Assembly (NCBI GenBank): GCA_964567555.1
Contig: CAZMNA010000001.1
Location: 88,911-152,910 of the forward strand
Origin: an uncultured Candidatus Saccharibacteria bacterium
GTDB taxonomy: Bacteria > Patescibacteriota > Saccharimonadia > Saccharimonadales > UBA10212
DNA length: 64,000 nucleotides
Direction of reading: 5' to 3'
Shown here: in pieces, positions 1 through 64,000 of the stretch
How the letters are laid out: the number at the start of each line of letters is the position of its first letter
Position numbering within the stretch: the first letter of the stretch is position 1
Notes under the pieces: generated by a model
Databases searched by the model: none
What the model was told of the DNA's origin: nothing
The model's input: only the letters and a program-made list of their open reading frames with translations
Translations under genes and position numbers: made by a program

Positions 1-437
1 CAGGCCGCAGCCAGGCCAACCAAGCCGGTAAGGAGGCGAAGAGCTTGGATATAGACTTGATAGTAAGTTCACCATTAAAAAGAGCTAGCCAAACGGCAGA
101 AATTATCGCAAGCGAAATTGGTTACCCGAAAGATAAGATTGTTTATTCGGACCTTTTTATGGAGCGCGATTACGGTAGTATGCAGGGCCAGCCGTGGGAT
201 GGTGCCAATGTCATAAATTTCGACACGGTTTTGGGCGCCGAGAAAGAGAGAGCATTGTTAAAAAGAGCCACTGAAGGCGCAGATTTCCTTAAAAATATGC
301 CCAAGGACAATATACTTTTTATCGGGCACGGGACAAATGGAAGAGCGGTTTTACGCTCGCTGACCAAACAGGAAGGCGAAGTTGAACTTTCAATCGAAAA
401 CGAAATCCCCAACGGCCACCCGGTCCGTTGGATTTAA
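1..437 (+). CDS. histidine phosphatase (phosphoglycerate-mutase-like) family protein, 5'-partial
   Basis: Frame of track ORF 45..437 stays open to base 1. SSPLKRASQTAEII and LFIGHGTNGRA resemble histidine-phosphatase superfamily segments. The RHG region would lie upstream of the window. Confidence 0.7.
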   Translation, partial: GRSQANQAGKEAKSLDIDLIVSSPLKRASQTAEIIASEIGYPKDKIVYSDLFMERDYGSMQGQPWDGANVINFDTVLGAEKERALLKRATEGADFLKNMPKDNILFIGHGTNGRAVLRSLTKQEGEVELSIENEIPNGHPVRWI

Positions 438-457
438 CCTGCCCAGCCCAGGTATGG

Positions 458-967
458 CTAGGAGCTAAGCTGCCTACGAGCAACTTGCCGTTTATATTCC
501 ACCACCGTCAAATAAATGATAATAAGGTCAAAGATAGTTAAGAGCGTCAGGCCAACCGAAAACTTGACCAGGATTATTCTGTAAAGCTGGTAAATAACAA
601 AAAGAGCAGTCACTACAATCAGACCAACATACGCCCACATTCGGTCGCGCCAGACTTCCTCCACCAACACTAGTTTTACGATTCCGTGGCTAAGTAAGTA
701 AGCCGCCCCAAAGGCCAGTGATGCGCCGCTCAGATGATGTGCGGTGTCCAGGATGTGCTTGGCGATATAATCATGCGGGTTCTCGCTCAGCTCGCCCTGG
801 GTCAAGTGTTCGGCCCAACGGCTAATTTGGTCAGGCGAAATTACTAAAAGTAATACCCCTCCTATTACTTCCACCAAACCATCCAGCGCCTTAAACAGCA
901 GCCCGATTCTAAAGGCTCGGTCGGTTAGGTCTTTGGGGTGTTCTACCGGATTTACTGCCTGTGTCAT
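458..967 (-). CDS. DUF2127-like multi-TM membrane protein
   Basis: Track ORF 458..1003 starts at TTG. The first ATG (967) lies 7 nt after TAAACT (975-980), suggesting a leaderless start. Several hydrophobic helices. Confidence 0.6.
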   Translation of the reverse strand: MTQAVNPVEHPKDLTDRAFRIGLLFKALDGLVEVIGGVLLLVISPDQISRWAEHLTQGELSENPHDYIAKHILDTAHHLSGASLAFGAAYLLSHGIVKLVLVEEVWRDRMWAYVGLIVVTALFVIYQLYRIILVKFSVGLTLLTIFDLIIIYLTVVEYKRQVARRQLSS

Positions 968-1060
968 AGCCCTGAGTTTAGTTTTAGCGCGTGAAAATTG
1001 CAAAGCCTTGAGCTATTATTAACTACGTCGCTAATAAACCAATAAAGGGGAGAACTAGTC

Positions 1061-2266
1061 ATGTTAGAGACTGCTCATGGTCTTATCCGCCGCGCTGGCA
1101 AAAAGTTGGGCTTAGACCAAGCCACGATTGATAAATTAATTGCTACTGATGCCGAACACGTCTTTGAGATAAAACTAGACAGCGGCAAAAAATTTGATGC
1201 CTACCGCGTTCAGCACAATAACAAGCTAGGGCCTTATAAGGGCGGTATCCGTTTTCACCCAGAAGTTAACCTGGATGAAGTCAGAGCCCTGGCAACACTT
1301 ATGAGCTTTAAGACGGCAGCGGCCGGGTTACCGCTGGGCGGCGGCAAAGGCGGCATTAGCGTTGACCCGCACGAACTTGATAAAGCCGAACTGGAAGAAC
1401 TTAGCCGAAAGTACGCTAAGGCGTTAGCCCCGCACATCGGGCCGGACAAAGATGTACCAGCGCCGGATGTTAACACCAACGCCCAGATTATTGATTGGAT
1501 GCTGGATGAATACCAAAAAGAGACTGGCGATAAATCCGGCGCCACCTTCACCGGCAAGAGCCTAGATAAAGGCGGCAGTTTAGGGCGCGACGCCGCCACT
1601 GGCCGCGGCGGTGTAATTGCCCTGCGCGAACTTCTCAAGCACACAGCTCAGGCAGAAAAAGAGTTGACTTATGCCGTCCAAGGATTTGGTAATGTTGGTT
1701 CGTTTTTTGCAACCGTAGCCAAAAAAGACCACCCCGGATGGAAAATGATTGCCGCCAGCGACTCCCGTGCGGCGCTATACAACCCTGACGGCTTAGACTC
1801 TAAAAAGCTGGATGAATATAAAGCCCAGGGCAAAAGCTTTGCCGATTACCACGAGCCGGGCGTAAAAGTTATCAACGGTGATGAAATGCTTGGTCTGTCC
1901 ATGGATGTGCTGGTACTAGCCGCACTGGGCGATGCTGTCACTAAAGCCAATGTGGATCAAATTAAAGCCAGCTTTATTGTTGAACTAGCCAACGGGCCGG
2001 TTAACGAAGCCGCCTTTGACATCCTGACCGCGCGCGGCGTCACGATTTTGCCAGATATTATTGCTAACGCTGGTGGCGTCATAGTCAGCTATTTAGAATG
2101 GGTCCAGAACAAAAACGGCGAACATTGGCCGGAAGATAAAGTTAACCGTGAGCTGGAAAATTATATGGTCAAGGCCGCTGAAGAACTTTACAAAACTGCT
2201 GACGCGCAAAACGTCAGCCTAAAAGAAGCGGCCTTCATCAACGCCATCAAAAACCTGACAAAGTAG
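1061..2266 (+). CDS. gdh: Glu/Leu/Phe/Val-family (glutamate) dehydrogenase
   Basis: SD AAGGGGAG upstream. KGGIRF and GLPLGGGKGG catalytic motifs, and a GFGNVG Rossmann motif. Confidence 0.9.
   Translation: MLETAHGLIRRAGKKLGLDQATIDKLIATDAEHVFEIKLDSGKKFDAYRVQHNNKLGPYKGGIRFHPEVNLDEVRALATLMSFKTAAAGLPLGGGKGGISVDPHELDKAELEELSRKYAKALAPHIGPDKDVPAPDVNTNAQIIDWMLDEYQKETGDKSGATFTGKSLDKGGSLGRDAATGRGGVIALRELLKHTAQAEKELTYAVQGFGNVGSFFATVAKKDHPGWKMIAASDSRAALYNPDGLDSKKLDEYKAQGKSFADYHEPGVKVINGDEMLGLSMDVLVLAALGDAVTKANVDQIKASFIVELANGPVNEAAFDILTARGVTILPDIIANAGGVIVSYLEWVQNKNGEHWPEDKVNRELENYMVKAAEELYKTADAQNVSLKEAAFINAIKNLTK
2236..2262 (+). repeat. 27-bp direct repeat, copy A (last codons of gdh)
   Basis: catcaacgccatcaaaaacctgacaaa is identical to 2885-2911. 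Both copies are followed by Rtag. Confidence 0.95.
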
Positions 2267-2319
2267 TAAGTTACCAAAAAATAAAAAAATGGTTTAATTG
2301 ATTTAGTATTGGAGGTTAT

Positions 2320-2871
2320 ATGGTTCAGCCAGAAGGTTTATCTAAAAAAGCCGAGCTTGTGCGAGTAACTGCAGCAGTTGGCATGATTGCTGCTGGGATG
2401 TTCAGTGGTGGACTTGGTGGCTATGAGATAACAAAATCAGATAGCGATTCTGCTCGCAGCGATGCTCGAGCCGCCGCAGCTAGTGATGCTGGCTGCCTAG
2501 CCCTAGAAAATCATTTAAAACAAAGTGGTAGTGGCCGTGTCGTCCGAATTGACATTTTAACCCACCGTCAAGTCCTAGACTGCGGCCTGCAAGGTTTGGT
2601 GGATTTCGATATTGGTCCTTTGCCGCTGAGCGGTAAGGTTACTGACCTAGTCGTAGAATTACCAAGTCCTGATCAACTACAACAAGACCTCCTACACCAA
2701 ACTCACAGCGCTGAAGATCCTAGAACAGGAGAAGAAGTAGCTGGCATTATTGTTGGGGGTCTGATTGGTGGTGCTGTTGGCGCGAAAGTAGGTGAGCTAA
2801 TATCCGCACTTGATGATAGGCGCCGCCGCAAAAATAATCGGAAAAGATCGTCAACCATAGCAAGCGCTTAA
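2320..2871 (+). CDS. hypothetical 2-TM glycine-zipper membrane protein (orf183)
   Basis: SD GGAGG. TM-like VTAAVGMIAAGMFSGGLGG and VAGIIVGGLIGGAVGAKVG, and a basic tail RRRRKNNRKR. No family recognised. Confidence 0.55.
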   Translation: MVQPEGLSKKAELVRVTAAVGMIAAGMFSGGLGGYEITKSDSDSARSDARAAAASDAGCLALENHLKQSGSGRVVRIDILTHRQVLDCGLQGLVDFDIGPLPLSGKVTDLVVELPSPDQLQQDLLHQTHSAEDPRTGEEVAGIIVGGLIGGAVGAKVGELISALDDRRRRKNNRKRSSTIASA

Positions 2872-2884
2872 TTTAATAGCCCCC

Positions 2885-2911
2885 CATCAACGCCATCAAA
2901 AACCTGACAAA
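2885..2911 (+). repeat. 27-bp direct repeat, copy B (orphaned duplicate of gdh 3' end)
   Basis: Identical to 2236-2262. It would still encode INAIKNLTK-stop. Lies just upstream of the TATAAT (2927-2932) of tRNA-Met. Confidence 0.95.
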
Positions 2912-2947
2912 ATAGGTCGTGGTTGTTATAATTACCCCTGTTACGTG

Positions 2948-3023
2948 GCAGGGTAGCTCAGTTGGTTAGAGCACAGGACTCATAAGCCTGGGGTCGCGAG
3001 TTCAAATCTCGCCCCTGCTACCA
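2948..3023 (+). tRNA. tRNA-Met (CAU), elongator-like
   Basis: 76-nt cloverleaf with anticodon loop CTCATAA, T-arm GCGAG/TTCAAAT/CTCGC and encoded CCA. Resembles E. coli elongator tRNA-Met from memory. One A:G mismatch at 31:39. Confidence 0.85.
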
Positions 3024-3030
3024 AATAAAA

Positions 3031-3063
3031 AGTCTGTTTGGTACAAAACAGACTTTTTATTTT
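3031..3063 (+). terminator. rho-independent terminator after tRNA-Met
   Basis: Stem AGTCTGTTT / AAACAGACT followed by TTTTTATTTT. Confidence 0.8.
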
Positions 3064-3236
3064 AAAGCTAGCTACTCGCTAGAATCGAATCTATATCTTT
3101 GAATTCCGGTGTGGTTTCCGGTAATTCTAAAGCAAGTACATCCATTTTTTGTTCCCCTTTTTTGTTTTTTATTTTTTGGACTTAAGACACATTATACATA
3201 AACATTATCAAAAGTCAAATAAAAGTGTTTGAATAT

Positions 3237-3253
3237 TGGCCGCTTTTATGCTT
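3237..3253 (+). promoter_or_regulatory. degenerate fifth copy of the GCTTATGCTTGCA element
   Basis: TGGCCGCTTTTATGCTT versus TGGCCGCTTATGCTT at 55147-55160. Lies about 125 nt upstream of the RRM gene. Confidence 0.3.
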
Positions 3254-3379
3254 AACTTTCCGCTAGGATCTTAGTCTTTTTAGTTCGAGCTTAGGCACGA
3301 CCATTTCGGACACGGCCGTTCGCAACCTCACTGACTAAGGGGTCGTACCTAGCAAGTTAAACAAGGATTTAAATTTAAA

Positions 3380-3634
3380 ATGTACAAGTTATTTGTAGGT
3401 GGTTTGCCTTTTTCAACCACCGATGACGAACTTAAAGAAGCTTTTGAAGCTCACGGCAAAGTGGCATCCGCCACGGTTGTTCGTGACCGCGACACCGGCC
3501 GCAGCAAAGGCTTTGGCTTCGTTGAGTTTGAAAACGAAGACGAAGGCAAAGCTGCCCAAGCAGCCATGAACGGCTCCGACATGGGCGGCCGTACTATCAT
3601 GGTTGACGTGGCTCGGCCAAAAGAAAACCGCTAA
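3380..3634 (+). CDS. RRM-type RNA-binding protein
   Basis: 84 aa. RNP-2 LFVGGL and RNP-1 KGFGFVEF motifs. Confidence 0.9.
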   Translation: MYKLFVGGLPFSTTDDELKEAFEAHGKVASATVVRDRDTGRSKGFGFVEFENEDEGKAAQAAMNGSDMGGRTIMVDVARPKENR

Positions 3635-3655
3635 TTTTAGAGGTTAACTCACGAG

Positions 3656-3684
3656 AAAACTCCCCATTTTTTGGGGAGTTTTTG
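3656..3684. terminator. bidirectional terminator between convergent RRM and sigma genes
   Basis: AAAACTCCCCA-ttttt-TGGGGAGTTTTT, with an A-run before and a T-run after. Confidence 0.8.
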
Positions 3685-3690
3685 TGTGGC

Positions 3691-4266
3691 CTAGGCTACT
3701 TCCTCTTCGCCCAAAATAGCATGTAACTTTGCCAGTCCGCGGGAAGCATGAGACTTAACTGTACCTAGCTTAATCCTAAGTTCGGCTGCAATTTGTTCAT
3801 AGGTCTTTCCCTCAAAATAAAACTTAAAAATAACAACCTGCTCCTGTTCAGAAAGCTTTTGGATTGCTTCCAAAATACGTTCTCTTTGTTCCCGTACGAT
3901 AACCTTCTTCTCAGGACTGTCTTCTCTACTTAGTATAGACAGGAGGTGGGGTTCGGGGTCAGTACTTATCTCATGGCTTCTTCTACCACGATGTTTTTTC
4001 AACTCGTCTTTTGATGTATTAATTAAAATGCTGTGCAGCCACGTCAACGGATGTGCTTCACCTCTAAATTGCCTGGATCTCTCCATAGCCTTCACGACGG
4101 TAGAATTCACATAATCATCTGGCTCTATTATGCTTCCGTGGGAACGCCTATCGCGTAAAATCTTCCGCGCCGCGTAAGCCGTCAAGGCCACTAGTGCCGT
4201 ACCTTCAAGTGCGTGTACCACCAGCTCTTTGTTGTCATCTGGCTTTGGCTCTTCATGTTTCGGCAT
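3691..4266 (-). CDS. sigma-70 family (ECF-like) RNA polymerase sigma factor
   Basis: Region 4 HTH KTYEQIAAELRIKLGTVKSHASRGLAKL, and region-2-like HPLTWLHSILINT. Track start 4311 is TTG. ATG at 4266 follows TATACT by 6 nt. Confidence 0.75.
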   Translation of the reverse strand: MPKHEEPKPDDNKELVVHALEGTALVALTAYAARKILRDRRSHGSIIEPDDYVNSTVVKAMERSRQFRGEAHPLTWLHSILINTSKDELKKHRGRRSHEISTDPEPHLLSILSREDSPEKKVIVREQRERILEAIQKLSEQEQVVIFKFYFEGKTYEQIAAELRIKLGTVKSHASRGLAKLHAILGEEEVA

Positions 4267-4341
4267 AATCGCAGTATAACGCTCGTTAAAGGACTTATCT
4301 AGATATAGCAATCTATCAGCTTACTCTACCGTAGCAGGCTA

Positions 4342-4359
4342 GAATTTAGCTGTTATGAG
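4342..4359 (+). promoter_or_regulatory. GAATTTAG-type intergenic motif, site 1
   Basis: GAATTTAGCTGTTATGAG in the sortase/sigma intergenic spacer. Related to sites at 52663, 55129 and 55459. Confidence 0.3.
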
Positions 4360-4448
4360 AATAAGTTGACCGAGTGGGAGCTCACGCTAAAAGTAGCCGC
4401 GGATCCCCGCCGCCTCGTCATATTCTCCCCTCCGGAGTAAACCACCGT

Positions 4449-4973
4449 CTAGTGCTGATGTGGCTTTACTAGTACCGCCCTTGCAGTCATCCAGTCGTCA
4501 CTTGTGTAGCGGGGCCAGCAGCAGCGGAAGAAGATTGTCTCAATATGGGGATGCTTCTTGCTATATCTCTCAATGTACCCGTTGCCTTTCCACTGTGGAT
4601 GTGGTTCAGGAGTCCGGACAAACCGGTACGTATACCACACACCGTTCCACCTGATCTTTGCGACGTAGCCTGGCTTGATCAGGTAGAGGTTATAGAACGG
4701 GCCGTGGGCGCCATAGCCTGGTACAGGCGTGACGTCGTGGCCATCGATCACCATCGTCTTGCTCATTCCGGGCCGAGCGTGGAAATTGTTATCCCAGACT
4801 GGGCCGAGCATCTCATGAGCGTCCGTATCCGTGCGGAGGATTTGCTTGTTGAAAATCCCCAGAGCCGGGATGGTCAGGAGAGTCCGGTTTCGCGGCTGGG
4901 CTGCGATACCGCTAGGCGCCGTAAGAACCATCGATGCCAGCACGGCAACGACGAGCAACATTACTCTTTTCAT
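4449..4973 (-). CDS. sortase family transpeptidase
   Basis: Signal/anchor MKRVMLLVVAVLASM after SD AAGAGG. LTIPALGI, VIDGHD, YNLYLIKPGYVAKI and a Cys-containing RCCWP segment match the sortase beta-barrel layout. Confidence 0.7.
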   Translation of the reverse strand: MKRVMLLVVAVLASMVLTAPSGIAAQPRNRTLLTIPALGIFNKQILRTDTDAHEMLGPVWDNNFHARPGMSKTMVIDGHDVTPVPGYGAHGPFYNLYLIKPGYVAKIRWNGVWYTYRFVRTPEPHPQWKGNGYIERYSKKHPHIETIFFRCCWPRYTSDDWMTARAVLVKPHQH

Positions 4974-5233
4974 ACCTCTTTCCATGCTGTGTATCACCCT
5001 TTCTGAGTAAATTATAATGTGGAACACTACGAGCCGAGAAGCCTAAAAGTTCTAGACATCTCAAAACTTTAACGACTAAACTGTAACACTAATATTAAAA
5101 TCTGTCAAGAGGAGTATCGCCGCTCTCCGTCTGTTATTCAGTCATGGTAGCCGAAGTTCATTCGAATTGGAACGCTATCTTGGCAGAACTGGTTAGGTGG
5201 AAGACCCTATGCAGTGAGAGTACTCAGAGCCAG

Positions 5234-5917
5234 CTATTCTTCCTCGGCCTCTGACTCATCCGTAACTACTCTAATGGTGTCTCTTAAAAACACACCTGGT
5301 GCACGGCCAACATGAAGCTGAGCAGACGCACGATGAACGGTACACCTGTCTATCAAAACGGCTCTATCTTTTGGTGCTTTTTCCGAAGTGGTTGCGAACC
5401 ATTTGGATATGCCACCACTCAACGCTGGAACTGGACCAACATAAATTCGAGTAGGATTACCTCGGTGATTAACTATAACGGCTTCAGCATCGCCTAAAAA
5501 ACGGTCACGATGTGTCGTACCCGGGGGCGAAAAGGGTAATAGATTTCCTGTCATAGTATGTAAAATCGAAGCTGCTGAACGAACTTTGCCGACTCTATAA
5601 AGCAGCGCATGCGACAAAGCAGTGTCTGGGGATACTTCTCTATAATCCCTATAAAGGCCGTCAATTTGCGTGACTGCCATCTGTAAATTAGCAGTCAGAT
5701 TATCGGCGTTAACTTCGCCAGTTATATCTTCTGCAGAAGAAGAGGCACTTCGCCCAACAACTAACTTACCGACGGTGGCTACTGTGAGCTCACCGCCTGG
5801 GGAGATGCGAGTTTCGTATTTTACAGAGGCTTGCATCGACTGGTCGAATTCAGCCGAGTGCCAATTTGGTTGTATTTCACCTAAGTCATAGAAATGTGAA
5901 GAAACTACTTTTACCAT
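5234..5917 (-). CDS. hypothetical protein (orphan O1, 227 aa)
   Basis: Long ORF with an acidic C-terminus and no TM or signal peptide. Preceded by a TTGCAA-16-TAATAT promoter inside the repeated element. Confidence 0.6.
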   Translation of the reverse strand: MVKVVSSHFYDLGEIQPNWHSAEFDQSMQASVKYETRISPGGELTVATVGKLVVGRSASSSAEDITGEVNADNLTANLQMAVTQIDGLYRDYREVSPDTALSHALLYRVGKVRSAASILHTMTGNLLPFSPPGTTHRDRFLGDAEAVIVNHRGNPTRIYVGPVPALSGGISKWFATTSEKAPKDRAVLIDRCTVHRASAQLHVGRAPGVFLRDTIRVVTDESEAEEE

Positions 5918-5950
5918 TTGTGATTAAAATATTAAACCGAAATCATTAAC

Positions 5951-5979
5951 TTGCAAGCATAAGCCAAACAAAAAATTCC
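5951..5979 (-). promoter_or_regulatory. recurrent promoter-like element, copy 1
   Basis: Minus-strand GGAATTTTTTGTTTGGCTTATGCTTGCAA. 24 nt identical to 6604-6627. TTGCAA lies 16 nt from TAATAT (5929-5934). Confidence 0.6.
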
Positions 5980-5989
5980 CTGTTAATGT

Positions 5990-6559
5990 TTAGGCGGTAG
6001 TACTTGAACTTACTGCATCAGCAATATACGACTCAGGAAAACGCCTTCTCTGAAGCTCTTCAGCAGTCATGGTTTTTACGGCCTCGAGATAGCTTTCCAC
6101 TGACCACTGAAAGTTATTTAACTCTCGGCGCATTCGGTCTCCGAAGGGGGATGTCTCGGGTCTAGCAGCAGGATCTTCTATATCTGTACGTTTTAACTTT
6201 TCGTGATGTCTTGCAAGACCATCATTAAAATCATAGGTAAACCATTCTGACGATAACTCATCTTGCCAATGCGATTTAACAATCCCGAACCTTAGATGCA
6301 AACCAATGTCCTTACCATCAACTTGATAGGGTATCGGTACAACCGGCGTAAATGCTTCAATATCGTCTCCGCGCTGACGCTTTTCGGGTATGAGCTGTAG
6401 AAGAGTCTCAAAAATTAAGTCATACTTTTGCTCTGAGCTCAATCTTTCGAAGTCTACAGGCGTTTCAGGTTCTTCTTCAAGAATTGTACTTAACTTATCT
6501 TGCTCTGAATGAACAACAGTTCTTTGTTTCTGCACTCTAACCACTTGCTCTGGTTTCAC
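5990..6559 (-). CDS. hypothetical protein (orphan O2, 189 aa)
   Basis: Track ORF 5990..6745 runs through the promoter element and the tRNA fragment. GTG at 6559 has SD AAGGAG 6 nt upstream. Acidic and soluble. Confidence 0.55.
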   Translation of the reverse strand: MKPEQVVRVQKQRTVVHSEQDKLSTILEEEPETPVDFERLSSEQKYDLIFETLLQLIPEKRQRGDDIEAFTPVVPIPYQVDGKDIGLHLRFGIVKSHWQDELSSEWFTYDFNDGLARHHEKLKRTDIEDPAARPETSPFGDRMRRELNNFQWSVESYLEAVKTMTAEELQRRRFPESYIADAVSSSTTA

Positions 6560-6603
6560 ATTAAACTCCTTAACTACTATTACTCTAGAACTTGTTTTTA
6601 GAT

Positions 6604-6627
6604 TTGCAAGCATAAGCCAAACAAAAA
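6604..6627 (-). promoter_or_regulatory. recurrent promoter-like element, copy 2
   Basis: Minus-strand TTTTTGTTTGGCTTATGCTTGCAA, then 16 nt and TAGAGT. Confidence 0.6.
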
Positions 6628-6646
6628 GACCCCTTTTTACGGAGGT
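6621..6646 (-). terminator. terminator hairpin downstream of the tRNA-fragment copy
   Basis: Minus-strand GACCTC-cgtaaaa-GGGGTC followed by TTTTTGTTT. The G:U pair only works on the minus strand. Confidence 0.55.
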
Positions 6647-6661
6647 CAAAGTGCTTATGCT

Positions 6662-6682
6662 TGGTAGCGGGGGCAGGATTTG
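6662..6682 (-). repeat. 21-nt duplicate of the tRNA-fMet 3' end (T-loop to CCA), att-like
   Basis: CAAATCCTGCCCCCGCTACCA (minus) is identical to 6873-6893. No matching T-stem 5' strand, so this is not a second tRNA. Confidence 0.9.
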
Positions 6683-6838
6683 GTCACAGATATTTTTCCG
6701 TGCGGGAAAATTCCGCGACCCCGCCTCAGCTCGGGTGGCTGCCAAGCCACGCCGGGCTTCCGGCCGTCCGAACTGCCGCCAGGCAGTTCTCCCCTCCGAC
6801 CTCTACTCGGTCGCAGATCAAACATTGCCATGTGACCA
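6681..6838 (-). ncRNA. candidate structured RNA / integration remnant
   Basis: 8-bp closing stem TGGTCACA (6831-6838) / TGTGACCA (6681-6688). Two hairpins with identical TGGC loops (6735-6750, 6771-6788). GC-rich. The only ORFs are track artefacts. Confidence 0.3.
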
Positions 6839-6840
6839 CG

Positions 6841-6864
6841 AAAAAAGCCCCAGCAAGCTGGGAC
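6841..6864 (-). terminator. rho-independent terminator after tRNA-fMet
   Basis: Minus-strand CCCAG-cttg-CTGGG followed by GCTTTTTT. Confidence 0.7.
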
Positions 6865-6872
6865 CCTTTTCG

Positions 6873-6947
6873 TGGTAGCGGGGGCAGGATTTGCACCTGC
6901 GACCTCGTGGTTATGAGCCACGCGAGCTACTACTGCTCCACCCCGCG
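6873..6947 (-). tRNA. initiator tRNA-fMet (CAU)
   Basis: CGCGGGGTGGAGCAG... start typical of initiator tRNA, with a C1:U72 mismatch. Anticodon loop CTCATAA and encoded CCA. Coordinates cross-checked against track ORF 6655..6921. Confidence 0.9.
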
Positions 6948-7002
6948 ATATCTTGCCTCCCCTAAGGCTAGTAGGTTATTTTAGACGTTTTTAAGGGGTT
7001 AG

Positions 7003-7449
7003 TCAATTGCCCGGCACGTTGCGGCCAAGCAAGAAATCTTTCCAGGCGTCTAGGTTCTTTATGTAAGTTGGCTGCGTTTTTTTGGTCGTCTGGTTTTGAG
7101 TTGCCGTCAGGCTTTTATCGACATATTTCATGGCTGTAGCGTTAGAAATCAGCCAAACTTGCTCGCCTTGACCCGCCAAGCCCAGATCTTGCCGCGCCGC
7201 CAAGTCCAAGTATTGATTGGTCTTGTAGTATTGGTTTTCAAGCGCTGTGTTTTGGTTTTGCAGGTTGATAACAGCGTTTTGCTGCTTGAGCGTAGAAATT
7301 TGTTTTTGCAGCTCGTAATTGGTCTGGATAGTTTTAACGCCGCTCCAAGAAATCGCCAGCACAATCAGAACAAAGATATAAAGCCCGATGTCCTGCGGAC
7401 TTCGTTTAATTTTTCCTAGATGCAATAAAAAATTACTGAACATATCCAC
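7003..7449 (-). CDS. septum formation initiator family protein (FtsB/DivIC-like)
   Basis: N-terminal TM, then the coiled coil ELQKQISTLKQQNAVINLQNQNTALENQ, and YLDLAARQDLGL. Confidence 0.75.
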   Translation of the reverse strand: MDMFSNFLLHLGKIKRSPQDIGLYIFVLIVLAISWSGVKTIQTNYELQKQISTLKQQNAVINLQNQNTALENQYYKTNQYLDLAARQDLGLAGQGEQVWLISNATAMKYVDKSLTATQNQTTKKTQPTYIKNLDAWKDFLLGRNVPGN

Positions 7450-7512
7450 TTTTTAGCTTAGCAGTTTTTATGACCGGCAGCTTGAAAGCTATTTGTTATA
7501 CTGGCATGTGAT

Positions 7513-7588
7513 GGGGGAGTAGCTCAGGGGTTAGAGCAGGCGGCTCATAACCGCTTGGTCGCAGGTTCAAATCCTGCCTCCCCCACCA
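7513..7588 (+). tRNA. tRNA with CAU anticodon, tRNA-Ile2 (lysidine)-like
   Basis: Cloverleaf GGGGGAG.../CTCCCCC-A-CCA. GAGCAGGCGGCTCATAACCGCTTGGTCGC closely resembles E. coli ileX from memory. The Ile2 versus Met assignment is inference. Confidence 0.8.
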
Positions 7589-7613
7589 AATTTATTAATA
7601 TACTTGTAGATTC

Positions 7614-8246
7614 CTAGAAGGGGCTGTTATAAAAATCTTTCCAGGCAGACCGAAGTATAAGATCCCCTGGTACGATTCCAATTATCTGATTGACTATTTG
7701 TTGCTTCAATTCTTCGATGTATTCCGGGGTTTTCATTCCTCTGGCAGCCGCTTGCTGTGACAGCACCAAACCTATACGAGCAATCAGAGAAACCACCCTC
7801 GACTCTAGCTCGGGGTCATCCCATATCTCACTCGGGCAGATTTCCTTAACAAACCTCTCCGCATCTCTTGGATTGGAAAGATGTAACTCAAGAGCATCCT
7901 TCATTACCCTAAAAGCTTCATATGCTCTGATGGCCCCGAATCGAAACTCTGATGATTCACGTTCACCCCACGTGCGATCGGCCAGCATAATCTCATTTAC
8001 ATATTGTACTGGTGAGATATTTGTATCTGTGAGACGATACAGCCCCATCAATCCCCACTCGATTTTAAACGCATTGTTGTCATGACGCTCGAACGGCCGA
8101 GTTCGGTCTATGCCTCCGGTTATCTCTGCTAAAAGTATTGATATGTCACCCTCTTGAACTTCTTCTGCCTCGACTGTAGTTCCGTCGCCTTCGCCGCCGA
8201 CTAGTCTAAGAGCGCGCTGCCGCATATCTTTTTTGAATTCGTCCAC
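7614..8246 (-). CDS. hypothetical protein (orphan, 210 aa)
   Basis: GTG start 7 nt after TAAAAT (8254-8259). Soluble and acidic, with no recognised domain. Confidence 0.55.
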   Translation of the reverse strand: MDEFKKDMRQRALRLVGGEGDGTTVEAEEVQEGDISILLAEITGGIDRTRPFERHDNNAFKIEWGLMGLYRLTDTNISPVQYVNEIMLADRTWGERESSEFRFGAIRAYEAFRVMKDALELHLSNPRDAERFVKEICPSEIWDDPELESRVVSLIARIGLVLSQQAAARGMKTPEYIEELKQQIVNQIIGIVPGDLILRSAWKDFYNSPF

Positions 8247-8359
8247 TAAGACAATTTTACACCACGGACTTAATAAGGCAGCGCTGGAGATAAGATTAAC
8301 CGAGGGCTAAGCCGAGTAGGTCCGCTAGTGGTTGCTGGTGCTCCAAAACAAGAAGCGAC

Positions 8360-9307
8360 CTAGCGGTTGGCCAGCAGTTCAAGAGCTTCATAGGGCGAGT
8401 GAGTTTTCATAAAAGCTTCGCGGAGTTGGCTAGCGCCGTCAAAGCCGTTGATATAGACCTTGCAGAATTTACGCAGGGGCTCAAACTTACGCTCGCCGTT
8501 TTTGTAGGTAGCTTGGTGCAGCTTTATATGTTTGGCAAATAGTTCTAGCTTTTGGTCTTTGCCCCACTTGCTCCACGGGCTGTGTTCAGAAAAAATAAAT
8601 GGATCGTGAAAGGCACCGCGGCCAATCATGATGCCGTCTAGCTTGTACTTTTTGGCTAAAGTTTCGGCTTGGGCACGGCTGGCAACATCGCCGTTGCCAA
8701 CAATCAACGTAGTAGGGCAGGTGTGATCGCGCATTTGCCGAGCCTTGCCAATCAAATCCCAGTCAGCCGGCGTTTTGGAGAGTTGTTTGGCTGTCCGCCC
8801 ATGAATAGTTAACATGTTAAGTTTTTGACCCAGCAGAAATTCCAGCCAGTTCGTATCTACTGTTGTAAATCCTACTCTGGTTTTAACGGATACAGGGAAG
8901 TCGGCGCCTGCCCCCTCCTGCACTGCCGCGATTATGTCAGCCGCCAGCGTCCGGTTGTTTATCAAAGCGGCGCAGGCACCATTTTTAATGACGGTTTTGA
9001 CTGGACAGCCCATATTGATGTCTACCCCTGCAAAGCCCATTTTTTTGAGTTCTTGGGTGGTTTTAAAATAATTCTCCGGCTTTAGGCCCCAGACTTGGGC
9101 AATGACCGGACCTTCTTTTTTGGATAGCCAGAGCTTGGGCATTAGCTTTTCCCTGCCCGGGCTCTGCAGACCGTCCACATTCACAAATTCTGTAAACATC
9201 AAATCCGGCGGGGCCAGTTCTGCCACAATTTGTCTAAAGACCGTGTCCGTCACATCGTCCATCGGCGCCAGCGCCAAAAACGGTTCGGGTAAATTATATA
9301 AATTCAC
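8360..9307 (-). CDS. dus: tRNA-dihydrouridine synthase
   Basis: LAPMDDVTD, DINMGCPV and TIHGRT motifs of the Dus TIM-barrel family. Confidence 0.9.
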   Translation of the reverse strand: MNLYNLPEPFLALAPMDDVTDTVFRQIVAELAPPDLMFTEFVNVDGLQSPGREKLMPKLWLSKKEGPVIAQVWGLKPENYFKTTQELKKMGFAGVDINMGCPVKTVIKNGACAALINNRTLAADIIAAVQEGAGADFPVSVKTRVGFTTVDTNWLEFLLGQKLNMLTIHGRTAKQLSKTPADWDLIGKARQMRDHTCPTTLIVGNGDVASRAQAETLAKKYKLDGIMIGRGAFHDPFIFSEHSPWSKWGKDQKLELFAKHIKLHQATYKNGERKFEPLRKFCKVYINGFDGASQLREAFMKTHSPYEALELLANR

Positions 9308-9313
9308 GGCTGT

Positions 9314-10396
9314 TTATTGGCCACCACGTGCTGCCCGAACCGATTCATCAGTTGAATCTTGGAAATGGGCAGTATACGGACGCTGGCGTCTGGGCGGTGG
9401 CGGCTCGGCTAAGGCTCTGCGGATAGCCATTTCCCTGATCTCTTCGGCATAGGCAATTTCTGGCGGAATAAACTCTGGGAACTCGCGCCATATTGTCTCC
9501 AACTTTTCTTTTTGAGGCATGCCGGCTTGGTCTAGATATTCCCAGCGCTCTGCGTAAGCTTTCCGCCTAGCTTCTAAATCTTGTTGCTCATCTTTGGACA
9601 TCAATGCCTCATAGCGGGCCTCCCCTTCTAGCTCAGGTTCAGCAACTGACGTACCAGATTCGTTGGCTACTTCAGTAGTGCTAGCCATAGCTACCTGGCC
9701 CGCCGGGTTCGGTGCGGTATTACATTCAACTGTCCAGTAGCCATCGTGCAGGATTGCTTCGTCAAGCACTTGCATATATAAATCAGCTACAAGGTCTTTT
9801 AACGATTCGCTGCTGTCTGCTAAACGTGCTGAAGCCACCATCAGCCCACGGAAAAAGTCTCGGCGTTCTTGATACTGCTTCTTTCCATCCTTCGTTGTTC
9901 TATCGGGCCACTCTAACCTTGCCCAGCATTCCCGAGCTAGCAAGTTGTCGCCTAAGGCATAAAGCAGGTCATAGTTATGGAGCACTTGCCGGAAGTTAAT
10001 GCCTTGTGTGTTTATACCCAAGTTTAGGGTTCCCAGATTTTTGCGAGAACTTTTCCAATACCCCTCGAGGGCTCGTAAACTTTTGCGGGCACCACCGTGG
10101 TGGGTGATGGTATAGGCTTCGCCAGGAGACTGGGGACGCCAATCAGTAAACTCGTGGCTTTTATATTTATCCCGCAAATGCGGACTGGCTTTCACCGCTA
10201 CAGGGCCTGTATTGGAATGTAAGACACCTTTTACCATATCCACCTTTAAGCCGTCTTTGTAGCCCGGACTATACTCATCCAGGCTCCCGCCCTCCATTGT
10301 CTGGTGCCAAAAATGCGCCTCGTATCGGCTTGCCTCTTCGGCGCGAAGAGCTTCTTCGGCCTCAAGTCCCGGGCTGGCTGGGGGTATTTCAATCAT
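9314..10396 (-). CDS. hypothetical protein (orphan, 360 aa)
   Basis: ATGA overlap with the ruvA stop, and 6 nt before the dus start. Glu/Arg-rich termini and no recognised domain. Confidence 0.6.
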   Translation of the reverse strand: MIEIPPASPGLEAEEALRAEEASRYEAHFWHQTMEGGSLDEYSPGYKDGLKVDMVKGVLHSNTGPVAVKASPHLRDKYKSHEFTDWRPQSPGEAYTITHHGGARKSLRALEGYWKSSRKNLGTLNLGINTQGINFRQVLHNYDLLYALGDNLLARECWARLEWPDRTTKDGKKQYQERRDFFRGLMVASARLADSSESLKDLVADLYMQVLDEAILHDGYWTVECNTAPNPAGQVAMASTTEVANESGTSVAEPELEGEARYEALMSKDEQQDLEARRKAYAERWEYLDQAGMPQKEKLETIWREFPEFIPPEIAYAEEIREMAIRRALAEPPPPRRQRPYTAHFQDSTDESVRAARGGQ

Positions 10397-10968
10397 GCGT
10401 TTTTGAGGGCGGCTTTGATGCGCTCTTCTGGTTTTAGTTTTTTATTTATTTTGGCTAGAGCTTCGGCAGCATCGTTGACGCTGTATCCCAAAGCCACCAG
10501 TCCTTGCAGGGCTTCATCATTTGGATTGGCAGTAGCAGACAAAAATTCTGTGGCGGATTCGCTAGCGGCTAGGCCAACTTTGTCTTTCAGGTCCACCACT
10601 ACACGCTCGGCTACGCGCTTACCCACCCCGGGGGCTTGGGAAATAAACTTGGTATCGCCGCCGGCGATGGCTGAGCGGACGTGCGCAGCGCTGGCCACGG
10701 ACAAAATGGCCAGTGCCATCTTGGGGCCCACGCCATTGACACTCAAAAGCTGTTCAAACAAAGCTTTGTTCTCCAGTTTAGTAAAGCCATATAAATCATG
10801 GGCGTTCTCACGAATGTGCTCATGAATATAAAGCTTGGCGGTCTGTCCCACGTTCAGCGCACCGTAATCCTCAAAGTCTACAAATACACCGTAGCCAACA
10901 CCGCTAGATTCAACGACTACCGCTTCGTTTGTCTTCTCGCTGATTTTTCCCGACAGTGTCGCAATCAT
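10393..10968 (-). CDS. ruvA: Holliday junction branch migration complex subunit RuvA
   Basis: MIATLSGKI... N-terminus, and the HhH pair LLSVNGVGPKMALAIL / ISQAPGVGKRVAERV. Confidence 0.9.
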   Translation of the reverse strand: MIATLSGKISEKTNEAVVVESSGVGYGVFVDFEDYGALNVGQTAKLYIHEHIRENAHDLYGFTKLENKALFEQLLSVNGVGPKMALAILSVASAAHVRSAIAGGDTKFISQAPGVGKRVAERVVVDLKDKVGLAASESATEFLSATANPNDEALQGLVALGYSVNDAAEALAKINKKLKPEERIKAALKNA

Positions 10969-11450
10969 GTCTTTATTTTACCCACATTTGATTGAGCATG
11001 ACAGATAGCGGCCGCCAGGGCGTCAGCACAGTCATCTGGTTTTGGAACTTCCTTGAGCCCTAACATCACGCGCACCATTTCCTGCATTTGCTTTTTGTCG
11101 GCCCGGCCGTAGCTTGTTAACGCCTGCTTAATTTGCAGGGGCGTATATTCGGCAATTTTTAAGCCGGCTTGGCGGCCGCAAAGCAGCACCACTCCGCGGG
11201 CTTGGGCAACCGTCATCGCGGTGGTCACATTTTGGGCAAAGAACAGTTTTTCTACCGCCATCTCGTCTGGTTTAGTTTGGGCAATGATGTCAGTCAATTC
11301 ATCAAAGATTGTTTCCAAGCGCACGGCATCGTCTTCCTTTACTGGTGTTCGAATAACTCCGCCGTCAACCAATTTCAGCTTCCCGGCTTCGTATTCAATG
11401 ACGCCAAAGCCTAAAATGCCGGTGCCAGGATCAATGCCGATTATTCTCAT
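10965..11450 (-). CDS. ruvC: crossover junction endodeoxyribonuclease RuvC
   Basis: MRIIGIDPGTG start with RNase-H-like fold motifs. 4-nt overlap with ruvA. Confidence 0.9.
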   Translation of the reverse strand: MRIIGIDPGTGILGFGVIEYEAGKLKLVDGGVIRTPVKEDDAVRLETIFDELTDIIAQTKPDEMAVEKLFFAQNVTTAMTVAQARGVVLLCGRQAGLKIAEYTPLQIKQALTSYGRADKKQMQEMVRVMLGLKEVPKPDDCADALAAAICHAQSNVGKIKT

Positions 11451-12267
11451 TTTTTGCGCTTTCTAACACCGACTTTATAGTTTCCGAGAGATATGCGTGA
11501 AGCTTCGGAGCCGCCGCCAGAATCCCGTTTGCCTCCTTGTCCCATCTCTTTACGGCGTTGCCGAACAGGTCTGTGACTTTAGCGCCGGCCTCCATCGCTA
11601 TCAAACTGCCGGCCGCGACATCCCACGGAGTTTTTATGCTACTGACAAGGCCATCAACTCTACCTGAACCGGTAATGGCCAACCCGTAAGCAATCGGTAA
11701 ATCAATTTCATCAATTCTACCCGTCTGGGCATAGGCCCCTGCAGTTTCACCGTGGACCGACTTATCTGAGAAAATGGAATTTTCAATTCCTCCCACAACC
11801 CACGACGAAATTAGTAGATTGTCGGTCAGGTTTTTATCTGTTATATCAAGCTTCTTACCGTTCTCAAAAGCACCTTGGCCAATCGTTGCCCAAAGCAGTC
11901 GTTTGGTTATAGGGTCATAAACCACTCCGACCCGTAGCTGACCGTCTTCCACTAAGGCCGCGCTGAAAGCAAACGGTGGGATACCTATAGCAAAGCTGTA
12001 AGTCCCATCCAGCGGATCCACAATCCACATGACGTCTTTGTCCAGACCAAAGCTGTCTTCTTCCCCCATCACGCCGTGGTCTGGATAGCGCGATTTGACC
12101 CACTGAACTACGAGTTCATTTATTTCTGTATCAGCTTGGGTGACAGGAGAGTTGTCCGATTTTATCTCCAGTCCCATCTCTTCGGCCAGGAAATATTTTT
12201 TCATAATTCTTCCTGCATCTTCGGCTAGTGATTTGGCAAATTCTAGGTATTCGTCATTATCTTTCAC
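11431..12267 (-). CDS. inositol monophosphatase family protein
   Basis: WIVDPLDGT and WDVAAG motifs. Confidence 0.85.
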   Translation of the reverse strand: MKDNDEYLEFAKSLAEDAGRIMKKYFLAEEMGLEIKSDNSPVTQADTEINELVVQWVKSRYPDHGVMGEEDSFGLDKDVMWIVDPLDGTYSFAIGIPPFAFSAALVEDGQLRVGVVYDPITKRLLWATIGQGAFENGKKLDITDKNLTDNLLISSWVVGGIENSIFSDKSVHGETAGAYAQTGRIDEIDLPIAYGLAITGSGRVDGLVSSIKTPWDVAAGSLIAMEAGAKVTDLFGNAVKRWDKEANGILAAAPKLHAYLSETIKSVLESAKNENNRH

Positions 12268-12911
12268 TTCAAAATCTCCGTTTTGTCGCCATTGATAGTA
12301 ATTACTTGCCCATCGCTTATCTTTTTGTATGGCAGTTTCTTTTTCTCATAGTAATCAATCATCGACTGCGGGCCGTTGCCAAATTCTTTGTTGCCAACAT
12401 GTGGAACTATATAAAAATTAATTAGATCTAGGCCCTCCCAGATAATTTCTGGTGTGTAATTCTTAGGCACTATATTGGGTTTATCGTCCTCCCCCCAGTC
12501 TCCACCTTTAAGATCTGGAGCCATTATCATCGCGCCTGCGCTCCAACCGCCGTAAAGAATTTCGTCATTTTTTAGCAAGTCAATGAGTAGCTTATCTAGA
12601 CCGCTGGCGGCAAAGGCTCGCCTGAGAATAAAAACATTTCCCCCGGAGGACCAGAACGACCCCGCAGAAGCCAACTTTTCAGCAAGTTTGTTGGTTCTTT
12701 TCCCAAAGTAATCCCGAAGGTCGATTTCTTCAAGTTCAAAGCCAACTGCTTTGAACATTTTTTTCTTTTCAGGAGTGCTCCCATTTCTCTCCGTTGGTGG
12801 GTAGTGATCCTGGGCATTTTTTATATATAAAGCTTTGTTATTATTGCCGGCCATCTTAGCGGCGACGTCAGCGTAGTTACCGAGATCTTGAGATGAGAGA
12901 AACAGGCGCAT
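12264..12911 (-). CDS. peptidase S51 / type-1 glutamine-amidotransferase-like protein
   Basis: GGWSAGAM nucleophile-elbow motif and an overall peptidase-E-like layout. Confidence 0.65.
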   Translation of the reverse strand: MRLFLSSQDLGNYADVAAKMAGNNNKALYIKNAQDHYPPTERNGSTPEKKKMFKAVGFELEEIDLRDYFGKRTNKLAEKLASAGSFWSSGGNVFILRRAFAASGLDKLLIDLLKNDEILYGGWSAGAMIMAPDLKGGDWGEDDKPNIVPKNYTPEIIWEGLDLINFYIVPHVGNKEFGNGPQSMIDYYEKKKLPYKKISDGQVITINGDKTEILK

Positions 12912-12913
12912 GG

Positions 12914-13645
12914 TTACATCTCTATGCTTTCGGCGATATCAAAATTGGTGTGGGTGGCAGTAACTTCGTCAATATCTTCCAGAGCGTCCATCAGGTTCAT
13001 CACTTTGCGGGCGGTTTCTTTGTCGCTCACTTCTAGTGCGTTTTGAGGCACGTAGCTCAGCTCGGCATCAGTGACTTCTTGGCTGGCTTGGCTGAGTGTA
13101 TCACGGACTTTGGCTAGCTCACCCGGCGCGGTGTGGACAACCGTTTCACCGGTTTCGGATTCTTCAAAGACATCCTCAGCGCCGCCATCAATCGCCGCCA
13201 TGGTTACTTCGTCGCCAATGCCTTTGAGGCGGATAACACCTTTGTGGGCAAAATTATAAGCCACGGCCCCGGCTTCGGCCATGTTGCCGCCGTTTTTAGA
13301 AAACGCACTGCGGACTTCCGGATAGGTGCGGTTTTTATTATCTGTTGCCACCTCAACTAAAATGGCTACGCCGCCGGGGCCATAGCCCTCATACATAATT
13401 TCTTCCAGCGCGGCAGCAGATTTGTCGGCCGCGCGAGCAATGGAGCGCTCAATATTTGTATTTGGCATGCTGGCCTTCTTGGCCTTTTCAATAACCATAG
13501 CCAGACCGGAATTAGTAGCCGGATCAGTTCCACTCCGAGCGGCTATGGCAATTTGGTTGCCAAGCTTGGTAAAAAGAGCGCCTCGCCTGGCGTCATTAAT
13601 ACCTTTTTGCCGTTTGATTGTGCTCCACTTAGAATGCCCGCTCAT
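12914..13645 (-). CDS. YebC/PmpR family DNA-binding transcriptional regulator
   Basis: MSGHSKWSTIKRQKG N-terminus, diagnostic of the YebC family. Confidence 0.9.
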   Translation of the reverse strand: MSGHSKWSTIKRQKGINDARRGALFTKLGNQIAIAARSGTDPATNSGLAMVIEKAKKASMPNTNIERSIARAADKSAAALEEIMYEGYGPGGVAILVEVATDNKNRTYPEVRSAFSKNGGNMAEAGAVAYNFAHKGVIRLKGIGDEVTMAAIDGGAEDVFEESETGETVVHTAPGELAKVRDTLSQASQEVTDAELSYVPQNALEVSDKETARKVMNLMDALEDIDEVTATHTNFDIAESIEM

Positions 13646-13649
13646 GCCC

Positions 13650-15077
13650 TTATTCTAACACTTTTAAGGTGTTGGCGGCCTGTTTGACCCTGGTCTTGTG
13701 GTGCGCCACGGCCAATACAAAAAGCACTAAGGCGTAAAAGACAAGCATGTAGCTGGTGCTGAGGGAGGCGTGAACCAAGGCAGACGGAATCTTCGCCAGC
13801 AAATGAACGATGTCCAGCATATAGGTCAACAGTATGGAGGCGGGCCACGCCAACCAGCCGCCAATTTGGGGAATAATCATGCCCGCAAACCCAGCCACCG
13901 CACTGGCCAGCATGGCTACAGGCACCAGCGGCACTACAATTAAATTAGCCAGCAGCGCCACGAGCGACAACTGGCTAAAGCTAAGCATGATTAACGGCAG
14001 AGTCATAATTTCCGCAGAAAAAGTTTCTAATAACACCGAAGTTATAATTTTTGGTTTGCGTTTAAACAGCCGGGCTTGAATAACCGGCGCGATGATTAAA
14101 ATGCCAAAGAATGCTAAGAAAGATAAATACCAGCTTAAATCGCCCCAAACATAAAATGGGTTGATTAGTCCTGTTAAGGCTGCGGCAAATGCCAGCAAAA
14201 CTATCGGCCTGAAGGTCCGGCCAAAATACCAAGCCCACAGCCCCAGTACGCTAACAACCGCTGCCCGCACGATTGAAGCACTAAAGCCGGTCACCGCTAA
14301 AAAGCCGGCAATTAAAACAAGGCTCGCCAACAGTTTTTGATATTTGCTGCGCAGCCGCAGCCTCTCTACCGCCCTTACCAAAATTGTTAGGTTATAGCCA
14401 CTCACAGCCACTATGTGGACCAGGCCAACAGCTGTGAGCTCGGCAGTTACGACGGCTGGAATGTTTACCCTCTGGCCGGCCAACAATCCCATAGCAAAAC
14501 TGGCTACTGGTTCCGGCAATACATTCTGCAGCCCAGCCGCAAAGCGGCGTGAAAAATCAGCAAACCAATTTACGCCTGGCTTGATAAGGTTGAGCTGAGC
14601 ATAGGCGATGCGGGCTTGGTTAGAGCCGCGCATTGGGTAAAGCTTGCCGGACGCGGTAACTTCATCTCCGCGGTATACGGCCTTGAGTCCAAAGCCGCTG
14701 ATTTTAAATGAACCGGCCAACCGCCGGCCGGTTGGCAAAAGTTTGGCTTTGCCGGCAGTAAACTCCAGTTGGTTAGCGGTTGAATAAATTCCGTCAGAAG
14801 TGGCTTGGACTTGCACAGAAACTTTTTGGCCGCTTAAATTTTTGAGCTCGGCTAGTTTTTGCATATAAATGCTGCCGCGCCATAGGCCCATACCCAGCCC
14901 AAGCAAAATAACTAATATCAAAGCGGCGACGTTTTTCTTTTTAAGGATAAAAAGCAGCGGCCAGAGTATCAAGACAGCTTCAGCTGGTAAAAATTGGGCC
15001 TTGCGGGCAAAGCCTATGCCGGTAAGAATTGAAAAGCAAAAAACAGCAATCAGTGTGGTCCGCCGAAAAGTCCGCAT
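13650..15077 (-). CDS. comEC: ComEC/Rec2 family competence membrane protein (no beta-lactamase domain)
   Basis: Polytopic. The AVSGYNLTIL motif of the competence domain is present. At 475 aa the C-terminal MBL domain is absent. Confidence 0.8.
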   Translation of the reverse strand: MRTFRRTTLIAVFCFSILTGIGFARKAQFLPAEAVLILWPLLFILKKKNVAALILVILLGLGMGLWRGSIYMQKLAELKNLSGQKVSVQVQATSDGIYSTANQLEFTAGKAKLLPTGRRLAGSFKISGFGLKAVYRGDEVTASGKLYPMRGSNQARIAYAQLNLIKPGVNWFADFSRRFAAGLQNVLPEPVASFAMGLLAGQRVNIPAVVTAELTAVGLVHIVAVSGYNLTILVRAVERLRLRSKYQKLLASLVLIAGFLAVTGFSASIVRAAVVSVLGLWAWYFGRTFRPIVLLAFAAALTGLINPFYVWGDLSWYLSFLAFFGILIIAPVIQARLFKRKPKIITSVLLETFSAEIMTLPLIMLSFSQLSLVALLANLIVVPLVPVAMLASAVAGFAGMIIPQIGGWLAWPASILLTYMLDIVHLLAKIPSALVHASLSTSYMLVFYALVLFVLAVAHHKTRVKQAANTLKVLE

Positions 15078-15121
15078 TAATTATGTTTACCAAAAAGCGG
15101 ACAATAAATTAATTGCTTAAG

Positions 15122-16072
15122 CTATTTTGGCGCAGCGGTCAGTTCTTTAATTTTATTAAAGGTTTCGGTTATTTGCGCACCGCTGGTCGGTAAGATATCG
15201 CGCAAACTTGGTAACACTAAGTTAACGCCATCACTCAGCCACCGGAGCTCGCTTCCCTTTAATTTTTCGGCCAGCCATCGTTTGGGGGCTGGGTGACGCC
15301 TGACGCTGGATGTGAATCCCCGGTCTCTTTCCTCCTCGGGTAATATCAAGTCCAGGCCAGAAATTATTTCGGGAGCAATTACAGCAAAAGTACTTTGATT
15401 TGGAAGGCTTACTCCGTTTTTTAATTCTGCCGGTAGCAGGATCTCTACTAGTGGCGGGCGCTGGTTTTGTTTAAGAATCTCGTCTATCGTCTGACGAATT
15501 GCCCTACCGGCGTCTATTGCGCTTACTTCCGTGGAACGCCTGGCCCGGGCATTTTCAATAGCACCAAGTCTAATCGCCCGTGATAAAAAGATAGCCTCGT
15601 TTATAAATTCCTGACGCGGATTATCCAAATTGGATAATCCCTCGACATACGCCTCCGCTTTTGGCAACACGGCCCCAGCATCGGACAGGGCATTTGCTGC
15701 TCTTTGCGAAAATTCGCTATTGATCCTTTTATTGATTGTCCGGCGCAGTGGTACGCCCACAGCTACGACGCTGCTAGCCACGGCCAACCTATCCAGAGCC
15801 CTCAGTTTGGGTATTTTTTTAATCAGAGCCCTGTAACGCTGGACATCCTGCTCGGTAGCTTCGCCCGCGGCGGCCTTTTCGATAAGTGGAAACAGGCGAA
15901 CGCCTACTTCGGCATTTCTGCTAAACTGATATGCTCCTCGGCTATAACGCGGTGATGCAAGGTTTAGAAACCCTACCCCCTTCGATAAATCCACAATCGC
16001 TTTGGTTGGAACTCCATAAATCGCTTCGGGCGCTTTGGGTGGCTTTGGGTCAAAAAAATTATAGTTTTTCAC
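15122..16072 (-). CDS. hypothetical protein (orphan, 316 aa)
   Basis: GTG start. Soluble, Ala/Arg-rich and helical-looking. No recognised domain. Confidence 0.55.
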   Translation of the reverse strand: MKNYNFFDPKPPKAPEAIYGVPTKAIVDLSKGVGFLNLASPRYSRGAYQFSRNAEVGVRLFPLIEKAAAGEATEQDVQRYRALIKKIPKLRALDRLAVASSVVAVGVPLRRTINKRINSEFSQRAANALSDAGAVLPKAEAYVEGLSNLDNPRQEFINEAIFLSRAIRLGAIENARARRSTEVSAIDAGRAIRQTIDEILKQNQRPPLVEILLPAELKNGVSLPNQSTFAVIAPEIISGLDLILPEEERDRGFTSSVRRHPAPKRWLAEKLKGSELRWLSDGVNLVLPSLRDILPTSGAQITETFNKIKELTAAPK

Positions 16073-16132
16073 AAATACTGGAGGTCCTTAGTGTTAATCA
16101 TTGTAACTAAATTGCAGCAAAAACCAGTACCA

Positions 16133-16375
16133 TTATTTGGCAAATAGTTGAATAATTGCGATTAGAGCAATAACCGCCCAAACTGCGTTTAAAATGGCGG
16201 GCTGTTTATCCTTTTTTGATGCGGCCTCTAGCACAATCCCTAAAGCACCGGTAAGATTTAGTATTTGATAAAGATAGCTCTTCGTAGCAATGACATTAAA
16301 GCTCACTAGAGCATACGCCATTAAGATAGCCGAGACTCCGTACCAGCCGAAATATGAAATTGCTCTAGTTTTCAT
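16133..16375 (-). CDS. small 3-TM membrane protein
   Basis: 80 aa with three hydrophobic helices. Family not confidently recognised. Confidence 0.6.
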   Translation of the reverse strand: MKTRAISYFGWYGVSAILMAYALVSFNVIATKSYLYQILNLTGALGIVLEAASKKDKQPAILNAVWAVIALIAIIQLFAK

Positions 16376-16453
16376 AAAGATATCATAACAAAAGAGCCGA
16401 AGCTGTTAGTTGCAATAGTTTTCAGTTAGGTATCAAAACGGGGGGGGTTGCTT

Positions 16454-16531
16454 GGAGGGCCCAGTGGGATTTGAACCCACGACACGTAGCTTAAAAGGCT
16501 ACTGCTCTAACCAGGCTGAGCTATGGGCCCA
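16454..16531 (-). tRNA. tRNA-Lys (UUU)
   Basis: Reverse complement GGGCCCATAGCTCAG...CTTTTAA...GGGTTCAAATCCCACTGGGCCCTCCA, a full cloverleaf with encoded CCA. Confidence 0.95.
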
Positions 16532-16759
16532 TCGTCACGACTCGCGCTTTTGTCTCGTTTTACCAGTTGGTAAAAGCTTCAACTTTAAGCTATGTCGCTC
16601 CTCTCAATTTCGCAAACGGTCACTAGCACCCCGATTTGCAAAATTGGAAAAGAAAACAAAGTACAATTAACCTCTGTTATTATCTGTTTTTTGGCTTAAA
16701 AAATCAAACCCCTTCACCTTAGGGTTGATTTAATACTATATCTGTGTTGTTATTTTTGT

Positions 16760-17734
16760 ATGGCAGATAAAGAACCTCGTAATCCTAAACTTGATGAGTC
16801 TGAAGCCGGAGCTGCTCACAAACTCGTGGATGCGGAAGCCCTAATCACCGGTGCAGAATTTCAGATAGCAGCCGAAACCATTAGCCGAGTTTTATCGTCA
16901 GCTCACCCACTAATCGAGAAGGTTAGCAGGTCGACCAATCCGGACCTAAAACGCTACGGGTGGTGGGGCGCATGGGAACCATCTGATAGTAATAATGAAC
17001 ACTGGAAAGGCCTCACCCGAGTAGGCCTCAATGCGGCAGAGAGTCCGCCCAACGAATTCAGTGGTGATTATTTTGTTCAGGGACCTAACGGCGAATCTAT
17101 TTACATAAACGCATATATCGATACGACAACTGGTGAGCCAGTAAATGTGTTTCAGCTTCAGGGGACATCAGCAGAAGGTAGGTTCAAACTGCATTACATG
17201 AAAGGGGGTCGCCCGGGAGCGCAAGAGTACCAGGCAGGCGTAACCGCTACACTGGAAGGTGCAGAATACGACCTGTTTTTTAGAGGAGGCAACAAACCAG
17301 AAATCGGGCTAAGGATAATTCCTTTGCCTCTTGGCCAAGTTAAATTTATATGGCAAGATAATAATCAACCGCAAATCGGGGAAAATGGAATTTTTAGCTT
17401 TGATAAAACCCTTTTTGGCGCTGGTACTGCAGACTTTGCCCATAGTCGTGGAGAAAAACTAGAGAGTATTGAACCCTTTCTTGAGTCGTATTCGCAGTGG
17501 AAAATCAAAGATAGGGACGTTGATTTCCTGCGAAAATGGCTTGCCCAACTTCCGACCGAGGTAAGTTTATCTGATTTGCTAGCAAAAGCCGAGACTCAAG
17601 CCATTCAGGCCATTGAAGCACTTACTAAATTAGCCGATGATTTTAGCCATGGCATACAACTAACGCCAGATAAGTGGAAAAAAGAAAGGTATGCCAAATA
17701 CCGTCCAGAGTATGAAGACGAGAGTTTGAATTGA
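16760..17734 (+). CDS. hypothetical protein (orphan, 324 aa)
   Basis: Long ORF, soluble, with no recognised domain. Confidence 0.6.
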   Translation: MADKEPRNPKLDESEAGAAHKLVDAEALITGAEFQIAAETISRVLSSAHPLIEKVSRSTNPDLKRYGWWGAWEPSDSNNEHWKGLTRVGLNAAESPPNEFSGDYFVQGPNGESIYINAYIDTTTGEPVNVFQLQGTSAEGRFKLHYMKGGRPGAQEYQAGVTATLEGAEYDLFFRGGNKPEIGLRIIPLPLGQVKFIWQDNNQPQIGENGIFSFDKTLFGAGTADFAHSRGEKLESIEPFLESYSQWKIKDRDVDFLRKWLAQLPTEVSLSDLLAKAETQAIQAIEALTKLADDFSHGIQLTPDKWKKERYAKYRPEYEDESLN

Positions 17735-17817
17735 GTCTAGAGTCTTGCGCAAGCGTTATACGCTAGTACTATAATCTCTAAACCGGACGTTCCCGGGGTG
17801 GCCGAAAATATCCAATG

Positions 17818-18288
17818 TTAGTGCTTTGAGTGTTTGAAGTTGGAGAGCCAAATCAGAATTAGGCTGATAGCTGCACCGATGCCGATGACGGCGGCTTGGA
17901 TTTTGGTAAGGTTGTCCCAAAAGCTGGTACCCGAAAAGTTAAAATTGGCAGAGCTTGCCAAAAGCGGCCCAGCAGAGAGTGCCAGCAAACCACCCGCGGC
18001 CAAGGCCGCCGCCAGCTGGCAAAAAAACAGCGCGCCGCGCCGGTGCGAATGACTACGTGTCAAAAGCAAGGTAATGAGTAGTGGCACAAGTAGCAAAATC
18101 AGACCAAGCGTATCGTTAGCCACGCTCAGATTCATTTGGCTTAGCAAATGTTCTAGGTTGCCAATCACAGAAGTGTTCAAAACAAATCCAACGCATAGCA
18201 CCAAAAAACTGAGCGCAGCATTAGACTTTAGAAAATAGGTTATGACCAGCGGACCAAAAATAAAGACCGCCAGCGTTGCTTCAGCCAT
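17818..18288 (-). CDS. polytopic membrane protein
   Basis: 156 aa with 4-5 hydrophobic helices. Confidence 0.6.
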   Translation of the reverse strand: MAEATLAVFIFGPLVITYFLKSNAALSFLVLCVGFVLNTSVIGNLEHLLSQMNLSVANDTLGLILLLVPLLITLLLTRSHSHRRGALFFCQLAAALAAGGLLALSAGPLLASSANFNFSGTSFWDNLTKIQAAVIGIGAAISLILIWLSNFKHSKH

Positions 18289-18320
18289 GTCCTAATTTTA
18301 GCATTAGCTTAATTGATAGG

Positions 18321-19244
18321 CTAAGCGCCGATGCGGTCCTTGCGGCGGCGGCCCTTGGAATTACGCTCGGCGTATTCAATAACTTTTTCCGCAACATTAC
18401 GGTCGGTCACTAGTTCCGGAGTCTTAAAGCTGGCCGAGGAGTTGACTTCTAAAACCAACGGGCCGCGCTTTGAGCGCACCATGTCAATTCCGCAAATCGG
18501 CAGCCCCATAGCTTTGGCGGCTTTAATGGCGGTTTTTTCCTCTTCTATGGTCAGCTTGACAGCTTTACCAACACCGCCTAGGTGGGTATTAGAGCGGAAT
18601 TCGTCTTCCACTCCCTGGCGTTTAATAGATGCAACTACCCGTCCGCCAACAATCAGTACCCGTATGTCCGCACCGGCCGATTCTTCTATAAATTCCTGAA
18701 GTAAAATGTTGGTGCCTTCGTTGTCCATCAAATAAAAACCTTGCAGCACGCTTTTGGCAGCCTTGCGAGTTTCTGCTAAAACCACACCGCGCCCGTGAGT
18801 ACCACTGGCCAGTTTAATAATTATGGGCGGGCCTTTTAGCTCGTCCACTAACACATCGATTTCATCGGAAGAATCGGCACCACGGGTAATGATGGTTTTC
18901 GGTATACCAATACCGGCCCGTGCCAGCAGCTGGGTGGCGCGCAATTTGTCACGGCTGCGGGCAATGGCGATGGAGCTAGCGGTGGTAAAAACGCCCTGCA
19001 TTTCAAACTGGCGAACTATGGCCGAGCCATAGCGGGTATAGCTGGCGGCAATCCTCGGGATGATGGCATCATAACCCTTAAGAACTTTGCCGTCTAAAAT
19101 GACTACCGGGTTGCTCTGCTCAATCCGGGCTTCGCAGTTCACATAGTTAATGACCTCCACTTCGTGGCCGCGTTTTTTGGCCTCTTCGACCAAACGCTTG
19201 GTGGAGTAATTACCCGGGCCCTTGGATAAAATTGCAATCTTCAT
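18321..19244 (-). CDS. rimK: RimK-family ATP-grasp alpha-L-glutamate ligase
   Basis: MKIAILS start and ATP-grasp motifs (IIKLASGTHGRGV, EFIEES...DIRVLIVGG, ICGIDMV). Confidence 0.85.
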   Translation of the reverse strand: MKIAILSKGPGNYSTKRLVEEAKKRGHEVEVINYVNCEARIEQSNPVVILDGKVLKGYDAIIPRIAASYTRYGSAIVRQFEMQGVFTTASSIAIARSRDKLRATQLLARAGIGIPKTIITRGADSSDEIDVLVDELKGPPIIIKLASGTHGRGVVLAETRKAAKSVLQGFYLMDNEGTNILLQEFIEESAGADIRVLIVGGRVVASIKRQGVEDEFRSNTHLGGVGKAVKLTIEEEKTAIKAAKAMGLPICGIDMVRSKRGPLVLEVNSSASFKTPELVTDRNVAEKVIEYAERNSKGRRRKDRIGA

Positions 19245-19249
19245 AAGGC

Positions 19250-19672
19250 TTACTTTCCCCCGTCACCATACTCGTTCTGCATCTGAGCGTCAACCAAAAA
19301 TCCGTGTTCCCGTAAAAAGCTGCGGCCGACCAAAACCGGCCATTTCATAGTGCTGCGATCAACCAGGCTTATTCGGGTAAGGTACTGGACACTACGGATA
19401 GTGATAATCGTTGGGATAGCATAGCGCTTGCTGACGTGCCCATTACTAGAACGGACTACCAGCTGTTTGAAGTCGCTAACTGTAATTTTTGGTCCCTGGC
19501 CAAGGGGTTTGAAGCTAACAGCTTGTTCACCGGTTGATAGCGTAATTTCGGTAATGTCAGTAGCATGCAATGCGCCGCCCCAAGCACCGGTGTCAATTTT
19601 GGCCATAGCTTCCGCAACCCCAAGATCTGGGAAGCTAACTTTCTCAAAAATCTTAATAGTTTTTGGCTTCAA
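19250..19672 (-). CDS. RimK-associated retropepsin-like protease ('ATP-dependent zinc protease' family)
   Basis: AKIDTGAWGGALHA motif. 5 nt upstream of rimK. Confidence 0.7.
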   Translation of the reverse strand: MKPKTIKIFEKVSFPDLGVAEAMAKIDTGAWGGALHATDITEITLSTGEQAVSFKPLGQGPKITVSDFKQLVVRSSNGHVSKRYAIPTIITIRSVQYLTRISLVDRSTMKWPVLVGRSFLREHGFLVDAQMQNEYGDGGK

Positions 19673-19742
19673 TCTGATACTCCGGCTTAGTTAGTGCTGA
19701 ATGGTCAATATTATACAATTTTTATCTTATTTTATCAATACT

Positions 19743-20330
19743 TTAGGCGGTAACCATCGTCAAGAAGTCGTTAAGCGGCAGACTGCCGCCGCTAACTTCC
19801 GGATGAAACTGGGTACCTAGAATTTTCTTTTTACGGTGGCGGATTATCTGTACATCGCGCGGCGAACGAGCCAATTCTTCCAAGTCATTGCCAAAAATTT
19901 CCGGCACGTTCCATTCGTGGGCTTCGTACTGGCGGAGTTTAGTTTTACCCAGCAGCTGCTGGCCAGCTTTGCCGGCTTGTAAGTCTACGAATTGGGTAAG
20001 GGTTTTTGGCATAGCGACTACTTGCTGGTTATAAGCTTTACAAATAACCTCAAACCCCATGCAAATACCAAGTAGCGGCAGACAAGTCTCGCGGACGAGT
20101 TTTATCTGATCTTGATACCACAGTTTGCCGCGCTCAAATTCGTCATGAATTTCTAGGCCTTCGCCCCCGCCCCCCGACAAGATGACGGCATCCTTACGCC
20201 CAAGGTGGAAATTTAGCCCCGGGTAGTAGTCTTGAATTTCAAGTTGGTGACCAATCAAAGATTTTTTTAGGTGGTCAAGGTGTTGGGTGTTGTTATTTAC
20301 TAAGAGAATTTTCATCCCGTTAGAACTCAC
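19743..20330 (-). CDS. class I glutamine amidotransferase
   Basis: LLGICMGFEVI (Cys nucleophile) and TQFHPEVS (His) motifs. Confidence 0.8.
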   Translation of the reverse strand: MSSNGMKILLVNNNTQHLDHLKKSLIGHQLEIQDYYPGLNFHLGRKDAVILSGGGGEGLEIHDEFERGKLWYQDQIKLVRETCLPLLGICMGFEVICKAYNQQVVAMPKTLTQFVDLQAGKAGQQLLGKTKLRQYEAHEWNVPEIFGNDLEELARSPRDVQIIRHRKKKILGTQFHPEVSGGSLPLNDFLTMVTA

Positions 20331-20410
20331 TTAATTCCCAAATTAGATTTGACGGCTGAAAACTAGAGCAATTATCAACGTACTTTGAGTTTTTTAATTT
20401 TCTTGAGCTT

Positions 20411-20563
20411 CTAACGGGATTCATATTGCTGAACCTGATTAATTATTTGCTTTTTGTGTGCATCATTTACGTGCTTATACGCAAACCAAACAACGACCCC
20501 CAGAAGAATTAACAGGCAGACAAGCATGGGAATAAATCCGTTTTGATTTTTGTTTAAGCGCAT
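20411..20563 (-). CDS. possible 50-aa single-TM micro-protein (below track cutoff)
   Basis: MRLNKNQNGFIPMLVCLLILLGVVVWFAYKHVNDAHKKQIINQVQQYESR, read by hand. Confidence 0.35.
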   Translation of the reverse strand: MRLNKNQNGFIPMLVCLLILLGVVVWFAYKHVNDAHKKQIINQVQQYESR

Positions 20564-20641
20564 ATGCTTATTATAGTCAGACGGGTCGAGCTATCAAAAT
20601 TTTCTTTACATCGCCTTACACCCCGCATTATAGTTATGCTT

Positions 20642-22471
20642 ATGCAGGATAATGATCAGGGTCAAAACCCCATGTCGCCCGAGCCCCAAATACAACCCAC
20701 ACTCACAAACGAAAGTGTTAATAGCCAAGCGCTGCATCATAAGCTGAAGCATCATCTTTTTAGCGATAAAAGGGTGCTGGCCGTTGTTTTGTTAGTGGTT
20801 ATAGCAGCGGCTGCAGCAGCGTTCTTCTTAGGTAGGGGGACGAGCCACAACAATGTGTCCACCTCCTCAAAAAAGCCAAGTACCGCAAATTCTACAAGCT
20901 CTCCGTCCACCGCCCAAAAGCTACCCCAGCCTGAGTTTACAAGCGGTAATTCTTACTTTTCTACCGCAAAAAAGTTACCAGACTTAGGTTTTATAACCAA
21001 CCTAGATAAGGTTTTTGGCTGCGGTACCAGCTGTAGCGATATTACTAATTATTATCAGATAGGCACTACTGCGGCAGGCTTGCCGATAATTGATATGACC
21101 TTTGCAGACGGACCTGGCGGCGTATCCAATTCTTTCTTTGTTGAAACAAGTAGCGGAAAATATAGTCTCTTAGCCCAAAATGGCGGCAGCGATCTTTTGA
21201 CCGGTTGGCAGCCTTACTTGGTAGCTAATGTAACCGTTGATTATAAGACTAAGCTTAATGACATCCTGCTGCCTACCCAAGTAACTATTGCGGGACTCAA
21301 GCTGAAGACATTTTCGCTAAATAGCCAACTGACTATTAACGACCTGGGGCTCATGGCTGACGGAATGCGATCCATTAGAGGTGGCTTTTATGACGACGTC
21401 GCTACTTCCGCCATAACTAAGCTAGGCAGTCAGGGAGGCATTGATTATTACGAGGTCGTAGCTTTAGATTCTGCCAACTACAAAGTCGTAGAAGACCATG
21501 CGGCTTACAAATCTTTATTCTCTGTTGACTACCAACCTGATGGAGAAATTGCCAGAACGCAAGGCAACCTTGCAGTTAAATGGACACACGGTGAAAACAA
21601 CAGTAGCACTTATTTTAGTGCTGGTACTGGTTGTGGCTCTTACGGTTACGTGGTCGCAAAAAATATAAACTCTAATGATCTGACCCAAGTAGGCACCACA
21701 CCAGAAGGCCAAGCCTTGTACCAACTTCCTAGCTCTAACCCTCTTGTGAAGGAAACTTACTCTAAGGATTATGCTGGCGGACAGGGCGATGACCCGTCAT
21801 TGCAAAACCTAACTCTTACTCAATTTACCAACAAGCATGCGTACTTTTTAGCCAAAAATGGACTGGGAGAATATGTTTTATATATGCGCGACGATATGAT
21901 TATCCGCGGCGGGTGCGCTAAGCCGGTAATTTATCTTTACCCCACTGCCCCGACAAGCGTATCTGTCAAGATTGGAGCACAGGTCATAAACTCCGCCCCA
22001 GCTTATGGCGATGGGTGGTACAACGTCATGGCCTACCCGGACGGATCGCTAAAATATAATGGCAAGATTTATGACAATCTATTTTGGGATGGGTACGGGA
22101 ACGGCGCATACCCAGATATAACTAGCGGCACGATTGTAAAAACTCCGAACGCCGATAAGACTGTTAGGATCCAACTGGCGCAACAGGGCTTGAACGCTCA
22201 AGAAATTAGTGACTTCATGAATTTTTGGCAGCCAAAACTAAACAGTATTACCCAGCCATATACGCGTTTAAGCTGGCTGAGCACATCTCAGATGAACTCT
22301 TTGGCACCGCTTAATATCAAGCCCGCCCCCCAAACAATCAGGAGAGTCTTTTTGGACTTTGAGGGTCTTAGCCGACCTTATAAGTTGAGCCCTCAGACCC
22401 TAAGCTCGTTTGACCGTAACGGATTTACAGTTGTTGAGTGGGGCGGCCTGCTCCGCTCCGGTCTACACTAG
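20642..22471 (+). CDS. N-terminally anchored large extracytoplasmic protein
   Basis: Track ORF starts at 20564. ATG at 20642 follows TATAGT (20629-20634) by 7 nt. TM VLAVVLLVVIAAAAAAFFLG, a Ser/Thr-rich linker, and no recognised domain. Confidence 0.65.
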   Translation: MQDNDQGQNPMSPEPQIQPTLTNESVNSQALHHKLKHHLFSDKRVLAVVLLVVIAAAAAAFFLGRGTSHNNVSTSSKKPSTANSTSSPSTAQKLPQPEFTSGNSYFSTAKKLPDLGFITNLDKVFGCGTSCSDITNYYQIGTTAAGLPIIDMTFADGPGGVSNSFFVETSSGKYSLLAQNGGSDLLTGWQPYLVANVTVDYKTKLNDILLPTQVTIAGLKLKTFSLNSQLTINDLGLMADGMRSIRGGFYDDVATSAITKLGSQGGIDYYEVVALDSANYKVVEDHAAYKSLFSVDYQPDGEIARTQGNLAVKWTHGENNSSTYFSAGTGCGSYGYVVAKNINSNDLTQVGTTPEGQALYQLPSSNPLVKETYSKDYAGGQGDDPSLQNLTLTQFTNKHAYFLAKNGLGEYVLYMRDDMIIRGGCAKPVIYLYPTAPTSVSVKIGAQVINSAPAYGDGWYNVMAYPDGSLKYNGKIYDNLFWDGYGNGAYPDITSGTIVKTPNADKTVRIQLAQQGLNAQEISDFMNFWQPKLNSITQPYTRLSWLSTSQMNSLAPLNIKPAPQTIRRVFLDFEGLSRPYKLSPQTLSSFDRNGFTVVEWGGLLRSGLH

Positions 22472-23580
22472 CCAAAAATTCCCTTTTTGCCGGCGGTGTC
22501 GTGAAGCTTGGCGAGCAACTCTTTTTGTTCGGTGGATAGCCTTGTGGGCGTATCTACAATTACGGTCACAATGTGGGCGCCGCGGCTAGATTTATTAAGA
22601 TGCGTCACGCCGTGCCCGGAAAGCTTAAAATCCGTACCGGACTGCGTACCGGCCGGAATCTTCATGCGGACATTGCCGTCTACGGTCTCTACTTCTATCT
22701 CCGTGCCAAGAGCAGCGTCAACCATAGAAATATGTTCGCTGGAAAGTATTAAATCGCCCTCGCGGGTAAACTTTTTGTGCGGTTTTACCCGGACGTTAAC
22801 ATATAAATCTCCCTTGGGGCCATTGGCAACTGCCTCGCCGTGTTCGCGCAAGCGGATGGTAGCACCATCATCAATGCCGGCCGGGATTTTTAAGCCCACT
22901 GCCACGTTACGGCGCCTGGTACCGCTGCCTTTGCAGACGCTGCAGACCCTTTCTGGGATTTTGCCGGTAGCTTTGCACTCTGGGCACGGCGCGGCCTGCT
23001 GGATGTTGCCAAATACAGTGCGCATCACGTTTGTAACTTGGCCGGCGCCCTTGCAGTTGGGACAAGTTTTGAGTTCATAGCCCGGCTCGGCTGTGGTGCC
23101 TTTGCAGTGTTCGCAGGTGTCTTCCATGTTGAGCGAAAGGTCTACTTCGGTACCAAAAACGGCCTGCTCAAAGCTGATGTCTACGTTGGTTTCTACGTCA
23201 CGGCCGCGGTTGCCGCGTTGGCCACGCTGGTTGCCCGCGCTGCCGCCAAAAAAACTGCCAAAGATATCGCCCAGGCCTAAATCGCCAAAGTCAAAGTTAA
23301 TGTTTTCGGTACCGCCGCCAAAGCCGGAGAAACCACCAAACGGGTTCCCGTCACTGGCGGCGCTTGAGCCCACACCAGCATGACCGAACTGGTCATAGCG
23401 CTGGCGCTTACTTGGTTCTTTTAAGACTTCGTAGGCTTCGTTAACTTCTTTAAACTTTTCTTCATCACCGCCGCGGTCCGGATGTGACTCCACGGCCTTG
23501 CGGCGGAAGGCCTTTTTGATTTCATCTGGGCTAGCGTTTTTACCAACCCCTAAAACCTCGTAATAATCACGCTTGCTCAT
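22468..23580 (-). CDS. dnaJ: molecular chaperone DnaJ
   Basis: MSKRDYYEVLGV J-domain with HPD, a G/F region and four CxxCxG zinc-finger repeats. Track start 23631 is an upstream extension. Confidence 0.95.
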   Translation of the reverse strand: MSKRDYYEVLGVGKNASPDEIKKAFRRKAVESHPDRGGDEEKFKEVNEAYEVLKEPSKRQRYDQFGHAGVGSSAASDGNPFGGFSGFGGGTENINFDFGDLGLGDIFGSFFGGSAGNQRGQRGNRGRDVETNVDISFEQAVFGTEVDLSLNMEDTCEHCKGTTAEPGYELKTCPNCKGAGQVTNVMRTVFGNIQQAAPCPECKATGKIPERVCSVCKGSGTRRRNVAVGLKIPAGIDDGATIRLREHGEAVANGPKGDLYVNVRVKPHKKFTREGDLILSSEHISMVDAALGTEIEVETVDGNVRMKIPAGTQSGTDFKLSGHGVTHLNKSSRGAHIVTVIVDTPTRLSTEQKELLAKLHDTAGKKGIFG

Positions 23581-23845
23581 CTTGCCTCGATTTATACATG
23601 GGGCCGCGCTGCCGCTGTGAGCCTTCTGCAATCCGCCCCAGCAAGCGACTTACGACATTTGCAGCTTCGTCCGGGGACAAGGAAAGCCCTTCGGTCAAAA
23701 GCTTATAAAGATCTTCTGTAGTGCTAATAACTTGCTCATTATCTAGACCGCTCTTTATCCTTTCTCCCGGAGTAGAAAATTCTGGGGTTAATCGCAGGTC
23801 TACAACTTGACCTTGCTCATCTTCTCCAGCTAGCGGGGCCTCCAT
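23567..23845 (-). CDS. hypothetical protein (heat-shock operon orphan, 92 aa)
   Basis: ATG at 23845 overlaps the cutA stop (TGATG). The 3' end overlaps the dnaJ start by 14 nt. Acidic. Confidence 0.5.
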   Translation of the reverse strand: MEAPLAGEDEQGQVVDLRLTPEFSTPGERIKSGLDNEQVISTTEDLYKLLTEGLSLSPDEAANVVSRLLGRIAEGSQRQRGPMYKSRQDEQA

Positions 23846-24165
23846 CACTTTGTCTCCTCTTTTATCCACTTGGCAACTCCCGCGGAAGTTTTTTCTATTG
23901 GTAAGGCCTCTAGCATAAACGTATCGTAGCTGTGCAGTTTGGCAACTTCGGCTTCAACTTTATCAAACAAATCCATGCGGCTTTCCATAATTAGCATAAT
24001 CTCATCGGCATCTTCTATTTTACCCTGCCAGTGATACTTAGATTTTACGGACATTTGCCGTACACAAGCCACCAAATGTTCGCCAAGCAATTTATCGGTA
24101 ATCTTATCTGCCTCGGCCTTACTGGCGCAGGTCAAAATCAGCTGGCAAAACTCAGTCATTGTCAT
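23845..24165 (-). CDS. cutA: divalent-cation tolerance protein CutA
   Basis: ILTCASKAEADKITDKLLGEHLVACV...YHWQGKIE...LHSYD matches the CutA1 fold. Start is ATG 24165 or 24159, both overlapping the upstream ORF. Confidence 0.8.
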   Translation of the reverse strand: MTMTEFCQLILTCASKAEADKITDKLLGEHLVACVRQMSVKSKYHWQGKIEDADEIMLIMESRMDLFDKVEAEVAKLHSYDTFMLEALPIEKTSAGVAKWIKEETK

Positions 24166-24502
24166 CTCCCCGGTAATGCTCAAGCGCATCCTCTAGCATA
24201 GGTGTATACACGCTCAGCAGCTCTACTATTGATAGCTTGGGGGCCTTCTCTCGAATAGCTTGCTCAAGGCGATGTAACACTAGAGGGAGCTCAGGACTGA
24301 CGGGTGCACGTTCACCATGAAGTGCTATGCGAGACGACACTAAGTCTCCGCGGGCGGCTAACCGGCTGGCGTGTCGGTAGAGTGTAAGCCCCGAAACCGC
24401 CAGAGCCTTAGACAGTTGCTCCTCGTACGATGTTGTGTCAATCGGCGAGCCATGTATCTCTGCCAAGCTGCGGTCATCCAGCTCGTAAGCCGCTTCAGTC
24501 AT
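24152..24502 (-). CDS. hypothetical protein (heat-shock operon orphan, 116 aa)
   Basis: Flanked by an identical AATGACTGA at start and stop. Soluble and acidic. Confidence 0.5.
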   Translation of the reverse strand: MTEAAYELDDRSLAEIHGSPIDTTSYEEQLSKALAVSGLTLYRHASRLAARGDLVSSRIALHGERAPVSPELPLVLHRLEQAIREKAPKLSIVELLSVYTPMLEDALEHYRGDDND

Positions 24503-24650
24503 TACTTATATCCTTGACTACTTTGCCTTCAATGAATTTCTTGTCCTTGACCACATAGTGGTCTTGGGCGTATTTTAGCCCTAGCTTTACGCCGGCGGCT
24601 GCTGCCACAGCCGGTAGCAGCACATACCGCAGAAAGTTAGAGGGCTTCAC
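24495..24650 (-). CDS. possible 51-aa ORF bridging the only apparent gap in the operon
   Basis: GTG at 24650 overlaps the orf76 end, and the stop overlaps the orf116 ATG. Sequence KPSNFLRYVLLPAVAAAAGVKLGLKYAQDHYVVKDKKFIEGKVVKDISND, read by hand. Confidence 0.3.
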   Translation of the reverse strand: MKPSNFLRYVLLPAVAAAAGVKLGLKYAQDHYVVKDKKFIEGKVVKDISND

Positions 24651-24867
24651 TTCCTTCTTCCGATTGCGGTATTCCCCTAGCTTCTTCGGCGGCCTTCATG
24701 GCCTTGTACCGGGCAAGTGCTTCAGGTGTTAAGAAATCCTCAGGCTGCTTGCCCGACTGTTCTACGATTTGGTCCACATCCACCGGGTTACCAAGCAACC
24801 CTCCCCCTATGCGGTAGTCAAAAGTCCGGATATTCTTCTCCGGATAGCGGTCTGGCTGGGCGACCAT
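24637..24867 (-). CDS. hypothetical protein (heat-shock operon orphan, 76 aa)
   Basis: TAATG overlap with the upstream ORF. Acidic C-terminus. Confidence 0.5.
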   Translation of the reverse strand: MVAQPDRYPEKNIRTFDYRIGGGLLGNPVDVDQIVEQSGKQPEDFLTPEALARYKAMKAAEEARGIPQSEEGSEAL

Positions 24868-25115
24868 TATTTCTCTTCCCTCTGGTCGTCTGTCCGTGTA
24901 TCTGTGGAGGTGACTTCTTCGGGTTCCTTAGCTTCCTGGACAGACTCCCCCGACCTAGCAGCTAGCTCTCCCACGTCGTGGGGGACATAAGTTTCGGCGA
25001 TATGCTTACCCCACTCCTTTTCTGCTTGATCTGCCGCGCTACGCACAGGCTTCTGGGGGGTTTGGTATCCCGCATTAAACTTACTATTGGAATGTATTGG
25101 GCGTGGACGCTCCAT
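24867..25115 (-). CDS. hypothetical protein (heat-shock operon orphan, 82 aa)
   Basis: TAATG overlap with the dnaK stop. Ends EEK-stop, as dnaK does. Confidence 0.5.
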   Translation of the reverse strand: MERPRPIHSNSKFNAGYQTPQKPVRSAADQAEKEWGKHIAETYVPHDVGELAARSGESVQEAKEPEEVTSTDTRTDDQREEK

Positions 25116-27046
25116 TATTTTTCCTCCTTGTTATCTTCGTTTACTACTTCGCCTTCTATCGGCTCGTCCTTATCTTTCTTGGATTTCTTTTTGTCGTCTT
25201 TTGCGTCACCTTTGTCGGACTTTCCTTCGGCGGGCTCCTCTTTTTGAGCAGCTTCGTACATTTTGGCGCCAATTGGCATGATGGCGTCGTTTAGATCTTT
25301 AGCAGCTTTTTCCAGCTCGTCTTTGTCGGTGGCTTCAAGGTGAGTCTTGGCCTCGGCGATTGCCTCGTCAATCTTTTTGACGTCTTCTTCACCCAGCTTG
25401 TCTTTATAGTCGGTTTTCATCTTCTCGGCCTGATAGACCGCGTTGTCCAGTTGGTTCTTTACCTCTATAGCTTCGCGCTTTTTCTTGTCTTCCTCAGCGT
25501 GGGCTTCGGCTTCTTTGGCGGCCTTTTCCACCTCGGCCTTGTCCAGATTGCCAGAGCCTTGAATGGTGATGGATTGTTCTTTGCCAGTACCTTTGTCTTT
25601 GGCACTCACGTTCAAAATACCGTTAGCGTCAATATTAAAGGTCACCTCAATTTGCGGCACACCGCGCGGCGCCGGTGGGATGCCGTCCAGCACAAAGCGG
25701 CCCAGACTCTTGTTGTCCCCGGCCATTTCGCGCTCGCCCTGCAAGACATGGATTTCCACCGAGTTTTGGTTGTCCGCGGCGGTACTAAACGTCTCGTTCT
25801 TGCTGGTTGGGATAGTGGTGTTGCGCTCAATCAGCTTGGTGGATACGCCGCCGAGTGTTTCAATCCCCAGCGAAAGTGGCGTAACGTCCAAGAGCAACAC
25901 GTCCTTAACATCGCCCTGCAGAACGCCAGCTTGGATGGCGGCGCCCACGGCCACAACTTCATCCGGGTTGACGCCCTGCAACGGGTCCTTACCAAAGACC
26001 TTTTTAACTTTTTCTACGACGGCTGGCATGCGCGTCATGCCGCCCACCAGAACAATTTCATTGACGTCTTTGGCGTCCAACTTGGCGTCCTTGAGAGCCT
26101 TTTTGACTGGCTCTTCGGTCTTATCTATGAGGTCTTGGACCAGCTCCACTAATTTGGCGCGGGTCAACTTGTACTCAAAGTGTTTAGGGCCGTCGGCGTC
26201 CGCCGTCAAAAATGGCAGGTTAATATCGGCTACTTCTGAAGTCGATAGCTCCTTCTTGGCCTTTTCGGCTTCTTCCTTAAGGCGCTGCATAGCGGCTTTG
26301 TCTTCCTTAATATCTATGCCGGTCTCTCTTTTGAATTGGTCAACAAAGTGGTTAACGATTCTAAGGTCAAAATCCTCACCGCCCAGGTGTGTGTCGCCGT
26401 TGGTGCTTAAGACCTCAAACACCCCGTCGCCTAGCTGGAGGATTGATAAGTCAAACGTACCGCCGCCAAGGTCAAAAACGGCAATTTTTTCCTCTTTGCC
26501 CTTATCCAGACCGTAAGCCAGCGCGGCAGCTGTTGGCTCGTTGATGATGCGCTTTACTTCCAGGCCGGCAATTTTGCCGGCGTCTTTGGTGGCTTGGCGC
26601 TGGGAATCATCAAAGTAAGCCGGCACAGTAATGACGGCTTCTGTTACTGGTTCGCCCAAGAATTTTTCGGCGTCGGCTTTGAGTTTAGACAAAATCATGC
26701 CGCTAACTTCCTCTGGGGAATAATCCTTGCCGTCCATCTCTACTTTTACGCCACTGCCAGCTTTGACGATTTTATACGGCATCAGCTTGATGTCGCGCTG
26801 GACTTCTTCACTTTCAAACTTACGCCCAATTAAACGCTTAATACCGAATATTGTGTTGGTTGGGTTGGTAACGCGCTGGCGGTTAGCCACTTGACCAACC
26901 AAGCGTTCGCCATTTTTATTAATCGCTACCACGCTTGGTGTGGTACGGTTGCCTTCACTGTTGGCTATAATTTCCGGCTTGCCGGACTGCATCGCCGCCA
27001 TCGCGCTGTTAGTTGTTCCTAGATCTATTCCGATTATTTTTGCCAT
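25115..27046 (-). CDS. dnaK: molecular chaperone DnaK (Hsp70)
   Basis: 643 aa. [18 protein letters not shown] and the other Hsp70 signatures. SD AGGAGG. Confidence 0.98.
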
Positions 27047-27060
27047 AGTTTCTTCCTCCT

Positions 27061-27729
27061 TTAATTAACGAATAAACGTTCGCTATCTTTCCTTAATTGC
27101 TCAATCTGATCGCCACTCGAACGGGGCGTGCCACCAGGGCTCAGGGCAAACTGGCCATCATGCTCTCTAATGAAATCAAGCCACGTCCGTGTGGTGTTTG
27201 CGGCATGGGGGAATAACACAGCGCTCATCTCGTAGAGGGTGTTATCAAGACTACCTACTGTACTGAGACCAGCGGCTTCATGTGCCTCCACTAGCGCCTC
27301 CTCAAAGTCTGCTGCGTCCACTTTATTGTTAGGATCTATACTTGGTGCCGATTCAGCTGCTGTAAGCACCTTATCAACAGCCTTTGCCTGATAGGACCTT
27401 AAGTCAACAGCCGGGGCACTCCACGCTCCTCGCGGAATTATAAATTGCGCCAATGAACAGGTAAGGCCTGCGGCTAATTTACCTAGGTGCAAGGCTGTTA
27501 CATTAATTAGCTCTGGTTCGCCGCTGTGCTGTTCCATATACACAGCCGCTCTGCTCCAGTTGGAGGTGAAGAAATCAGCTGTACTTGAATGTGCGTTAGC
27601 GGGCAATTTCCAGCGTTCCCATTGCTCGGAGTAGGGGGTTTTGATGGAGGCCCATATTACTTCATTAAGCTGCCATTTGAAGGGGTCAAAAGGCTGGCCG
27701 TCGGTAAGTTCAGTGGAAAATTCTGCCAT
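27061..27729 (-). CDS. hypothetical protein (heat-shock operon orphan, 222 aa)
   Basis: 14 nt upstream of dnaK. Trp-rich N-terminus and no recognised domain. Confidence 0.55.
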
Positions 27730-27740
27730 TTTATTCTTCC

Positions 27741-27995
27741 TTAAATGCTTCCTGGGTTAATTGACAGGGTTCCGTCGACTTGTTTTTCAATCTTATCAAT
27801 AGCCTCAAGGGTTAAGCCGTACTTAATGGCCACGTCCCTTAGCGCTATTTGGTCGTCTTCATCTAGATCATCTTGCAGGTGCTTAGCTAATTTCATTCTT
27901 TCATACGCCTGTCTATAGGCCTCGGCCGCTAGCTCAGTTGACGGAGGCACTTTAGCCTCCTCTGGCCGCAGGTTCTCCAAAAAGCGGTTACTCAT
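27741..27995 (-). CDS. hypothetical protein (heat-shock operon orphan, 84 aa)
   Basis: TAATG overlap with the grpE stop. Helical and acidic. Confidence 0.5.
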   Translation of the reverse strand: MSNRFLENLRPEEAKVPPSTELAAEAYRQAYERMKLAKHLQDDLDEDDQIALRDVAIKYGLTLEAIDKIEKQVDGTLSINPGSI

Positions 27996-28528
27996 TACTT
28001 TTTCTCCATCTTTACTTTAACCATAGCGTGGCGGATGATTTCGTCGCCAATCTTGTAGCCGGGTTGAAGTTCCTCGCAAACAACTTCAACTTTCCCGGGA
28101 CCGTGCTCCATATGGACTGCCTCGTGCAGTTTGGGGTCAAAATGCTCACCAACTGTTTTGATGCGTTCAACCCCAAGTTGGGCAAGACAGGTACTGAACT
28201 GTTTCAAAGTAGCCTCTACGCCTCTTTCGTAATCCTTGTACCTTTTTACTAGATCTACAACTTTAATTGGCACTTTGGTTGCGTCCTCGTGAGCTGGCTC
28301 GACCATAAAATCTTCTTCACTAAAAGCGTGCTGCTTAGCGCGCTCTAAATTATCAAGCGCAGGCAAAAGCTCACGTATAATCATAACTTTATAAAAAGTG
28401 CCGAGGTTGGCTTTGTCTTCCTCGGTCCGACGGCGCAGATTTTCGGCATCGGCCCGCTCGCGTTGCAGCGCTTCGGTCAGCTCACCTATTTTTTGCTCCA
28501 GCTCGGCAATTGTAGGGTGTTTACTCAT
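27995..28528 (-). CDS. grpE: nucleotide exchange factor GrpE
   Basis: Coiled-coil N-terminus, LLPALDNLERA, and the C-terminal beta domain FDPKLHEAV...GYKIGDEIIRHAMVKV. Confidence 0.92.
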   Translation of the reverse strand: MSKHPTIAELEQKIGELTEALQRERADAENLRRRTEEDKANLGTFYKVMIIRELLPALDNLERAKQHAFSEEDFMVEPAHEDATKVPIKVVDLVKRYKDYERGVEATLKQFSTCLAQLGVERIKTVGEHFDPKLHEAVHMEHGPGKVEVVCEELQPGYKIGDEIIRHAMVKVKMEKK

Positions 28529-28781
28529 CTTCTACCCCATATCCTTCAAGTTCACTCTTAATTAATCTCGCCATTTCGAAAGCTCGTTCGGCAATCGCTG
28601 AAGGCTTTTCTGTCGTACGCCAAGCTGCGCGTTTTGCCTGTAATCTAATCTCGGCAGCTAAGAATATTACGTCGTACTCGGAAACCGGTGCAGAGATGGC
28701 ATCCATGTATTGACCGCTCAAAACAACCAGATCTTTTTCCTCCTGGGGCAATGCAAAGACCTCACCGATTGCTTTAGACAT
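28521..28781 (-). CDS. hypothetical protein (heat-shock operon orphan, 86 aa)
   Basis: ATG at 28781 overlaps the hrcA stop by 8 nt (ATGTCTAA). Its stop overlaps the grpE start by 8 nt (ATGAGTAA). Confidence 0.5.
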   Translation of the reverse strand: MSKAIGEVFALPQEEKDLVVLSGQYMDAISAPVSEYDVIFLAAEIRLQAKRAAWRTTEKPSAIAERAFEMARLIKSELEGYGVEDE

Positions 28782-29478
28782 ACAAGGTATCCTCCAGGGC
28801 TTTGCCGGCGCGGCCAACTAGGCCCATTACATCACCATAATTTTGGCGAGTCGGGCCTAGTACGCCAATGTAGCTGGCATCAGAAAATGGGCTGCGGAAC
28901 TTACTAATTATCAAGGAGGCGCCGGCACTGCGGCCAATTGGGTTTTCCCGGCCAATGTAAACGCTCAGCGGTTCATTGGGCGCAGTCTCGTTCAGCCAAG
29001 GCTGTAGGTTATCCAGAAGCCTCGCAATCTCCTGGACTTGGCCCGGGTGCATAAATTCCGGCTGGCCAAACAAATTAGAAAGTCCGCTCATGTAAAGCTG
29101 GGGACCGATGGTGGCCAGGCCTAGGTTATGGGTCAATTCTACCAATGTATCGACGGTGTTCTTGATGGTTTGCTCCGGCAAGCCGGCACCAGAAACGCGG
29201 GCGGCCAGCGCCCTCTCAGCGCGCGGCTCTTTTGGTAGATTACCCGATTCGCTCAATTGATTCACATAAAAGCGGTAGCCTTGGTCTGTTGGCACGCGTC
29301 CAGCAGAGGTATGGGGCTGGGCAATAAAGCCCTGGCGCTCCAGCTCGGCCATATCAGCTCGGATGGTGGCGCTAGATACTCCAAAAAGCTTGGCCAGCAG
29401 GTTAGAACCCACCGGGGCGGCTACCTCGGCGTATTGTTCAATAATCGCAGCTAGAATTTTCTCCTGACGGGAAGTCAT
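28774..29478 (-). CDS. hrcA: heat-inducible transcriptional repressor HrcA (compact, 234 aa)
   Basis: wHTH N-terminus (ILAAIIEQYAEVAAPVGS...ATIRADMAELERQGFI) and the conserved C-terminus IGRENP...GVLGPTRQNY. ATG 29478 is preferred over the track GTG 29484. Confidence 0.9.
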   Translation of the reverse strand: MTSRQEKILAAIIEQYAEVAAPVGSNLLAKLFGVSSATIRADMAELERQGFIAQPHTSAGRVPTDQGYRFYVNQLSESGNLPKEPRAERALAARVSGAGLPEQTIKNTVDTLVELTHNLGLATIGPQLYMSGLSNLFGQPEFMHPGQVQEIARLLDNLQPWLNETAPNEPLSVYIGRENPIGRSAGASLIISKFRSPFSDASYIGVLGPTRQNYGDVMGLVGRAGKALEDTLYV

Positions 29479-29504
29479 TGGCACTCTATCCTTATGAGTG
29501 CTAG
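29478..29504 (-). promoter_or_regulatory. CIRCE operator 1
   Basis: Minus-strand CTAGCACTC-ATAAGGATA-GAGTGCCAA versus the consensus TTAGCACTC-N9-GAGTGCTAA. Abuts the hrcA ATG. Confidence 0.85.
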
Positions 29505-29532
29505 TTTATCGGAGCTAGCAGGCCAAAGTCAA
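29503..29532 (-). promoter_or_regulatory. sigma-70-type promoter of the hrcA operon
   Basis: Minus-strand TTGACT (29527-29532), an 18-nt spacer, then TAAACT (29503-29508). Sits between and overlapping the two CIRCE elements. Confidence 0.6.
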
Positions 29533-29541
29533 GAGTGCTAA
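29515..29541 (-). promoter_or_regulatory. CIRCE operator 2 (one degenerate arm)
   Basis: Minus-strand TTAGCACTC-TTGACTTTG-GCCTGCTAG. One perfect arm and one 6/9 arm. Confidence 0.6.
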
Positions 29542-29542
29542 T

Positions 29543-29935
29543 TTAAGCCCAAGGTCCCTTCCAGCTAGGAGATCTTTCTGGGTCAGCTTCGGTACGAATA
29601 TCCCTAAGTTCCTGCATCATAATTACATCAATCTCTGCTGCAGTGAAATCATGCCTTTGAGTGACCACATCACCGGCGCGGACTGTGCGGCGCCCGATTT
29701 TAAAATCATCATTCTCATCCCAAAGCGCCAGAATAGTAACCGAACCGCCCAAGCGCTCAAGTTTCATTTGCATAGCACCATCTAGCGGTCTCCTGATATA
29801 GAGTTCTGGACTCACCTGTCCTTCATGCAAACAATCTAAATAATATAAGGCGGTTAAAAGCTCGTCAGCCTCCTGGACAAAATCAGCAGTATTGTTGGAA
29901 GCTAGTTCGTGACTGGCTTCCGGTGCCACAGCCAT
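29543..29935 (-). CDS. hypothetical protein (orphan, 130 aa)
   Basis: Ends 2 nt before CIRCE 2. Soluble, with no recognised domain. Confidence 0.55.
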   Translation of the reverse strand: MAVAPEASHELASNNTADFVQEADELLTALYYLDCLHEGQVSPELYIRRPLDGAMQMKLERLGGSVTILALWDENDDFKIGRRTVRAGDVVTQRHDFTAAEIDVIMMQELRDIRTEADPERSPSWKGPWA

Positions 29936-29997
29936 TAAATAACAATATGCCTGCGCACTTTTAAGCGCAAGCGGAATGCCCGTGTATAAATGTGTGC

Positions 29998-30726
29998 CTA
30001 GGTTATCGCTTTTTCTAGTTCTTTGAGCAGAGTTTTAACTAGCTCGGCCCCGCGTTCCTGCTGAGGGTTTGACTGCCCCTTCGTCAGGCCATCAATGATT
30101 GCCATGCTTTGCCCGACATCCTCGGCAACCACAAACTGAAAGAAATCATACTGTGGGGCTTCGCGTAAAAATCTAGCCGCTGTTTTTAAACGCCTGTTTG
30201 CCTCTGCTTGGCTTACGCCGCCGCGGTCGGCAATGCGCTTTTGCCATTCTCCGTAGCTTGGCGGCAGCAAAAAGATGACAATAACGTCAGCTTTTGCTTT
30301 TTTGATATTCAGTACGCCGGCTAAATCCGTTTCTGTGAAGGCGACTTTGCCGCTTTGGGCGGCCTTTTTTAGTTCCCGCATGCTGATACCGGAAACTTGT
30401 TGCTGGTGGATTAGCTCCGCCTCCAAAAAATTGCCCGCTTTAAGGTCGGCTAAAATTTCTTCTTCCGAGCGGAAAAAATACTGCAGGCCATTTTGCTCTA
30501 GCTGACCGTCACGGGTCTGCGGTGGACGGGTGGTATCCGAAACAATATAAAAATATCGGCCACTATCTTTCATGTGCTGGACCAGCAAACTCCGGCCTGT
30601 GCCGGTAGCACCCATGATAAGAACCATGGGCAAATCCTTTAGCACTACTTTGGCATCGTCTGACACCACGTAATGCTCCAAGATGTCTTCAAATTCTTTT
30701 TTATACCTTAAGCGCGGTGTATTCAT
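29998..30726 (-). CDS. guanylate-kinase-like P-loop protein with variant Walker A (GATGTGRS)
   Basis: SDTTRPPQTRDG...GLQYFF and FLEAE resemble the Gmk fold. The Walker A Lys is replaced by Arg. Confidence 0.6.
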   Translation of the reverse strand: MNTPRLRYKKEFEDILEHYVVSDDAKVVLKDLPMVLIMGATGTGRSLLVQHMKDSGRYFYIVSDTTRPPQTRDGQLEQNGLQYFFRSEEEILADLKAGNFLEAELIHQQQVSGISMRELKKAAQSGKVAFTETDLAGVLNIKKAKADVIVIFLLPPSYGEWQKRIADRGGVSQAEANRRLKTAARFLREAPQYDFFQFVVAEDVGQSMAIIDGLTKGQSNPQQERGAELVKTLLKELEKAIT

Positions 30727-31418
30727 ATTCTTATTAGCTTAGCAAAATTGCTTTGGGCAATCTCACGTGCCATCTTTTCGTCATCCGGGGCTTGACCCTG
30801 CCCGACTTGACGTAAACGCTCAGCGGCCTTGTCGATATCGTCGTTTAGAACAAAGTGCATCTGTTTATCATTAAGCGCAAATTCGTAGGAGGTTTTGGCT
30901 TCTGCAAGTCGGCCAGCCAGCTGTGCTTCATCCCAGCCGCTAAGCTTAGCTTGGCTATCCAGCCAGCCCTGCCAGTTGCCAAAATCAGCAGGCACTATAA
31001 AAGCTGCCGCAAAAAATTTAAGAGATAGCGCACGGAATTGGCGCACTCCCTGCGGGATTAACGGATATAAATTTGTTTTATCGGTTGAAAAATCCTGCGG
31101 ACGGGTGCAATACAGATGGCCGTTGGGCCCAGTCACTACCTGGAACAAATTGCCGGCTTTTATGTCAGCAATTATTTCGGCTTCGGGGCGGTAAACCATA
31201 TCTTGATATTCTTGTTCGTTTGGCCGTGGCAAACGAGTGGATTCGCCAATGGCTAGATTAAAATTCGGATCGCTTTTTGCGAGTGCCCGCATGATTGTGG
31301 TTTTACCAGAAGCACTCGGCCCGACAGTAGCCAGCATCTTTATGCCCGAAGCCGCAACCCTTGTTTGCGAGTTTGGTTTATAGCTTTTTATCAGGTTTTT
31401 TAGTTGTGAATCGTCCAT
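30723..31418 (-). CDS. guanylate-kinase-like P-loop protein
   Basis: GPSASGKTT Walker A and an ESTRLPRPNE (TTRxPRxxE-like) segment. ATGA overlap with the downstream paralogue. Confidence 0.6.
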   Translation of the reverse strand: MDDSQLKNLIKSYKPNSQTRVAASGIKMLATVGPSASGKTTIMRALAKSDPNFNLAIGESTRLPRPNEQEYQDMVYRPEAEIIADIKAGNLFQVVTGPNGHLYCTRPQDFSTDKTNLYPLIPQGVRQFRALSLKFFAAAFIVPADFGNWQGWLDSQAKLSGWDEAQLAGRLAEAKTSYEFALNDKQMHFVLNDDIDKAAERLRQVGQGQAPDDEKMAREIAQSNFAKLIRI

Positions 31419-31439
31419 TATCTAACAGCGTAGCACAAG

Positions 31440-32054
31440 CTAAAACTGTTCGAGGGCAACGGTATCCGGTCCGAGTCGATCAAGTTTAGCCAGCAGGTCC
31501 CAATATTCCTTTTGGTCAATCGGTCTAGAACCATCCGTAGAAACCAGGGTTCTATATTTCTCAAGTATTGGCGCCAGGTATTCTCCGGAAAATATTTTGC
31601 GTAAATCGTCTTCTGTGACAAAATCGCTACCTTTGAAAAGCGATGTTCTTGAGCGCATTTGAGCCGAGGCCGGTTTTAAATAATAAGTAGTTAGCCCTCC
31701 TACAATTATCCCTTCGGGGGTATGAATCGGAGTAGAATGAACTGCAACTTCCGCCTTCCACTGCTCCGGGCCATAAAGGGTCCAATCTATACCAATATGA
31801 CCCTCGTCTAGAGCGTGTCTGGCTCTGGAAGTTAGAAATTCAAATTTTTTGCCTAATTCGCCTTTGCTCTCTAGCTCTAATTTTATTTCTTCTTCGGGTA
31901 TTCCCAGGACACTAGCAAGTAGCGAAATGTGTTCATCGTCTATTTCACCTTGCTGGAGAGTAGGCTCGGGTAAAATCTCCCTTAGCCTTGTTACCAAGGT
32001 CTGCTTTTCTTCGTCACTAATCTCTGCTGGACCACCCCGGTATGGTTCACTCAT
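31440..32054 (-). CDS. hypothetical protein (orphan, 204 aa)
   Basis: Lies between lepA and the kinase-like pair. Acidic and soluble. Confidence 0.55.
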   Translation of the reverse strand: MSEPYRGGPAEISDEEKQTLVTRLREILPEPTLQQGEIDDEHISLLASVLGIPEEEIKLELESKGELGKKFEFLTSRARHALDEGHIGIDWTLYGPEQWKAEVAVHSTPIHTPEGIIVGGLTTYYLKPASAQMRSRTSLFKGSDFVTEDDLRKIFSGEYLAPILEKYRTLVSTDGSRPIDQKEYWDLLAKLDRLGPDTVALEQF

Positions 32055-32087
32055 TTTGCTAGATTAAACCATGGATTCAAATATAAT

Positions 32088-33869
32088 TCAATCTCTCTTT
32101 AACAATACTGCGAAGGCTTCGGCTGGGATGTCCACTTTGCCAAATTTTTTCATGCGCTCTTTGCCCTTCTTTTGTTTGGCCAAGACCTTCTTCTTGCGGC
32201 TGACATCGCCGCCATAAAGACCAGTCGTAACATCTTTACGGTAAGCGCTGATGTCTTCACGGGCGATAAACTTGCCGCCAACGCCAGCTTGCAGACTGAC
32301 TTTGAAGTTTTGGCGCGGTATGACCTCTTTTAATTTAGCTACGGCCGAGCGGCCCAAGCTTTCGGCTTCACTACGGTGGGTTATGACGCTAAGGGCATCC
32401 ACCGGCACACTGGCTACATAAAAGTCCACACGCACTAAATCTTCCGGCCGGTAGTTATCCAGCTGGTAATTAAACGAGCCGTATCCGGATGTGGTACTTT
32501 TTAGCTGGTCATAAAAATCGGTAAGCAGGTTAGCCAGCGGCGCTTCAAAATCTATGACGGCTAGCTGGGCGTCTACATAACCAATGTGTTTTTGTTGGCC
32601 GCGGGCACCAGCAACCAGCTGGATGATAGCACCAACGTAGTCACTGGGTGCGACGATTTCGCCCTTGACCCAAGGCTCAGCAATTTCAGCAATTTGGCTG
32701 ACATCCGGCAGCTCCGCCGCAGATTTAATGTCCAGCTCCTCGCCATCGGTGAGCCTGAGTTTATAGTCCGTAGACGGGTTGGTAATTATAAGCTCTAGGT
32801 TATATTCACGTTCCAGCCGTTCACGAACGATATCCATATGTAATAGACCAAGAAAACCAATGCGAAAGCCAAAGCCCAGCACCGGTGAGTTTTCCGGCTC
32901 ATAAACGAGAGCCGAGTCGCTTAAACTTAATCTCTCCACCGCGTCTTTTAGGGCCGGATAATTTTCGTGGCTGTCGGGGAAAAACCCCGCATAAACAAAC
33001 GGCGTGATATTTTTGTAGCCTGGTAAAGCTTTTGCCGCTGGTACACCTGCTAAGGTTACCGTATCGCCAACTTTGGCTTGGCGGGTAGTTTTAAAGTTAG
33101 TAACAATGTAGCCAATCTCACCGGTTTTTAAGCTATTTACCGGCACGGGCTCGGGCGAAAGCCGGCCGGTTTCCAGCGCCACACCGCGGCCGCCTGTGGC
33201 CATCATCTTTATGTGCGAATTCTTGGTTAGCTGGCCGTCCACTATACGCAAATACAAAATCACGCCGCGGTGGGTGTCATAGTAGCTGTCAAAAACCAGC
33301 GCCCGGGTCGGCTTGTCTGGCTCGCCGGCTGGCGGTGGAACCTCGGTAACGATTTTTTCCAGTAGCTCTTCTACGCCCTTGCCCGTCTTGGCGCTAACTT
33401 CCAAAATATCTTCTCGTTTACAGCCCAGCAGGCTCATGATTTCTGCGCTAACCCGCTCAACGTCAGCCGCAGGTAGGTCAATCTTATTTAGGACCGGGAT
33501 AATTTTTAGGTCGGCCCCCAAAGCCAAATAAACATTGGCCAGTGTCTGGGCCTGGATACCTTGGCTAGCGTCCACCACCAAAATGGCGCCTTCCACTGCT
33601 TCTAAGCTCCGGCTGACCTCGTAGCTAAAATCAACATGCCCAGGCGTATCAATTAAATTAAGTTCATAGTCTTTATAATTCATGCGCACCGGCGCCAGCT
33701 TAATGGTTATGCCGCGTTCGCGTTCCAAATCCATGCGGTCCAAAACCTGGGCCTGCATTTGACGCTTTTCGACCGTGCCGGTAAGTTCCAGCAGTCTGTC
33801 GGCTAATGTAGATTTGCCGTGGTCTATATGGGCAATGATGCAAAAATTTCGGATGTGGTCCTGGTTCAT
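32088..33869 (-). CDS. lepA: translation elongation factor 4 (LepA)
   Basis: IRNFCIIAHIDHGKST G1 motif, DTPGHVDF, NKIDL, and a LepA-specific C-terminus. Confidence 0.97.
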   Translation of the reverse strand: MNQDHIRNFCIIAHIDHGKSTLADRLLELTGTVEKRQMQAQVLDRMDLERERGITIKLAPVRMNYKDYELNLIDTPGHVDFSYEVSRSLEAVEGAILVVDASQGIQAQTLANVYLALGADLKIIPVLNKIDLPAADVERVSAEIMSLLGCKREDILEVSAKTGKGVEELLEKIVTEVPPPAGEPDKPTRALVFDSYYDTHRGVILYLRIVDGQLTKNSHIKMMATGGRGVALETGRLSPEPVPVNSLKTGEIGYIVTNFKTTRQAKVGDTVTLAGVPAAKALPGYKNITPFVYAGFFPDSHENYPALKDAVERLSLSDSALVYEPENSPVLGFGFRIGFLGLLHMDIVRERLEREYNLELIITNPSTDYKLRLTDGEELDIKSAAELPDVSQIAEIAEPWVKGEIVAPSDYVGAIIQLVAGARGQQKHIGYVDAQLAVIDFEAPLANLLTDFYDQLKSTTSGYGSFNYQLDNYRPEDLVRVDFYVASVPVDALSVITHRSEAESLGRSAVAKLKEVIPRQNFKVSLQAGVGGKFIAREDISAYRKDVTTGLYGGDVSRKKKVLAKQKKGKERMKKFGKVDIPAEAFAVLLKRD

Positions 33870-33893
33870 TGTTCTTTATTGTAACAGAGGTAA

Positions 33894-34640
33894 TTATTTA
33901 TACTGGCCGTACTTTTTCTGCAGCCCGAGCTTTGAGGCAATTGGCGTTAGGAAAAACCTACCAATGCGTGAATTTTGAACAATGAGCAGTAAAAGACCGA
34001 CTACAGTTGGGTACCCCACCCAACGACGGCTGGAGATAATGACGCGCAAAGACCGGAGATAGGTATAGCTGGCCTTCACTCGACGCAGTTTATATGCATA
34101 ATTAATGTCGTCCTGTACAACCATATTTTCATTGAATCCGCCAACTTTTTCGTGCTGTTCTTTTTTGACACACATGACTCCACCAATAGCGAATATTTGA
34201 TGAAAAACTTTAATATTGCCAACCATCCACACGTTTATGAGCCAGGTATTAAAACTATCAACAAAGCTTTTCCCGTCCGAACGGTAGGCAGGTGTTAAAA
34301 AGTCCACCGGTTTTTTGGTGAGAGATTTTTGGATTTGGTTGAGCGAATCTTTCGGGATGTGCATGTCGGCATCAATAAAAAGCAGGTATTCGCTTTTTGC
34401 AACCTTAGCGCCGGCGTTGCGTGCGGCGCCCGGCGAACGATGTTTAGAATGAGCAATTTTAATCGGCAGTTTGGCCTTATAACTTTCTGTGAACTGGATA
34501 GTTTTATCCTCTGAGTTGCAATCGGCTATGACAACCTCGTCTGGCTTGGCTGTTTGAGCCACCAAATTATCAAGAAGCTTGACCACGTATTTTTCTTCGT
34601 TGAGGGTTGGGATAATAACGCTGATAGTCGGCATGGACAC
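33894..34640 (-). CDS. family 2 glycosyltransferase
   Basis: ISVIIPTLNEE, DCNSEDKT and FIDADM (DxD) motifs, with a C-terminal TM. Confidence 0.85.
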   Translation of the reverse strand: MSMPTISVIIPTLNEEKYVVKLLDNLVAQTAKPDEVVIADCNSEDKTIQFTESYKAKLPIKIAHSKHRSPGAARNAGAKVAKSEYLLFIDADMHIPKDSLNQIQKSLTKKPVDFLTPAYRSDGKSFVDSFNTWLINVWMVGNIKVFHQIFAIGGVMCVKKEQHEKVGGFNENMVVQDDINYAYKLRRVKASYTYLRSLRVIISSRRWVGYPTVVGLLLLIVQNSRIGRFFLTPIASKLGLQKKYGQYK

Positions 34641-34641
34641 C

Positions 34642-36267
34642 CTACTGAATGCTGACGGGTTTGATCACCATTGCCCTGATTTTTCTGACGACCGGCTCCA
34701 CTTCTTCCAGACCAAACAACGCCGAGACACCAACGTGAACTATCAAGGATGGAACTACGATGATAAGCATCTTGGTAATAAGGGGGAAGAAGCCTTCGCC
34801 GGAGGTATGTTGGATAAGGCTAGCCATAATAAAAGCCGTGATAACCGTGAAGCCGGTGACGGACAAGGTACGAATGACGCCGCTCCAAAATTCTGGCGTG
34901 AACAGTTTGTGGTCACGCCAAATCATAATGCTCATCAATATAAACACTTCAAAGGTAGCCACAATTGTCTGGGCGATGGCCAAACCGCCAATACCAAAGC
35001 CGTTAGGCGCCGGCCGCGACAGTTTCCATACCAGCACAATGTTGAGCGCGATTGAAAAAAGTGATACGTAAAGAGGCGTGCGGGTATCTTTTTGGGCGTA
35101 AAACCAGCGGCTGATAATGGTATAGAGGGTCCTAAATAAAATCGCACCGCAAAGAAAGCCAAATACGTAAGCAATTGAGCCCGAGTCACGGGCAAAAATC
35201 AGGCGTGCTAAATAGCTTTTACAAAAATATGCCAGCACAGCGACGGGCAAGGTTATCCAAAGCATGGTGCGCAGTATCTGCATAAAATCTTTTCTGAAAA
35301 GGTCCGTACGGCCGGCTGCCAGACGGTTGGTTAGGCGCGGAAAGGCAGCTGTAGAAATAGCCGTACCGATCATCATGATTGGAGCCGTTTGCAAAATATA
35401 GGCATTGTAATAAAAGCTGATGTTGCCCTCGCCCAGCCGGCGGGCAAAATTGGTCTCTACAATTGAGTTAATCTGGTCTAGGCCTTGGTCAATACTTCGT
35501 GGCGGCAGGTTGCGCAAAACCACTTTAAAATCCGGGCTCTTCCAAGTAATGTTTGGGTGCCACTTATATTTGAGGCCAAGCAGCCCAAATAAGATAACCA
35601 GAAGCTGAACAACCGCGCCAATTAGTGCGCCTACCCCCAGACCAACTATTCCCAGATGCCCTGGGCCGCCGTGGTGCGGCGAAACTTCGCTAAAGATTAG
35701 CGTACTGATGATGATGCAGGCGTTATAAAACAGCGGTGCAACCGCGTAAAAGAAAAAGCGGCCCAGACTTTGTTGAGTGCTGGTCAAAATACCCGAAATA
35801 GTAAACAATAACGGGTTAAGCGCCAGTAGGCGCATGATAGTGGCGGCAGTATGTAGCTGAGCCGGTGTTAAGTTGGGCGCTACGATGTAATGGATTAGTT
35901 GGTTGGCAAAAATAAGCATAATAAGCGCCACGCCGCCCATGATGAGCGCCAGCAAATTCATAAGGCTGTTGGATAAATCCCAAGCCCCTTTCTTATCGCC
36001 GCGCTCCAGCCGTTCGGCCAAAACTGGCATAAAGGCAACGCCCAGCGCACCAGCCGCTAAGGTATAAAAGAAGAAATCCGGAATGTTAAAGGCAGCAAAG
36101 TAAGTGTCCGTAGAGTGCGGGCCATAAGCCGAAAAGTTGGCGTTAACCAGACGGGTACGCAAAAAACCTAAAATCTGCCCTAAAAAGGCAGTGGCGACCA
36201 GTAGTGCGGCAGCGTTGCCCAAGGATAGGCGCGCAGCCGCGCGGTTTTTAATCCACTTTGGATACAT
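34642..36267 (-). CDS. murJ: lipid II flippase MurJ
   Basis: 541-aa polytopic MOP-family protein with a MurJ/MviN-like N-terminus (LLVATAFLGQILGFLRTRLVNANF). Confidence 0.88.
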   Translation of the reverse strand: MYPKWIKNRAAARLSLGNAAALLVATAFLGQILGFLRTRLVNANFSAYGPHSTDTYFAAFNIPDFFFYTLAAGALGVAFMPVLAERLERGDKKGAWDLSNSLMNLLALIMGGVALIMLIFANQLIHYIVAPNLTPAQLHTAATIMRLLALNPLLFTISGILTSTQQSLGRFFFYAVAPLFYNACIIISTLIFSEVSPHHGGPGHLGIVGLGVGALIGAVVQLLVILFGLLGLKYKWHPNITWKSPDFKVVLRNLPPRSIDQGLDQINSIVETNFARRLGEGNISFYYNAYILQTAPIMMIGTAISTAAFPRLTNRLAAGRTDLFRKDFMQILRTMLWITLPVAVLAYFCKSYLARLIFARDSGSIAYVFGFLCGAILFRTLYTIISRWFYAQKDTRTPLYVSLFSIALNIVLVWKLSRPAPNGFGIGGLAIAQTIVATFEVFILMSIMIWRDHKLFTPEFWSGVIRTLSVTGFTVITAFIMASLIQHTSGEGFFPLITKMLIIVVPSLIVHVGVSALFGLEEVEPVVRKIRAMVIKPVSIQ

Positions 36268-36503
36268 TTACCTAAAAGTATATAGCTTTCAGCTAGCCTG
36301 TTCTAGATAATCTGCCATCTTAATTCCTAGTCATTTTAATTCAAGCTGGTTCGGACTCGAGCAAACAGAGGGAGCTTTGGAGCAGGTCATAAGTTCAGAA
36401 CCGAGGACTGTCCGACCCACCAACTGGCGGGAAGTTCCGCAGGTTCACTTTTGACTAGTGAGCAAAGCGACCGTCCAGATTTGCGAATGTCCGAGAGTTT
36501 GGC

Positions 36504-36527
36504 GCCACCTTTTCGGCAAAAGGTGGC
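36504..36527. terminator. 10-bp hairpin just after the ABC permease stop (no U-tract)
   Basis: GCCACCTTTT-cggc-AAAAGGTGGC. Confidence 0.4.
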
Positions 36528-36533
36528 AAAAGG

Positions 36534-37769
36534 TTATTCCCAGCGGAAGACGCGGAAAGCGACCGCATAGATTACGACCGCCCAAAGCAGCGTTAGGCCA
36601 ATCTGCGGACCAATTTGGGTGAGATGTTCACCTTCTGTGGCAATCATGCGTACGCCATCAATGATTGGCGTCAGCGGCAAATAAGCACTAATGTGCTGTA
36701 GCCACTGCGGCATGGCGTAACGAGGGAAAAAAGTACCAGACAAAAACATCATCGGAAAAGAGATGATGTTGGTTAGGGGTGCTGACTGATTCTCATTTTT
36801 TGCCCAGCCTCCTACGGCTAGGCCGATGCCGAAGATGGTTAAAATCCCGAGCACGATAAACACGGCTAGCTCAAAATAATTGCCCACCATATGGAAACCA
36901 AACAGCCCGGCCGCTACAGCCAGCATGATGGCAATAGAGAACAGCCCGATGAGAGCGTTTGATAAGACGCTGGAGATGAAAAACTCCCAGACCCTAAGCG
37001 GCGTAATGTGGAGACGGCGCAGCACTCCCTGCTTTTTCATTTGCGGAAAATAATTAGCCGGTCCAAAAACGCCCAGGCCTAGAATTGAGAAGCCAAGCAA
37101 TCCCGAAACTGTGTAATCCAGCTTGGACAAGCCTTGGGTATTAGTGGACTTGGCCGCCACGCTAAACGGCACCGGCGTTTTAACCAGCTTGGAATTAATG
37201 CCCTGGAACTGCCCCTCTAAGACCGATTGCAATGTTTGGGCGGCCTGAGCGTTATTTTGATCATAATAAACAACCGCTTGGCCGGTTGGATGGCCGCTTT
37301 TTACGGCTCCAAAACTTGGTGGCAATAAAATAGTGGCGTCAATCTCTGAGCGGCTCATTTTGGCCTTAGCCTGAGCTAAGGTACTTACAGTGTTGTCCAC
37401 CTTGAACGATTTGCTTGTTTTTGTCTGGTTGACAAATTTTTGGGAAAAAGCAGTGTGAGAGTCGTTTATAAGCCCGATGTGAAAACTAATATCACTGCCC
37501 TTGCTTAGGCTGCCAAAGATTAGTAAGAATATCAGCGGAAAGGCAACCGTAAAGAAAAGCGCCACGCGGTCTCGGAAGTAACGGCGCAAACTGATTTTGG
37601 CAAAAGTCCAGACGGTAAAAATAGTTTTGTGCTTGGGCGGCTCTGTTTTAGCAGCCCTCGCTGCCGGCAAGGCCGGCTTAAGCTGCTGGCCACGGCGTTT
37701 TATTCCCGTAAAACGCATATAAAGCCGGGCCAAAACTGCAAGAGCTACCAAGATTATTAGGACGTACAT
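36534..37769 (-). CDS. ABC-2 type transporter permease
   Basis: N-terminal TM, a large external domain and five C-terminal TMs typical of ABC-2 exporters. TAATG coupling to the ATPase. Confidence 0.85.
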   Translation of the reverse strand: MYVLIILVALAVLARLYMRFTGIKRRGQQLKPALPAARAAKTEPPKHKTIFTVWTFAKISLRRYFRDRVALFFTVAFPLIFLLIFGSLSKGSDISFHIGLINDSHTAFSQKFVNQTKTSKSFKVDNTVSTLAQAKAKMSRSEIDATILLPPSFGAVKSGHPTGQAVVYYDQNNAQAAQTLQSVLEGQFQGINSKLVKTPVPFSVAAKSTNTQGLSKLDYTVSGLLGFSILGLGVFGPANYFPQMKKQGVLRRLHITPLRVWEFFISSVLSNALIGLFSIAIMLAVAAGLFGFHMVGNYFELAVFIVLGILTIFGIGLAVGGWAKNENQSAPLTNIISFPMMFLSGTFFPRYAMPQWLQHISAYLPLTPIIDGVRMIATEGEHLTQIGPQIGLTLLWAVVIYAVAFRVFRWE

Positions 37770-38536
37770 TAGCGCTCCAGCTCCTTACCGGTCAAATCAA
37801 TAAACACGTCTTCTAAATTTGCCTGCTCCACTTGGCGGGCTTTTTTAAAGCCTTTGCCTAGCAGTTTTTGGATGAGATTGGCTGGTGTATCCATAGCTAC
37901 AATTTCCCCCTCATCCATAATGGCCACGCGGTCGCACAGCTGTTCGGCTTCTTCCATGTAATGAGTCGTCAAAATTATGGTTGTCCCCTTGCCGTGGTTG
38001 TTAATCTTTTGGACCAGCTCCCAAAGGTCACGACGCGCCTGTGGATCTAGGCCTGTGGTAGGCTCATCCATAAAAAAGACTGTCGGCTTATGAACTAGCG
38101 CTGCAGCAATTGAAAAGCGCTGCTTCTGGCCGCCGGAGAGGTTTTCTATAAAGCTATCCGCCTTATCTTTTAGGTTCACATCGCTCAGAAGTTCGGTTGG
38201 GTTTACCCGCTCACCGTAGGCGGCGGCCTGCTGCTCCAAAAGTTCGGTTAAACGGACCTTGTCCATGAAGGCGGTAGATTGAGTCTGGACACCTATGGCA
38301 TAACGAACAGCTTGGGGATCTTTGGCCACGTCTATGCCGTTAACTTTGGCCTTACCACCGTCAATTTCCCGCAGCGTTTCTACCATCTCAAGAGTTGTGG
38401 TTTTGCCGGCGCCATTTGGCCCCAAAATTCCAAAGATTTCACCAGCTTTGACACTAAAGCTAATGCCTCGGACAACGTCCTTGTCGTCATAACTCTTGCG
38501 CAGTTTTTCAACTACGACTACATCTGAGACTGCCAT
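37769..38536 (-). CDS. ABC transporter ATP-binding protein
   Basis: Walker A GPNGAGKTT, signature LSGGQKQR and Walker B FFMDEP. ATG 38536 follows TACAAT (38544-38549) by 7 nt. The track start 38569 would run into a terminator. Confidence 0.9.
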   Translation of the reverse strand: MAVSDVVVVEKLRKSYDDKDVVRGISFSVKAGEIFGILGPNGAGKTTTLEMVETLREIDGGKAKVNGIDVAKDPQAVRYAIGVQTQSTAFMDKVRLTELLEQQAAAYGERVNPTELLSDVNLKDKADSFIENLSGGQKQRFSIAAALVHKPTVFFMDEPTTGLDPQARRDLWELVQKINNHGKGTTIILTTHYMEEAEQLCDRVAIMDEGEIVAMDTPANLIQKLLGKGFKKARQVEQANLEDVFIDLTGKELER

Positions 38537-38550
38537 TAACTTAATTGTAG

Positions 38551-38583
38551 CAAAAGAAAAACCCGCCAAAATTTTGGCGGGTT
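38551..38583 (-). terminator. rho-independent terminator of the 66-aa gene
   Basis: Perfect palindrome AACCCGCCAAAATTTTGGCGGGTT followed on the minus strand by TTTTCTTTT. Confidence 0.8.
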
Positions 38584-38612
38584 AGTTTTAACGTTTTGGT
38601 GTTTTATATTAC

Positions 38613-38813
38613 TTACGCTTTGCGCTTTAGGGTCAAAAAGCCGTTGCGCGGGTTCTCATTGACAACCCGGTCATCTGGCAACTCAACACCAGTGTCAGCC
38701 CGCTCATCCTTAGAAAAGTAATAAATTGTTTGTGTCTTGCCACCGCGCAGTGTTACTGCCTTAGCGTTCAAGTAGTAGGTAACACCTTTAGAGTTAGTGT
38801 GCTTATAAGCCAT
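38613..38813 (-). CDS. small basic protein of unknown function (66 aa)
   Basis: Stand-alone ORF with its own terminator. Family not confidently recognised. Confidence 0.55.
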   Translation of the reverse strand: MAYKHTNSKGVTYYLNAKAVTLRGGKTQTIYYFSKDERADTGVELPDDRVVNENPRNGFLTLKRKA

Positions 38814-38994
38814 TGCTTGCTCACCTCTTCCGTTAATTAGTTAATGTACCCCTAAAATACCCTTTAGCCCGATTTGCTGTCAACCCCAATTGTTTTTTCC
38901 TACAACAGATTAGGCATCATGCGGCCATTGCGCGTCAAAGCGCTTATGAGTTAGTATGGTTAGGTAATAATTAAAGGTGGAGTAAGAGAACGCT

Positions 38995-39633
38995 ATGGAC
39001 TTTATGTCACGAGGACGTACCCCAGAGGCTCCCCAAGGTCAAGCGCCTGTTCCGGCGCAACACATGGGCGGGCGCCGTAAACATTTTGATTGGAACAATC
39101 GGGTTGTGAGGATAGAGTGGTTTATTTTCGCTCTGGTAATTGCCGTCTTACTTTTAATAACTATTGGTTGGGCGATTTGGAATGGAAGTAACGTAGGTTA
39201 CTCTGAGGCCAATCAAATAGATAAAAGCAAATACCAAGCCGTATTTTTGAACGGTGGTTCTACATCCGGCTCAGTGGCCTACACAACCTACTTTGGCCAC
39301 GTTACAAAGCTAACGCCCCAGTACATGATTTTGCAAAACGTCTATTACCTGACCACCTCTACAAGCGGGACCGGCAGCTCTCAGCAGACTCAGCCTCAGC
39401 TAACCAAGCTTGGTTGTCAGCAACTGCATTCACCGACTGACGAGATGGTCATCAACCGCTCACAGGTGGCTTTCTGGGAGAACCTGCAAACTAACGGTAA
39501 AGTTGTCCAAGCTATCAAGGCGTTTGTCCAACAGAACCCGAATGGTCCTAACTGTAACGCTACAAGTTCGACAAGCGGCCAAAACTCGACGACTCCTAGC
39601 TCTTCAACCTCCGGCACAAACGCTGGTCAATAA
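38995..39633 (+). CDS. membrane-anchored protein with Ser/Thr-rich C-terminus
   Basis: SD AAAGGTGGAG. TM WFIFALVIAVLLLITIGWAIW and an SSTSGQNSTTPSSSTSGT tail. Confidence 0.6.
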   Translation: MDFMSRGRTPEAPQGQAPVPAQHMGGRRKHFDWNNRVVRIEWFIFALVIAVLLLITIGWAIWNGSNVGYSEANQIDKSKYQAVFLNGGSTSGSVAYTTYFGHVTKLTPQYMILQNVYYLTTSTSGTGSSQQTQPQLTKLGCQQLHSPTDEMVINRSQVAFWENLQTNGKVVQAIKAFVQQNPNGPNCNATSSTSGQNSTTPSSSTSGTNAGQ

Positions 39634-39646
39634 AAGACCGAGCTAT

Positions 39647-39681
39647 AAAAAACCCGGCTTTCGCTTGAGCTGGGTTTTTTT
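39647..39681. terminator. bidirectional rho-independent terminator
   Basis: AAAAAACCCGGCT-ttcgcttg-AGCTGGGTTTTTTT between convergent genes. Confidence 0.8.
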
Positions 39682-40285
39682 ATAAGTACTTTTGTTTAGC
39701 AAAGCTAGCCACTGAAAGAGCCAGCAAAAGACCGCTCACAACTAGTGACCAGCCGGCAAGGTCAGGACTCCAAACCGGACTCAAGAAATCATATTCATAT
39801 AAGGCTGGCGGGATTTTGGCGGGAGCATGACCACCGTGAGTGGTTATATAATTCTCCACACAAGTCACGCGGGGGAGAAGTTCAAGGTAGTAAAGAGACG
39901 GTATTTTTGCTTCGCAGTAATTCTCCGCTGTTGTATATAAACCCTGGTTATTGGCCGCGGCTTGAGCTTTTTGTTCCAACCGTTGATAGGTGTACTCCAG
40001 CTGAATGGGCGGGTAGATGCTATTGCCACCAGAGGTTAGGTCGGTGTTCATGTGGCCATAAACATATGAGCGCAGATTGTCTAAAGCCTTTTCTACACCT
40101 ATACCAGACTTATCCGCAGCATAAAGCTGATTACGAAAACCTAGCATTGTCTGATTGTTGTGGCGCAAGGCAAAGATGGACACGGTAGCGCAAACTACAA
40201 AAGCTGCAAACCAGATTTTGTAACTTAGGACTTTGGCTATGGCCCACAGGTTTGCCCTGGTCAGTTCATGGTTATCCATAACCAT
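39680..40285 (-). CDS. membrane protein with N- and C-terminal TM helices
   Basis: 201 aa. TMs IWFAAFVVCATVSIFAL and WSLVVSGLLLALSVASF. Confidence 0.6.
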   Translation of the reverse strand: MVMDNHELTRANLWAIAKVLSYKIWFAAFVVCATVSIFALRHNNQTMLGFRNQLYAADKSGIGVEKALDNLRSYVYGHMNTDLTSGGNSIYPPIQLEYTYQRLEQKAQAAANNQGLYTTAENYCEAKIPSLYYLELLPRVTCVENYITTHGGHAPAKIPPALYEYDFLSPVWSPDLAGWSLVVSGLLLALSVASFAKQKYL

Positions 40286-40361
40286 TATGTTGTCATGGCC
40301 GCATTAAATCGTCAAAAAGCTACTGCTTGCTTTTTGGCTAAAACGGAGGTTTAGTGAACGC

Positions 40362-40892
40362 ATGAGAAATGAGGTTTTTGTACCCGAATGTCTTCCCGCA
40401 AAACCGGATCGCCTAAGGCGAATGGCTAAAGAGTGGCAAGTCGTGAACTTGCTTGTTGGGCTGGTTCCCTATCCATACATACTTGAGGAAGATCGGGAAA
40501 ACGCTAGACAGAAGTTGATTGACAAGTGGCTAGACGCACGCTCTTTTGCTCCAGTACTGGCTTCCACGGTAGTAGCACATGCCAATATTGCTATTGACTA
40601 CGGACGACGGCCAGCTATCGGAGTCGGTCCCAATAGAAATGATGCTTTTTATTTTCTAGGCTCATATTACCCGGGTCATAACTTACACTTTCTTGGGCAT
40701 AATGGAGAAAACAGCTATAACTGCTCTCTGTATCTAAATGACGATGCATCGTTACGTTTAATGCCTGGTCGGCCTAGGTACGAAAGATCGCTAGCAACCG
40801 GATTGATGGGTGGTTTTGACCGCTGCCTGCTGGATCTGGCCAACATAGTTGAAGTTGGGCCGGACAGCTTTGCTGGTAATTCGCAAAGTTAG
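40362..40892 (+). CDS. hypothetical protein (orphan, 176 aa)
   Basis: SD ACGGAGG. Soluble, with no recognised domain. Confidence 0.55.
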   Translation: MRNEVFVPECLPAKPDRLRRMAKEWQVVNLLVGLVPYPYILEEDRENARQKLIDKWLDARSFAPVLASTVVAHANIAIDYGRRPAIGVGPNRNDAFYFLGSYYPGHNLHFLGHNGENSYNCSLYLNDDASLRLMPGRPRYERSLATGLMGGFDRCLLDLANIVEVGPDSFAGNSQS

Positions 40893-40929
40893 ACTTTAGC
40901 GCGTGCTAACAAACCGTTAAACTAAGCTC

Positions 40930-42213
40930 ATGCACGTATTCTTCTCAGGCATCGGCGGCAGCGGCATGAGTTCACTAGCCTTGGTGGCAAAACAGGCTGG
41001 ATGGCTTGTTAGCGGCTCGGACTCTCAGGCTAGTTCAACGATTTCCTATCTTAAAAAAAACGGCGTTGAAAATATTTACATCGGCCAGAGCCGTGAAGCA
41101 ATTGAGTCAGTTCATCAAAAAAACCCGATTGGCCTTTATATTTATACTTCGGCAATTAGCGATCCTAACCACCCTGAGTTGGATTTTTGCAATAAAGCCG
41201 GCATTAAGACCGGCAAACGAGATGATTTCTTGAGTCAAATTATTAAAGAAAATAACCCTAAACTGGTAGCTGTCGCCGGTACACATGGAAAATCAACTAC
41301 AACCGCGATGGCTATCTGGGTTTTTAAAGAACTGGGTATGCCCATTGGTTATAGCGTCGGCGCGAAGCTGAATTTTGGGCTTCCCGGCGGCATGGAAAAC
41401 GATGCTAAGTTTTTTATCTTAGAAGCCGACGAATTTGACCGTAGTTTTTTGAGTTTTTATCCCAGTTTGGCGCTCATTTCTGGGTTAGACTGGGACCATC
41501 CGGATATCTACCCCACGCGGGAGAGTTACTATGAGGCATTTAATGAGTTTATTGAGCAGTCTGAAAAAACTGTACTTTGGCAAACTGATGCCGAGGCTTT
41601 GGCGCTGGAAGCCGGTCCCAACCTGCAGGTGCTAGACGGCGCCGATGGCGCTATTGACGCAAGTCTCAAACTAACCGGACGAGTTAACCGCCAGAACGCT
41701 TGGTTGGTTGCCCATGCCCTTGCGGCTGAGCTTGACCAGCCGCTGGAAAAGCTACTAGAGATTCTCAATAAATTCCCCGGATTATCGCGCCGCTTTGAGG
41801 AGCTGGCGCCTAATATCTACACCGACTATGCTCATACGCCGGCCAAAATCCGCGGCGCTTTAGAAACAGCCCAAGAGGCTGGCGGCCAGGATATCGTTGT
41901 CGTGTACGAAGGCTTGCATAACCTACGCCAGCATTTTATTAAAGAAGAGCTGGTCCACCTATTTGACAACGTAAAAAAACTTTACATCGTACCTAGTTAT
42001 TTGGCTCGCGAAGACCCGAGTCTAAAAAATTTATCGCCAAGTGATATCAAAGAACTTTTGAGTGACACGGCCAAATCTAAAACTGAGCCCGCTCAGCTTG
42101 ATGATGATTTGCTAGCCAAAATCAAACAGCACGCTGAGCAAGGCGAGTTGGTGCTTTGCCTCACCGCTGGCGGCGGCGGTAGTTTGGACGAATGGTTAAG
42201 AAAGGAATTATAA
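40930..42213 (+). CDS. Mur ligase family protein (MurC/Mpl-like)
   Basis: FSGIGGSGMSSLA N-terminal Rossmann and the AVAGTHGKSTTTAM P-loop. ATG follows TAAACT by 6 nt. Confidence 0.8.
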   Translation: MHVFFSGIGGSGMSSLALVAKQAGWLVSGSDSQASSTISYLKKNGVENIYIGQSREAIESVHQKNPIGLYIYTSAISDPNHPELDFCNKAGIKTGKRDDFLSQIIKENNPKLVAVAGTHGKSTTTAMAIWVFKELGMPIGYSVGAKLNFGLPGGMENDAKFFILEADEFDRSFLSFYPSLALISGLDWDHPDIYPTRESYYEAFNEFIEQSEKTVLWQTDAEALALEAGPNLQVLDGADGAIDASLKLTGRVNRQNAWLVAHALAAELDQPLEKLLEILNKFPGLSRRFEELAPNIYTDYAHTPAKIRGALETAQEAGGQDIVVVYEGLHNLRQHFIKEELVHLFDNVKKLYIVPSYLAREDPSLKNLSPSDIKELLSDTAKSKTEPAQLDDDLLAKIKQHAEQGELVLCLTAGGGGSLDEWLRKEL

Positions 42214-42945
42214 GTGAAACTAGTTCAGCTAAACGTATGGGCCGGCCGTCTGCAAAACCAGGTCTCTGACTTTTTGCACAAAGAAAGTCCGGACATAATC
42301 TGTCTCCAGGAGGCCATTAGTTTTAATAAAAAAGATGCTGCAATAATGCGAACAATTGAGAACATCCAAGCAGACAATAACTTGGGCTATGCAATTATGG
42401 CACCGACGTTCTCTTTCAAGCTTATGGAAGGTACAGCCAGTTTCGGCAACTGCATTATCAGTCGCTCTCCCATCAAAAAGTCCGAGGTTATTTTTACGCA
42501 CCTTGAGCACAAAAGTAATTTCGATTTCAACGAAGAAAGTGGTAACGTGCGTAACTTTGTTCACGCTGTCATCAATTTGGAGGGAAAATCTTGCAATATA
42601 TTGACGCACCACGGCTATTGGATTCCTGAACACAAAAACGGTAATGAAGAAACTATGCGCCAGATAAAACAGCTGGTCGACTACATTAGCAACTTAAGCG
42701 GTCCAGTAATTTTAAGCGGTGATTTCAATCTTGCGCCAGACAGTGATTCGTTAAAAATACTTAATGAAAAGTTGACCAACCTTTCGCTCCAGTACAGACT
42801 GAAGACCACTAGAACCCAGCTGACCACTAAAACGGAGGTTTGTGATTATATTTTTGTTAACAACGAGGTTAAAATACAGAACTTTACCGCTTCTGACGAA
42901 TTAGTATCGGATCATAAAGCCCTAATTCTAGAATTTAATGTCTAG
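42214..42945 (+). CDS. endonuclease/exonuclease/phosphatase family protein
   Basis: GTG start after SD AAGGAA. LQE, GDFN and SDH motifs of the EEP fold. Confidence 0.8.
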   Translation: MKLVQLNVWAGRLQNQVSDFLHKESPDIICLQEAISFNKKDAAIMRTIENIQADNNLGYAIMAPTFSFKLMEGTASFGNCIISRSPIKKSEVIFTHLEHKSNFDFNEESGNVRNFVHAVINLEGKSCNILTHHGYWIPEHKNGNEETMRQIKQLVDYISNLSGPVILSGDFNLAPDSDSLKILNEKLTNLSLQYRLKTTRTQLTTKTEVCDYIFVNNEVKIQNFTASDELVSDHKALILEFNV

Positions 42946-43582
42946 CTTTAATAAGCAGCTAGAGACTGCCGCTAATCATCTGATAAAGGTTGATAAAAAG
43001 CTGGCTCCCATCATAGCCGCCAGCGGGCCGTGCCGGATAAAACCGCACAAAGACCACTATGGTGAGCTGGTTTCTAATATTGTCGGCCAGCAGCTGTCTA
43101 CCAAAGCAGCTTACGCGATTTGGCAACGTATATTGGCTTTATTCGACGGCAAAATGCCCACGCCCCAGCAGCTGATAAAAATTGACGGCCAAAAATTGCG
43201 TGATGTCGGCCTCAGCTGGGCCAAGGTGACCTACGTTAAGGATATTGCTCAGCATATTTTGGACGGCCGGCTAGACATGGAACATATCTCTACAATGCCC
43301 AACAAACAATTAATTGAGCAATTGACAGCCGTCAAAGGCACTGGCGAATGGAGCGCGCACATGTTCATGATGTTTGGTCTAGGCCGGCTAGATGTTTTGC
43401 CAGTTAGTGATCTAGGAATCAGAAAAGCCGTCCAAAAACTTTATGGTTTAAAATCCCTGCCCGATGCTGGCAAGATTATAACCATCGCTAACAAAAATAA
43501 GTGGCACCCGTACGAATCAGTTGCTAGTTGGTATCTTTGGCAATCCCTAGACAATAACGCTGCCAAACCTTCCCGGCACTAA
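42938..43582 (+). CDS. alkA: DNA-3-methyladenine glycosylase II (HhH-GPD, AlkA-like)
   Basis: HhH motif LTAVKGTGEWSAHMFMMF and the catalytic-Asp region VLPVSDLGIRKA. Confidence 0.85.
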   Translation: MSSFNKQLETAANHLIKVDKKLAPIIAASGPCRIKPHKDHYGELVSNIVGQQLSTKAAYAIWQRILALFDGKMPTPQQLIKIDGQKLRDVGLSWAKVTYVKDIAQHILDGRLDMEHISTMPNKQLIEQLTAVKGTGEWSAHMFMMFGLGRLDVLPVSDLGIRKAVQKLYGLKSLPDAGKIITIANKNKWHPYESVASWYLWQSLDNNAAKPSRH

Positions 43583-43735
43583 ATCCCTGTTGCCGGGCAT
43601 AGCCCGGCATACCGGCTTTAGTTAATGGCGCATTGCGTCGTCAGCCACTCCGCTACTTCCTCGCGGTATCTTTAAATACGGCTCAGTCCGTTGCTCGCGG
43701 CTTCCTCGTACTGCACCCATTCGGGAAGGTTTGGC
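43562..43735. repeat. 14-bp perfect inverted repeat enclosing a 146-nt structured spacer
   Basis: GCCAAACCTTCCCG (43562-43575) and CGGGAAGGTTTGGC (43722-43735). Inner hairpin GCCGGGC-ata-GCCCGGC (43592-43608). Confidence 0.6.
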
Positions 43736-43758
43736 CAAAAATAGGCCCGCCATAGCAC

Positions 43759-44592
43759 CTAATTTTTAAAGGCGTGCTCGTATTCGGCAGGGTCGTTGCC
43801 CTTCACGCTAACCGATATTTTTTCTGGGTCAATCTCTACGATTGTATGGGCCTCGGCGGCTACGCCATCGTTATTAAAATTTTCTACCAAAGACGTAACT
43901 GTAAAGTAAGGAATGTCATTATGAACGTGCATACGATTCCAGTGTTGATGAGCCGTGAAGACCGCTTTCACCCTTCCTGATTCCTCAAAGATCCTGCGTA
44001 CTTCAACACGGTTACTTAACAACCCTTTCTCTGGTGCATTCTCGAACCAAAAGTTGCCTTTCATGTCATCGTCGGCTAAGCCATAGTGCATAAACACAAC
44101 TGTCGGCTTAGCGTTTTTGCCTAGGTCGTTCTTCAACCAATCCAGTTGATCCTTAGGCACCTCGGCAAAAATATCCCCTAAATCAATTTTGTGATTACCA
44201 GTCATTACAAAACTTAGAGCCACAAAGTGATAGCCCTCGCTATCAAACGAGTAGTACATTTCTTTGTAGCCGAACAGGTTGGCTATATCTTTATGGCTTA
44301 ATGTTCTGACATCGTGATTGCCTATTAATGTATATATGGGCATTTTAAGGACAGATAAAAGTTTTTTGCTTTTGGTAAACTCTACGAGGTCTGCTCTGCG
44401 TTCGTTAATATCCTCTATAGAATCGCCTAGATTGACGACAAGGGCAGGCTTCTCCTTAAAGTTCATTTCCTTTACGAACTGCTTTACTAGCCTTTCGGCC
44501 TCAACCGTCAATTTGCGCTGTACGCCTTTATAGAACCCCGCATTTTTTGGTCCAATGTGCATATCATTAATGATTGCGAATTTCATTTTCAC
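43759..44592 (-). CDS. metallophosphoesterase (calcineurin-like)
   Basis: INDMHIG, NLGDSIED, GNHD and MHY motifs. Confidence 0.85.
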   Translation of the reverse strand: MKMKFAIINDMHIGPKNAGFYKGVQRKLTVEAERLVKQFVKEMNFKEKPALVVNLGDSIEDINERRADLVEFTKSKKLLSVLKMPIYTLIGNHDVRTLSHKDIANLFGYKEMYYSFDSEGYHFVALSFVMTGNHKIDLGDIFAEVPKDQLDWLKNDLGKNAKPTVVFMHYGLADDDMKGNFWFENAPEKGLLSNRVEVRRIFEESGRVKAVFTAHQHWNRMHVHNDIPYFTVTSLVENFNNDGVAAEAHTIVEIDPEKISVSVKGNDPAEYEHAFKN

Positions 44593-44921
44593 CTTTTGTC
44601 ACCCGAACCGGTCAGTTTGCCGCGCTCGGCTCGACTGGCGAGTTTTTTGATATTTTCTTGCGCTATTTCTTCTAAGCTCAACCCTAGCTGGTGGGCCAAT
44701 TCTGAAACATACCAAAGCACGTCACCTAACTCGCCTTTTAAAATCTGCCTGTCCTCGTCAGTCAGTTTGCCGCCTTTATCACGGATTACCTTTTTGAGTT
44801 TGTTGGCAATCTCGCCGGCTTCGCCAGACAAACCAAGAGCCGGATAAACCCAACCCGCCCCGCCGAGTGGCGGATAAATGGCTGTACTGTGAGCTTTTTT
44901 CTGATATTCATCAAATTTCAT
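44589..44921 (-). CDS. MazG-like nucleotide pyrophosphohydrolase
   Basis: LGLSGEAGEIANKLKK...ELGDVLWYV pattern of all-alpha NTP-PPases. Confidence 0.85.
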   Translation of the reverse strand: MKFDEYQKKAHSTAIYPPLGGAGWVYPALGLSGEAGEIANKLKKVIRDKGGKLTDEDRQILKGELGDVLWYVSELAHQLGLSLEEIAQENIKKLASRAERGKLTGSGDKR

Positions 44922-45496
44922 GGTTTTATTGTAACAGCCCCTTGACGTAACACTTTTAGCTCGCTGGCCTGAAGGCGGACTAGCGTAGAAGCCACTGGCT
45001 TTTTGGTTTGCCCTCCTCTAACGTAAAAGCCTAGCTGCTCGCCAAAATATTTGTTTGCGGAAGCAACGGACATTGCCGGAGGGTGCCCCTCTGGATTAGC
45101 ACTCGTGCTTGTTATGGGTCCGACTTGCTCAATTAATTGCAGTAGGTCTGCCCTATTTGGCATTCGGATTGCAAAAGTATCGCTAGCTGGATGCAGCCAG
45201 ACGGGGCTTTTACTTGCGTCCCATTCCAAACTCAGTGGCCCCGGCCAATATTTTTTTACTAGCTTTAGCCGTGCTGTTGGCATGTTTAGGTCTTTAAGTT
45301 GCCCATAGTCAGAAAATAAAACAATAAAAGGTTTTTGCTGGCTACGCCCTTTAAGACGGCGCAACCGTTTAACGGCCGCCTCGTCCAGCGCCAGACAGCT
45401 CAGACCATAAATTGTATCGGCTGGCAACAGGCCCACGCCACCGCACTTTAAAAGCCGCACTACCTCATCATCAAAATGGTTGGTTTTATAACTCAC
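44918..45496 (-). CDS. tsaC: L-threonylcarbamoyladenylate synthase (TsaC/YrdC)
   Basis: LLPADTIYGLSC and TSTSANPEG motifs. Confidence 0.88.
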   Translation of the reverse strand: MSYKTNHFDDEVVRLLKCGGVGLLPADTIYGLSCLALDEAAVKRLRRLKGRSQQKPFIVLFSDYGQLKDLNMPTARLKLVKKYWPGPLSLEWDASKSPVWLHPASDTFAIRMPNRADLLQLIEQVGPITSTSANPEGHPPAMSVASANKYFGEQLGFYVRGGQTKKPVASTLVRLQASELKVLRQGAVTIKP

Positions 45497-45510
45497 AGTC
45501 CGAAATTATA

Positions 45511-46056
45511 TCAGCCAAGCTTGATGGCCGTCATGGACACCCAGAAAACAAGCATTAGAATCCAGACAAAAATGTCCGCGCCACGGGACATCGCTTTTTG
45601 AACCCACTTGGACATATACGGCTGGTTAAGCCTAAGTAGTAGCGCTGTGATTATGAGAATTGACGGGCCGACAACCGTGCAAAAAAGGCACATGGCGTGA
45701 ATACGAAAGATAGATTCAAACACAAACCAATTGATAAAGCCCAGCATGAACAAAGCCAATCCCAGGGCCGATAGCGTGAATTGCTTTGTCAGGCGGCCCC
45801 CCAGCCCGGCGAGGCTGAAGGTTAAAAAGAAAGTAAACATAACTAGTGCAATTATGGCGTTAGGGAAGCCAAAAACTTCGTACTGATGACTAGTTAAAAC
45901 CCGGCCGCAATCAAAAACGCTGTTTAGGTTGCAGCTTAGGTTCGCCCCCGGGTGTTTAAGGAGCGTGAGTTTATCAAGCAACTGCCAAAATGAACCGACC
46001 AGCCCGGCGGCAGAAAAAAACGCCCCAAGGGCGTACAGTTTCCGATTTTGATTCAT
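45511..46056 (-). CDS. vitamin K epoxide reductase (VKOR) family protein
   Basis: Loop cysteines CNLNSVFDC and the TM CxxC (CLFC). 4-5 TMs. Confidence 0.8.
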   Translation of the reverse strand: MNQNRKLYALGAFFSAAGLVGSFWQLLDKLTLLKHPGANLSCNLNSVFDCGRVLTSHQYEVFGFPNAIIALVMFTFFLTFSLAGLGGRLTKQFTLSALGLALFMLGFINWFVFESIFRIHAMCLFCTVVGPSILIITALLLRLNQPYMSKWVQKAMSRGADIFVWILMLVFWVSMTAIKLG

Positions 46057-46192
46057 AAAAAGAGTCCTCCATCAGTTATGCGCTTACGCCCGGCAAATGT
46101 CAATTGATAGAGAAGTATTCAAACATTTTTGTCAGAGGTCCTGAAAAGTTCGCATCATCCCACATGGAGCTAACCACAGTGGCAGGCGCAGC

Positions 46193-46465
46193 CTAGGATT
46201 TTTTTAGGTTAAACCAATAAATCCCACCAGCCAGTAGGGCTAGGCAGATTAAAATGACAAAAGAAATAATTAAATTGCGGTGGTCAGACTTCTCCGGTTC
46301 GTCCAAAGGCTCTTTGGGCTCCGCGGGCGGCATATTTAAATAGCTGCCGGCCTGACGTGAGCCTTCTGCATAATCTTCTTCGCCTTTTAGTGGCACGCTC
46401 GGGATAGTAGTCTGGGCAGGTCGCTCAGCCAGCGGTTCAAAATTACCTTTGTCTTGTTCGTCCAT
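46193..46465 (-). CDS. C-terminally anchored acidic/Pro-rich protein
   Basis: Start taken at MDEQDK. C-terminal TM LIISFVILICLALLAGGIYWF. Confidence 0.5.
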   Translation of the reverse strand: MDEQDKGNFEPLAERPAQTTIPSVPLKGEEDYAEGSRQAGSYLNMPPAEPKEPLDEPEKSDHRNLIISFVILICLALLAGGIYWFNLKKS

Positions 46466-46531
46466 CTTTAAAATTATACTACCTTGCCCCGATGCGCTGC
46501 CCCGGGTAGTTAGGCCCAAGCATGCGGGGCC

Positions 46532-47200
46532 TTATTTTTGTAATTTACCGTCAGATAATTTGAATTGCTGGTCTGTTTTGCCGGCTATAGAAAGATCGTG
46601 CGTTACCACGATGATGGTGGTATTTTCTTTTTTAGCCAAATCGTGCAGGAGATTAAAAATCAGTTTTCCGGTCGCTGAGTCTAGATTCCCGGTCGGCTCG
46701 TCGGCCAAAATTATCTTGGGCTTGTTAGCCAGTGCCCGGGCAATTGCCACGCGTTGTTGTTCGCCACCAGATAGGCGCGTCGGTTTACGCAAAATTTTAT
46801 CAGCCGTCAGGCCAACTTTGGCAAGCAGCTCCTCTGCCCTCTGCTTGCGTTCGGCTTTTGGCGTGCCCGCAAATTCCATCGGCAACATAACGTTATCAAT
46901 CGCCGAAAGATTGGGCACTAAATTATAACTTTGAAAAACAAAGCCGATGTTGAGCGACCGATAATTAGTCAACTGCTGGTCGCTAAACTCAGAGATATTT
47001 TGGTCGGATACCTCAACACTGCCGCTCGCCGGTTTGTCCAGTGCGCCAAGTAGGGAAAGCAGTGTACTTTTGCCGCTGCCACTGGCACCAACGATTGATA
47101 CAAAGGCTCCGTCAGCAACATCAAACGATACGTTATTAATTGCTGACACAGTGGTGTCACCGGACTTGAACGTTTTAGTAAGATTCTTAACTTTCAACAT
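46532..47200 (-). CDS. ABC transporter ATP-binding protein (MacB/LolD-type)
   Basis: GASGSGKST, LSGGEQQRVAIARAL and ILADEPTGNLD. ATG 47200 forms TAATG with the permease stop. Confidence 0.9.
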   Translation of the reverse strand: MLKVKNLTKTFKSGDTTVSAINNVSFDVADGAFVSIVGASGSGKSTLLSLLGALDKPASGSVEVSDQNISEFSDQQLTNYRSLNIGFVFQSYNLVPNLSAIDNVMLPMEFAGTPKAERKQRAEELLAKVGLTADKILRKPTRLSGGEQQRVAIARALANKPKIILADEPTGNLDSATGKLIFNLLHDLAKKENTTIIVVTHDLSIAGKTDQQFKLSDGKLQK

Positions 47201-48663
47201 TACTCGCTCCTCAACACTTCTGCCGGACGGACTTTTGATATCAGCCATGAGGCGGCCGCACTGCCGATGAGTGCTACTAAGACGGCCGCGCCTAAGCCGT
47301 AAGCTAGGATGTTCCAGCCAATGTTGGCATGAATGTTGCTTAGCGTGTTGCGGACCCCGCCGCCTGTCCTGCCAATAAAGCCGCCAGTTGGCCGCCTAAA
47401 GCTCGATACCGGGCCTGAACCGCCGCCGCCAAAATTGGCTCTAGAGCCGCCTGGACCGCCGGCTGTTGCAGTCGACGAGGTGCTAGAGTTGGTTGAGTTA
47501 GTTACCAAGGTATTGGTCACTGGGTTACCACCAGCCACACCGATAATCAGGCCTACCGCTGCCGCCAGGACGGTCAGCGTCAAGGCCTCGCTCATAAACT
47601 GAAGCATGACTCTTAGGTTTGGTGCGCCAATGGCCTTTAAGATACCGATTTCGCGGCGGCGCTCACGGACTATCATTATCATGGTTAGAAGGACAATGAT
47701 GGCGGCGGCAACTAGCGCACCAATCAAGCTAACCAGCGAGATGCTCTGGACGTTCTTGAGCGGTTGAATTGTATTGTTTGCCTCATCCTGAGCATTGGTT
47801 ACATCCGCACTGGAGCCAAGGTTACTTTTAACAGCCGAGGTCGCAGAAGCTAAATTGTCAGCCGAATCAACCGTTGCCACGGCACTACTAACTACGTTGC
47901 CCTGGCCGCTTAACCGTTCCAACGCCGGCAGGCTGACAATGACCGTATCGTTGCCGGCTTGGGTGCCGTTTTCGCTTATCCCGTAAATGGCAGCCACTTT
48001 GAGAGTCTGGCCGTATGCTGTGAAGGTAGAGCCAACTTTCAGGCTGTTCTTGTCGGCCATGGCATTAGAGACCATAACGTCGTTAGTGTCTTTGTCCCCG
48101 CTGATGGCTGTGCCTTTAATAATCGTTACGGGGTTGCCAACGCTAGCGTTCAGTTGGGTTGGGTTATTGGTGCCCAAAATCGTAATTGGCGGGCTGAAAT
48201 TACTAGGAAGGCTACCTTGGCCGCCGCTGACAAAAAAGCCGCCGCCACTACCCGTACGGTTGCTATCAACGTTAATCTTGATTGGAGAGGTCAGGCTAGT
48301 TTGGTTGTTAGAGTTAGAGTTTGAAGAATTATCAAAAAACGATGGCTGGGATGAGCCAATCGTAGTCAGCCGGTCAGTCAAAGTTTCCGACAGCCCAGTA
48401 ACGTGGTTGACGGATTTAACTTTTGCAAGCTCAGTGGTCGTCAGAGCATTGTTGGCTTGGCTTTGTGGGTTAAAGCCAGCTGGAGAAATATTGATTGTAT
48501 TACCGACATTGGATTTTACTTGATTTATTTTTTGCCCCACTGCTTGGTGGGCAATCAGCATAACTAGCGCCAAGCCGATTGATAGTCCAAGGATCAAAAC
48601 GATGGAAAGCGTCCGTACCTGATTGCGGAAAGCGTTTTTTACGCCTCGGTTGAAAGCTGACAT
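47200..48663 (-). CDS. FtsX-like (MacB-type) ABC permease with low-complexity insertions
   Basis: TM1, a large external domain, and the FtsX-domain motif REIGILKAIGA. Gly/Ser/Thr-rich insert between the last two TMs. Confidence 0.85.
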   Translation of the reverse strand: MSAFNRGVKNAFRNQVRTLSIVLILGLSIGLALVMLIAHQAVGQKINQVKSNVGNTINISPAGFNPQSQANNALTTTELAKVKSVNHVTGLSETLTDRLTTIGSSQPSFFDNSSNSNSNNQTSLTSPIKINVDSNRTGSGGGFFVSGGQGSLPSNFSPPITILGTNNPTQLNASVGNPVTIIKGTAISGDKDTNDVMVSNAMADKNSLKVGSTFTAYGQTLKVAAIYGISENGTQAGNDTVIVSLPALERLSGQGNVVSSAVATVDSADNLASATSAVKSNLGSSADVTNAQDEANNTIQPLKNVQSISLVSLIGALVAAAIIVLLTMIMIVRERRREIGILKAIGAPNLRVMLQFMSEALTLTVLAAAVGLIIGVAGGNPVTNTLVTNSTNSSTSSTATAGGPGGSRANFGGGGSGPVSSFRRPTGGFIGRTGGGVRNTLSNIHANIGWNILAYGLGAAVLVALIGSAAASWLISKVRPAEVLRSE

Positions 48664-48728
48664 AAGCCCAACTCTAAGCTCTCCGGCTGAAAGCTGGCTG
48701 AAAATTTTACTTCGTTGCGAAGGTTATT

Positions 48729-48914
48729 CTAGCCGGCCAGCAAATGATATACCAAGAAAGCTGGCCAAACGCAGGCCTTTAAAAGCGCTGTGATAGACGG
48801 CCAAAAACCATTGCTAACATGCAGGTAGTAAACGGCCGCGCCAACCATGCCCAAAAAGTACCAACCGCCGCCAGATTTACCGCTCTTCATGTTCTTTTTT
48901 TGCCATTTTTTCAT
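48729..48914 (-). CDS. small 2-TM membrane protein (61 aa)
   Basis: SD AAGGAG before ATG 48914. GGGWYFLGMVGAAVYYL and ACVWPAFLVYHLL helices. Confidence 0.55.
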   Translation of the reverse strand: MKKWQKKNMKSGKSGGGWYFLGMVGAAVYYLHVSNGFWPSITALLKACVWPAFLVYHLLAG

Positions 48915-48981
48915 GAGAATTCTCCTTGTCTTTATTGTACGCTTAGAAATTGCTAAAATTTTAAAAGAAAGGATAAGCACT

Positions 48982-49092
48982 ATGGATTGGAATCACGTAT
49001 TAGGCTGGGGCTCGCCCATCGGCCTTGGCGCGTTCCTGCTCGGTCTTGGCAAATTCTTGAAAGCCATGATGATGAGCGGCATGAAGAAATAA
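48982..49092 (+). CDS. 36-aa micro-protein with WGSPIGLG motif
   Basis: MDWNHVLGWGSPIGLGAFLLGLGKFLKAMMMSGMKK. Paralogue of 52818..52988, sharing a 13-nt identity GCTGGGGCTCGCC. Confidence 0.5.
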   Translation: MDWNHVLGWGSPIGLGAFLLGLGKFLKAMMMSGMKK

Positions 49093-49152
49093 CTCGTTCC
49101 TTAGAGTTAATTTTTTACTGTAATGCCCGATTAGGGTTGTATAATTATGCTC

Positions 49153-49566
49153 ATGAATTTAGAAGTATATTTATTTTTCAAGGGCAACTGCCGTGAGGCG
49201 ATGGAATTTTATAAAAGTGTTTTTGGCGGCGAACTAGAGATTATGGATGCCAATCCAGAGCAGTTGGGCGATATGCCGGGTAAAGACTGGTTCAAGGGCA
49301 AGATTATGCACTGCACCTTAAAAGGCGGTGATGTCACCTTTATGGCCAGCGACTCGCCTAAAGCCTCGCCCGAAGCCAAAAAGATAAGTTTGAGTTTGAA
49401 TGGCACCGACGATGCTAAAATGCGCAAGATTTTTGACCAGCTGGCGGAGGGCGGTAAGGTATCTATGCCGCTCAAAAAACAATTTTGGGGTGACGTTTTT
49501 GGTTCATTAATGGATAAATACGGTGTTGAGTGGATGATGAACATTGGCGATATGAGTAGTGGGTAA
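49153..49566 (+). CDS. VOC/glyoxalase-fold protein (PhnB-like)
   Basis: LEVYLFFKGNCREAMEFYKSVFGGE and FWGDVFGSLMDKYGVEWMMN, typical of PhnB/YjdN. ATG 49153 follows TATAAT by 7 nt. Confidence 0.8.
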   Translation: MNLEVYLFFKGNCREAMEFYKSVFGGELEIMDANPEQLGDMPGKDWFKGKIMHCTLKGGDVTFMASDSPKASPEAKKISLSLNGTDDAKMRKIFDQLAEGGKVSMPLKKQFWGDVFGSLMDKYGVEWMMNIGDMSSG

Positions 49567-49604
49567 GATTTCGCGAACTCGAAAAAGCCGCCGGAAGATA
49601 ATTC

Positions 49605-50261
49605 TTATGCGCGCGGACGTAAGTTTTTAGCAGCCTCTATTTCCGCTCGCATTTTCAGAGCAGCTAAACGGGGGTCCGCGGCGGCATAGATTGCTGAAAC
49701 TACAGCAACTCCGTCTGCCCCGGCTTCGATAATTTCACGAGCGTTGTGTTGCTTAACTCCGCCAATTGCCACCAAGTAATGGTCAGTTCTGTTACGTAAT
49801 TCGGCTAGACCTGTCTTCCCCCAGAGATTGGCGTTGGGTTTTGTACGCGAACCAAAGATATTGCTTACACCGAAGTAATCTACTGGTAAATCTTCGGCAG
49901 CTATAGCTTGCGCCATTGTTTCAACCGAAAGGCCGATAATTGCATGGCTGCCTAGTACTTTTCTCACTTCTGTTACCTTCTTGTCACGTTGGCCTAGGTG
50001 AATACCATCGGCCCCAACTTCTTTAAACACGTCCAAAAAATTATTTATTATCAGCGGCACACCGTTGCGCCGTAGAAACTTCTGAATTTTCTTGGCGTTC
50101 TCAACTATGTGCTCTTTATGGTCTGCCCTGTCACGCAGCTGAACAGCCGTCACGCCGCCAGCAACTGCTTCTTCAACGATTTCTTCCAGCGACCTATCTA
50201 CATCGTATTCATTGGTTACTAAGTAAAGAGAGCCATCAAATTTTCTTTCGCTCATCAACAT
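49605..50261 (-). CDS. thiE: thiamine-phosphate synthase
   Basis: LYLVT, VQLRDR, DGIHLGQ and AIGG TIM-barrel motifs. Confidence 0.88.
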   Translation of the reverse strand: MLMSERKFDGSLYLVTNEYDVDRSLEEIVEEAVAGGVTAVQLRDRADHKEHIVENAKKIQKFLRRNGVPLIINNFLDVFKEVGADGIHLGQRDKKVTEVRKVLGSHAIIGLSVETMAQAIAAEDLPVDYFGVSNIFGSRTKPNANLWGKTGLAELRNRTDHYLVAIGGVKQHNAREIIEAGADGVAVVSAIYAAADPRLAALKMRAEIEAAKNLRPRA

Positions 50262-50307
50262 TTAATATACAGTACCTTCTTGTCTGTCTTGGGGTATAAT
50301 TCTACGC

Positions 50308-51543
50308 ATGAAGCACAAGCAGTATGGTTTTGGGCATATTGGGTTGTTGCTAATGATTTTGGTTGTAGTTGTGGTTGGTTTTGCTGGCTATAAGGTAGCC
50401 ACTAAACATAAAGGTTCGGTGAATACAGCTACCATCAATACAGCGGTCACTTCGGGCGATGACAAAGCCATCACTGCTGGGCGTCAGCTAAGCAATAACT
50501 ACTGCAAGGGCACTGGTGAAACAACCTTTACTCATCTGCCAATGAATGCCAGCGATTTTTCCTTGCTGATCCCTTATGGACTAACTGTCGGCGGGCACGT
50601 AACACCCATCGATCACCAATATTTTTCGCCAACGGTCTTTAACTCGCCTAAAGATACTTACCCGGTTTATGCCATGGCCGACTCTACAATTACTAATATT
50701 GAGGTCCACCCCACGCGCACCCGCTTAGTCTTTACGGTTTCGTGCACCTTCTTTTATTACTACGATTTGCTTACCAGTGTTCAGCCCGGAATTGACGCCA
50801 GCCACATCCCCATACAGGTTAAAGCCGGCCAGCTGATTGGTCACATTGGCGGCCAGACGCTGGACTTTGCGGTGTGGAATACCAAGAAGCCACTGTCCGG
50901 GTTTATTAACGCTAGCTCATACACCGCTGAGGCGTGGAAGATTTACACAACCGATCCCTTTCCTTACTACACGTCTGCCCTGCGCCAAATTATTGAGTCC
51001 AAAGACCCTCGCACGGCTCCGCCGATTGCCGGCAAGATTGATTACGATATTGACGGTAAATTAGTTGGTAATTGGTTCTTGCAAGGCAGTGGCGGATACA
51101 ATAACAATAGCGTCCCGCCTGGTGGACAATATTGGTCCGGTCACCTTTCAATCGCACCCGATCTATACGACCCGTCTGCTACGGTCGTGTCGGTTGGTAA
51201 TTACAATAGCTACCCCGGTTTTAACCCAGACACTTCAACCGGCGATGGCAGTGATGCCCGTCAGTACTTTGCGGTGGCCGGCAGTACCGACCCAGCCAAG
51301 GTTGTAGTGGGCACATTGGTTAAATACCAGCTTGTAACCCGTAAATACACCAAGGCCGATGGCAGCGAATGGACGCAGGGTAATTTCACAAAAAGTCCAA
51401 GGGCCGTTACCAATGGTGCGGTTGTCGGCACAGTTCTTGCGGAGTTAACGGATAAAGGCCACTTAAAGTTTGAAGTTTTTAAAGACAAGAACGCTGATCA
51501 AGTTACCGGCTTTGATACTAACGCTAAAACCTACACCCGGTAA
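50308..51543 (+). CDS. N-terminally anchored secreted protein, possible LytM/M23-like core
   Basis: TM LLLMILVVVVVGFAGY. VKAGQLIGHIGGQTLDFAVWN weakly resembles the M23 peptidase motif. ATG follows TATAAT by 7 nt. Confidence 0.45.
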   Translation: MKHKQYGFGHIGLLLMILVVVVVGFAGYKVATKHKGSVNTATINTAVTSGDDKAITAGRQLSNNYCKGTGETTFTHLPMNASDFSLLIPYGLTVGGHVTPIDHQYFSPTVFNSPKDTYPVYAMADSTITNIEVHPTRTRLVFTVSCTFFYYYDLLTSVQPGIDASHIPIQVKAGQLIGHIGGQTLDFAVWNTKKPLSGFINASSYTAEAWKIYTTDPFPYYTSALRQIIESKDPRTAPPIAGKIDYDIDGKLVGNWFLQGSGGYNNNSVPPGGQYWSGHLSIAPDLYDPSATVVSVGNYNSYPGFNPDTSTGDGSDARQYFAVAGSTDPAKVVVGTLVKYQLVTRKYTKADGSEWTQGNFTKSPRAVTNGAVVGTVLAELTDKGHLKFEVFKDKNADQVTGFDTNAKTYTR

Positions 51544-51583
51544 CTTCCTCTCCTGCGCGTATAATTAAGGGGAGGATTAAGTT

Positions 51584-51844
51584 ATGGCTCGACAGATGTG
51601 CCAAAGCTGCGGAATGCCGCTAAAAACTGACAAACAAAGAGGTACCGAAAAGGGCGGCAGTGTGAGCCAAAAGTACTGTACGCACTGTTATCAAAAAGGT
51701 GAGTTCACCTGGAAAGGTGCCACTGCCCAGCAAATGCAGACATACTGCATGGGGATTTTAACCAAAGAAAAGCACTGGCCAAGCTTTTTGGCTCGCATGG
51801 CCACAAATGGGATTCCCAAGCTTGAACGCTGGCGCAAGTCCTAG
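51584..51844 (+). CDS. zinc-ribbon domain protein
   Basis: CQSCGMPL...YCTHCY paired CxxC motifs. TATAAT and SD GGGGAGG upstream. Confidence 0.6.
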   Translation: MARQMCQSCGMPLKTDKQRGTEKGGSVSQKYCTHCYQKGEFTWKGATAQQMQTYCMGILTKEKHWPSFLARMATNGIPKLERWRKS

Positions 51845-51857
51845 CTAAACCTACTCG

Positions 51858-52625
51858 CTATTTTGGGAGTGGAATCAAAATACTGGTACGTTTTTTGTAG
51901 ACTTGGTAGTTTGAGTCATTTCCCCATTTGTCATCGGCATATTTTTCAAGTTTTGGAATGCCGGTTACAAAAATTAAAAGAAAAGCAATAAATAACGGAC
52001 TAAGCACCCCCGTCCATCTTTGGTTGACGTTCAAAGCATCGAAAGTAAAAAGGTAAATGCCAACCCAGTTTAGTATTTCGCCAAAATAATTTGGGTGGCG
52101 ACTCAAGCGCCACAAGCCCGATGCTATCCAACGGCCTTTGTTGGCTGCCTTAGCGTTGAAGGCAAATTTTTGATAATCGGCCACGGTTTCTACTGCTAGC
52201 CCAAAGCCCCAAATAATAAAGCCGGCGTAGCCCAGCCAGCCAATCATCTTGCCTGGGTTGCTAAAAAATAGGAGCGTAGGCATCAAGATTATCCACACGG
52301 TTATGCCTTGGAATAACCAAAACTGCCCAAATTTCCAAAAGTTCTCCCTCACACCGTCAAAACGTTTGTCTTTTTTGTTTTTTAAAATCCTCAGTAACAA
52401 AAAGCCAGCCAGTCTGGCAGCCCAGGCACCGACCATTGCTAGCAAAATCCATTTAGACAATTTGTACGGCCTCTGCGTAATTTTTAAAAATGCCACGAGT
52501 GCCAAGACAAAAAATGTCGCGCCATAACTAAAGTCTGTCAGCTTATCGCTTTTGAATCTGTATGCAATCAAAAAGCCGGTTAGGTTAATAATCAAGCTAA
52601 CGGCCAACAGCCAAAATATATTCAC
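51858..52625 (-). CDS. DUF1295 / steroid-5-alpha-reductase-like membrane protein
   Basis: RHPNYFGEILNWVGIY motif. Polytopic. GTG start 6 nt after TATAAT (52632-52637). Confidence 0.75.
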   Translation of the reverse strand: MNIFWLLAVSLIINLTGFLIAYRFKSDKLTDFSYGATFFVLALVAFLKITQRPYKLSKWILLAMVGAWAARLAGFLLLRILKNKKDKRFDGVRENFWKFGQFWLFQGITVWIILMPTLLFFSNPGKMIGWLGYAGFIIWGFGLAVETVADYQKFAFNAKAANKGRWIASGLWRLSRHPNYFGEILNWVGIYLFTFDALNVNQRWTGVLSPLFIAFLLIFVTGIPKLEKYADDKWGNDSNYQVYKKRTSILIPLPK

Positions 52626-52662
52626 CCGCTAATTATAACAACGTGACTTTTTCAAGCGGCGG

Positions 52663-52703
52663 GAATTTAGGTTTTTGAACCTACCGTCCAGCGGCAGTAT
52701 AAT
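52663..52703 (+). promoter_or_regulatory. GAATTTAG motif site 2 plus TTGAAC-17-TATAAT promoter
   Basis: GAATTTAGGTTTTTGAAC (52663-52680), a 17-nt spacer, then TATAAT (52698-52703). Confidence 0.65.
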
Positions 52704-52817
52704 ATAGACATTCTTAGTAGAACTGTTGCGCGCTACTTTCGTCAGAGCGACTATATCGCAACCTAAGAACATTAATAAGCGACGAATCTTTACTAACTAA
52801 GGTAGAAAGGATTCGTA

Positions 52818-52988
52818 ATGGCAAAGGATATTAATCCGGAGCACGCCAAGTACTACGAGGACCACCTGAAACACTGGCGCTCGTGGGGTTCGTGGTTTAG
52901 CTGGGGCTCGCCAGTTGGACTGGGACTGTTCTTTGTTGCGGTCTGCTTTTGCATTTGGCTGCTGGGTAAAACCTTCAACTGGGGCTAG
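52818..52988 (+). CDS. 56-aa Trp-rich micro-protein with WGSPVGLG motif
   Basis: MAKDINPEHAKYYEDHLKHWRSWGSWFSWGSPVGLGLFFVAVCFCIWLLGKTFNWG. Has its own promoter and terminator. Confidence 0.55.
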   Translation: MAKDINPEHAKYYEDHLKHWRSWGSWFSWGSPVGLGLFFVAVCFCIWLLGKTFNWG

Positions 52989-52997
52989 CCCAAACCA

Positions 52998-53035
52998 AAA
53001 ACAGCGCTTTAACTTTAGGGCGCTGTTTTTATTTT
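52998..53035 (+). terminator. rho-independent terminator
   Basis: ACAGCGC-12 nt-GCGCTGT followed by TTTTTATTTT. Confidence 0.8.
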
Positions 53036-53063
53036 GTTAGGTTTTTGAGGGTATAATCTAAGC

Positions 53064-53243
53064 ATGAGATTTGAGGCTAAACAAGCTGTGCTAGCTATTC
53101 TAATTTTTATTATTGCCTTAGTGATTGGCCTGTGCGCGGGTTATAAGTGGGGGCGTCACAACACCATCAGCTGTCCAAGCGGCAGCATTTCTTATTACGA
53201 TAAGACCGGCAAAAATTTACTTTATAAAGATTGCAGTTATTAA
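53064..53243 (+). CDS. 59-aa single-TM micro-protein
   Basis: ATG 6 nt after TATAAT (53052-53057). MRFEAKQAVLAILIFIIALVIGLCAGYKWGRHNTISCPSGSISYYDKTGKNLLYKDCSY. Confidence 0.5.
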   Translation: MRFEAKQAVLAILIFIIALVIGLCAGYKWGRHNTISCPSGSISYYDKTGKNLLYKDCSY

Positions 53244-53262
53244 TCAGAATTGCTTGGGCGGG

Positions 53263-54141
53263 TTATGGTTCTATGTTGCCGGGGTAATCCAGCGGTACTC
53301 GGTCTGAAACTTGGCGCTGGTTCGGAAAGTCTTTAGTTAGCTTTTCCATATCTCCACCAGATAGATTCCAGCCCAAGACACCTAAGTTTTCCTCCAAGTG
53401 TTCAACGTGGGTGGTTTTAGGAATCGTAATAACGTTCGGTTGAGTTATCAGCCAATTAAGTGCAATTTGGTATGGAGTTTTGCCATATTTTTTTGCCATT
53501 TCGTCCAGAATTAGTGCTTTTTCCAGTGCACCTTTACTTAAAGGTCCCCAGGCGCAGAGTAAGACATCACTTTTCTGACAGTATTCAACCAATCCGTACT
53601 TCTCTGCTTCACGACAGTCCAAGCTGTAGTGCACCTGGTCATAAACTAGCTTGTTCTTGGTGTGTTTCTGGGCTTCATCAAAACGCCGTGGTGTGAAATT
53701 GCAAACTCCGATGTTTTTAACCACGCCCTGTTCCACGAGTTCGTCTAACGCTTTCATGGTCTCGGCAATTGGGTTAGCTGGGTAGCGGTGCAAAAGGTAA
53801 AGGTCAATGTAATCTGTATCTAATCTTTTTAGGCTGGCTTCAAACGATCTTAGCAAATCGTCGTGACGCTGATTTTCTGCCGAAACTTTTGTGGCAATTA
53901 TTAATTTTGAGCGGTCATAGCCTTTGATGGCTTGACCTACCAGTTCTTCCGCATGGCCTGCTCCATAAAGCTCGGCAGTATCAATATGTGTGATGCCGTG
54001 GTCAATAGCCGTTTTAATTGCCTCAATCTCGACTTCGTCATTGGAATAATCTGCCTCCATTCTGCCGCCCATTTCCCAAGTCCCAAGCCCATAGACCGGC
54101 AAGCTAAAGCCGGCTTTAAGAGTTTTGCTAGGTATCTTCAT
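53263..54141 (-). CDS. aldo/keto reductase
   Basis: GLGTWEMGG, HIDTAELYG and IGVCNF motifs. Confidence 0.9.
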   Translation of the reverse strand: MKIPSKTLKAGFSLPVYGLGTWEMGGRMEADYSNDEVEIEAIKTAIDHGITHIDTAELYGAGHAEELVGQAIKGYDRSKLIIATKVSAENQRHDDLLRSFEASLKRLDTDYIDLYLLHRYPANPIAETMKALDELVEQGVVKNIGVCNFTPRRFDEAQKHTKNKLVYDQVHYSLDCREAEKYGLVEYCQKSDVLLCAWGPLSKGALEKALILDEMAKKYGKTPYQIALNWLITQPNVITIPKTTHVEHLEENLGVLGWNLSGGDMEKLTKDFPNQRQVSDRVPLDYPGNIEP

Positions 54142-54175
54142 GCCTTTTAATTATAACCGCCCAGTTATACTGAGC

Positions 54176-55102
54176 TTAATTAACTTTGTGTTTATCTTGG
54201 TCGGTTCTCAATAAATTGAGGAGTGACTCGGTAGCCATGTCGCTAGTGAGCTTAATCTCAGTTTCGGTGTTGAAGGCGTTAGAACCGTTAAAGCAAAACC
54301 AGGCATTGAGCGGCAATTTATCAAACTCTTCGTTATTAATTGGGTCATCAGATATTGCCCGCAAGGTTCCGGCCTTCAGCCTTTGAAGCAGAGCGTTCTC
54401 GTCAATTACTTCGCCGTGGGTAAACGTAACCAACAATGCATCTTTTTTAATCTTGCGGATTTTATCTCCATCCAATAATCCTTGAGCTATTGCCGGTACC
54501 GCTACGTAAATAATGTCCGAGCTCTGTAAAAGCTCATCTAGCTCCACAAATTTTGCTTGGCCAGCATCGTCTCTTGTGTGTGGGCTCCAGTAACTAATTG
54601 CCGCCGGTTTGAACGGCTTGAGCATTTCCGCAATACGATGGCCAATCCGGCCAAAACCAACTATGCCAACAGTCTGGTTTTCTATGCCTTTTGAGGTACT
54701 AAACGCTTCTTTTCCTGTACGGCCAAGTTTTAGAAAACCGCGATTCATAAGAAGCGTAGCGCTAAGAGCCCATTCAGCGACGGCCTGGGTCGGCCCGTCT
54801 GGTGCATTGGCTATAGCGACTCCTTTTTTAGCGGCTAACTCCCATCCAGGAATAAAATTTTTGTAATCTATGCCAGTGAGAACAATAGCCTTTAGCTCAT
54901 CAGCGGCATCAATGACTTTATCGGTAACTTTTTCTATCCCGCCAAGAATGTAGCCAACTTTACCTTTGATGGCTTGGCATAATTCTTCTTCGGTTGCAGC
55001 CGGTTTGTCTAGCCGCTCCACTTCATAGCCAGCAGTTTCTAGCTTTTTGACGTGTTCGTCTTGGATGAACAAACTATCGGTAACTAGTATCTTCCCATTC
55101 AT
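54176..55102 (-). CDS. D-isomer-specific 2-hydroxyacid dehydrogenase
   Basis: GIVGFGRIGHRIAE NAD-binding motif. ATG follows TACAAT (55110-55115) by 7 nt. Confidence 0.88.
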   Translation of the reverse strand: MNGKILVTDSLFIQDEHVKKLETAGYEVERLDKPAATEEELCQAIKGKVGYILGGIEKVTDKVIDAADELKAIVLTGIDYKNFIPGWELAAKKGVAIANAPDGPTQAVAEWALSATLLMNRGFLKLGRTGKEAFSTSKGIENQTVGIVGFGRIGHRIAEMLKPFKPAAISYWSPHTRDDAGQAKFVELDELLQSSDIIYVAVPAIAQGLLDGDKIRKIKKDALLVTFTHGEVIDENALLQRLKAGTLRAISDDPINNEEFDKLPLNAWFCFNGSNAFNTETEIKLTSDMATESLLNLLRTDQDKHKVN

Positions 55103-55128
55103 GGTTCTAATTGTACCGCCAAACCGCG

Positions 55129-55163
55129 GAATTTAGATTTTTGAGTGGCCGCTTATGCTTGCA
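55129..55163 (+). promoter_or_regulatory. composite element: GAATTTAG site 3 plus GCTTATGCTTGCA copy 3
   Basis: GAATTTAGATTTTTGAGTGGCCGCTTATGCTTGCA. Coordinates cross-checked against track ORF 55111..55449. Confidence 0.55.
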
Positions 55164-55170
55164 GAAAGCT

Positions 55171-55449
55171 ATGCCAGAACTTACATTGATGGTGATGCAT
55201 CTATTTGAATTAAGAGGCCGACAGATATTTGTTGAATCTGGCCAGTTATATGAAAGTAGTTCTTGGGACGCCGCTCCGCTGGGGGAGGAAATTTCTGATG
55301 AAGTTCTGGTGGTCCGGGGTGTGATATATACTACTCGTGAAAAATCAATCCGGGTGCAAAAACCGTTTGCCTATGTTGATGAGGAGACGGATTCTGCGCT
55401 CGGCCTTTGGCTCGACGAAACAGTGTACCGGCCGGTTGCTGAAGAATAG
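55171..55449 (+). CDS. hypothetical protein (orphan O3, 92 aa)
   Basis: The track start 55111 (TTG) reads through the regulatory element. First ATG is at 55171. Acidic. Confidence 0.5.
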   Translation: MPELTLMVMHLFELRGRQIFVESGQLYESSSWDAAPLGEEISDEVLVVRGVIYTTREKSIRVQKPFAYVDEETDSALGLWLDETVYRPVAEE

Positions 55450-55490
55450 AAGCCCGCAGAATCTAAATTTCTGAGCGTATAATCCATTTT

Positions 55491-55625
55491 ATGGCTGAAC
55501 CATCCTCAGAATACCCGGCGGATCTTTTTGCCCGCGATGACGCAGAGACAAGAGCCCGGAAAATTGAAGCTGTAAGACAAGAACTGATAGACGCTGGCGA
55601 AAGCCCTGAAGACATTGCTGGCTAG
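55491..55625 (+). CDS. 44-aa acidic micro-protein
   Basis: ATG 7 nt after TATAAT (55478-55483). MAEPSSEYPADLFARDDAETRARKIEAVRQELIDAGESPEDIAG. GAATCTAAATTTCTGAG motif site 4 at 55459-55475. Confidence 0.45.
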   Translation: MAEPSSEYPADLFARDDAETRARKIEAVRQELIDAGESPEDIAG

Positions 55626-55708
55626 CTAGGGCAGCATCAGGACTGACTCCCACCCGTAGATAATTTATTAATTTCATATCTAATAATCACCCGGTTGTTT
55701 TGAGCGTC

Positions 55709-55721
55709 GCTTATGCTTGCA
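55709..55721 (+). promoter_or_regulatory. GCTTATGCTTGCA element, copy 4
   Basis: TTTTGAGCGTCGCTTATGCTTGCAAGAAGC parallels copy 3, TTTTGAGTGGCCGCTTATGCTTGCAGAAAGC. Confidence 0.55.
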
Positions 55722-55751
55722 AGAAGCACCAGCCTATCCCAAAATATTGAT

Positions 55752-56078
55752 ATGGGAATTGAGAGATTTTACCCAGAAGGCAGAAAACCACTTTATCCTG
55801 AAGCTACCGGTGCATACCTAGAAGATATCCCGAGAGAGGACAGCTTTGACATTGCTGCCGAGCTGGCCAAACACCCCTCCAGAGCCGCGGCATATGTAAA
55901 TGAGACGTTGGCGGCCAATCGATATACTCTGCAAGAGCTAGAGGCCAAAAGACGCGCCATCGCGTGGCGCGCATCAGTTTTAAGTTCGTTGAGCCCGGAA
56001 TTACTCGCGTCTCTACCGCCCGAAGTCCAAGCAGAGGTCAAAGAATGGGCCAGACGTCTACGAGAAGAAACCGCCTAA
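55752..56078 (+). CDS. hypothetical protein (orphan O4, 108 aa)
   Basis: The track ATG 55713 lies inside the element. ATG 55752 follows CAAAAT by 6 nt. Helical and Ala/Glu/Arg-rich. Confidence 0.5.
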   Translation: MGIERFYPEGRKPLYPEATGAYLEDIPREDSFDIAAELAKHPSRAAAYVNETLAANRYTLQELEAKRRAIAWRASVLSSLSPELLASLPPEVQAEVKEWARRLREETA

Positions 56079-56114
56079 CTGCCCTGTTATTTTGCATCCG
56101 TTCTTGTGAGCCTT

Positions 56115-57260
56115 TTACGCATCAACCTGCATTGGTAAGAAATTGTTTTGATCCAGTTGCATTACTATGCCAAGGGTTAAGGCGTTTCTGTTTAGTCTTA
56201 GCGTATACCTCCGACTCCCCCCCACAACAGGACGAATAAGACCTTGCTCTCTGAGCTTGCGTATTGCCTTAGAAATATTAACGTGGGAAACGTCTTTGGG
56301 GAATAAGTCTCGAAAATCACTTGCCTGGACAACACCTTTTTTGTTGGCTATCCCAAGCATCCCGAATTCCAGAGGGTTGATGCGTTTCTTATCTAATGCA
56401 TATTCTAAGGCGGGAACAACTATTCTATCGCGCGTAAATTCTTCATCCAGCAACCGAGTAACGTTATCTGCTTCGGTCTTTAAGCCTTGTAGCATATATT
56501 CGGACCACAAGAGCAGCCCATCTTTTGTGCCCTTGTCTGCATCAGCCAACATCGAGTAATATCCCTTGCGATTACTCCCAAATAGCGCAGTTGAGTTAAG
56601 CAATCGTCGACCTTCGGCATCAATAAAACCTTGTTGGGTAAGCATCGCATAGGTGAGTAAGCGAACAACTCGGCCATTCCCATTACCAAAGGGGTGGATC
56701 CAGGTAAAGCGATGATGAGCCACAGCGTCCTTTAGTAGATCGAAGTGAGATTCAACACTCGAATTAATAAATTCAATTAGCTCATTCATGAGGTCGTTAA
56801 CGTCTGATGCGGGTGGTGGTACATGGCTTGATCCCGATATGTACCGAGGTTCTATGCGATAAGCGCCCGATCTTTTGTCGCCCTCCTTAACAAGGCCTTC
56901 CACTGTGATGCGATGAAGTTGAAGGATGAAGCCCCGATCGATCCTAAAGCCTTTTGTTTGTTTTTCAATAAAACGGATTCCGTTCTCAAGATTAATAATT
57001 TCTTGAATTTCCTCCGCGGGATTTTTAGCCCCATCATCTTCGCGGACAGCCTCAACAAAGCTAGCCACAGTCGTATGATTTCCTTCAATACGAGCCGATG
57101 CGATGCTTTCGATTGTGTGAAAAATATTTTTCAGCTCAAAAAACAGCCAAGGTTTAGTTGTCCCAATTATTGGACGGTTTCTGAAGGTCTGGAGCTCCAC
57201 TACGCACTTGGTAATCGTGGAGTCAAAATCAGGCTTTGGTATGTATAATTTCGTACTCAT
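56115..57260 (-). CDS. fic: Fic family protein (class II, N-terminal inhibitory helix) with C-terminal wHTH
   Basis: Fic motif HPFGNGNGRVVR, inhibitory motif SARIEG upstream in the same chain, and a C-terminal HTH-like ISKAIRKLREQGLI. Confidence 0.9.
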   Translation of the reverse strand: MSTKLYIPKPDFDSTITKCVVELQTFRNRPIIGTTKPWLFFELKNIFHTIESIASARIEGNHTTVASFVEAVREDDGAKNPAEEIQEIINLENGIRFIEKQTKGFRIDRGFILQLHRITVEGLVKEGDKRSGAYRIEPRYISGSSHVPPPASDVNDLMNELIEFINSSVESHFDLLKDAVAHHRFTWIHPFGNGNGRVVRLLTYAMLTQQGFIDAEGRRLLNSTALFGSNRKGYYSMLADADKGTKDGLLLWSEYMLQGLKTEADNVTRLLDEEFTRDRIVVPALEYALDKKRINPLEFGMLGIANKKGVVQASDFRDLFPKDVSHVNISKAIRKLREQGLIRPVVGGSRRYTLRLNRNALTLGIVMQLDQNNFLPMQVDA

Positions 57261-57263
57261 GAT

Positions 57264-57392
57264 ATGTACCTAATCAGAATAGCAGATGTAACCAATACTG
57301 TCTATTAACACCTTAATTTAATATTCTTGTGCTCATATTATGTAACCATATACGTATTACATATGTAGCACGGACGATTATGGGATGTACCC
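57264..57392. repeat. five ATGTA(A/C/G)C repeats upstream of fic
   Basis: Repeats at 57264, 57286, 57340, 57363 and 57385, plus the palindrome TACATATGTA around 57357-57366. Confidence 0.5.
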
Positions 57393-57672
57393 TCACCCCT
57401 TAAGTAAATCTAGTGCTACCGTTCCACCGGAAAGGAGCCACGCTGCAGGCGGTTGATGCGTTTTGAGTTTTGGGTCCGGGCATCGGCTAAAACAGAAGGA
57501 CGAGCGAAGACGAAAAGTTGACGGCCAAACGCATGTTTGACCCGTCGGCTGGCGGGGAGTTCGGCTTGGCCCACTTTTTTGGCAAGCGAGTCCGCTCCAG
57601 TTTTAACGCAGCCCGGCGGTTTGCCACACTTTGCCGCTCAAAGTGTGAAAATTTTGGTTCTTTGAAAAAGAA

Positions 57673-58038
57673 CTACGGCGTCAAGCGGTTGATGTCGCGG
57701 ACTTCCTTATGTTGCTCGGCTGTCCAAGCCGGAGTACAAGCGGCTAACAAAACCAATTCTTCGCAGTCTTCGTAGCGGAACAGCTCCCCTTTTTCTATCA
57801 GTGCTTCGTCGCCCTGGTTCAGCTCGACGGATTCGTCCCTGGTAATTAACTTTCCGCGGCCAGAAATCACATACAAAAGTTCTTTGACATCTTCATTAAC
57901 TACAAAACCGCTGGCTGGATAATTGCCGTTAAGGGTAGCAACAGCTCCATCTATGTCTGGATCACCCAAGTTATATTCAAGAACATCCCCAGCCCCGATG
58001 TCTACTTTTTTAGCTTGGGATTTGGGAACGTATTTCAT
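57673..58038 (-). CDS. cupin domain protein
   Basis: 121 aa with a beta-rich pattern (ELLYVISGRGKL...GDEALIEKGELFRYE). Terminator-like hairpins downstream at about 57624-57670. Confidence 0.6.
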   Translation of the reverse strand: MKYVPKSQAKKVDIGAGDVLEYNLGDPDIDGAVATLNGNYPASGFVVNEDVKELLYVISGRGKLITRDESVELNQGDEALIEKGELFRYEDCEELVLLAACTPAWTAEQHKEVRDINRLTP

Positions 58039-58601
58039 TACTCTACGATTTTGAGGGCAAGTTCACGTATTAAAACTTCGTAGCCGTGCTCGTTCAAATG
58101 GACGCCGTCATTCACATGGTAACTCTCGTCTTTATTAAGCAGGGGCTTAAAGACCGCATGGGAATCCAGATACGCAACGCCGAGTTCTTTTAGTAACTTC
58201 TTTGCTTCATCATGATATTGCTGCACAACTTCAGGAAATCTCTTTTGATTTTCCCAGCCGTTTTCCGGGTGAACCGGCGGCGGCAAAAAATAAACTACTT
58301 TTGAGCCGGCAAACTCTTTGACTATTTTTGGAATGTTTTCAAGGAACTTTTCTAATGGAACTTGTTTCCATGGAGCAGCATCGTTGGTGCCAAAACCCAA
58401 AATAACTACATCCGGCTTGAGCTTAGAAATATACGGAGATTTTTTGAGGCCATCGTTTGTATCCCAGCCACTAACCGAGCAGTTATAAACATCTGCCCCC
58501 GGAACCTGTGCCTCAAGCTCCTTAACTAAATCTTTTCCCATGCCGGCTAATAGGCTATCACCGAATAGAATAACTTTCATTTTATTCGACTTTGATACCA
58601 A
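58038..58601 (-). CDS. SGNH/GDSL hydrolase family protein
   Basis: ILFGDSLLAG (block I), GTNDA (block III) and DGVHLN (block V). Confidence 0.85.
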   Translation of the reverse strand: MVSKSNKMKVILFGDSLLAGMGKDLVKELEAQVPGADVYNCSVSGWDTNDGLKKSPYISKLKPDVVILGFGTNDAAPWKQVPLEKFLENIPKIVKEFAGSKVVYFLPPPVHPENGWENQKRFPEVVQQYHDEAKKLLKELGVAYLDSHAVFKPLLNKDESYHVNDGVHLNEHGYEVLIRELALKIVE

Positions 58602-59970
58602 GTTCTTTGAGCTGCTCGGGCGTGATTGGTTTGGGGCCTTTCATGACGGCGGTTTGACCCTTGCCGGTCATTGGGAAGGCTTGGACTTCGCGCAAGTATT
58701 GTTCGCCTGTCAGGTTCATTAAATTACGCTCTACGCCCAGTGCAATTCCGCCGTGCGGCGGCACACCATATTTGAAGGCCTCTAACATGTGGCCAATGCT
58801 ATCTACCGTTTGCGCTTCCGAATATCCCATGACTTTATAAGTTGCGTGCAGAATTTCCGGCTTGTGGGCGCGAATGCTTCCGCCGCCGGATTCATAGCCG
58901 TTACAAACCAAGTCGTACTGAGTAGTCAAAATGTTTTCTATATTTTTGCCAGCCAGTAAATCATCTACATGCTCGGCGATTGGCATAGAAAACGGGTTGT
59001 GAGTAAAGGTCCATTTACCATCGTCTGTTTTCTCAAAGAACGGGAATTTATAAACCCAAGCGTAGGCCAGCGTTTTGCCATCTTTTTTCTCAGCATCACT
59101 TCTTAGGTCAAACTTATCGGCACCGAACTTTTTCATGGACTCTTCATAGGTAAAGCGCGGGAAAGGCTTTTCTTTGACTTTATAACCTAAGCCTTCCACG
59201 GCTTTGGTAACCATGGCCTCTACCATATCCATTACCGCGTCTTGGTCCACAAAGCTCATTTCTATATCTACCTGAGTGTGCTCAAAGCCGCGGTCGGCCC
59301 GGGGGTCTTCATCCCGGATGGCGCGAGCAATCTGGAAGTAACGCTCAAAGCCAGCCACCATCAGAAGCTGTTTGTATTGTTGAGGGGCCTGCGGTAAGGC
59401 GTAAAAACTGCCTGGATGCAGACGCGATGGCACCACAAAGTCGCGGCTGCCTTCCGGCGTAGATTCGGTTAAAAGAGGCGTCTCAATTTCGGTAAAGTCC
59501 TGGTTGAACAAATAGTCGCGGCAGGCTTGGATAAACCCGCTGCGCAGCCGCAAATTCTTTTGCATGCGCTCAGTGCGTAAATCCAAATAGCGATATTTTA
59601 GCCGGACATCCTCACCCACTTCGGAGCTATCTGCAGAAATTTCAAACGGCGGGGTTTCGCTGGCGGCTATCACTTCCAGCTTTTCTGCACCCAGCTCGTA
59701 CTTGCCCGTCGGCAAATCCGGGTTAACTTGGTCCGGCTTGCGTTCCTGAACCGTGCCTGTGACGGATATGACAAATTCCGGTCGCAGTTTATCGGCCTGT
59801 TTAAAAAGCTCATCATTGCCGCCCCAAAAAACAACTTGCAGTAGGCCGGCGCGGTCGCGCAGGTCTATAAATATAAGTTTGCCGTGGTCACGGCGGGCAT
59901 GTACCCAGCCACTGACAGTAATTTTTTTGCCAGCGTGAGCAGCCACGTCACGGGATAAGATACGTTCCAT
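58582..59970 (-). CDS. aspS: aspartate--tRNA ligase (compact, 462 aa)
   Basis: OB-fold N-terminus (GWVHARRDHGKLIFIDLRD) and class II motifs FYALPQAPQQYKQLLMV and FRDEDPRADR. No room for the bacterial insertion domain. Confidence 0.92.
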   Translation of the reverse strand: MERILSRDVAAHAGKKITVSGWVHARRDHGKLIFIDLRDRAGLLQVVFWGGNDELFKQADKLRPEFVISVTGTVQERKPDQVNPDLPTGKYELGAEKLEVIAASETPPFEISADSSEVGEDVRLKYRYLDLRTERMQKNLRLRSGFIQACRDYLFNQDFTEIETPLLTESTPEGSRDFVVPSRLHPGSFYALPQAPQQYKQLLMVAGFERYFQIARAIRDEDPRADRGFEHTQVDIEMSFVDQDAVMDMVEAMVTKAVEGLGYKVKEKPFPRFTYEESMKKFGADKFDLRSDAEKKDGKTLAYAWVYKFPFFEKTDDGKWTFTHNPFSMPIAEHVDDLLAGKNIENILTTQYDLVCNGYESGGGSIRAHKPEILHATYKVMGYSEAQTVDSIGHMLEAFKYGVPPHGGIALGVERNLMNLTGEQYLREVQAFPMTGKGQTAVMKGPKPITPEQLKELGIKVE

Positions 59971-59988
59971 CAGGTGTTATTTTATCAG

Positions 59989-60717
59989 TTAATTAGACGA
60001 GCTGGTAGGTAGCTCTTGTGAGTCACGCATTCGTGAAACACTATGCACACGGGAAAGTAAAGCAAAAGCTATCTGCCACTCCCCCGCCTTTTTTATTTTA
60101 TCCAGTTGGGCCAGTTCGGCGAGTCTATCGTTTTCTATATGAGGTGCTATTTGAGCAGCTGCTAACGCTAACTCCTGCATGGCATGCCTAACAGTATTGG
60201 CTGCACTGCGGGCTTCAAAGCTCGGACCTTCATCCTCAGCCCCTATGTCTAAAGTAAAAGATTCGCTCCGCTTACCCCGCCCAGTTCTCCGAGCTACTGT
60301 GGCTTTTCTGGTGCGGTCAATAGAATAGTTTTCATCCACAGGCAGGCTTATGCCATAAACCGGCTCCCCATCTTCAAGAGCGTGTAAATGAATTATGGAT
60401 GGTGCGGGTTCAACCGCCACATTCGGTGGTAGTTCCCGCTGTTCTTTAGTTAGCGGCCTAGTGTTAATGCTCGCTTCAAGCCTATAGCCAGAGCTGCTCC
60501 CGGAGTTTTGATAAATTACATCAAATGGCTGTTCGGGCTTACCGTGCATTTTTATAAGCTGGGCAGCCAGCCATGCAAAATCATTTCGCTCTACATAATC
60601 AAAAAAGCCAGCGCTGGTAAGGGCTTCCGGTTCTTTTGCTGTACGCTCATTAATTAACTCAATTACCCCTTCTTGGGTCAGTTCGGGGCGAGTTGTTGAA
60701 GCTTCTGCGTATGCCAT
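59989..60717 (-). CDS. hypothetical protein (orphan, 242 aa)
   Basis: ATG 60717 downstream of TTGCAT-17-TATACT. The track start 60777 is an extension. Soluble. Confidence 0.55.
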   Translation of the reverse strand: MAYAEASTTRPELTQEGVIELINERTAKEPEALTSAGFFDYVERNDFAWLAAQLIKMHGKPEQPFDVIYQNSGSSSGYRLEASINTRPLTKEQRELPPNVAVEPAPSIIHLHALEDGEPVYGISLPVDENYSIDRTRKATVARRTGRGKRSESFTLDIGAEDEGPSFEARSAANTVRHAMQELALAAAQIAPHIENDRLAELAQLDKIKKAGEWQIAFALLSRVHSVSRMRDSQELPTSSSN

Positions 60718-60777
60718 TTGTAGTTTGCGCTTGGGCAAATTGAGATTCAGTATATTTATAAAACCTACCGGATGCAA

Positions 60778-61773
60778 CTAATTTTTGGTTTGGCCTCGGC
60801 CGGCAACAGCCTCTTTGTTGTGGTAATCGTTAAAATCTATCGCCGGGGGCTTGCCGATAATTTCACCCAAGACATCCTCCAGGCCAACCGCACCAGCGAT
60901 TTCTTCAAAGTTATTTACCACTATCAACAGGTGCGCTTTGGTCTTAGTGAATGCATCCAGGCAAGTGTGCAGATCATCTTCCTCGTTAATATAATAAACG
61001 CCCTTGCGCATAGCACCCGACACCGGGCCTTCTTTATCCAGGCCGGTGATATCAGAGAGTAACAGCGTACCGATAATCTCTGGCTCAATGTTCTTCTTGA
61101 TTTGCTTGACTACGGGAAAGCGCGTCTGCTTGGTCTTGTGTAGTTCGTCCATCAGCGTCGGGCCAACAATCTCATCGGCCAGCACAAAATGAATTTTCTT
61201 GCGCGGTGTCATCACCTCCGCCACTTTTTTGTCACCGAAAGTCAGCGCGCCAAAAGCCATTTTAAGTTCATCCTCCGGCACGCGGCTGTCCACCTGGTGG
61301 TTTTGGACGTTTAGCAAATCCAATAAATCTTCTTTGTCATAAAGGCCGGTGTGGACATCGCCGGCGCCGGCCGGCAAAATTTTGGTCAGTGGGTCAAGCA
61401 CCGGCTGGCAAAAGTTGACCATTTTAAAAACCACCGGGCTCATGTACGCCGCAAGAGTCCACGCCCAACCGCTGTCCTTGGGCTTTGGCGCAAAAAACAT
61501 TATCCAGCCTAAGACGATAATTAAAAGGGCCGCTAGCCACCAGCCCCAGCGGGCCGCGGCGATTAATAAAAAAGTAATCTCTGCCGTGCAGATTGCCCAC
61601 AGAAAAACGTCTAAGGTCGAGCCAAGCGCAGTTGCCTTGAAAAGCCTTTTGTCGTTAGTCCTGCCGGTGCGAGCGCGACGCCTGAGTTCAGCAAGCGGCA
61701 AGCGGTGGTAGGCCCGGTACAAAAATATGCCTACTGCCAAGTCCAGCAAAATAAGGACAAACACAAGCTTCAT
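60778..61773 (-). CDS. CNNM/DUF21-CBS domain membrane protein (hemolysin-like)
   Basis: N-terminal TM bundle followed by a CBS pair (VAEVMTPRKKIHFV...HLLIVVNNFEEIAGAVGLEDVL). Confidence 0.8.
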   Translation of the reverse strand: MKLVFVLILLDLAVGIFLYRAYHRLPLAELRRRARTGRTNDKRLFKATALGSTLDVFLWAICTAEITFLLIAAARWGWWLAALLIIVLGWIMFFAPKPKDSGWAWTLAAYMSPVVFKMVNFCQPVLDPLTKILPAGAGDVHTGLYDKEDLLDLLNVQNHQVDSRVPEDELKMAFGALTFGDKKVAEVMTPRKKIHFVLADEIVGPTLMDELHKTKQTRFPVVKQIKKNIEPEIIGTLLLSDITGLDKEGPVSGAMRKGVYYINEEDDLHTCLDAFTKTKAHLLIVVNNFEEIAGAVGLEDVLGEIIGKPPAIDFNDYHNKEAVAGRGQTKN

Positions 61774-61874
61774 CTTCTTTAGATTAGCACAACTAAGGAG
61801 GGATTTTTGCCTTTACAAAAAATTGTCATCAAGGTATTTTAAAAAGCTGTATTTAGAAATTCAAGAGGAGAAAG

Positions 61875-62288
61875 ATGAGCGAACCCAAACCTAAAGATAT
61901 TCCAAAAAAAACCGAGAACCTCGTAATAACCTGCAGCGACCACCGCTTTCAGCGAATGATGTCAAAGCTTTTGCGCCAAGATCACCAAGTTGATATTGAG
62001 CGATCGGACCGCCTTGCGATCCCGGGCGCTTCTCAGTCTGTCGTAGAAGATGGGGCGCTGATCCGATACATACAGACACTTCATAAGCTACATGACTTTG
62101 AGAACGTTTTAATAATTGACCACGAGGAGTGCGGAGCATTCCCTGCCTATGACGACGAGCAGCAAGAATACCAGGCCCATTTTGATTCACTTAGCAAGGC
62201 AGCTGCAGGGATTCACCAAGTTTTGCCTAAGGTGGTCGTAGTTAAGTTTATAGCAACTCTGGACGGCGAATTAATACAAGCTTCTTAG
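61875..62288 (+). CDS. hypothetical protein with beta-carbonic-anhydrase-like Cys/His/Cys pattern
   Basis: ITCSDHRF and IIDHEECGAF resemble the CxDxR and HxxCG zinc motifs. SD GAGGAG. Assignment is tentative. Confidence 0.35.
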   Translation: MSEPKPKDIPKKTENLVITCSDHRFQRMMSKLLRQDHQVDIERSDRLAIPGASQSVVEDGALIRYIQTLHKLHDFENVLIIDHEECGAFPAYDDEQQEYQAHFDSLSKAAAGIHQVLPKVVVVKFIATLDGELIQAS

Positions 62289-62355
62289 GCATAGTTTGGG
62301 CTAGCGATTAAATAGCGTGCTAGACTATTAGATAGAAATATGGGGAGACTACTTT

Positions 62356-63021
62356 ATGGATAAGCGTTTTTTGGCAATTTTAGGTGCGCTAATTATTCTA
62401 TTTATTGGCATTTTTGCCATAAGTTCGCACAAAAATAACCCACCTTCGACCAGCTCCGGCCAGCCAAGCAACCACGTGGAAGGCGAAGGCTCAACCGGCG
62501 TCAAGCTGGTAGAGTACGGCGATTATGAGTGCCCGGTTTGTGCTGACTATTACCCAGCGGTCAAGCAAGCGGCCGCCCAGTTTAACGCTCAGATTTACTA
62601 CCAATTCCGCAACCTGCCCTTAATCCAGATTCACCAAAATGCGTTTGCCGGTGCCCGGGCGGCCGAGGCCGCTAGCCTGCAGGGCAAGTTTTGGCAGATG
62701 CACGACGCGCTTTATGTTAACCAAAGCCAGTGGTCCACCAGCTCCAACCCGTTGACCTTTTTTGACTCATACGCCAAAAGTCTTGACTTAAATATGAGCA
62801 AATTTAACAGTGATTATTCCGGCGACACGGCCAACAATTCGATTAACGCTGATCTGGCGGCCTTTAACAAGACTGGTCAGCCTGAAGCCACGCCGACTTT
62901 CTTTTTGGACGGCAAATATGTTCCAAACCAACAGCTGATTGACTCATCTACCGGTTCGCCCAGCGTTGCTAAATTCGCCTCTGTCATTAACGCCGAGATC
63001 GCTACCAAAACTAAGAAATAA
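62356..63021 (+). CDS. DsbA-family thiol:disulfide oxidoreductase
   Basis: N-terminal TM and the CPVC active site in LVEYGDYECPVCADYYP. Confidence 0.85.
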   Translation: MDKRFLAILGALIILFIGIFAISSHKNNPPSTSSGQPSNHVEGEGSTGVKLVEYGDYECPVCADYYPAVKQAAAQFNAQIYYQFRNLPLIQIHQNAFAGARAAEAASLQGKFWQMHDALYVNQSQWSTSSNPLTFFDSYAKSLDLNMSKFNSDYSGDTANNSINADLAAFNKTGQPEATPTFFLDGKYVPNQQLIDSSTGSPSVAKFASVINAEIATKTKK

Positions 63022-63228
63022 AGGTTCAGTAGACCATGAACTGCTGCCATAGCGGCTTATTGACGCGTACGTCTATGCGCACTGTCCGCGACGGCATTTT
63101 GATAACTTTAATACCCAACTGATACCACCTTTTGTTTAGAGTTTTTGTTTGATAGAGCGCACACTCACGCCGCCCATCAGTACGCTTGATTTTATAGCCA
63201 AGGCTGGCTCGGTGTCAAATAATCCTTA

Positions 63229-63245
63229 AGCTTATTGAATAAGCT
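63229..63245. promoter_or_regulatory. 8-1-8 palindrome, candidate metalloregulator operator
   Basis: AGCTTATT-G-AATAAGCT. Lies 27 nt upstream of the NRAMP ATG and overlaps the -35 region of a TAAGAT -10 (63258-63263). Confidence 0.45.
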
Positions 63246-63271
63246 ATCTGTTAGCTGTAAGATTATGTTTA

Positions 63272-64000
63272 ATGGAGCGAGACAAAAAGACAGGCGCGAA
63301 CCGCGTTGAAGAGTTCGCCGGAGCGCCAGCCAAAGCGCTGGACGCTACCTTGCAAAAGACCGGCGAGATGGCCCATCGTCTGCCAAACTCTAAGGCTGCC
63401 CAGCGGACAAGGGTTTATTGGAACACGCTTGGGCCGGGTCTTACTACCGGCGCAGCCGATGATGACCCGTCAGGCATTGCGACTTATTCGCAAACCGGCG
63501 CTCAGTATGGTTTCCAGTTGCTTTGGCTGAGTGCCCTGACCTTCCCTCTGATGGCGATAGTGCAGGAGATGTGTGCCCGCATTGGTATCGTCACCGGCCG
63601 CGGGCTAGCCGGTAATATCCGGGCCCATTTTTCCCGTAAGGTTCTTTATTTTGTAACGCTGTTTTTGTTTGCGGCTAACGCTTTTAACATCGGTGCTGAT
63701 CTTGGTGCGATGGCCAAAGGCGTCCAGCTGCTGGATAAGGGCTTAAGCTTTGGGCTAATCGTAATTAGTTTTACCGTCCTTTGTTCGCTACTCCAGATAT
63801 TTTTGCCTTATGGGCGTTACGCTCATTATCTTAAGTGGCTGGCTTTGATATTGCTGGCTTATGTGGCCAGTGCTATTTTGGCGCACCTTAATTGGAGCAA
63901 AGTGGCACATCATGCCTTTATACCGAGTATCCGCTTTACTAAAGACCAGCTGCTACTTATCTGCGCTATTTTAGGCACGACGATTTCACCGTATTTGTTC
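63272..64000 (+). CDS. NRAMP-family divalent metal transporter, 3'-partial (absent from the ORF track)
   Basis: Hand-translated frame with no stop to the window end. GPGLTTGAADDDPSGIATYSQTGAQYGFQLLWL and MAIVQEMCARIGIVTGRGLA are NRAMP/MntH signatures. Confidence 0.85.
   Translation, partial: MERDKKTGANRVEEFAGAPAKALDATLQKTGEMAHRLPNSKAAQRTRVYWNTLGPGLTTGAADDDPSGIATYSQTGAQYGFQLLWLSALTFPLMAIVQEMCARIGIVTGRGLAGNIRAHFSRKVLYFVTLFLFAANAFNIGADLGAMAKGVQLLDKGLSFGLIVISFTVLCSLLQIFLPYGRYAHYLKWLALILLAYVASAILAHLNWSKVAHHAFIPSIRFTKDQLLLICAILGTTISPYLF

Follow-up and report, generated by a model that had tools for sequence, protein, structure and literature searches.

The DNA analysed here is a 64-kb window (the whole stretch, numbered from its first letter) of the genome, at least 734 kb in size, of an uncultured Saccharimonadales bacterium of the candidate phyla radiation. 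Near its start, about 650 bases carrying a single small membrane-protein gene, orf183, lie between gdh and a tRNA-Met gene. The features of the locus are as follows.

1061..2266, + strand: gdh, encoding a Glu/Leu/Phe/Val dehydrogenase of 401 aa, intact and ending in INAIKNLTK-TAG (Pfam, ORF list)
2236..2266, + strand: repeat copy 1, the last nine gdh codons plus TAG (27-mer 2236–2262, G2263, TAG 2264–2266)
2267..2884, + strand: additional DNA read as inserted, 618 nt, or 649 nt with one repeat copy (alignment to lineage L026)
2311..2315, + strand: Shine-Dalgarno sequence GGAGG, 4 nt 5' of the orf183 ATG
2320..2871, + strand: orf183, 183 aa (ORF list, HMMER homologues, hydropathy)
2885..2915, + strand: repeat copy 2, a putative displaced gdh-end fragment (27-mer 2885–2911, A2912, TAG 2913–2915)
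2904..2932, + strand: tRNA-Met promoter, with −35 CTGACA inside copy 2, a 17-nt spacer and a TG-extended −10 TATAAT
2947..3023, + strand: tRNA-Met (CAT), 77 nt (ARAGORN; Rfam 68 bits)
3023..3062, + strand: hairpin with 20-nt arms, 95% complementary, with A/T runs on either side (inverted-repeat scan)

The gdh assignment rests on the Pfam domains ELFV_dehydrog_N and ELFV_dehydrog (E values of 1e-50 to 1e-64), and the gene ends in ...AACGCCATCAARAACCTGAC. The tRNA-Met gene is orthologous to the gdh-adjacent tRNA of relatives, with 67–75 of 77 nt identical (lineages L018, L026, L028, L030 and L035). The hairpin is the likely terminator of a gdh-orf183-tRNA unit, within which orf183 is probably transcribed together with gdh or from a weak promoter in copy 1. 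An assembly artefact was rejected: ten contigs assembled independently (JGI, ENA and Logan) match the window at 99.88% identity or more, and both repeat copies are present wherever a contig spans the site.

The direct repeat and the tRNA-Met promoter

The 27-mer CATCAACGCCATCAAAAACCTGACAAA occurs exactly twice in the window on the plus strand, at 2236–2262 and 2885–2911, even when three mismatches are allowed, whereas the number of matches expected by chance is 0.00 (100 shuffles). It is the first-listed direct-repeat family of the whole window. The perfect duplication of the gdh 3' end reported in a preliminary description of this DNA is thus exact, and a common genomic repeat was rejected within the 64 kb because only these two copies are present. 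As also reported there, a purine and TAG follow both copies (G2263 and A2912), so that either could end gdh. Through the stop codon the duplication reaches 31 nt (2236–2266 versus 2885–2915), with 30 of 31 positions identical and the mismatch at G2263 versus A2912. The 27-mers are 622 nt apart and the 31-mers 618 nt; the single ORF with a Shine-Dalgarno leader described for the 622-nt interval was recovered (2320–2871, GGAGG at 2311–2315). In the 19 nt upstream of the two copies 10 positions match, a similarity that is marginal because about 1% of random window 19-mers reach it. Neither dyad symmetry nor a hairpin is present in the 27-mer. Elsewhere in the window, a 34-nt promoter-upstream repeat precedes two adjacent genes (5951–5984 and 6604–6637).

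A promoter scan placed CTGACA at 2904–2909, followed after 17 nt by TGtTATAAT, whose −10 hexamer ends at 2932, 14 nt before the tRNA; the promoter scores 11/12 with the TG element present, and the tRNA-Met transcript would be expected to begin near 2939–2940. Copy 2 had been described as lying directly upstream of this promoter, but in fact it holds the −35 hexamer. The corresponding CTGACA of copy 1 (2255–2260), with AAAAAT 16 nt downstream, forms a weak promoter-like site facing orf183.

The junction in related lineages

The window and L026/L027 share the gene order FtsH, TilS, DUF2127, gdh, tRNA-Met(+), RRM gene, tRNA-Met(−), DivIC, tRNA-Met(+), Dus and RuvA. In these relatives (L026 gdh 78% identical) an empty site with a single repeat copy is present, 26 of 27 nt identical and running directly into the tRNA-Met promoter. 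The gdh end, the −35, the 17-nt spacer, the TGn-extended −10 and the motif 'tacccctgtt' are contiguous in L026, and the promoter layout is the same, CTGACA-17-TGATATACT (TGnTATAnT), with the −35 inside the single gdh end. Alignment of the window to L026 leaves one 649-column gap, the window having exactly 649 additional bases, and the bases 3' of copy 2 are homologous to those 3' of the L026 stop codon. Given that the single L026 copy runs into the promoter and that the flank homology follows copy 2, the repeat is a segment serving two functions, as the gdh C-terminus with its stop codon and as the −35 and upstream part of the tRNA-Met promoter. In the L026 arrangement, the −35 hexamer and the A-tract preceding it come from the last gdh codons. 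In the window, copy 1 completes gdh with its C-terminus and TAG unchanged, and copy 2 is left with a single predicted role, providing the 5' half of the tRNA-Met promoter.

The possibility that all relatives carry both copies together with orf183 did not hold, as orf183 is missing 3' of gdh in all six gdh-bearing lineages examined (L018, L025, L026/L027, L028/L029, L030 and L031). The preliminary description had also taken a gdh-stop/tRNA-Met junction to be ancestral. The L026 empty site and the flank homology agree with this; however, the relatives are distant and star-like (gdh 72–82%, TilS about 50%), and the tree therefore cannot choose between insertion and deletion. Among 17 recorded contigs carrying orf183, the 10 examined are clonal and all have the insert, so that these 10 provide no empty site within the population. 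Samples containing this population include SRR9009751, ERZ27245387–ERZ27245407, JGI 3300028573 and JGI 3300028556.

The slot between gdh and the tRNA-Met/RRM gene varies in content. Depending on the lineage it contains orf183, an ATP-grasp gene, a CBASS island or nothing, and the DNA right after the gdh stop is different in every lineage. In L025, an island of 55–69% GC with a CBASS system begins right after gdh, and the last seven gdh codons are replaced. The orientation of tRNA-Met is plus in the window, L026 and L015 and minus in L018, L028, L030 and L035. Within gdh, codon conservation peaks in the tail (57 of 69 codons the same versus 31 expected); synonymous conservation there is unusually strong even in lineages with the tRNA inverted. 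The tail is 26/27 nt identical between the window and L026 despite TilS identity of about 50%. Because this tail changes so slowly, the identity of the two repeat copies is no proof of recency. A second scar lies 3.7 kb away, where an exact 21-nt copy of the tRNA-Met(−) 3' end occurs 190 nt beyond the tRNA; the DNA inside it has 61% GC and is missing from L026 and L028.

orf183 and its family

orf183 is a real gene and a member of a small unnamed family. A word-indexed protein search had suggested an orphan, which was overturned by an exhaustive HMMER search that recovered nine distant homologues, all full length (188–200 aa, 27–33% identical) and with two transmembrane helices. The family alignment contains invariant C59, C88, P115 and G30. 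The protein has two Gly-rich hydrophobic stretches (approximately residues 13–34 and 139–162), a middle domain of about 100 aa with the two invariant cysteines, and a polybasic C-terminal tail with 8 K/R among its last 20 residues. Its earlier characterization as a two-transmembrane glycine-zipper protein with a poly-basic tail agrees with this for the helices and the tail; the Pfam glycine-zipper and two-transmembrane models gave no match, only a sub-threshold hit to VIT1 (14 bits versus a cutoff of 28). AlphaFold2 modelling on the 10-sequence alignment reached a pLDDT of 55, too low for a fold search. The family thus defined combines two transmembrane helices with a predicted disulphide-type surface domain, and comes from episymbiotic bacteria, whose surface proteins draw interest.

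By composition orf183 looks foreign: its GC3 is 0.333 versus 0.498 ± 0.066 for window genes, and its codon log-likelihood is −1.25 versus −1.147 ± 0.065. No Pfam, PHROG or PADLOC family matched it, nor did any phage or plasmid sequence, and phage or plasmid cargo was rejected on these grounds. In L035/L036, a more distant lineage whose DUF2127 is 59% identical, a homologue (31% identical) occupies the same slot, between DUF2127(−) and a tRNA-Met followed by the RRM leader, with no gdh there. The other family members with readable flanks (L032, L034, L043/L044 and L045) lie in unrelated contexts. A weak 25-nt repeat (76%) brackets the L034 homologue, and no flanking repeats were found around those of L032, L035, L043 and L045; flanking repeats were therefore rejected as a hallmark of the family.

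Origin of the duplicated gdh end

The reading we favour is that the arrangement is possibly the displaced-fragment scar of a Campbell-type integration, in which about 650 bp of DNA with orf183 entered at the overlap of gdh and the tRNA-Met promoter; we give it a probability of roughly 45%. The direction of the event, a circular intermediate and an enzyme are what we infer beyond the observed repeat and empty site. The ancestor would have resembled L026, with gdh ending inside the tRNA-Met promoter. A small circular DNA with its own copy of the gdh end would have integrated, through a recombinase that either acted in trans or disappeared together with the remainder of a larger element. This would have doubled the 31 shared bp, copy 1 finishing gdh and copy 2 keeping the tRNA promoter whole, so that tRNA-Met would retain a strong promoter of its own. 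Precise loss of the cassette through the 27-bp direct repeats may also be possible, restoring an L026-like junction. The junction of an excised circle would read ...TTTAATAGCCCCC-CATCAACGCC...AAAGTAG-TAAGTTACC, or equivalently ...GCTTAATTTAATAGCCCCC, then the 31-mer, then TAAGTTACCAAAAAAT, and the resulting empty site would have gdh ...GCGGCCTTCATCAACGCCATCAAAAACCTGACAAARTAG directly joined to GTCGTGGTTGTTATAAT. The insertion scar is real but fairly ordinary, a modest case and not a new mechanism. It offers a small, clean example of a very compact CPR genome gaining a gene at a point where the end of one gene is shared with the promoter of the next; because the shared segment was duplicated, neither gdh nor promoter function was lost.

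Several signs of recombination were sought. As the preliminary description had stated, no recombinase is present, whether in the insert or in the 21 window ORFs covered by the Pfam scan. Its comparison with site-specific integration gained no direct evidence: no recombinase (in the same ORFs and insert), att arm structure, excised form or attP element was found. A repeat scan gave no terminal inverted repeats pairing the insert ends. The insert has no similarity to gdh (local alignment score 19–21 versus 20.3 ± 2.2 for shuffles) or to the rest of the window. Folding of 2840–2930 and 2225–2320 on both strands gave no significant attC hairpin (z −1.8 to +0.4), and 2200–2950 is free of GTTRRRY and RYYYAAC motifs. 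The exact 27-mer has no match in 2.9 million viral contigs; six 20-mer matches there are unrelated phage genes (57–60% GC) coincidentally encoding NAIKNLT, and a viral attP was rejected on this basis. In the absence of a recombinase, terminal inverted repeats, an attC hairpin or gdh similarity, the integron, insertion-sequence and tandem-duplication readings fail. An integron cassette would further call for core sites and an IntI, neither of which was seen (IntI among the scanned ORFs). An IS, MITE or transposon is at odds with the lack of a transposase and with a duplication of 31 bp instead of a short one of 2–14 bp. An insert unlike gdh speaks against a tandem duplication of the 3' part of that gene and against de novo origin from it.

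Integration is favoured by the unique exact repeat ending at the gdh stop, the single copy in L026 with one 649-nt gap, copy 2 as the −35 source of an 11/12 promoter, the absence of orf183 after gdh in six lineages together with its atypical GC3 and codons, the second scar of the same type 3.7 kb away, the variable DNA after the gdh stop with the L025 CBASS island, and the codon conservation of the gdh tail. Counting against it are the missing recombinase in the insert and the 21 scanned ORFs, the 27-mer's lack of a dyad or hairpin, the absence of an attP element from the viral contigs and of any phage or plasmid match for orf183, and the occurrence of the family in unrelated contexts without convincing flanking repeats. 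The homologue in the same slot of L035, by which orf183 might be an old resident, and the clonal 10 of 17 contigs, all with the insert, also argue against integration. Moreover, to our knowledge a 618-nt insert is far below the size of any known integrative element.

Comparison with known systems places the locus near integrase-made islands. A regenerated target plus a displaced fragment is the signature of such islands at gene 3' ends and is used by Islander (PMC4383910). Like these islands and prophage remnants, the locus has an intact target on one side and, on the other, a second copy of its 3' end in direct orientation beside the original flank; it also has compositionally atypical cargo and a single-copy empty site in a relative, although a distant one (gdh 78%). 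Unlike them, it has no integrase among the scanned ORFs, its 618-nt insert holds one gene, its target is a protein-gene tail doubling as half a promoter, and neither an attP (in the viral contigs) nor an excised form turned up. CIMEs, known from Streptococcus thermophilus ICESt1/ICESt3, are cis-mobilisable att-flanked elements without an integrase. They share with the present locus a short cargo bounded by attL/attR-like direct repeats, and they depend on a recombinase encoded elsewhere, as the locus would if it were mobilised. For the present genome, of which the window covers 64 kb of at least 734 kb, neither an integrase nor a cognate integrative element is known. Integron gene cassettes are similar in size (about 0.65 kb), in carrying a single ORF that points the same way as the gene before it and in the lack of an evident strong promoter of their own. 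However, attC hairpin, GTTRRRY cores and, among the scanned ORFs, IntI/attI are absent here, the upstream neighbour is gdh, and integron insertion leaves target DNA unduplicated whereas 31 bp are duplicated at this site. The minimal mobile elements of Neisseria are alternative gene cassettes between conserved genes, swapped by homologous recombination after transformation. The slot with lineage-specific content between conserved genes is comparable, yet those elements leave no target duplication, and the lineages here (TilS about 50%) are far too diverged for routine homologous exchange. Casposons, among other elements, likewise produce target-site duplications at the 3' end of a gene, but those of casposons are about 14–15 bp as opposed to 31 bp, and terminal inverted repeats, Cas1 and a polymerase are all lacking in the insert.

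A close rival, although we regard it as somewhat unlikely, is illegitimate or microhomology-mediated joining, or staggered-break repair, of foreign DNA acquired for instance by transformation, with selection and not an enzyme setting the span of the repeat. Owing to the overlap of the gdh end and the tRNA promoter, only an event duplicating the 31 bp would spare both functions, and the intact copy 2, which starts at about −55 and finishes with the gdh stop codon, 11 nt before the −10, is exactly the segment that both need. The lack of a recombinase in the insert and the 21 scanned ORFs, of att symmetry and of element ends fits such a join, as do the marginal gdh similarity just upstream of copy 2 (10/19) and the family members elsewhere without cassette hallmarks. 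Nevertheless, we know of no illegitimate joins that yield clean target duplications some 30 bp long with a stop codon as their exact end, and the nearby tRNA 3'-end duplication, a classic integrase signature, suggests that such enzymes acted at the locus.

The polarity could also be reversed, with orf183 long established in the DUF2127-(gdh)-tRNA-Met slot, the duplication ancient and L026-type junctions deletions between the repeats. The copies would have been kept identical by constraint, coding with an additional nucleotide-level component on copy 1 and promoter function on copy 2. The L035/L036 homologue in the same slot and the slow gdh tail (26/27 nt versus L026) speak for this, and the weak similarity upstream of copy 2 (10/19, 16/40) could be an eroded longer duplication. 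We nonetheless judge it unlikely: the GC3 and codon usage of orf183 look foreign, six lineages would each have had to lose the gene independently, the family members with readable flanks other than L035/L036 lie in unrelated contexts, and an earlier insertion with duplication would still be needed, which merely pushes the question back in time.

Movement of the tRNA module appears very unlikely. Here the ancestor would have had gdh, orf183 and tRNA-Met(−), and L026-like donor DNA would have replaced the tRNA region through homologous recombination towards the RRM gene and an illegitimate join on the left, importing the promoter and the last 31 bp of the donor gdh. The differing tRNA-Met orientation among lineages is compatible with this; so is the near-identity of the gdh tail, through which a donor tail could match 27/27, and the sole mismatch is synonymous (AAA/AAG), the variant also occurring in L018. 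However, the compositionally foreign part is orf183, the left join must by chance fall within a 1.2-kb donor gene just 31 nt short of its end, and both window copies end in TAG whereas L026 and L028 have TAA. The view that there was no insertion, with the 27-mer a functional regulatory or repeat motif or orf183 derived from a gdh 3' tandem duplication, can point to the −35-like CTGACA facing the downstream gene in each copy and to the comparable 34-nt repeat at 5951–5984 and 6604–6637, but is largely refuted by the absence of the motif elsewhere in the 64 kb even with three mismatches, the collinearity of copy 2 and its flank with the L026 gdh end and flank, the lack of gdh similarity in the insert, and the orf183 homologues in unrelated loci.

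A bolder extension of the integration reading, which we consider improbable, is that the last ~50 bases of gdh constitute a dedicated, conserved attB-like recombination site in this Saccharimonadales clade, taking and losing small integrase-less single-gene cassettes as well as larger islands such as the L025 CBASS island, with incoming DNA re-supplying the gdh tail. Such a site would offer a candidate safe landing site and a recombinase lead for Saccharibacteria genetics, a field now short of tools. It would also jointly explain the 31-bp repeat, the lineage-specific DNA after the stop codon and the synonymous conservation of the gdh tail.

The duplicated gdh end and its junction

The 3' end of the glutamate dehydrogenase gene gdh contains a 27-mer, CATCAACGCCATCAAAAACCTGACAAA, that occurs exactly twice in the 64-kb window (2236-2262 and 2885-2911), bearing out the duplication noted in the preliminary description. 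Even with three mismatches allowed, no third copy was found in the window, where none is expected by chance, and the pair is the first-listed direct-repeat family in a 64-kb repeat scan. Checked as a possible common genomic repeat, the 27-mer was limited to these two sites in the 64 kb. It was absent from viral contigs; relaxed 20-mer viral matches were rejected as unrelated high-GC phage genes that encode NAIKNLT by chance. The full duplication spans 31 nt with one mismatch (G2263 vs A2912), and both copies close with the same TAG stop. Copy 1 closes a complete gdh, in which Pfam recognizes the ELFV dehydrogenase domains, and the 618 nt between the copies hold a single ORF, orf183.

Features of the gdh/tRNA-Met junction
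1061-2266, plus strand: gdh
2236-2266: repeat copy 1
2320-2871: orf183, with a GGAGG Shine-Dalgarno ahead
2885-2915: repeat copy 2
2947-3023: tRNA-Met, downstream of copy 2

Ten contigs from independent assemblies (JGI, ENA, Logan) are at least 99.88% identical to the window, and both copies are present in every one that spans the site; therefore, the two-copy structure is real and fixed in this population. The species is recorded from one set of environmental samples only, and searches of genome and metagenome collections placed its gdh relatives in MAGs of Candidatus Saccharimonadales/Saccharibacteria. Pairwise identities are star-like (gdh 72-82%, TilS ~50%), the nearest other gdh genes being those of contigs L025 (82%) and L026 (78%). 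The latter, of which L027 is a duplicate, matches the window in gene order: FtsH, TilS, DUF2127, gdh, tRNA-Met(+), RRM-protein gene, tRNA-Met(-), DivIC, tRNA-Met(+), Dus, RuvA. Its gdh end, ...TTCATTAACGCCATCAAAAACCTGACAAAGTAA, runs straight into tcaatagttgaTATACTacccctgtt, with the tRNA beyond, and the window DNA 3' of copy 2, gtcgtggttgtTATAATtacccctgtt, is clearly the same DNA. MAFFT pairs the L026 gdh end with copy 2 and leaves a single gap of 649 columns, the length of the insert together with one repeat. A real empty site, a single-copy junction without orf183, thus exists in L026/L027 and supports the earlier proposal that gdh stop and tRNA-Met were ancestrally adjacent.

Both genomes share the layout CTGACA, 17-nt spacer and TGn-extended -10, and the window promoter scores 11/12 in a promoter scan. 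This common layout indicates that the repeat serves as the last nine gdh codons plus stop and also as the predicted -35/upstream half of the tRNA-Met promoter; duplication of this overlap segment has separated the two functions in the window. No terminator was predicted between gdh and orf183, so orf183 is probably co-transcribed with gdh; none was predicted between orf183 and the tRNA promoter either, and tRNA-Met retains its own strong predicted promoter. We consider it likely (probability about 0.8) that an event placed orf183 into a formerly continuous gdh-end/promoter junction, duplicating the common 31 bp. The 27-bp repeats would permit precise loss of the cassette.

The orf183 family and its distribution

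A word-indexed protein search with orf183 (183 aa) returned only itself, and exhaustive HMMER searching recovered nine full-length homologs (188-200 aa, 27-33% identity). Common to them are a pair of hydrophobic Gly-rich helices, two cysteines and one proline that are invariant, and a basic tail; on this sequence evidence orf183 belongs to a real family, as yet unnamed, for which Pfam, PHROG and PADLOC gave no match. The positive-inside rule suggests that both ends are cytoplasmic and the Cys-containing middle of ~100 residues extracellular. The AlphaFold2 model reached a pLDDT of 55, which does not allow a statement on fold. GC3 is 0.333 (0.498 ± 0.066 across 55 window genes) and codon-usage likelihood is among the lowest in the window, which fits horizontal arrival.

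No orf183 follows gdh in L018, L025, L026, L028, L030 or L031. In contigs L035/L036, a 31% identical homolog sits between DUF2127 (59% identical to that of the window) and the same tRNA-Met, here inverted, with no gdh in the slot; the family may be an old occupant repeatedly lost, or the slot a hotspot hit twice. Other family members whose flanks could be read lie in unrelated surroundings (downstream of an asparaginase-like gene or of the S30AE gene, or upstream of an acyltransferase gene), where no convincing flanking repeats were found.

Candidate routes of insertion

Neither terminal inverted repeats nor attC-like hairpins or GTTRRRY sites were found at the insert. A second copy of the insert was not found in the window, a scan of the insert and of 21 window ORFs detected no recombinase, and orf183 matched no phage or plasmid sequence. 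Diverged tandem duplication of gdh was ruled out, as the insert has no similarity to gdh.

The tRNA-Met(-) 3.7 kb away bears a scar of the same type as that at the gdh end.

Features of the tRNA-Met(-) scar
6662-6682, minus strand: exact 21-nt copy of the tRNA-Met(-) 3' end
6873-6947, minus strand: initiator-like tRNA-Met(-); beyond it lie its terminator and 155 nt of 61%-GC DNA

Its 190-nt insert is not present in L026 or L028 and has no Rfam match, and the 211 nt of the scar fold strongly (-104 kcal/mol, without a shuffle control). It can be read as a classic integrase scar lacking its integrase or as a small structured RNA whose 3' end resembles a tRNA.

We tentatively favor, at somewhat below even odds, Campbell-type integration, in which a small DNA circle bearing a copy of the gdh end would have been integrated at the gdh 3' end by a recombinase since absent or supplied in trans. 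In its favor, the gdh stop codon marks the exact end of the repeat, the layout matches the classic regenerated-target/displaced-fragment arrangement (PMC4383910), and a textbook scar of this kind is found at the neighboring tRNA. A close rival, though rather unlikely in itself, is illegitimate insertion filtered by selection: only overlap-duplicating events preserve gdh and the tRNA promoter alike. An ancient duplication with later deletions seems improbable, and import of the tRNA(+) module along with a donor gdh tail very improbable. Site-specific integration at the gdh 3' end is an unproven candidate mechanism; the scar itself is of a known kind, a minor variant kept tidy by the gene-end/promoter overlap.

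A variable region behind a conserved gdh tail

The DNA directly after the gdh stop is unlike in every lineage compared. Along with the tRNA-Met(-) scar and the codon conservation described below, this suggests a locus prone to recombination.

Content directly after the gdh stop
Window: orf183
L026: tRNA, plus orientation
L018 and L028: tRNA, minus orientation
L030: ATP-grasp gene
L031: unknown gene
L025 (6207-8929): island, 55-69% GC; winged-helix-like ORF plus CBASS pair (CD-NTase, Cap15)

In L025, the last seven gdh codons are replaced by GC-richer ones and the island begins directly behind, the contig stopping short of its far end. Speculatively, its high GC would fit DNA of a high-GC organism, e.g., an actinobacterial host. 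The last 17-20 gdh codons (window 2207-2263) show much stronger codon conservation than any other part of gdh, with the same codon in 57 of 69 same-amino-acid positions (31 expected), the top of all 20-codon windows, although TilS is only ~50% identical across lineages. The same applies to L028, L030 and L018, whose inverted tRNA cannot have the tail as its promoter, which implies a constraint at the nucleotide level. Only this conserved tail, with variable DNA beyond it, hints at a broader phenomenon.

Several minor observations concern the neighborhood. A perfect 15-nt inverted repeat (CCAAAAAATAAAAAA / TTTTTTATTTTTTGG, 2274-2288 and 3165-3179) lies in the low-complexity, A-rich leaders of orf183 and a minus-strand micro-ORF, probably by chance or as a shared translation-leader feature. 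That 25-codon ORF, MDVLALELPETTPEFKDIDSILASS (3068-3145, minus), is situated between the tRNA-Met and RRM genes; L026, L028, L030 and L035 have comparable small ORFs, read by eye, in this position, and it may encode a conserved micro-protein. The RRM-gene leader (~3260-3345), conserved in L018, L026, L028, L030 and L035, contains two invariant blocks able to pair, TAGGATCTTAtCTGTTCT and TAAGtGGTCGTTCCTA; it matches no Rfam family, shows little covariation (six sequences) and is a candidate autoregulatory leader. Where tRNA-Met is in minus orientation, an operator-like palindrome, AATAACAGATG...CATCTGTTATT, encloses its promoter -10 box; a similar palindrome forms the likely terminator past the tRNA in the window (3023-3062).

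Palindromes around the -10 box
L028: 5416-5465
L030: 6158-6230
L035: 1767-1810

Four minus-strand genes at 3691-6640 (an ECF-type sigma factor, a sortase-like protein, two unknowns) have atypical GC3 (0.35-0.66 vs 0.50) and are probably another acquired island; in L026 and L028, cupredoxin and kinase genes instead lie between the RRM gene and tRNA-Met(-). Additionally, a 34-nt direct repeat (5951-5984 and 6604-6637; copies 88% identical and spaced by 653 nt) precedes the adjacent minus-strand genes orf227 and orf189, of unknown function. Read along the minus strand, both copies have TTGCAA as their last bases, spaced like a -35 from an A/T-rich -10; this is a second case of one gene bracketed by a duplicated promoter upstream half.

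Follow-up and report, generated by a model that had tools for sequence, protein, structure and literature searches.

Sigma-70 promoters assisted by an activator or an UP element, such as the class II CRP/FNR promoters, the PhoB pho-box promoters and rrnB P1, are among the closest described relatives of the sequence block presented here. The block resembles them in having sub-consensus -35 and -10 hexamers placed 16-18 bp apart, a conserved element that borders on the -35 hexamer or overlaps it, and a T-tract where the distal UP subsite lies. It differs from them in that a GC-containing, non-palindromic 8-mer (GCTTATGC), fused to TTGCA, makes up the conserved element, the factor contacting it is putative, and conservation extends over a whole candidate phylum and not over a regulon of related functions. 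Leaderless promoters, described in Actinobacteria and Deinococcus (PMC3898074) and modelled in GeneMarkS-2 (PMC6028130), form another related group.

The block was analysed in a 64-kb stretch of DNA from an uncultured Candidatus Saccharibacteria bacterium, called the window throughout, and in public genome collections. Saccharibacteria and other CPR bacteria live as ultra-small epibionts and have genomes of about 1 Mb; to our knowledge, almost nothing is known about the organisation of their transcription. In the literature library searched, nothing was found on Saccharibacteria promoters or on the motif sequence. Judging from the sequence data described below, the 13-mer probably forms the upstream, conserved half of sigma-70-type promoters of a lineage-specific class, which would drive small, unrelated accessory genes across the Saccharibacteria.

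Motif copies in the window and the genes behind them

The 13-mer GCTTATGCTTGCA was present in exactly four exact copies in the window, all of them intergenic (4/4) and each facing the next gene. In the shuffle control, in which the 12-mer was allowed at most one mismatch, the mean was 0.69 matches and at least four copies were obtained in 0 of 100 shuffles. No one-mismatch variants of TTATGCTTGCA were found in the 64 kb. The promoter features, with window coordinates, were the following:

5952-5964, minus strand: motif copy 1 (GCTTATGCTTGCA), candidate O1 promoter, with the -35 TTGCAA at 5951-5956
5965-5975, minus strand: T-tract and linker TTTTTTGTTTG of motif copy 1
5929-5934, minus strand: O1 -10-like hexamer TAATAT, spacer of 16 nt, with the O1 ATG 11 nt further
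6605-6617, minus strand: motif copy 2, candidate O2 promoter, with the -35 TTGCAA at 6604-6609
6582-6587, minus strand: O2 -10-like hexamer TAGAGT, spacer of 16 nt
6567-6572, minus strand: O2 Shine-Dalgarno sequence AAGGAG, between the -10 hexamer and the GTG start at 6559
55151-55163, plus strand: motif copy 3, candidate O3 promoter, with the -35 TTGCAG at 55159-55164 and a T-tract at 55138-55142
55182-55187, plus strand: O3 -10-like hexamer TACATT, spacer of 17 nt, 7 nt before the ATG at 55195
55709-55721, plus strand: motif copy 4, candidate O4 promoter, with the -35 TTGCAA at 55717-55722 and TTTTG at 55698-55702
55740-55745, plus strand: O4 -10-like hexamer CAAAAT, spacer of 17 nt, 6 nt before the ATG at 55752
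3237-3253, plus strand: degenerate motif-like sequence TGGCCGCTTTTATGCTT, 127 nt upstream of the RRM gene, with a 2-nt insertion and TTAAC replacing TTGCA

Much of this arrangement had been noticed in the initial annotation. The 24-mer TTTTTGTTTGGCTTATGCTTGCAA, reported there as identical upstream of O1 and O2, indeed has the same letters at 5951-5974 and 6604-6627, and an A/T-rich hexamer 16-18 nt after TTGCA(A/G) was recovered for all four copies (spacers of 16, 16, 17 and 17 nt). The relatives described before O3 and O4 are present as well, except that the quoted strings end at 55164 and 55722 and not at 55163 and 55721. The inverted partial copy is real and reads GCTTATGCTT at 6653-6662 (plus strand), whereas CTTATGCTTG sits at 6654-6663. 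The degenerate copy before the RRM gene is where it had been placed, but it was accompanied by no convincing -35/-10 pair and is probably not a working member of the class. The RRM homologue in locus L116 is associated with GCTTATGCTCGCA, followed after 17 nt by TATAAT.

A simple consensus scan missed all four window promoters, each of which matches the consensus at 8/12, and the same scan did call the terminator adjoining motif copy 2. The remaining window genes have canonical TTGACA or TGnTATAAT promoters, in many cases with TATAAT 6-8 nt before the ATG. A searchable form of the motif is the T-tract followed by NNTTATGCTTGCAN.

The proposed promoter would begin with a T-tract at about -53 to -47, which often doubles as the U-tract of the preceding terminator and is plausibly UP-element-like. 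A linker of 4-7 nt would separate it from the block (G/A)N-TTATGC-TTGCA-N (TTATGCTTGCA with the -35 TTGCA), whose last six bases would act as a non-consensus -35 hexamer, and a spacer of 16-18 nt with unconstrained sequence would lead to a weak TAnnnT -10 box. The mRNA would be leaderless in about half of the cases, with the start codon 5-9 nt past the -10 box. Because both hexamers are sub-consensus, the invariant 8 bases upstream of the -35 probably provide an extra contact that initiation requires, and their putative partner would be a clade-conserved activator or RNA polymerase itself. Promoter activity, with transcription starting at the block, is suggested by the geometry alone.

The four genes located downstream of the motif copies were as follows:

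5234-5917, minus strand: O1, 227 aa, predicted Fe(II)/2-oxoglutarate dioxygenase-like fold
5990-6559, minus strand: O2, 189 aa, start GTG at 6559, no Pfam match
55195-55449, plus strand: O3, 84 aa counted from the leaderless-compatible ATG, no Pfam match
55752-56078, plus strand: O4, 108 aa, no significant Pfam match

O1 is confidently predicted to be Fe(II)/2-oxoglutarate-dioxygenase-like, and among 12 members of its family there is no variation at H136 and D138 and almost none at H195. The ATG at 55195 is most likely the start of O3, since the in-frame upstream ATGs at 55171 and 55189 fit the promoter geometry less well. The genes had been called orphans in the initial annotation, which stands for O2, with no homologue outside its own species, but not for O1, with homologues in 12 clusters (29-46% identity), or for O4, with one homologue (72% identity, locus L175). 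The four proteins are mutually dissimilar, as had been stated, and the same was true of 21 downstream proteins compared across loci with the exception of one orthologous pair. Pfam matches among the downstream proteins were few (HAD, SDR, GNAT, NUDIX, MazF-like and XRE). In other genomes homologues of O1 (L172-L174) and of the RRM gene (L032, L150) are driven by ordinary promoters, and therefore the promoter appears to be generic and portable rather than tied to gene families.

Clade distribution and promoter geometry

Species-representative genomes were scanned with the pattern TTTTG-N4-7-13mer, in which the TTTTG requirement favours terminators, and hence tRNA flanks, among the matches; 117 loci were returned. 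By record title 18/117 belonged to Saccharibacteria/Patescibacteria, to be read against a Saccharibacteria share of database bases of <1%, which is an estimate rather than a count. Sixteen of the 18 clade sites were intergenic and only two lay inside an open reading frame, as compared with 61/96 in other taxa. An ATG at +29 to +31 opening an ORF of at least 40 codons was found at 11/18 clade sites versus 1/96 elsewhere (Fisher p = 5.6e-10), and the strict TAnnnT form of the -10 box at 9/18 clade sites versus 8/96 matches in other taxa, among which the full promoter geometry was not seen. In the genomes scanned the block spans the Saccharibacteria and is restricted to this clade. As both scans of public collections demanded exact motif parts, some of its invariance across genomes follows from the search itself, and variation independent of the search is visible only in a few array copies and one orthologue.

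The ungapped logo of 21 sites revealed downstream conservation only of A at +32 (17/21) and T at +36 (15/21), which correspond to the -11 A and the -7 T of a -10 box when the spacer is 17 nt. Saccharibacteria-like loci contributed 43 non-coding sites to a pooled set, and at 37/43 of these, as in all four window copies, a -10 box with the A2/T6 signature followed TTGCAN after 16-18 nt; at 23/43 the start codon was located 5-9 nt past the -10 box, as it is for O3 (7 nt) and O4 (6 nt). This leaderless geometry fits only two of the four window copies, the start of O1 lying at 11 nt and O2 having a leader with AAGGAG. The known leaderless promoters (PMC3898074) resemble those 23 of the 43 sites in the -10 box 5-9 nt before the start codon and in having no Shine-Dalgarno sequence, but they usually have a strong -10 box and no conserved -35 region, whereas here the -35 side is invariant and the -10 box weak.

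One orthologous promoter could be compared directly. The promoter of the O4 homologue (L175) consists of CCTTGTGCTTGCAA, 17 nt, CAAGAT, 6 nt and ATG. The block, the spacing, the A and T positions of the -10 box and the start codon were kept between O4 and L175, while the spacer and the upstream DNA had diverged. A -35 box with a conserved upstream extension, as proposed in the initial annotation, gains support from the geometry of the pooled sites, its absence in other taxa and this orthologous promoter.

Alternatively, the block might define a co-regulated regulon, as an operator, an activator site or an extended -35 element read by an alternative sigma factor. Such a reading is possible, although on the unlikely side, and it is compatible with a clade-wide promoter class, from which it differs only by claiming dedicated regulation, i.e., a joint response to one signal. 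The 8-11 invariant bases adjoining or overlapping the -35 in combination with weak hexamers (8/12) are typical of activator-dependent and alternative-sigma promoters, the preservation of the block in L175 also speaks for a regulatory site, and an ECF-like sigma gene (3691-4311) is located on the same strand downstream of O2, O1 and a sortase gene. In contrast to the clade-wide motif, however, this sigma factor has only a single cluster of homologues (50% identity) in a set of 5.8 billion proteins, and the -10 box carries the housekeeping A2/T6 signature and not the ECF type; for these reasons the neighbouring ECF-like sigma is unlikely to read the motif. Further points against a regulon are that the site is a single non-palindromic half-site and that membership does not follow gene families; the cargo is also functionally heterogeneous.

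Other identities of the motif were rejected. A sigma-54 promoter would need N10 between GG and GC (TGGCACG-N4-TTGCW), whereas O1 and O2 have GG-N9-GC and O3 has GG-N12-GC; GG is absent from O4 and most other copies, and the start codon at +30 does not match a transcription start ~12 nt past GC. For a promoter of a phage or single-subunit polymerase, the scan of viral contigs gave 12 matches, all of them coding or chance and none with promoter geometry. A short peptide from the ATG inside the motif (MLA...) meets a stop within 4-13 codons in several copies, and only 2/4 window copies have it in the frame of the downstream ORF.

Insertions at tRNA and tmRNA genes

The region upstream of O2 and the 3' flank of O1 contain further elements:

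6873-6947, minus strand: intact tRNA-Met (CAT), with a repeat of its 3' end at 6662-6682
6662-6682, minus strand: displaced direct repeat of the tRNA-Met 3' end, 21 nt
6653-6663, minus strand: left arm CAAGCATAAGC, an inverted repeat of the 5' part of the motif, which begins the conserved trailer AGCATAAGCACTTTG
6618-6647, minus strand: intrinsic-terminator hairpin GACCTCCGTAAAAAGGGGTC and T-run TTTTTGTTTG, the T-run abutting motif copy 2
5144-5203, minus strand: junction element of ~58 nt at the 3' end of the O2-O1 insertion, ending in the tRNA-Met-like GGCTACCA

O2 and O1 are thus bracketed by the repeat of the tRNA-Met 3' end and the conserved junction element. The latter has 90% identity to positions 456-515 of L051 and six repeats in the L149 array, and the junction element of the O1 3' flank is common to the cassette loci L051, L100, L149 and L150. 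No tRNA repeat and no junction element were found in the flanks of O3 and O4. The trailer AGCATAAGCACTTTG comes after CCA in many Saccharibacteria tRNA flanks, and in many genomes the block stands directly after a tRNA or tmRNA gene and a terminator; the best reading of this setting is that terminator and promoter make up a compact module. In four genomes, the spacers between tRNA and repeat (120-190 nt) showed no alignment past the terminator.

An intact tRNA with a displaced repeat of its 3' end, which is the Islander criterion, was found in the window, L157, L112, L160 and L165. In L157 and L160 the block and a single gene lie between the two, the order in L157 being tRNA-Asn, module, one gene and the tRNA 3' end repeated perfectly over 18 nt. 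Together with the O2-O1 insertion, these two loci give direct support to the portable promoter moving with inserted genes that had been suggested in the initial annotation. A comparison of L100 with L033 showed that L100 differs, at the 3' end of the tmRNA gene, by an insertion of 620 bp with one gene. Arrays of units were present in L112 (five copies), L156 (four), L051 (three) and L149, with partial tRNAs scattered among cargo whose function is mostly unknown. With lengths of 0.2-1 kb, the inserts contain at most one unrelated gene and encode no tyrosine integrase; a crude regex screen (HxxRH...Y) of the window and of the fetched loci, which span 1-14 kb, gave no ORF for a tyrosine recombinase. 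Within loci, the similarity of the copies drops after TTGCAN, which would be given equally by a recombination breakpoint or by a functional boundary.

In the promoter reading, the block would sit at the tRNA-proximal end of single-gene units and drive their small, mutually unrelated accessory genes, and the units would accumulate through insertion at tRNA/tmRNA 3' ends as the presumed mechanism of their mobility. O2 with O1 would represent one such insertion at tRNA-Met, and O3 and O4 would carry the same promoter elsewhere.

A more far-reaching and rather doubtful proposal is that Saccharibacteria possess integron-like single-gene cassettes mobilised in trans, in which a split promoter is completed on insertion. 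The junction of ~60-125 nt, mimicking a tRNA/tmRNA 3' end and fused to the terminator-promoter module, may serve as the attachment site, and the cassettes may stack behind tRNA/tmRNA genes by site-specific insertion. The true cassette boundary may then be at the TTGCAN similarity drop, with the site giving the -35 half and the cargo bringing its own -10 box and leaderless ATG, so that the promoter may be complete only upon insertion.

It is very unlikely that the 13-mer is mainly a recombination site (a recombinase arm or cassette boundary), with exchange right after TTGCAN and promoter activity secondary or absent. Copies within a locus are ~100% alike across the block and fall to background level within 2 nt past GCA, the block is found at unit junctions in arrays and can sit just 4 nt past a tRNA-like CCA end (L051 at 1352, L149 at 869), and in many modules the inverted copy AAGCATAAGC pairs with it across the hairpin, all of which would suit such a site. 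A pure site, however, would impose neither a TAnnnT box at 16-18 nt nor a start codon 5-9 nt further on, the mappable insertions break at the tRNA/tmRNA 3' end rather than at the motif, and O1, O3, O4 and most further copies have no left arm. Moreover, the crude motif screen of the window and the fetched loci gave no recombinase gene, and on direct reading neither the integron attC cores (RYYYAAC, GTTRRRY) nor the 6-8-bp central region of dif was present. An integron attC was rejected, as the arms AAGCATAAGC and GCTTATGCTT are without core sites and the GTTATGC variants fail at the second R. A dif/Xer site was rejected as well: the arms share only GCATAA/TTATG with dif and stand 25-45 nt apart, as opposed to 11-bp arms around a 6-8-bp centre.

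Saccharibacteria are naturally competent, and known uptake sequences (Neisseria DUS, Haemophilus USS) are exact 10-12-mers that often form inverted pairs in terminators. A DNA-uptake sequence or a structural signal, i.e., the 3' strand of an extended terminator or RNA stem, is nevertheless extremely improbable despite this likeness and the outer stem AAGCATAAGC/GCTTATGCTT in the minimum-free-energy fold of most full modules, because the left arm is present in only about a quarter of copies, the motif lies past the U-tract and hence outside the terminated transcript, and the copies are too rare for uptake (4 in 64 kb), all intergenic, gene-oriented and phased with the -10 box and start codon. 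A known RNA family was discarded, no Rfam match covering the motif; the matches at the gathering threshold were tRNAs only, and weak sub-threshold ones lie on or beside the tRNA gene. A CIRCE/HrcA operator was also dismissed: some tRNA-flank hairpins read TAAGCACTT-N9-(T/A)AGTGCTTA, but most modules lack the 3' partner, and the context does not suit such an operator.

Significance and relation to known mobile elements

A clade-wide promoter class defined by sequence would offer a concrete hypothesis of a conserved contact just upstream of the -35, and the block may become a part for the Saccharibacteria genetic tools under construction. Tiny insertions of single genes, lying behind tRNA and tmRNA genes and associated with the promoter, could be a way for reduced genomes to gain accessory genes and express them at once, many of these genes encoding lineage-restricted proteins of unknown function. 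The conserved junction element beside the promoter suggests a specific recombination system, as a candidate only.

Correia elements of Neisseria, REPIN and BIME resemble the module in being short, repeated and intergenic, in having inverted repeats at their ends with a hairpin or terminator inside, and in a -35 that faces outward. They differ in that for the block no target-site duplication was seen, most copies lack the left inverted repeat and the copy number per genome appears low.

Integron cassettes are similar in forming arrays of single small, mostly co-oriented ORFs of unknown function, and attC sites in being conserved, imperfectly palindromic junctions between ORFs that start near the stop codon. 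In contrast to integrons, the units described here have no RYYYAAC/GTTRRRY cores, and no IntI or attI was found (loci of 1-14 kb, crude screen). Their arrays are anchored at tRNA/tmRNA genes, and each unit has its own candidate promoter, whereas integrons rely on the single Pc promoter.

The tRNA/tmRNA islands and tycheposons (Islander, PMC4383910; bioRxiv 10.1101/2020.12.28.424599) share with the units an intact gene with a displaced 3' repeat, the outward displacement of older insertions by newer ones and partial tRNAs scattered through cargo arrays. The units differ from them in their size of 0.2-1 kb with 0-1 gene and in that no integrase was seen in cis, and they are distinguished by two conserved parts that they have in common, a terminator-promoter module and a junction element of roughly 60-125 nt.

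Motif copies and promoter-like features in the window

The 13-mer GCTTATGCTTGCA, which contains the -35-like TTGCA, was found in four exact copies, each located ahead of a different gene (O1 to O4):

5952-5964, minus strand: motif copy 1, upstream of O1 (5234-5917, minus strand)
6605-6617, minus strand: motif copy 2, upstream of O2 (5990-6559, minus strand; GTG start, AAGGAG Shine-Dalgarno sequence)
55151-55163, plus strand: motif copy 3, upstream of O3 (most likely start ATG 55195, plus strand)
55709-55721, plus strand: motif copy 4, upstream of O4 (start ATG 55752, plus strand)

The initial annotation had placed these copies correctly to within one base. The 24 identical bases it reported for both minus-strand copies (TTTTTGTTTGGCTTATGCTTGCAA) were confirmed and the degenerate copy at 3237-3253, ahead of the RRM gene, was also present. 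A 12-mer search allowing one mismatch gave a mean of 0.69 matches in dinucleotide-preserving shuffles of the window, and none of 100 shuffles reached four. Positions 1 and 2 of the 13-mer were variable (GC, GG, GT, AT, AC), so the 11-mer TTATGCTTGCA was taken as the constrained core; no one-mismatch variants of it were detected in the 64-kb window. Random placement, inside genes included, had been named as evidence against the promoter reading; in the window, all four copies were intergenic and oriented toward the next gene.

The A/T-rich hexamer reported downstream of TTGCA(A/G) was confirmed for all four genes at a spacing of 16-17 nt, in the form of the weak boxes TAATAT, TAGAGT, TACATT and CAAAAT. 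None of the four predicted promoters was called in a simple consensus scan of the window because each fits just 8 of 12 consensus positions; the terminator with a U-tract abutting copy 2 was called by that same scan. A T-tract was located 4-7 nt upstream of the motif also where no hairpin precedes it (O1, O3 and O4), and thus it seems to be a part of the promoter rather than a mere terminator tail.

Other window genes had canonical TTGACA-N17-TAnnnT or extended -10 (TGnTATAAT) promoters. At many of them, TATAAT lay 6-8 nt ahead of the ATG; leaderless mRNAs and leaderless translation thus seem common in the source organism. Such a box, often preceded by TGn and not accompanied by a Shine-Dalgarno sequence, was observed for the genes starting at 49147, 50308, 51858 (minus strand), 53064 and 55491. 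The last one is a 44-aa acidic ORF between O3 and O4 (55491-55626, plus strand), with its own TATAAT box 7 nt ahead of the ATG and no motif; several assemblies independently have it annotated as a gene.

Distribution and promoter geometry across genomes

Scanning of GTDB representatives (one genome per species) with the pattern TTTTG-N4-7-GCTTATGCTTGCA revealed at least 117 matching loci. Among the matches listed, 18 came from Saccharibacteria/Patescibacteria by record title, a group whose share of the bases in a collection of this kind is put at well under 1%; the clade enrichment is estimated from that share. Both public scans, this one and that for the tRNA-associated module, demanded exact motif parts, and their counts hold among the matches listed or the small samples covered. 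Within these, 61 of 96 sites in other taxa fell in a coding frame versus 2 of 18 clade sites, both of the latter in mraZ. An ATG opening an ORF of 40 or more codons was positioned exactly 29-31 nt past the motif at 11 of 18 clade sites, whereas this was the case for 1 of 96 sites elsewhere (Fisher p = 5.6e-10, among the matches listed). All records related to the window sequence were titled Candidatus Saccharibacteria or Saccharimonadales, and the window DNA was also present in several rhizosphere metagenome assemblies.

Downstream of the motif, an ungapped logo of 21 sites was informative at just two positions, A +32 (17/21) and T +36 (15/21), which correspond to A at -11 and T at -7 in a predicted -10 box with a 17-nt spacer. 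All sites with up to one mismatch to TTATGCTTGCA in Saccharibacteria-like loci were then pooled (n = 47, 43 non-coding). A -10 hexamer with A at position 2 and T at position 6 followed at a 16-18-nt spacer in 37 of the 43 non-coding sites, with a start codon 5-9 nt past this box in 23 of them. A one-mismatch copy (GCCTATGCTTGCA, 17 nt, then TAAGAT) was also noticed in another Saccharibacteria genome (L123, 2416-2428, minus strand), where it lies between the 23S and 5S rRNA genes, some 100 nt ahead of the latter.

The sole comparison unbiased by the search pattern was that of O4 with its one homologue (72% identity, locus L175), which is preceded by CCTTGTGCTTGCAA, 17 nt, CAAGAT, 6 nt and ATG. 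The block, the spacing, the -10 A and T and the predicted leaderless start were kept between the two predicted promoters, the spacer and the DNA farther upstream being unrelated. This supports a functional constraint acting on the block. The best-supported reading of these sequences is that the motif represents a block under constraint on the -35 side of sigma-70-type promoters, in a class specific to Saccharibacteria and often with leaderless transcripts predicted. The block may also be part of a recombination site. Similarity between same-locus copies collapses within 2 nt past GCA, a pattern to be expected from a recombination breakpoint and from a functional boundary alike.

Sigma-54 as the reader of the motif was ruled out by spacing. 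Another candidate was encoded in the window:

3691-4311, minus strand: ECF-like sigma factor, downstream of O2, O1 and the sortase gene

It had a single homologue cluster (50% identity) among 5.8 billion proteins, and the relative carrying this homologue lacked O1, O2 and the sortase gene, so the factor cannot explain a clade-wide element. The sigma gene and an adjoining divergent sortase-like gene together occupy 3691-5027 (minus strand), directly past the insertion that holds O2 and O1; the neighbor of the sigma gene in the relative encodes a LysM protein instead.

Genes downstream of the motif

No similarity was detectable among 21 proteins encoded downstream of exact copies, with the exception of one orthologous pair. 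The cargo proteins were mostly without a Pfam domain, the others being HAD, SDR, GNAT, NUDIX, MazF-like and XRE-HTH proteins. The description of O1-O4 as unrelated orphan genes held as to their unrelatedness; the orphan status applied to O2, for which no homologues beyond its own species were found, and had to be withdrawn for O1 (12 homologue clusters, 29-46% identity) and O4. The structure predicted for O1 was confident (pLDDT 84), with Fe(II)/2-oxoglutarate dioxygenases as top structural matches (BelL, HrmJ, IDO and a BsmA homologue), and the H-x-D...H triad (H136, D138, H195) was conserved across the 12-member family. O1 is thus predicted with confidence to adopt an Fe(II)/2-oxoglutarate dioxygenase-like fold.

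The block may also mark a co-regulated gene set. Upstream of O1 homologues in three loci (L172-L174), ordinary, differing promoters were identified. Ahead of the RRM gene, a good copy of the motif was present in L116, L032 and L150 had ordinary promoters, and the window had no more than a decayed copy. Judging from such cases, the predicted promoter is generic and not tied to particular genes.

Insertions at tRNA and tmRNA genes

Numerous motif copies were located directly after a tRNA or tmRNA gene plus terminator: tRNA-Val (L049), tRNA-Pro (L099), tRNA-Met (L116, L151), tRNA-Asn (L076, L157), tRNA-Asp (L159, L162) and tmRNA (L033, L126). A metagenome scan for ATAAGCACTTT-N12-40-TTATGCTTGCA gave at least 17 loci, about 14 being genuine among the matches listed. 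The full module had the order CCA, (AGC)ATAAGCACTTT, hairpin, T-run, motif, with AAGCATAAGC and GCTTATGCTT as inverted-repeat outer arms that are paired in most predicted folds. Copy 2 of the window belongs to such a full module (6604-6663), beside 21 nt repeated from the 3' end of tRNA-Met.

In L157, the module comes after tRNA-Asn; next are one gene and a decayed tRNA-like fragment, and the series ends with 18 nt that perfectly repeat the tRNA 3' end, past which the flank differs. This layout places the module plus gene inside an insertion. Comparison of L100 with L033 revealed 620 bp with one gene inserted at the 3' end of the tmRNA and a duplication of TCCACCA. Arrays of single-gene units were found in L112, L156, L051, L160 and L149. 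Units in L051, L100 and L150 are closed by a junction element ending in tRNA-/tmRNA-like ...ACCA, present in six copies within the 3.5-kb array of L149 and, in the window, just past O1 (5144-5203, minus strand). The element (consensus ..CCATCT..GTTC..CCAATT..(C/T)ACCA) is conserved in several Saccharibacteria and non-coding, with copies also in L150/L158; in L149 and L100, conservation extends to about 125 nt, including a UUCG-type hairpin. It is a candidate attachment site of a recombinase. In the window and the short fetched loci, no gene for such an enzyme turned up in a crude motif screen.

The tRNA repeat, module and junction element of the window delimit one insertion at tRNA-Met:

6682 to 5144, minus strand: tRNA 3' repeat, terminator-promoter module, O2, T-run plus motif, O1, junction element

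Insertion hallmarks of this kind were absent at O3 and O4. O4-bearing metagenome contigs were all shorter than 4 kb and O1-region contigs reached 315 kb, which hints at surroundings of O3/O4 variable between strains. A Fic-domain protein gene (56115-57260, minus strand) is convergent with O4.

A further layout, recurring in four different genomes, comprised an intact tRNA with its own terminator, a gene-less 120-190-nt spacer and then 16-24 nt directly repeating the 3' end of that tRNA:

Window, 6662-6947, minus strand: tRNA-Met
L112, 1667-1922: tRNA-Gln
L160, 161-404: tRNA-Asn
L165, 926-1165: tRNA-Arg

The four spacers were not alignable to each other. The window spacer plus repeat had an unusually stable fold (-104 kcal/mol, z = -4.9) and matched no Rfam family; it may represent a miniature insertion or a small RNA. 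The window carries three tRNA-Met (CAT) genes in a 4.7-kb stretch (2947-3023, 6873-6947 and 7513-7588). Metagenome locus L151 also has three and has the DivIC-tRNA-Met neighborhood in common with the window; in a relative (L167), DivIC and the sigma gene have an inverted tRNA-Met between them. Moreover, the end of the glutamate dehydrogenase gene (last 30-50 nt, stop codon included; 2217-2266) is repeated 649 nt downstream (2866-2915), after a 183-aa ORF of unknown function (2320-2871) and immediately ahead of the tRNA-Met promoter, and this ORF looks like another direct-repeat-flanked single-gene insertion.

The promoters would be all-purpose signals for the expression of accessory genes, often riding small insertions at tRNA/tmRNA genes, where the promoter would be fused to the terminator needed by the restored tRNA. 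The mechanism of insertion mobility is one we infer from a handful of loci. A literature search found no published description of the small unit size, the common junction element and the common promoter. Integration into tRNA genes, with 3' fragments displaced and one insertion following another, is established for genomic islands (PMC4383910), and the same logic is established for tycheposons (bioRxiv 10.1101/2020.12.28.424599); the Saccharibacteria units resemble both in their displaced tRNA 3' fragments and successive insertions.

Follow-up and report, generated by a model that had tools for sequence, protein, structure and literature searches.

Why does the 3' end of an initiator tRNA gene occur twice, once in the gene itself and once 211 nucleotides further downstream? 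The question is raised by a stretch of 64,000 nucleotides of a Saccharibacteria contig, called here the window. The gene, on the minus strand at 6873..6947, is recognized by ARAGORN and Rfam as a tRNA-Met(CAU) of the initiator type, with its CCA encoded. In the Rfam alignment it has the C1/U72 mismatch that marks bacterial initiators; its T-loop, UGCAAAU, is unusual, and its D-loop is without GG. Its last 21 nucleotides, from the T-loop to the CCA, are CAAATCCTGCCCCCGCTACCA (6873..6893, minus strand), and, as a preliminary description of the locus had reported, they recur in the same orientation: the second copy, read from 6682 to 6662 on the minus strand, is exact and ends in CCA. On the plus strand, the 21-mer TGGTAGCGGGGGCAGGATTTG has exact matches at 6662-6682 and 6873-6893, where shuffled sequences predict zero.

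Two answers had been proposed in that description: either an island integrated in the tRNA gene and was then almost fully deleted, leaving a scar, or the segment is a small RNA gene that ends in a tRNA-like tail. The first answer came with the suggestion of using the 21-mer to look for a distal att site. This search was done, and such a site was rejected: with up to three mismatches, the only other matches in the 64 kb are the two other tRNA-CAU genes, and neither the window, with its two copies, nor any of the related loci contains a third copy of the tRNA 3' end. Within the window the duplication is also particular to this gene: the other three tRNAs were all checked, and in none of them is the 3' end duplicated.

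The tRNA gene has a promoter-like site, TTGACT-17 nt-TAAAAT, about 30 nucleotides upstream (6978..7006, minus strand), and no further promoter-like site was found in either direction between positions 6450 and 7100. The locus is surrounded by a DivIC-like gene, by Dus and RuvA/C, and by genes for a sortase and a sigma factor; the relatives of the DivIC protein carry a Saccharibacteria annotation.

The segment that has to be explained is a unit of 211 bases, directly downstream of the initiator tRNA gene (6662-6872). Read on the minus strand, as are all the features named below, it contains in order a terminator-like hairpin T1, a mirrored and degenerate copy of the T arm, degenerate tRNA-like pieces, a G+C-rich core, and the exact copy of 21 nucleotides. 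T1 (6836..6875) is what had been announced as a terminator for the tRNA: a perfect hairpin of 40 nucleotides, CCACGAAAAGGGUCCCAGC..GCUGGGGCUUUUUUCGUGG, that takes in the CCA of the tRNA and is followed by a tract of six U. A simple terminator scan misses it; the same scan lists T2, the terminator that had been announced after the second copy. T2 is formed by GACCTCCGTAAAAAGGGGTC and a T-run (6647..6618, with the stem at 6647..6628), inside a longer palindrome (6607..6663) in which CAAGCATAAGC, at 6607-6617, pairs with 6653-6663.

To speak of a duplication around a spacer is correct but incomplete, since tRNA fragments, degenerate and of either orientation, are also present in the spacer. In the segment X' (6809..6829), tRNA positions 44-65 are repeated in mirrored, degenerate form, GGCAATGTTTGATCTGCGACC versus GGCAGGATTTGCACCTGCGACC. 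The hairpin H1, CGACC GAGUAGA GGUCG (6797..6813), forms the turn between this mirrored copy and the next direct piece, a degenerate copy of tRNA positions 42-65, GAGGTCGGAGGGGAGAACTGCC (6782..6803). For the inverted similarity to the tRNA in the unit of the window, the sum of the three best alignments is reached in 0 of 300 shuffles.

Several simple identities could be discarded. The Rfam scan of the spacer that had been proposed as a check yields no family, at gathering scores or at E <= 10, and neither ARAGORN nor the Rfam models RF00005 and RF00023 find a tRNA or a tmRNA within 6662-6872; a tmRNA or a second tRNA in the unit is ruled out, ARAGORN being without a match. Nor is there a sign of the many dispersed copies that define a repeat of the MITE or REPIN type: in a BLAST of 6600-6960 against the 64-kb window the core is single, and in the fetched loci cores are found only behind tRNA-fMet.

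The distribution of the unit was assessed in 14 lineages sampled through homologues of DivIC, a sampling that is unbiased with respect to the element; the lineages are designated below by labels beginning with L. The layout, namely tRNA, T1, spacer, exact CCA-ended copy of 17 to 25 nucleotides and original terminator, is found in 6 of the 14. The copy has 21 nucleotides in the window's species and in L259-261, with CCA-to-CCA distances of 211 and 207 nucleotides, 25 nucleotides in L253-258 and in L268 (176 and 177 nucleotides), and 17 nucleotides in L003, or L003/L089 (171 nucleotides); in L271 it is truncated, and its CCA end is lost. The copy tracks the sequence of the local tRNA, reading CCTGG in L003 and GCAACCA in L268. 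Eight lineages (L002, L263, L264, L265, L269, L281, L282 and L283) have empty sites with clean joints, in which the tRNA is directly followed by one terminator. A scan of metagenomes with a DNA pattern adds L035, L089, L108 and L038; the last is more distant, yet the order tRNA-Met, DivIC-like gene, tRNA-fMet is kept. The number of genes between tRNA-fMet and an RRM gene goes from 0 to 4, depending on the lineage.

The alternation of empty and occupied sites among relatives, which the preliminary description had considered informative, thus exists, and it can be followed in detail in two lineages with homologous flanks, L264, which is empty, and L035, which is occupied. L281 and L269 among the empty sites and L253 and L268 among the occupied ones have homologous trailers as well. 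What comes after the tRNA in L264 has its homologue after the second copy in L035; it follows that the unit consists of T1, the spacer and the copy, and that T2 is the ancestral trailer of the tRNA, as is also indicated by its homology with the sequence past the copy in L253. Comparing occupied and empty loci, T1 belongs to the unit, and not to the ancestral trailer. Within species, there is no polymorphism of presence: 8 of 8 contigs of the window's species and 6 of 6 of the species of L253 are occupied. All of these have the same orientation, and a switch that would invert between inverted repeats was discarded. Orphan fragments resembling T arms lie downstream of T2 in L268, L271 and L281.

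The spacers are of at least four mutually dissimilar types: type A is that of the window and L259, and type B that of L253, L035, L268 and L271. Their grammar is common. In all types, what comes after T1 is the T-arm region in mirrored, degenerate form, then a turn, and then a direct tRNA-like sequence; in every type the latter is broken in or near the T-loop by 75 to 125 nucleotides, after which comes the exact copy of the end. The inverted similarity of a unit to its own tRNA is significant in types A and D and in some lineages of type B, and not in type C.

The core of type A, 103 nucleotides long (6714..6816), is 97% identical between the window and L259/L260 (GCA_016187125.1). Between the same lineages, DivIC proteins are 65% identical, protein genes 72-74% identical in DNA, and the two other tRNA-CAU genes 87-88% identical; tRNA-fMet is identical. 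No relative of the window's DivIC with more than 70% identity was found outside the window's own species. Judging from these sequences, distant lineages have kept the core of type A as well as they keep a tRNA, and next to it T1 and one peripheral hairpin are swapped for different hairpins between the window and L259. The two cores of type A also differ by an indel of 1 nucleotide, which breaks any frame and speaks against a coding function; the long reading frames of the spacer are overlapping calls only, and a protein-coding spacer was rejected. In type B the ends are invariant across four lineages and the middle diverges, and the pairing of the 5' arm, GGGGCAGyCUGCACC, with the copy is far stronger than in shuffles.

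This conservation bears directly on the possibility that the unit has no function. A switch of template during replication, at the terminator hairpin of the tRNA, could produce a partial direct-inverted-direct triplication of the 3' half of the gene, together with some filler; the product would be harmless, and occasionally deleted via its direct repeats. The layout of all types, X, hairpin, mirrored X', turn and X, agrees with such an origin, and so do the mosaic of tRNA-like fragments in both orientations that makes up the spacer of type A, the orphan fragments past T2 in the three lineages cited above, the losses and truncations (empty sites, and L271 without its CCA end), and the covariation, which is not significant with two sequences of type A and invariant stems in type B. 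However, 103 neutral nucleotides would not keep 97% identity when genes have fallen to 72-74%, and other tRNA-CAU genes to 87-88%, nor would the ends of type B stay invariant in four lineages despite a diverging middle. Saccharibacteria genomes are compact, and a passenger of 200 nucleotides in many lineages is unexpected. We consider a mere by-product quite unlikely.

The scar of an island, or a miniature non-autonomous integrative element, is a more familiar explanation. A tyrosine recombinase would have made its crossover in the T-loop of tRNA-fMet, and inserted an element of which little beyond the two attP arms is left, unless it never comprised more; attL, inside the tRNA, and attR, the 21-nucleotide copy, would flank them. 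According to the article on Islander (PMC4383910), a displaced tRNA 3' fragment is a sound general footprint of tyrosine-integrase islands, and a direct repeat going from the T-loop to the CCA is its classic form. As with an attR, the tRNA here is intact, and relatives have both empty and occupied sites, with a precise joint in the comparison of L264 and L035. The window and L253 have a common sequence past the copy and unrelated cores, A and B: unrelated cores in homologous flanks look like cassette exchange, which a simple RNA gene inherited vertically does not predict. The 0 to 4 genes found between tRNA-fMet and the RRM gene also suit a site of integration; at the same spot, L283 has a prophage, with a large serine recombinase and phage-like genes, and other phyla use the 3' ends of tRNA-fMet as att sites.

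The likeness with an integrase island stops there: the locus has no integrase and no cargo, and only 190 nucleotides separate the repeats. Gene calls within 6 kb of the unit in the window include no integrase or recombinase, and none is seen beside those other occupied loci for which gene tables were obtained. In scans of viral contigs, the core of type A has 0 matches, the arm of type B has 0 matches, and the tRNA 3' end of the clade retrieves phage-borne tRNAs only; on these three core- or clade-specific scans, a phage or plasmid origin was rejected. The interior of the window's unit is conserved and structured: its core is kept like a tRNA while T1 and a peripheral hairpin are replaced, and it holds a mirrored piece of the tRNA, for which att sites have no need. 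Independent deletions would not be expected to yield the uniform 171-211 nucleotides of four unrelated types; types C and D split the T-loop without a duplicated overlap region; every contig examined, 8 from the window's species and 6 from that of L253, is occupied; and the RtT repeats of E. coli, which have the same footprint, are not integrative elements. Of the island proposed in the preliminary description, the footprint and the empty and occupied sites remain; the missing integrase, the uniform size, the tRNA-like conservation of the core, the mirrored piece and the viral scans speak against it. A scar or a miniature element is, in our judgment, unlikely.

The RtT repeats deserve a closer comparison. 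In tyrT-tyrV-rttR of E. coli, the last 19 nucleotides of tRNA-Tyr, from the T-loop to the CCA, recur at a spacing of 175-178 nucleotides, with one copy between two tRNA genes and three past tyrV. The annotated small RNA rttR, of 171 nucleotides, ends at the CCA of a copy, and corresponds to a single unit of the repeat in the tyrT operon (PMC3318445). The Rfam model of this family, RF00391 (RtT), matches all four units with 133-137 bits, for a gathering score of 45; in its consensus, a mirrored strand GgGaaGG pairs with the CCuuCcC of the copy, and ccaCCACCA is left free. The E. coli unit has a mirrored T arm (19/22) and a degenerate collinear copy of the tRNA (p = 0.016). The rtT RNA has been linked to the processing of the tyrT transcript, with a probable tie to the stringent response as well (bioRxiv 10.1101/2024.07.17.603846).

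The resemblances with the units of Saccharibacteria are many. Both come immediately after a tRNA gene and share its strand; both end in an exact copy of the tRNA 3' end, of 19 nucleotides in E. coli and 17 to 25 in Saccharibacteria; and the period of 175-178 nucleotides in the former compares with 171-211 in the latter. Both contain a degenerate direct tRNA-like sequence and a mirrored copy of the T-arm region. This mirrored copy may pair with the end copy: the consensus of RF00391 closes with that helix, and the pairing is clearly better than in shuffles in types B and D; in type A, the inverted similarity of the window's mirrored fragment (6809-6829) is significant, but the energy of its pairing is no better than that of shuffles. 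In both, the closing helix frees the 3' strand of the acceptor and the CCA, the consensus of RF00391 matching type B in this respect. Finally, copy number or presence varies among strains or lineages.

There are also differences. The host tRNA is the initiator Met in Saccharibacteria, and Tyr in Enterobacteria; the unit is single, unlike the tandem array of E. coli; the tRNA is separated from the unit by T1, a strong terminator-like hairpin, whereas nothing of the kind precedes rttR; at least four unrelated cores occupy one position in Saccharibacteria; and the small tpr reading frame is without an equivalent in the unit. The RF00391 model has no match at E <= 10 in positions 6500-7100 of the window, nor in L038, L259, L035 and L089, so that the window's unit is an analogue of RtT, and not a member of it: no homology is detectable, and the two are alike in kind, not in family. 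The RtT-like identity of the unit's anatomy is well supported, and this anatomy fits RtT repeats much better than the scar of a deleted island.

If the unit is transcribed, what would the RNA look like? Compared with shuffles, the region 6655-6875 is far more stably folded whichever strand is taken: z is -5.6 for the minus and -4.8 for the plus strand. A domain of 121 nucleotides (6662..6782) has, on the tRNA-sense strand, z = -3.7 and a centroid identical to the minimum free energy structure. Its predicted fold is three-way and tRNA-like, with the 3' CCA (6662-6664) unpaired. An acceptor-like stem of 6 pairs, S1 (6776-6781 with 6665-6670), is followed by the free CCA; a second arm, S2 (6768-6775 with 6727-6734), bears the hairpins H3 (6751-6764) and H4 (6735-6750), which align weakly to the D and anticodon arms of the tRNA; and arm II (6672-6725), which resembles a T stem, uses the CCUGCC of the copy, carries a variable hairpin at 6694-6710, and stacks on S1. 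The acceptor-like and T-stem-like helices would form a stack of 6 + 6 pairs, with a one-base bulge of the 3' strand between them, and then the free CCA.

Such an RNA would end in an acceptor-like helix, as do the tRNA-like 3' domains of tmRNA, plant-virus structures and minihelices; it differs from them in that the unit is recognized by neither ARAGORN nor Rfam, and in that its 3' strand repeats the adjoining tRNA letter for letter. The sequence of L259, folded alone, gives the same architecture of 121 nucleotides with a free CCA; relative to the window, it has a different hairpin at the same place of the 3' domain and two double compensatory changes. There are only three differences between the two type A cores, and S1 stays paired or loses one pair. 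The counts of pairs in these two sequences are compatible with the fold, but 134 of 500 shuffles are equally good, which is not significant. The stems of type B are invariant, and give no signal of covariation. With two sequences of type A, covariation is too thin to prove a structure.

Other tests of the fold give mixed answers. The collinear similarity between the 3' domain and the tRNA is borderline, with p = 0.05 in the window and 0.27 in L259. The pairing of the copy with its partner was compared with that of dinucleotide shuffles: 0-7 of 1000 shuffles do as well in type B, and 30 of 1000 in type D, with no clear excess in types A and C. A minihelix of acceptor and T arm common to all units was therefore not retained: it is significant in types B and D only, and is not claimed for type A on energy. 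Folding energy cannot decide the strand over all types either, as the z-scores of whole units show no consistent strand preference; only the domain of 121 nucleotides favors the tRNA-sense strand.

This last point matters for a further reading, in which the opposite strand is the functional one. It would produce an antisense RNA, or a folded single-stranded DNA, starting with 21 nucleotides complementary to the 3' end of the initiator tRNA; it could bind the tRNA, in the manner of a primer-binding site, or act as a folded recombination site comparable to the attC of integrons or to the attP of CTX phage. The plus strand does beat shuffles, with the z-score of -4.8 given above; type B, with its complementary conserved ends and variable middle, recalls attC; and T1 could terminate in both directions, because it has A and T tracts on both sides. 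However, the 121-nucleotide domain folds worse on that strand (z = -2.3), with an ill-defined ensemble and no defined centroid, and G-U pairs of the helices shared by the two type A sequences become A-C mismatches there. No promoter-like site faces that way in 6450-7100, and the gene tables contain neither a reverse transcriptase nor a recombinase nearby. A functional opposite strand is very improbable.

Considering all of this, the explanation that we prefer is an RtT-type trailer: a small, rearranged, partial duplicate of tRNA-fMet, lying between the tRNA and its original terminator. We give it about an even chance of being right. It is close to the second proposal of the preliminary description, a small RNA with a tRNA-like tail, which fits better than the scar in view of the fold of 121 nucleotides, its free CCA, the presence of both in the two lineages of type A, and the RtT anatomy.

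The unit is probably co-transcribed through read-through and trimmed to its CCA like a tRNA. RNA polymerase starting at the tRNA promoter would read through T1 and transcribe the unit; the cleavage that frees the tRNA's 3' end would create the 5' end of the unit, unless RNase P creates it by cutting at the tRNA-like stem S1, near 6781. The complementary strand upstream would hold the copy of the end in a helix, and thus present an acceptor-like end, which the enzymes that mature the 3' ends of tRNAs would trim to the CCA at 6662. What results would be a stable RNA, 120-210 nucleotides long and produced in step with the initiator tRNA; its possible role, by analogy with RtT, is that of a regulatory by-product of the transcription of tRNA operons. 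Its origin would be a direct-inverted-direct partial duplication of the 3' half of the tRNA gene, and its loss could occur by recombination between the two direct copies.

The main obstacle to this inferred expression, processing and function is T1, which by its appearance is a good terminator. Standing between the promoter and a unit that has no promoter-like site of its own, it counts against the trailer RNA.

Going one step further, one may conjecture that these units are interchangeable small RNAs that mimic the acceptor end of the initiator. They would be made from the transcript of the initiator tRNA, under a constraint comparable to that of a tRNA, and would bind or titrate a factor that reads this end; candidates are the formyltransferase, CCA-adding or repair enzymes, RNase P and a toxin that acts on acceptor ends. 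Alternatively, they could report the activity of the tRNA operon, as proposed for RtT. The types of core would then be alleles that recombination exchanges by way of the tRNA repeats on either side. This conjecture is a doubtful one; if it were true, RtT-type trailers would be a general class of tRNA-derived regulators, invented repeatedly, and no peculiarity of E. coli.

RtT has until now been an isolated curiosity of the tyrT operons of enterobacteria, without a settled function. The same grammar is now found behind a different tRNA, in a distant phylum with reduced genomes, and with a core conserved as a tRNA is. This suggests that tRNA genes repeatedly spawn trailer RNAs that borrow their own 3' end, and a second system offers a comparative handle on the role of such RNAs. 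The locus is also a warning for programs that find islands: a displaced tRNA 3' fragment near its tRNA is not always the scar of an integration. Should the unit turn out not to be expressed, the locus would still be a record of how tRNA terminators undergo a recurrent direct-inverted-direct rearrangement.

Some smaller features of the spacer complete the picture. Its G+C content is 58-64%, versus about 45% in the surroundings. The 8-bp stem that had been described as closing a segment of it is present, as the inverted repeat TGGTCACA/TGTGACCA (6681-6688/6831-6838). Both of the hairpins that had been noticed in that segment, at 6735-6750 and 6771-6788, are there as well, and their loops are identical: GCCA on the plus strand, UGGC on the minus strand. 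The first is H4 of the predicted fold; the second, AACUGCC UGGC GGCAGUU, is an alternative hairpin built from bases that S1 and S2 also need, and in competition with them.

The stretch that separates tRNA-fMet, the initiator tRNA gene of the window (6873-6947, minus strand), from the conserved gene of an RRM protein is hypervariable, in the window (3023-6662) as in the related loci L253, L263, L264, L265, L269, L271 and L281: the count of unrelated genes there ranges from 0 to 4 between lineages. Those of the window are a sortase, a sigma factor and two genes with no assigned function; among those of other lineages are cupredoxin, LysM, NlpC/P60 and radical SAM genes. No recombinase was seen in this stretch, except in L283. 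There, as in the related locus L284, a large serine recombinase of 516 amino acids (L283 5694-7244, L284 3138-4688) lies directly 3' of the tRNA-fMet terminator, accompanied by small genes and an HTH regulator. The cluster looks like an integrated phage-like element that occupies the same spot behind tRNA-fMet; a repeat of the tRNA end is absent at this element.

In the metagenome contigs L012, L017, L060, L071, L073, L079, L095 and L103, which belong to another lineage than the window's, 12 to 20 nt of the tRNA-fMet 3' end are fused to unrelated DNA, and the fragment is followed by one conserved terminator, CGAAAACTGAGAACCCGGCCATGTGCCGGGTTTTTTG. Judged from their sequences, these junctions look like the classic attR of different islands at tRNA-fMet, that is, the displaced tRNA fragment at the far end of an island. 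Similar non-tRNA contexts occur in about nine viral contigs.

Fragments resembling a T-arm, outside any tRNA, are also found past the ancestral terminator, T2: in the related locus L281, at about 5799-5813, and in L268 and L271, both loci that carry the unit of hairpin, spacer and tRNA-end copy (truncated in L271), about 50 nt after T2. The fragment of L281, GGTGCAAATCCTGCC, matches the tRNA of other lineages and not its own (GCCGG/CCGGC stem), and the pieces of L268 and L271 resemble GAGGTTCCAATCCTGCTAGG. These orphan fragments may be older units that have decayed. In some public copies, automatic gene callers predict a 73-aa protein across the spacer (window 6651-6878, plus strand; 6566-6787 in the related locus L243), almost certainly a false gene call.

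The tRNA gene itself adjoins the DivIC gene on the opposite strand in L269, L270 and L282, and lies about 2.6 kb from it in L259 (GCA_016187125.1); the strand flip and the distance imply that it was inverted or moved several times. Its elbow is unusual in the window, with a T-loop UGCAAAU that has G at position 55, and a D-loop AGUAGUA that lacks the usual GG. Since the more distant relatives L002, L003 and L283 have both the canonical T-loop UUCGAGU and the D-loop GG, the two loops changed together. In L271, the T-loop is UGAAAAU.

Also in L259, the orthologue (340-627) of the window's tRNA-Met at 7513-7588 is split by a group I intron (403-601, minus strand; Rfam 72 bits, E = 8e-17). The break falls at the anticodon loop, because window segments 7510-7547 and 7543-7589 align on opposite sides of it.

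Finally, the window contains two identical copies of a 24-nt sequence, at 6604-6627 and 5951-5974, which reads TTTGCAAGCATAAGCCAAACAAAA on the plus strand; each copy lies upstream of one of two adjacent minus-strand genes (5990-6559 and 5234-5917), neither with an assigned function. Its minus-strand reading contains TTGCAA, and by its sequence the repeat looks like a shared -35 region on that strand; shorter matches of 13 to 14 nt lie at 55151-55163 and 55709-55722.
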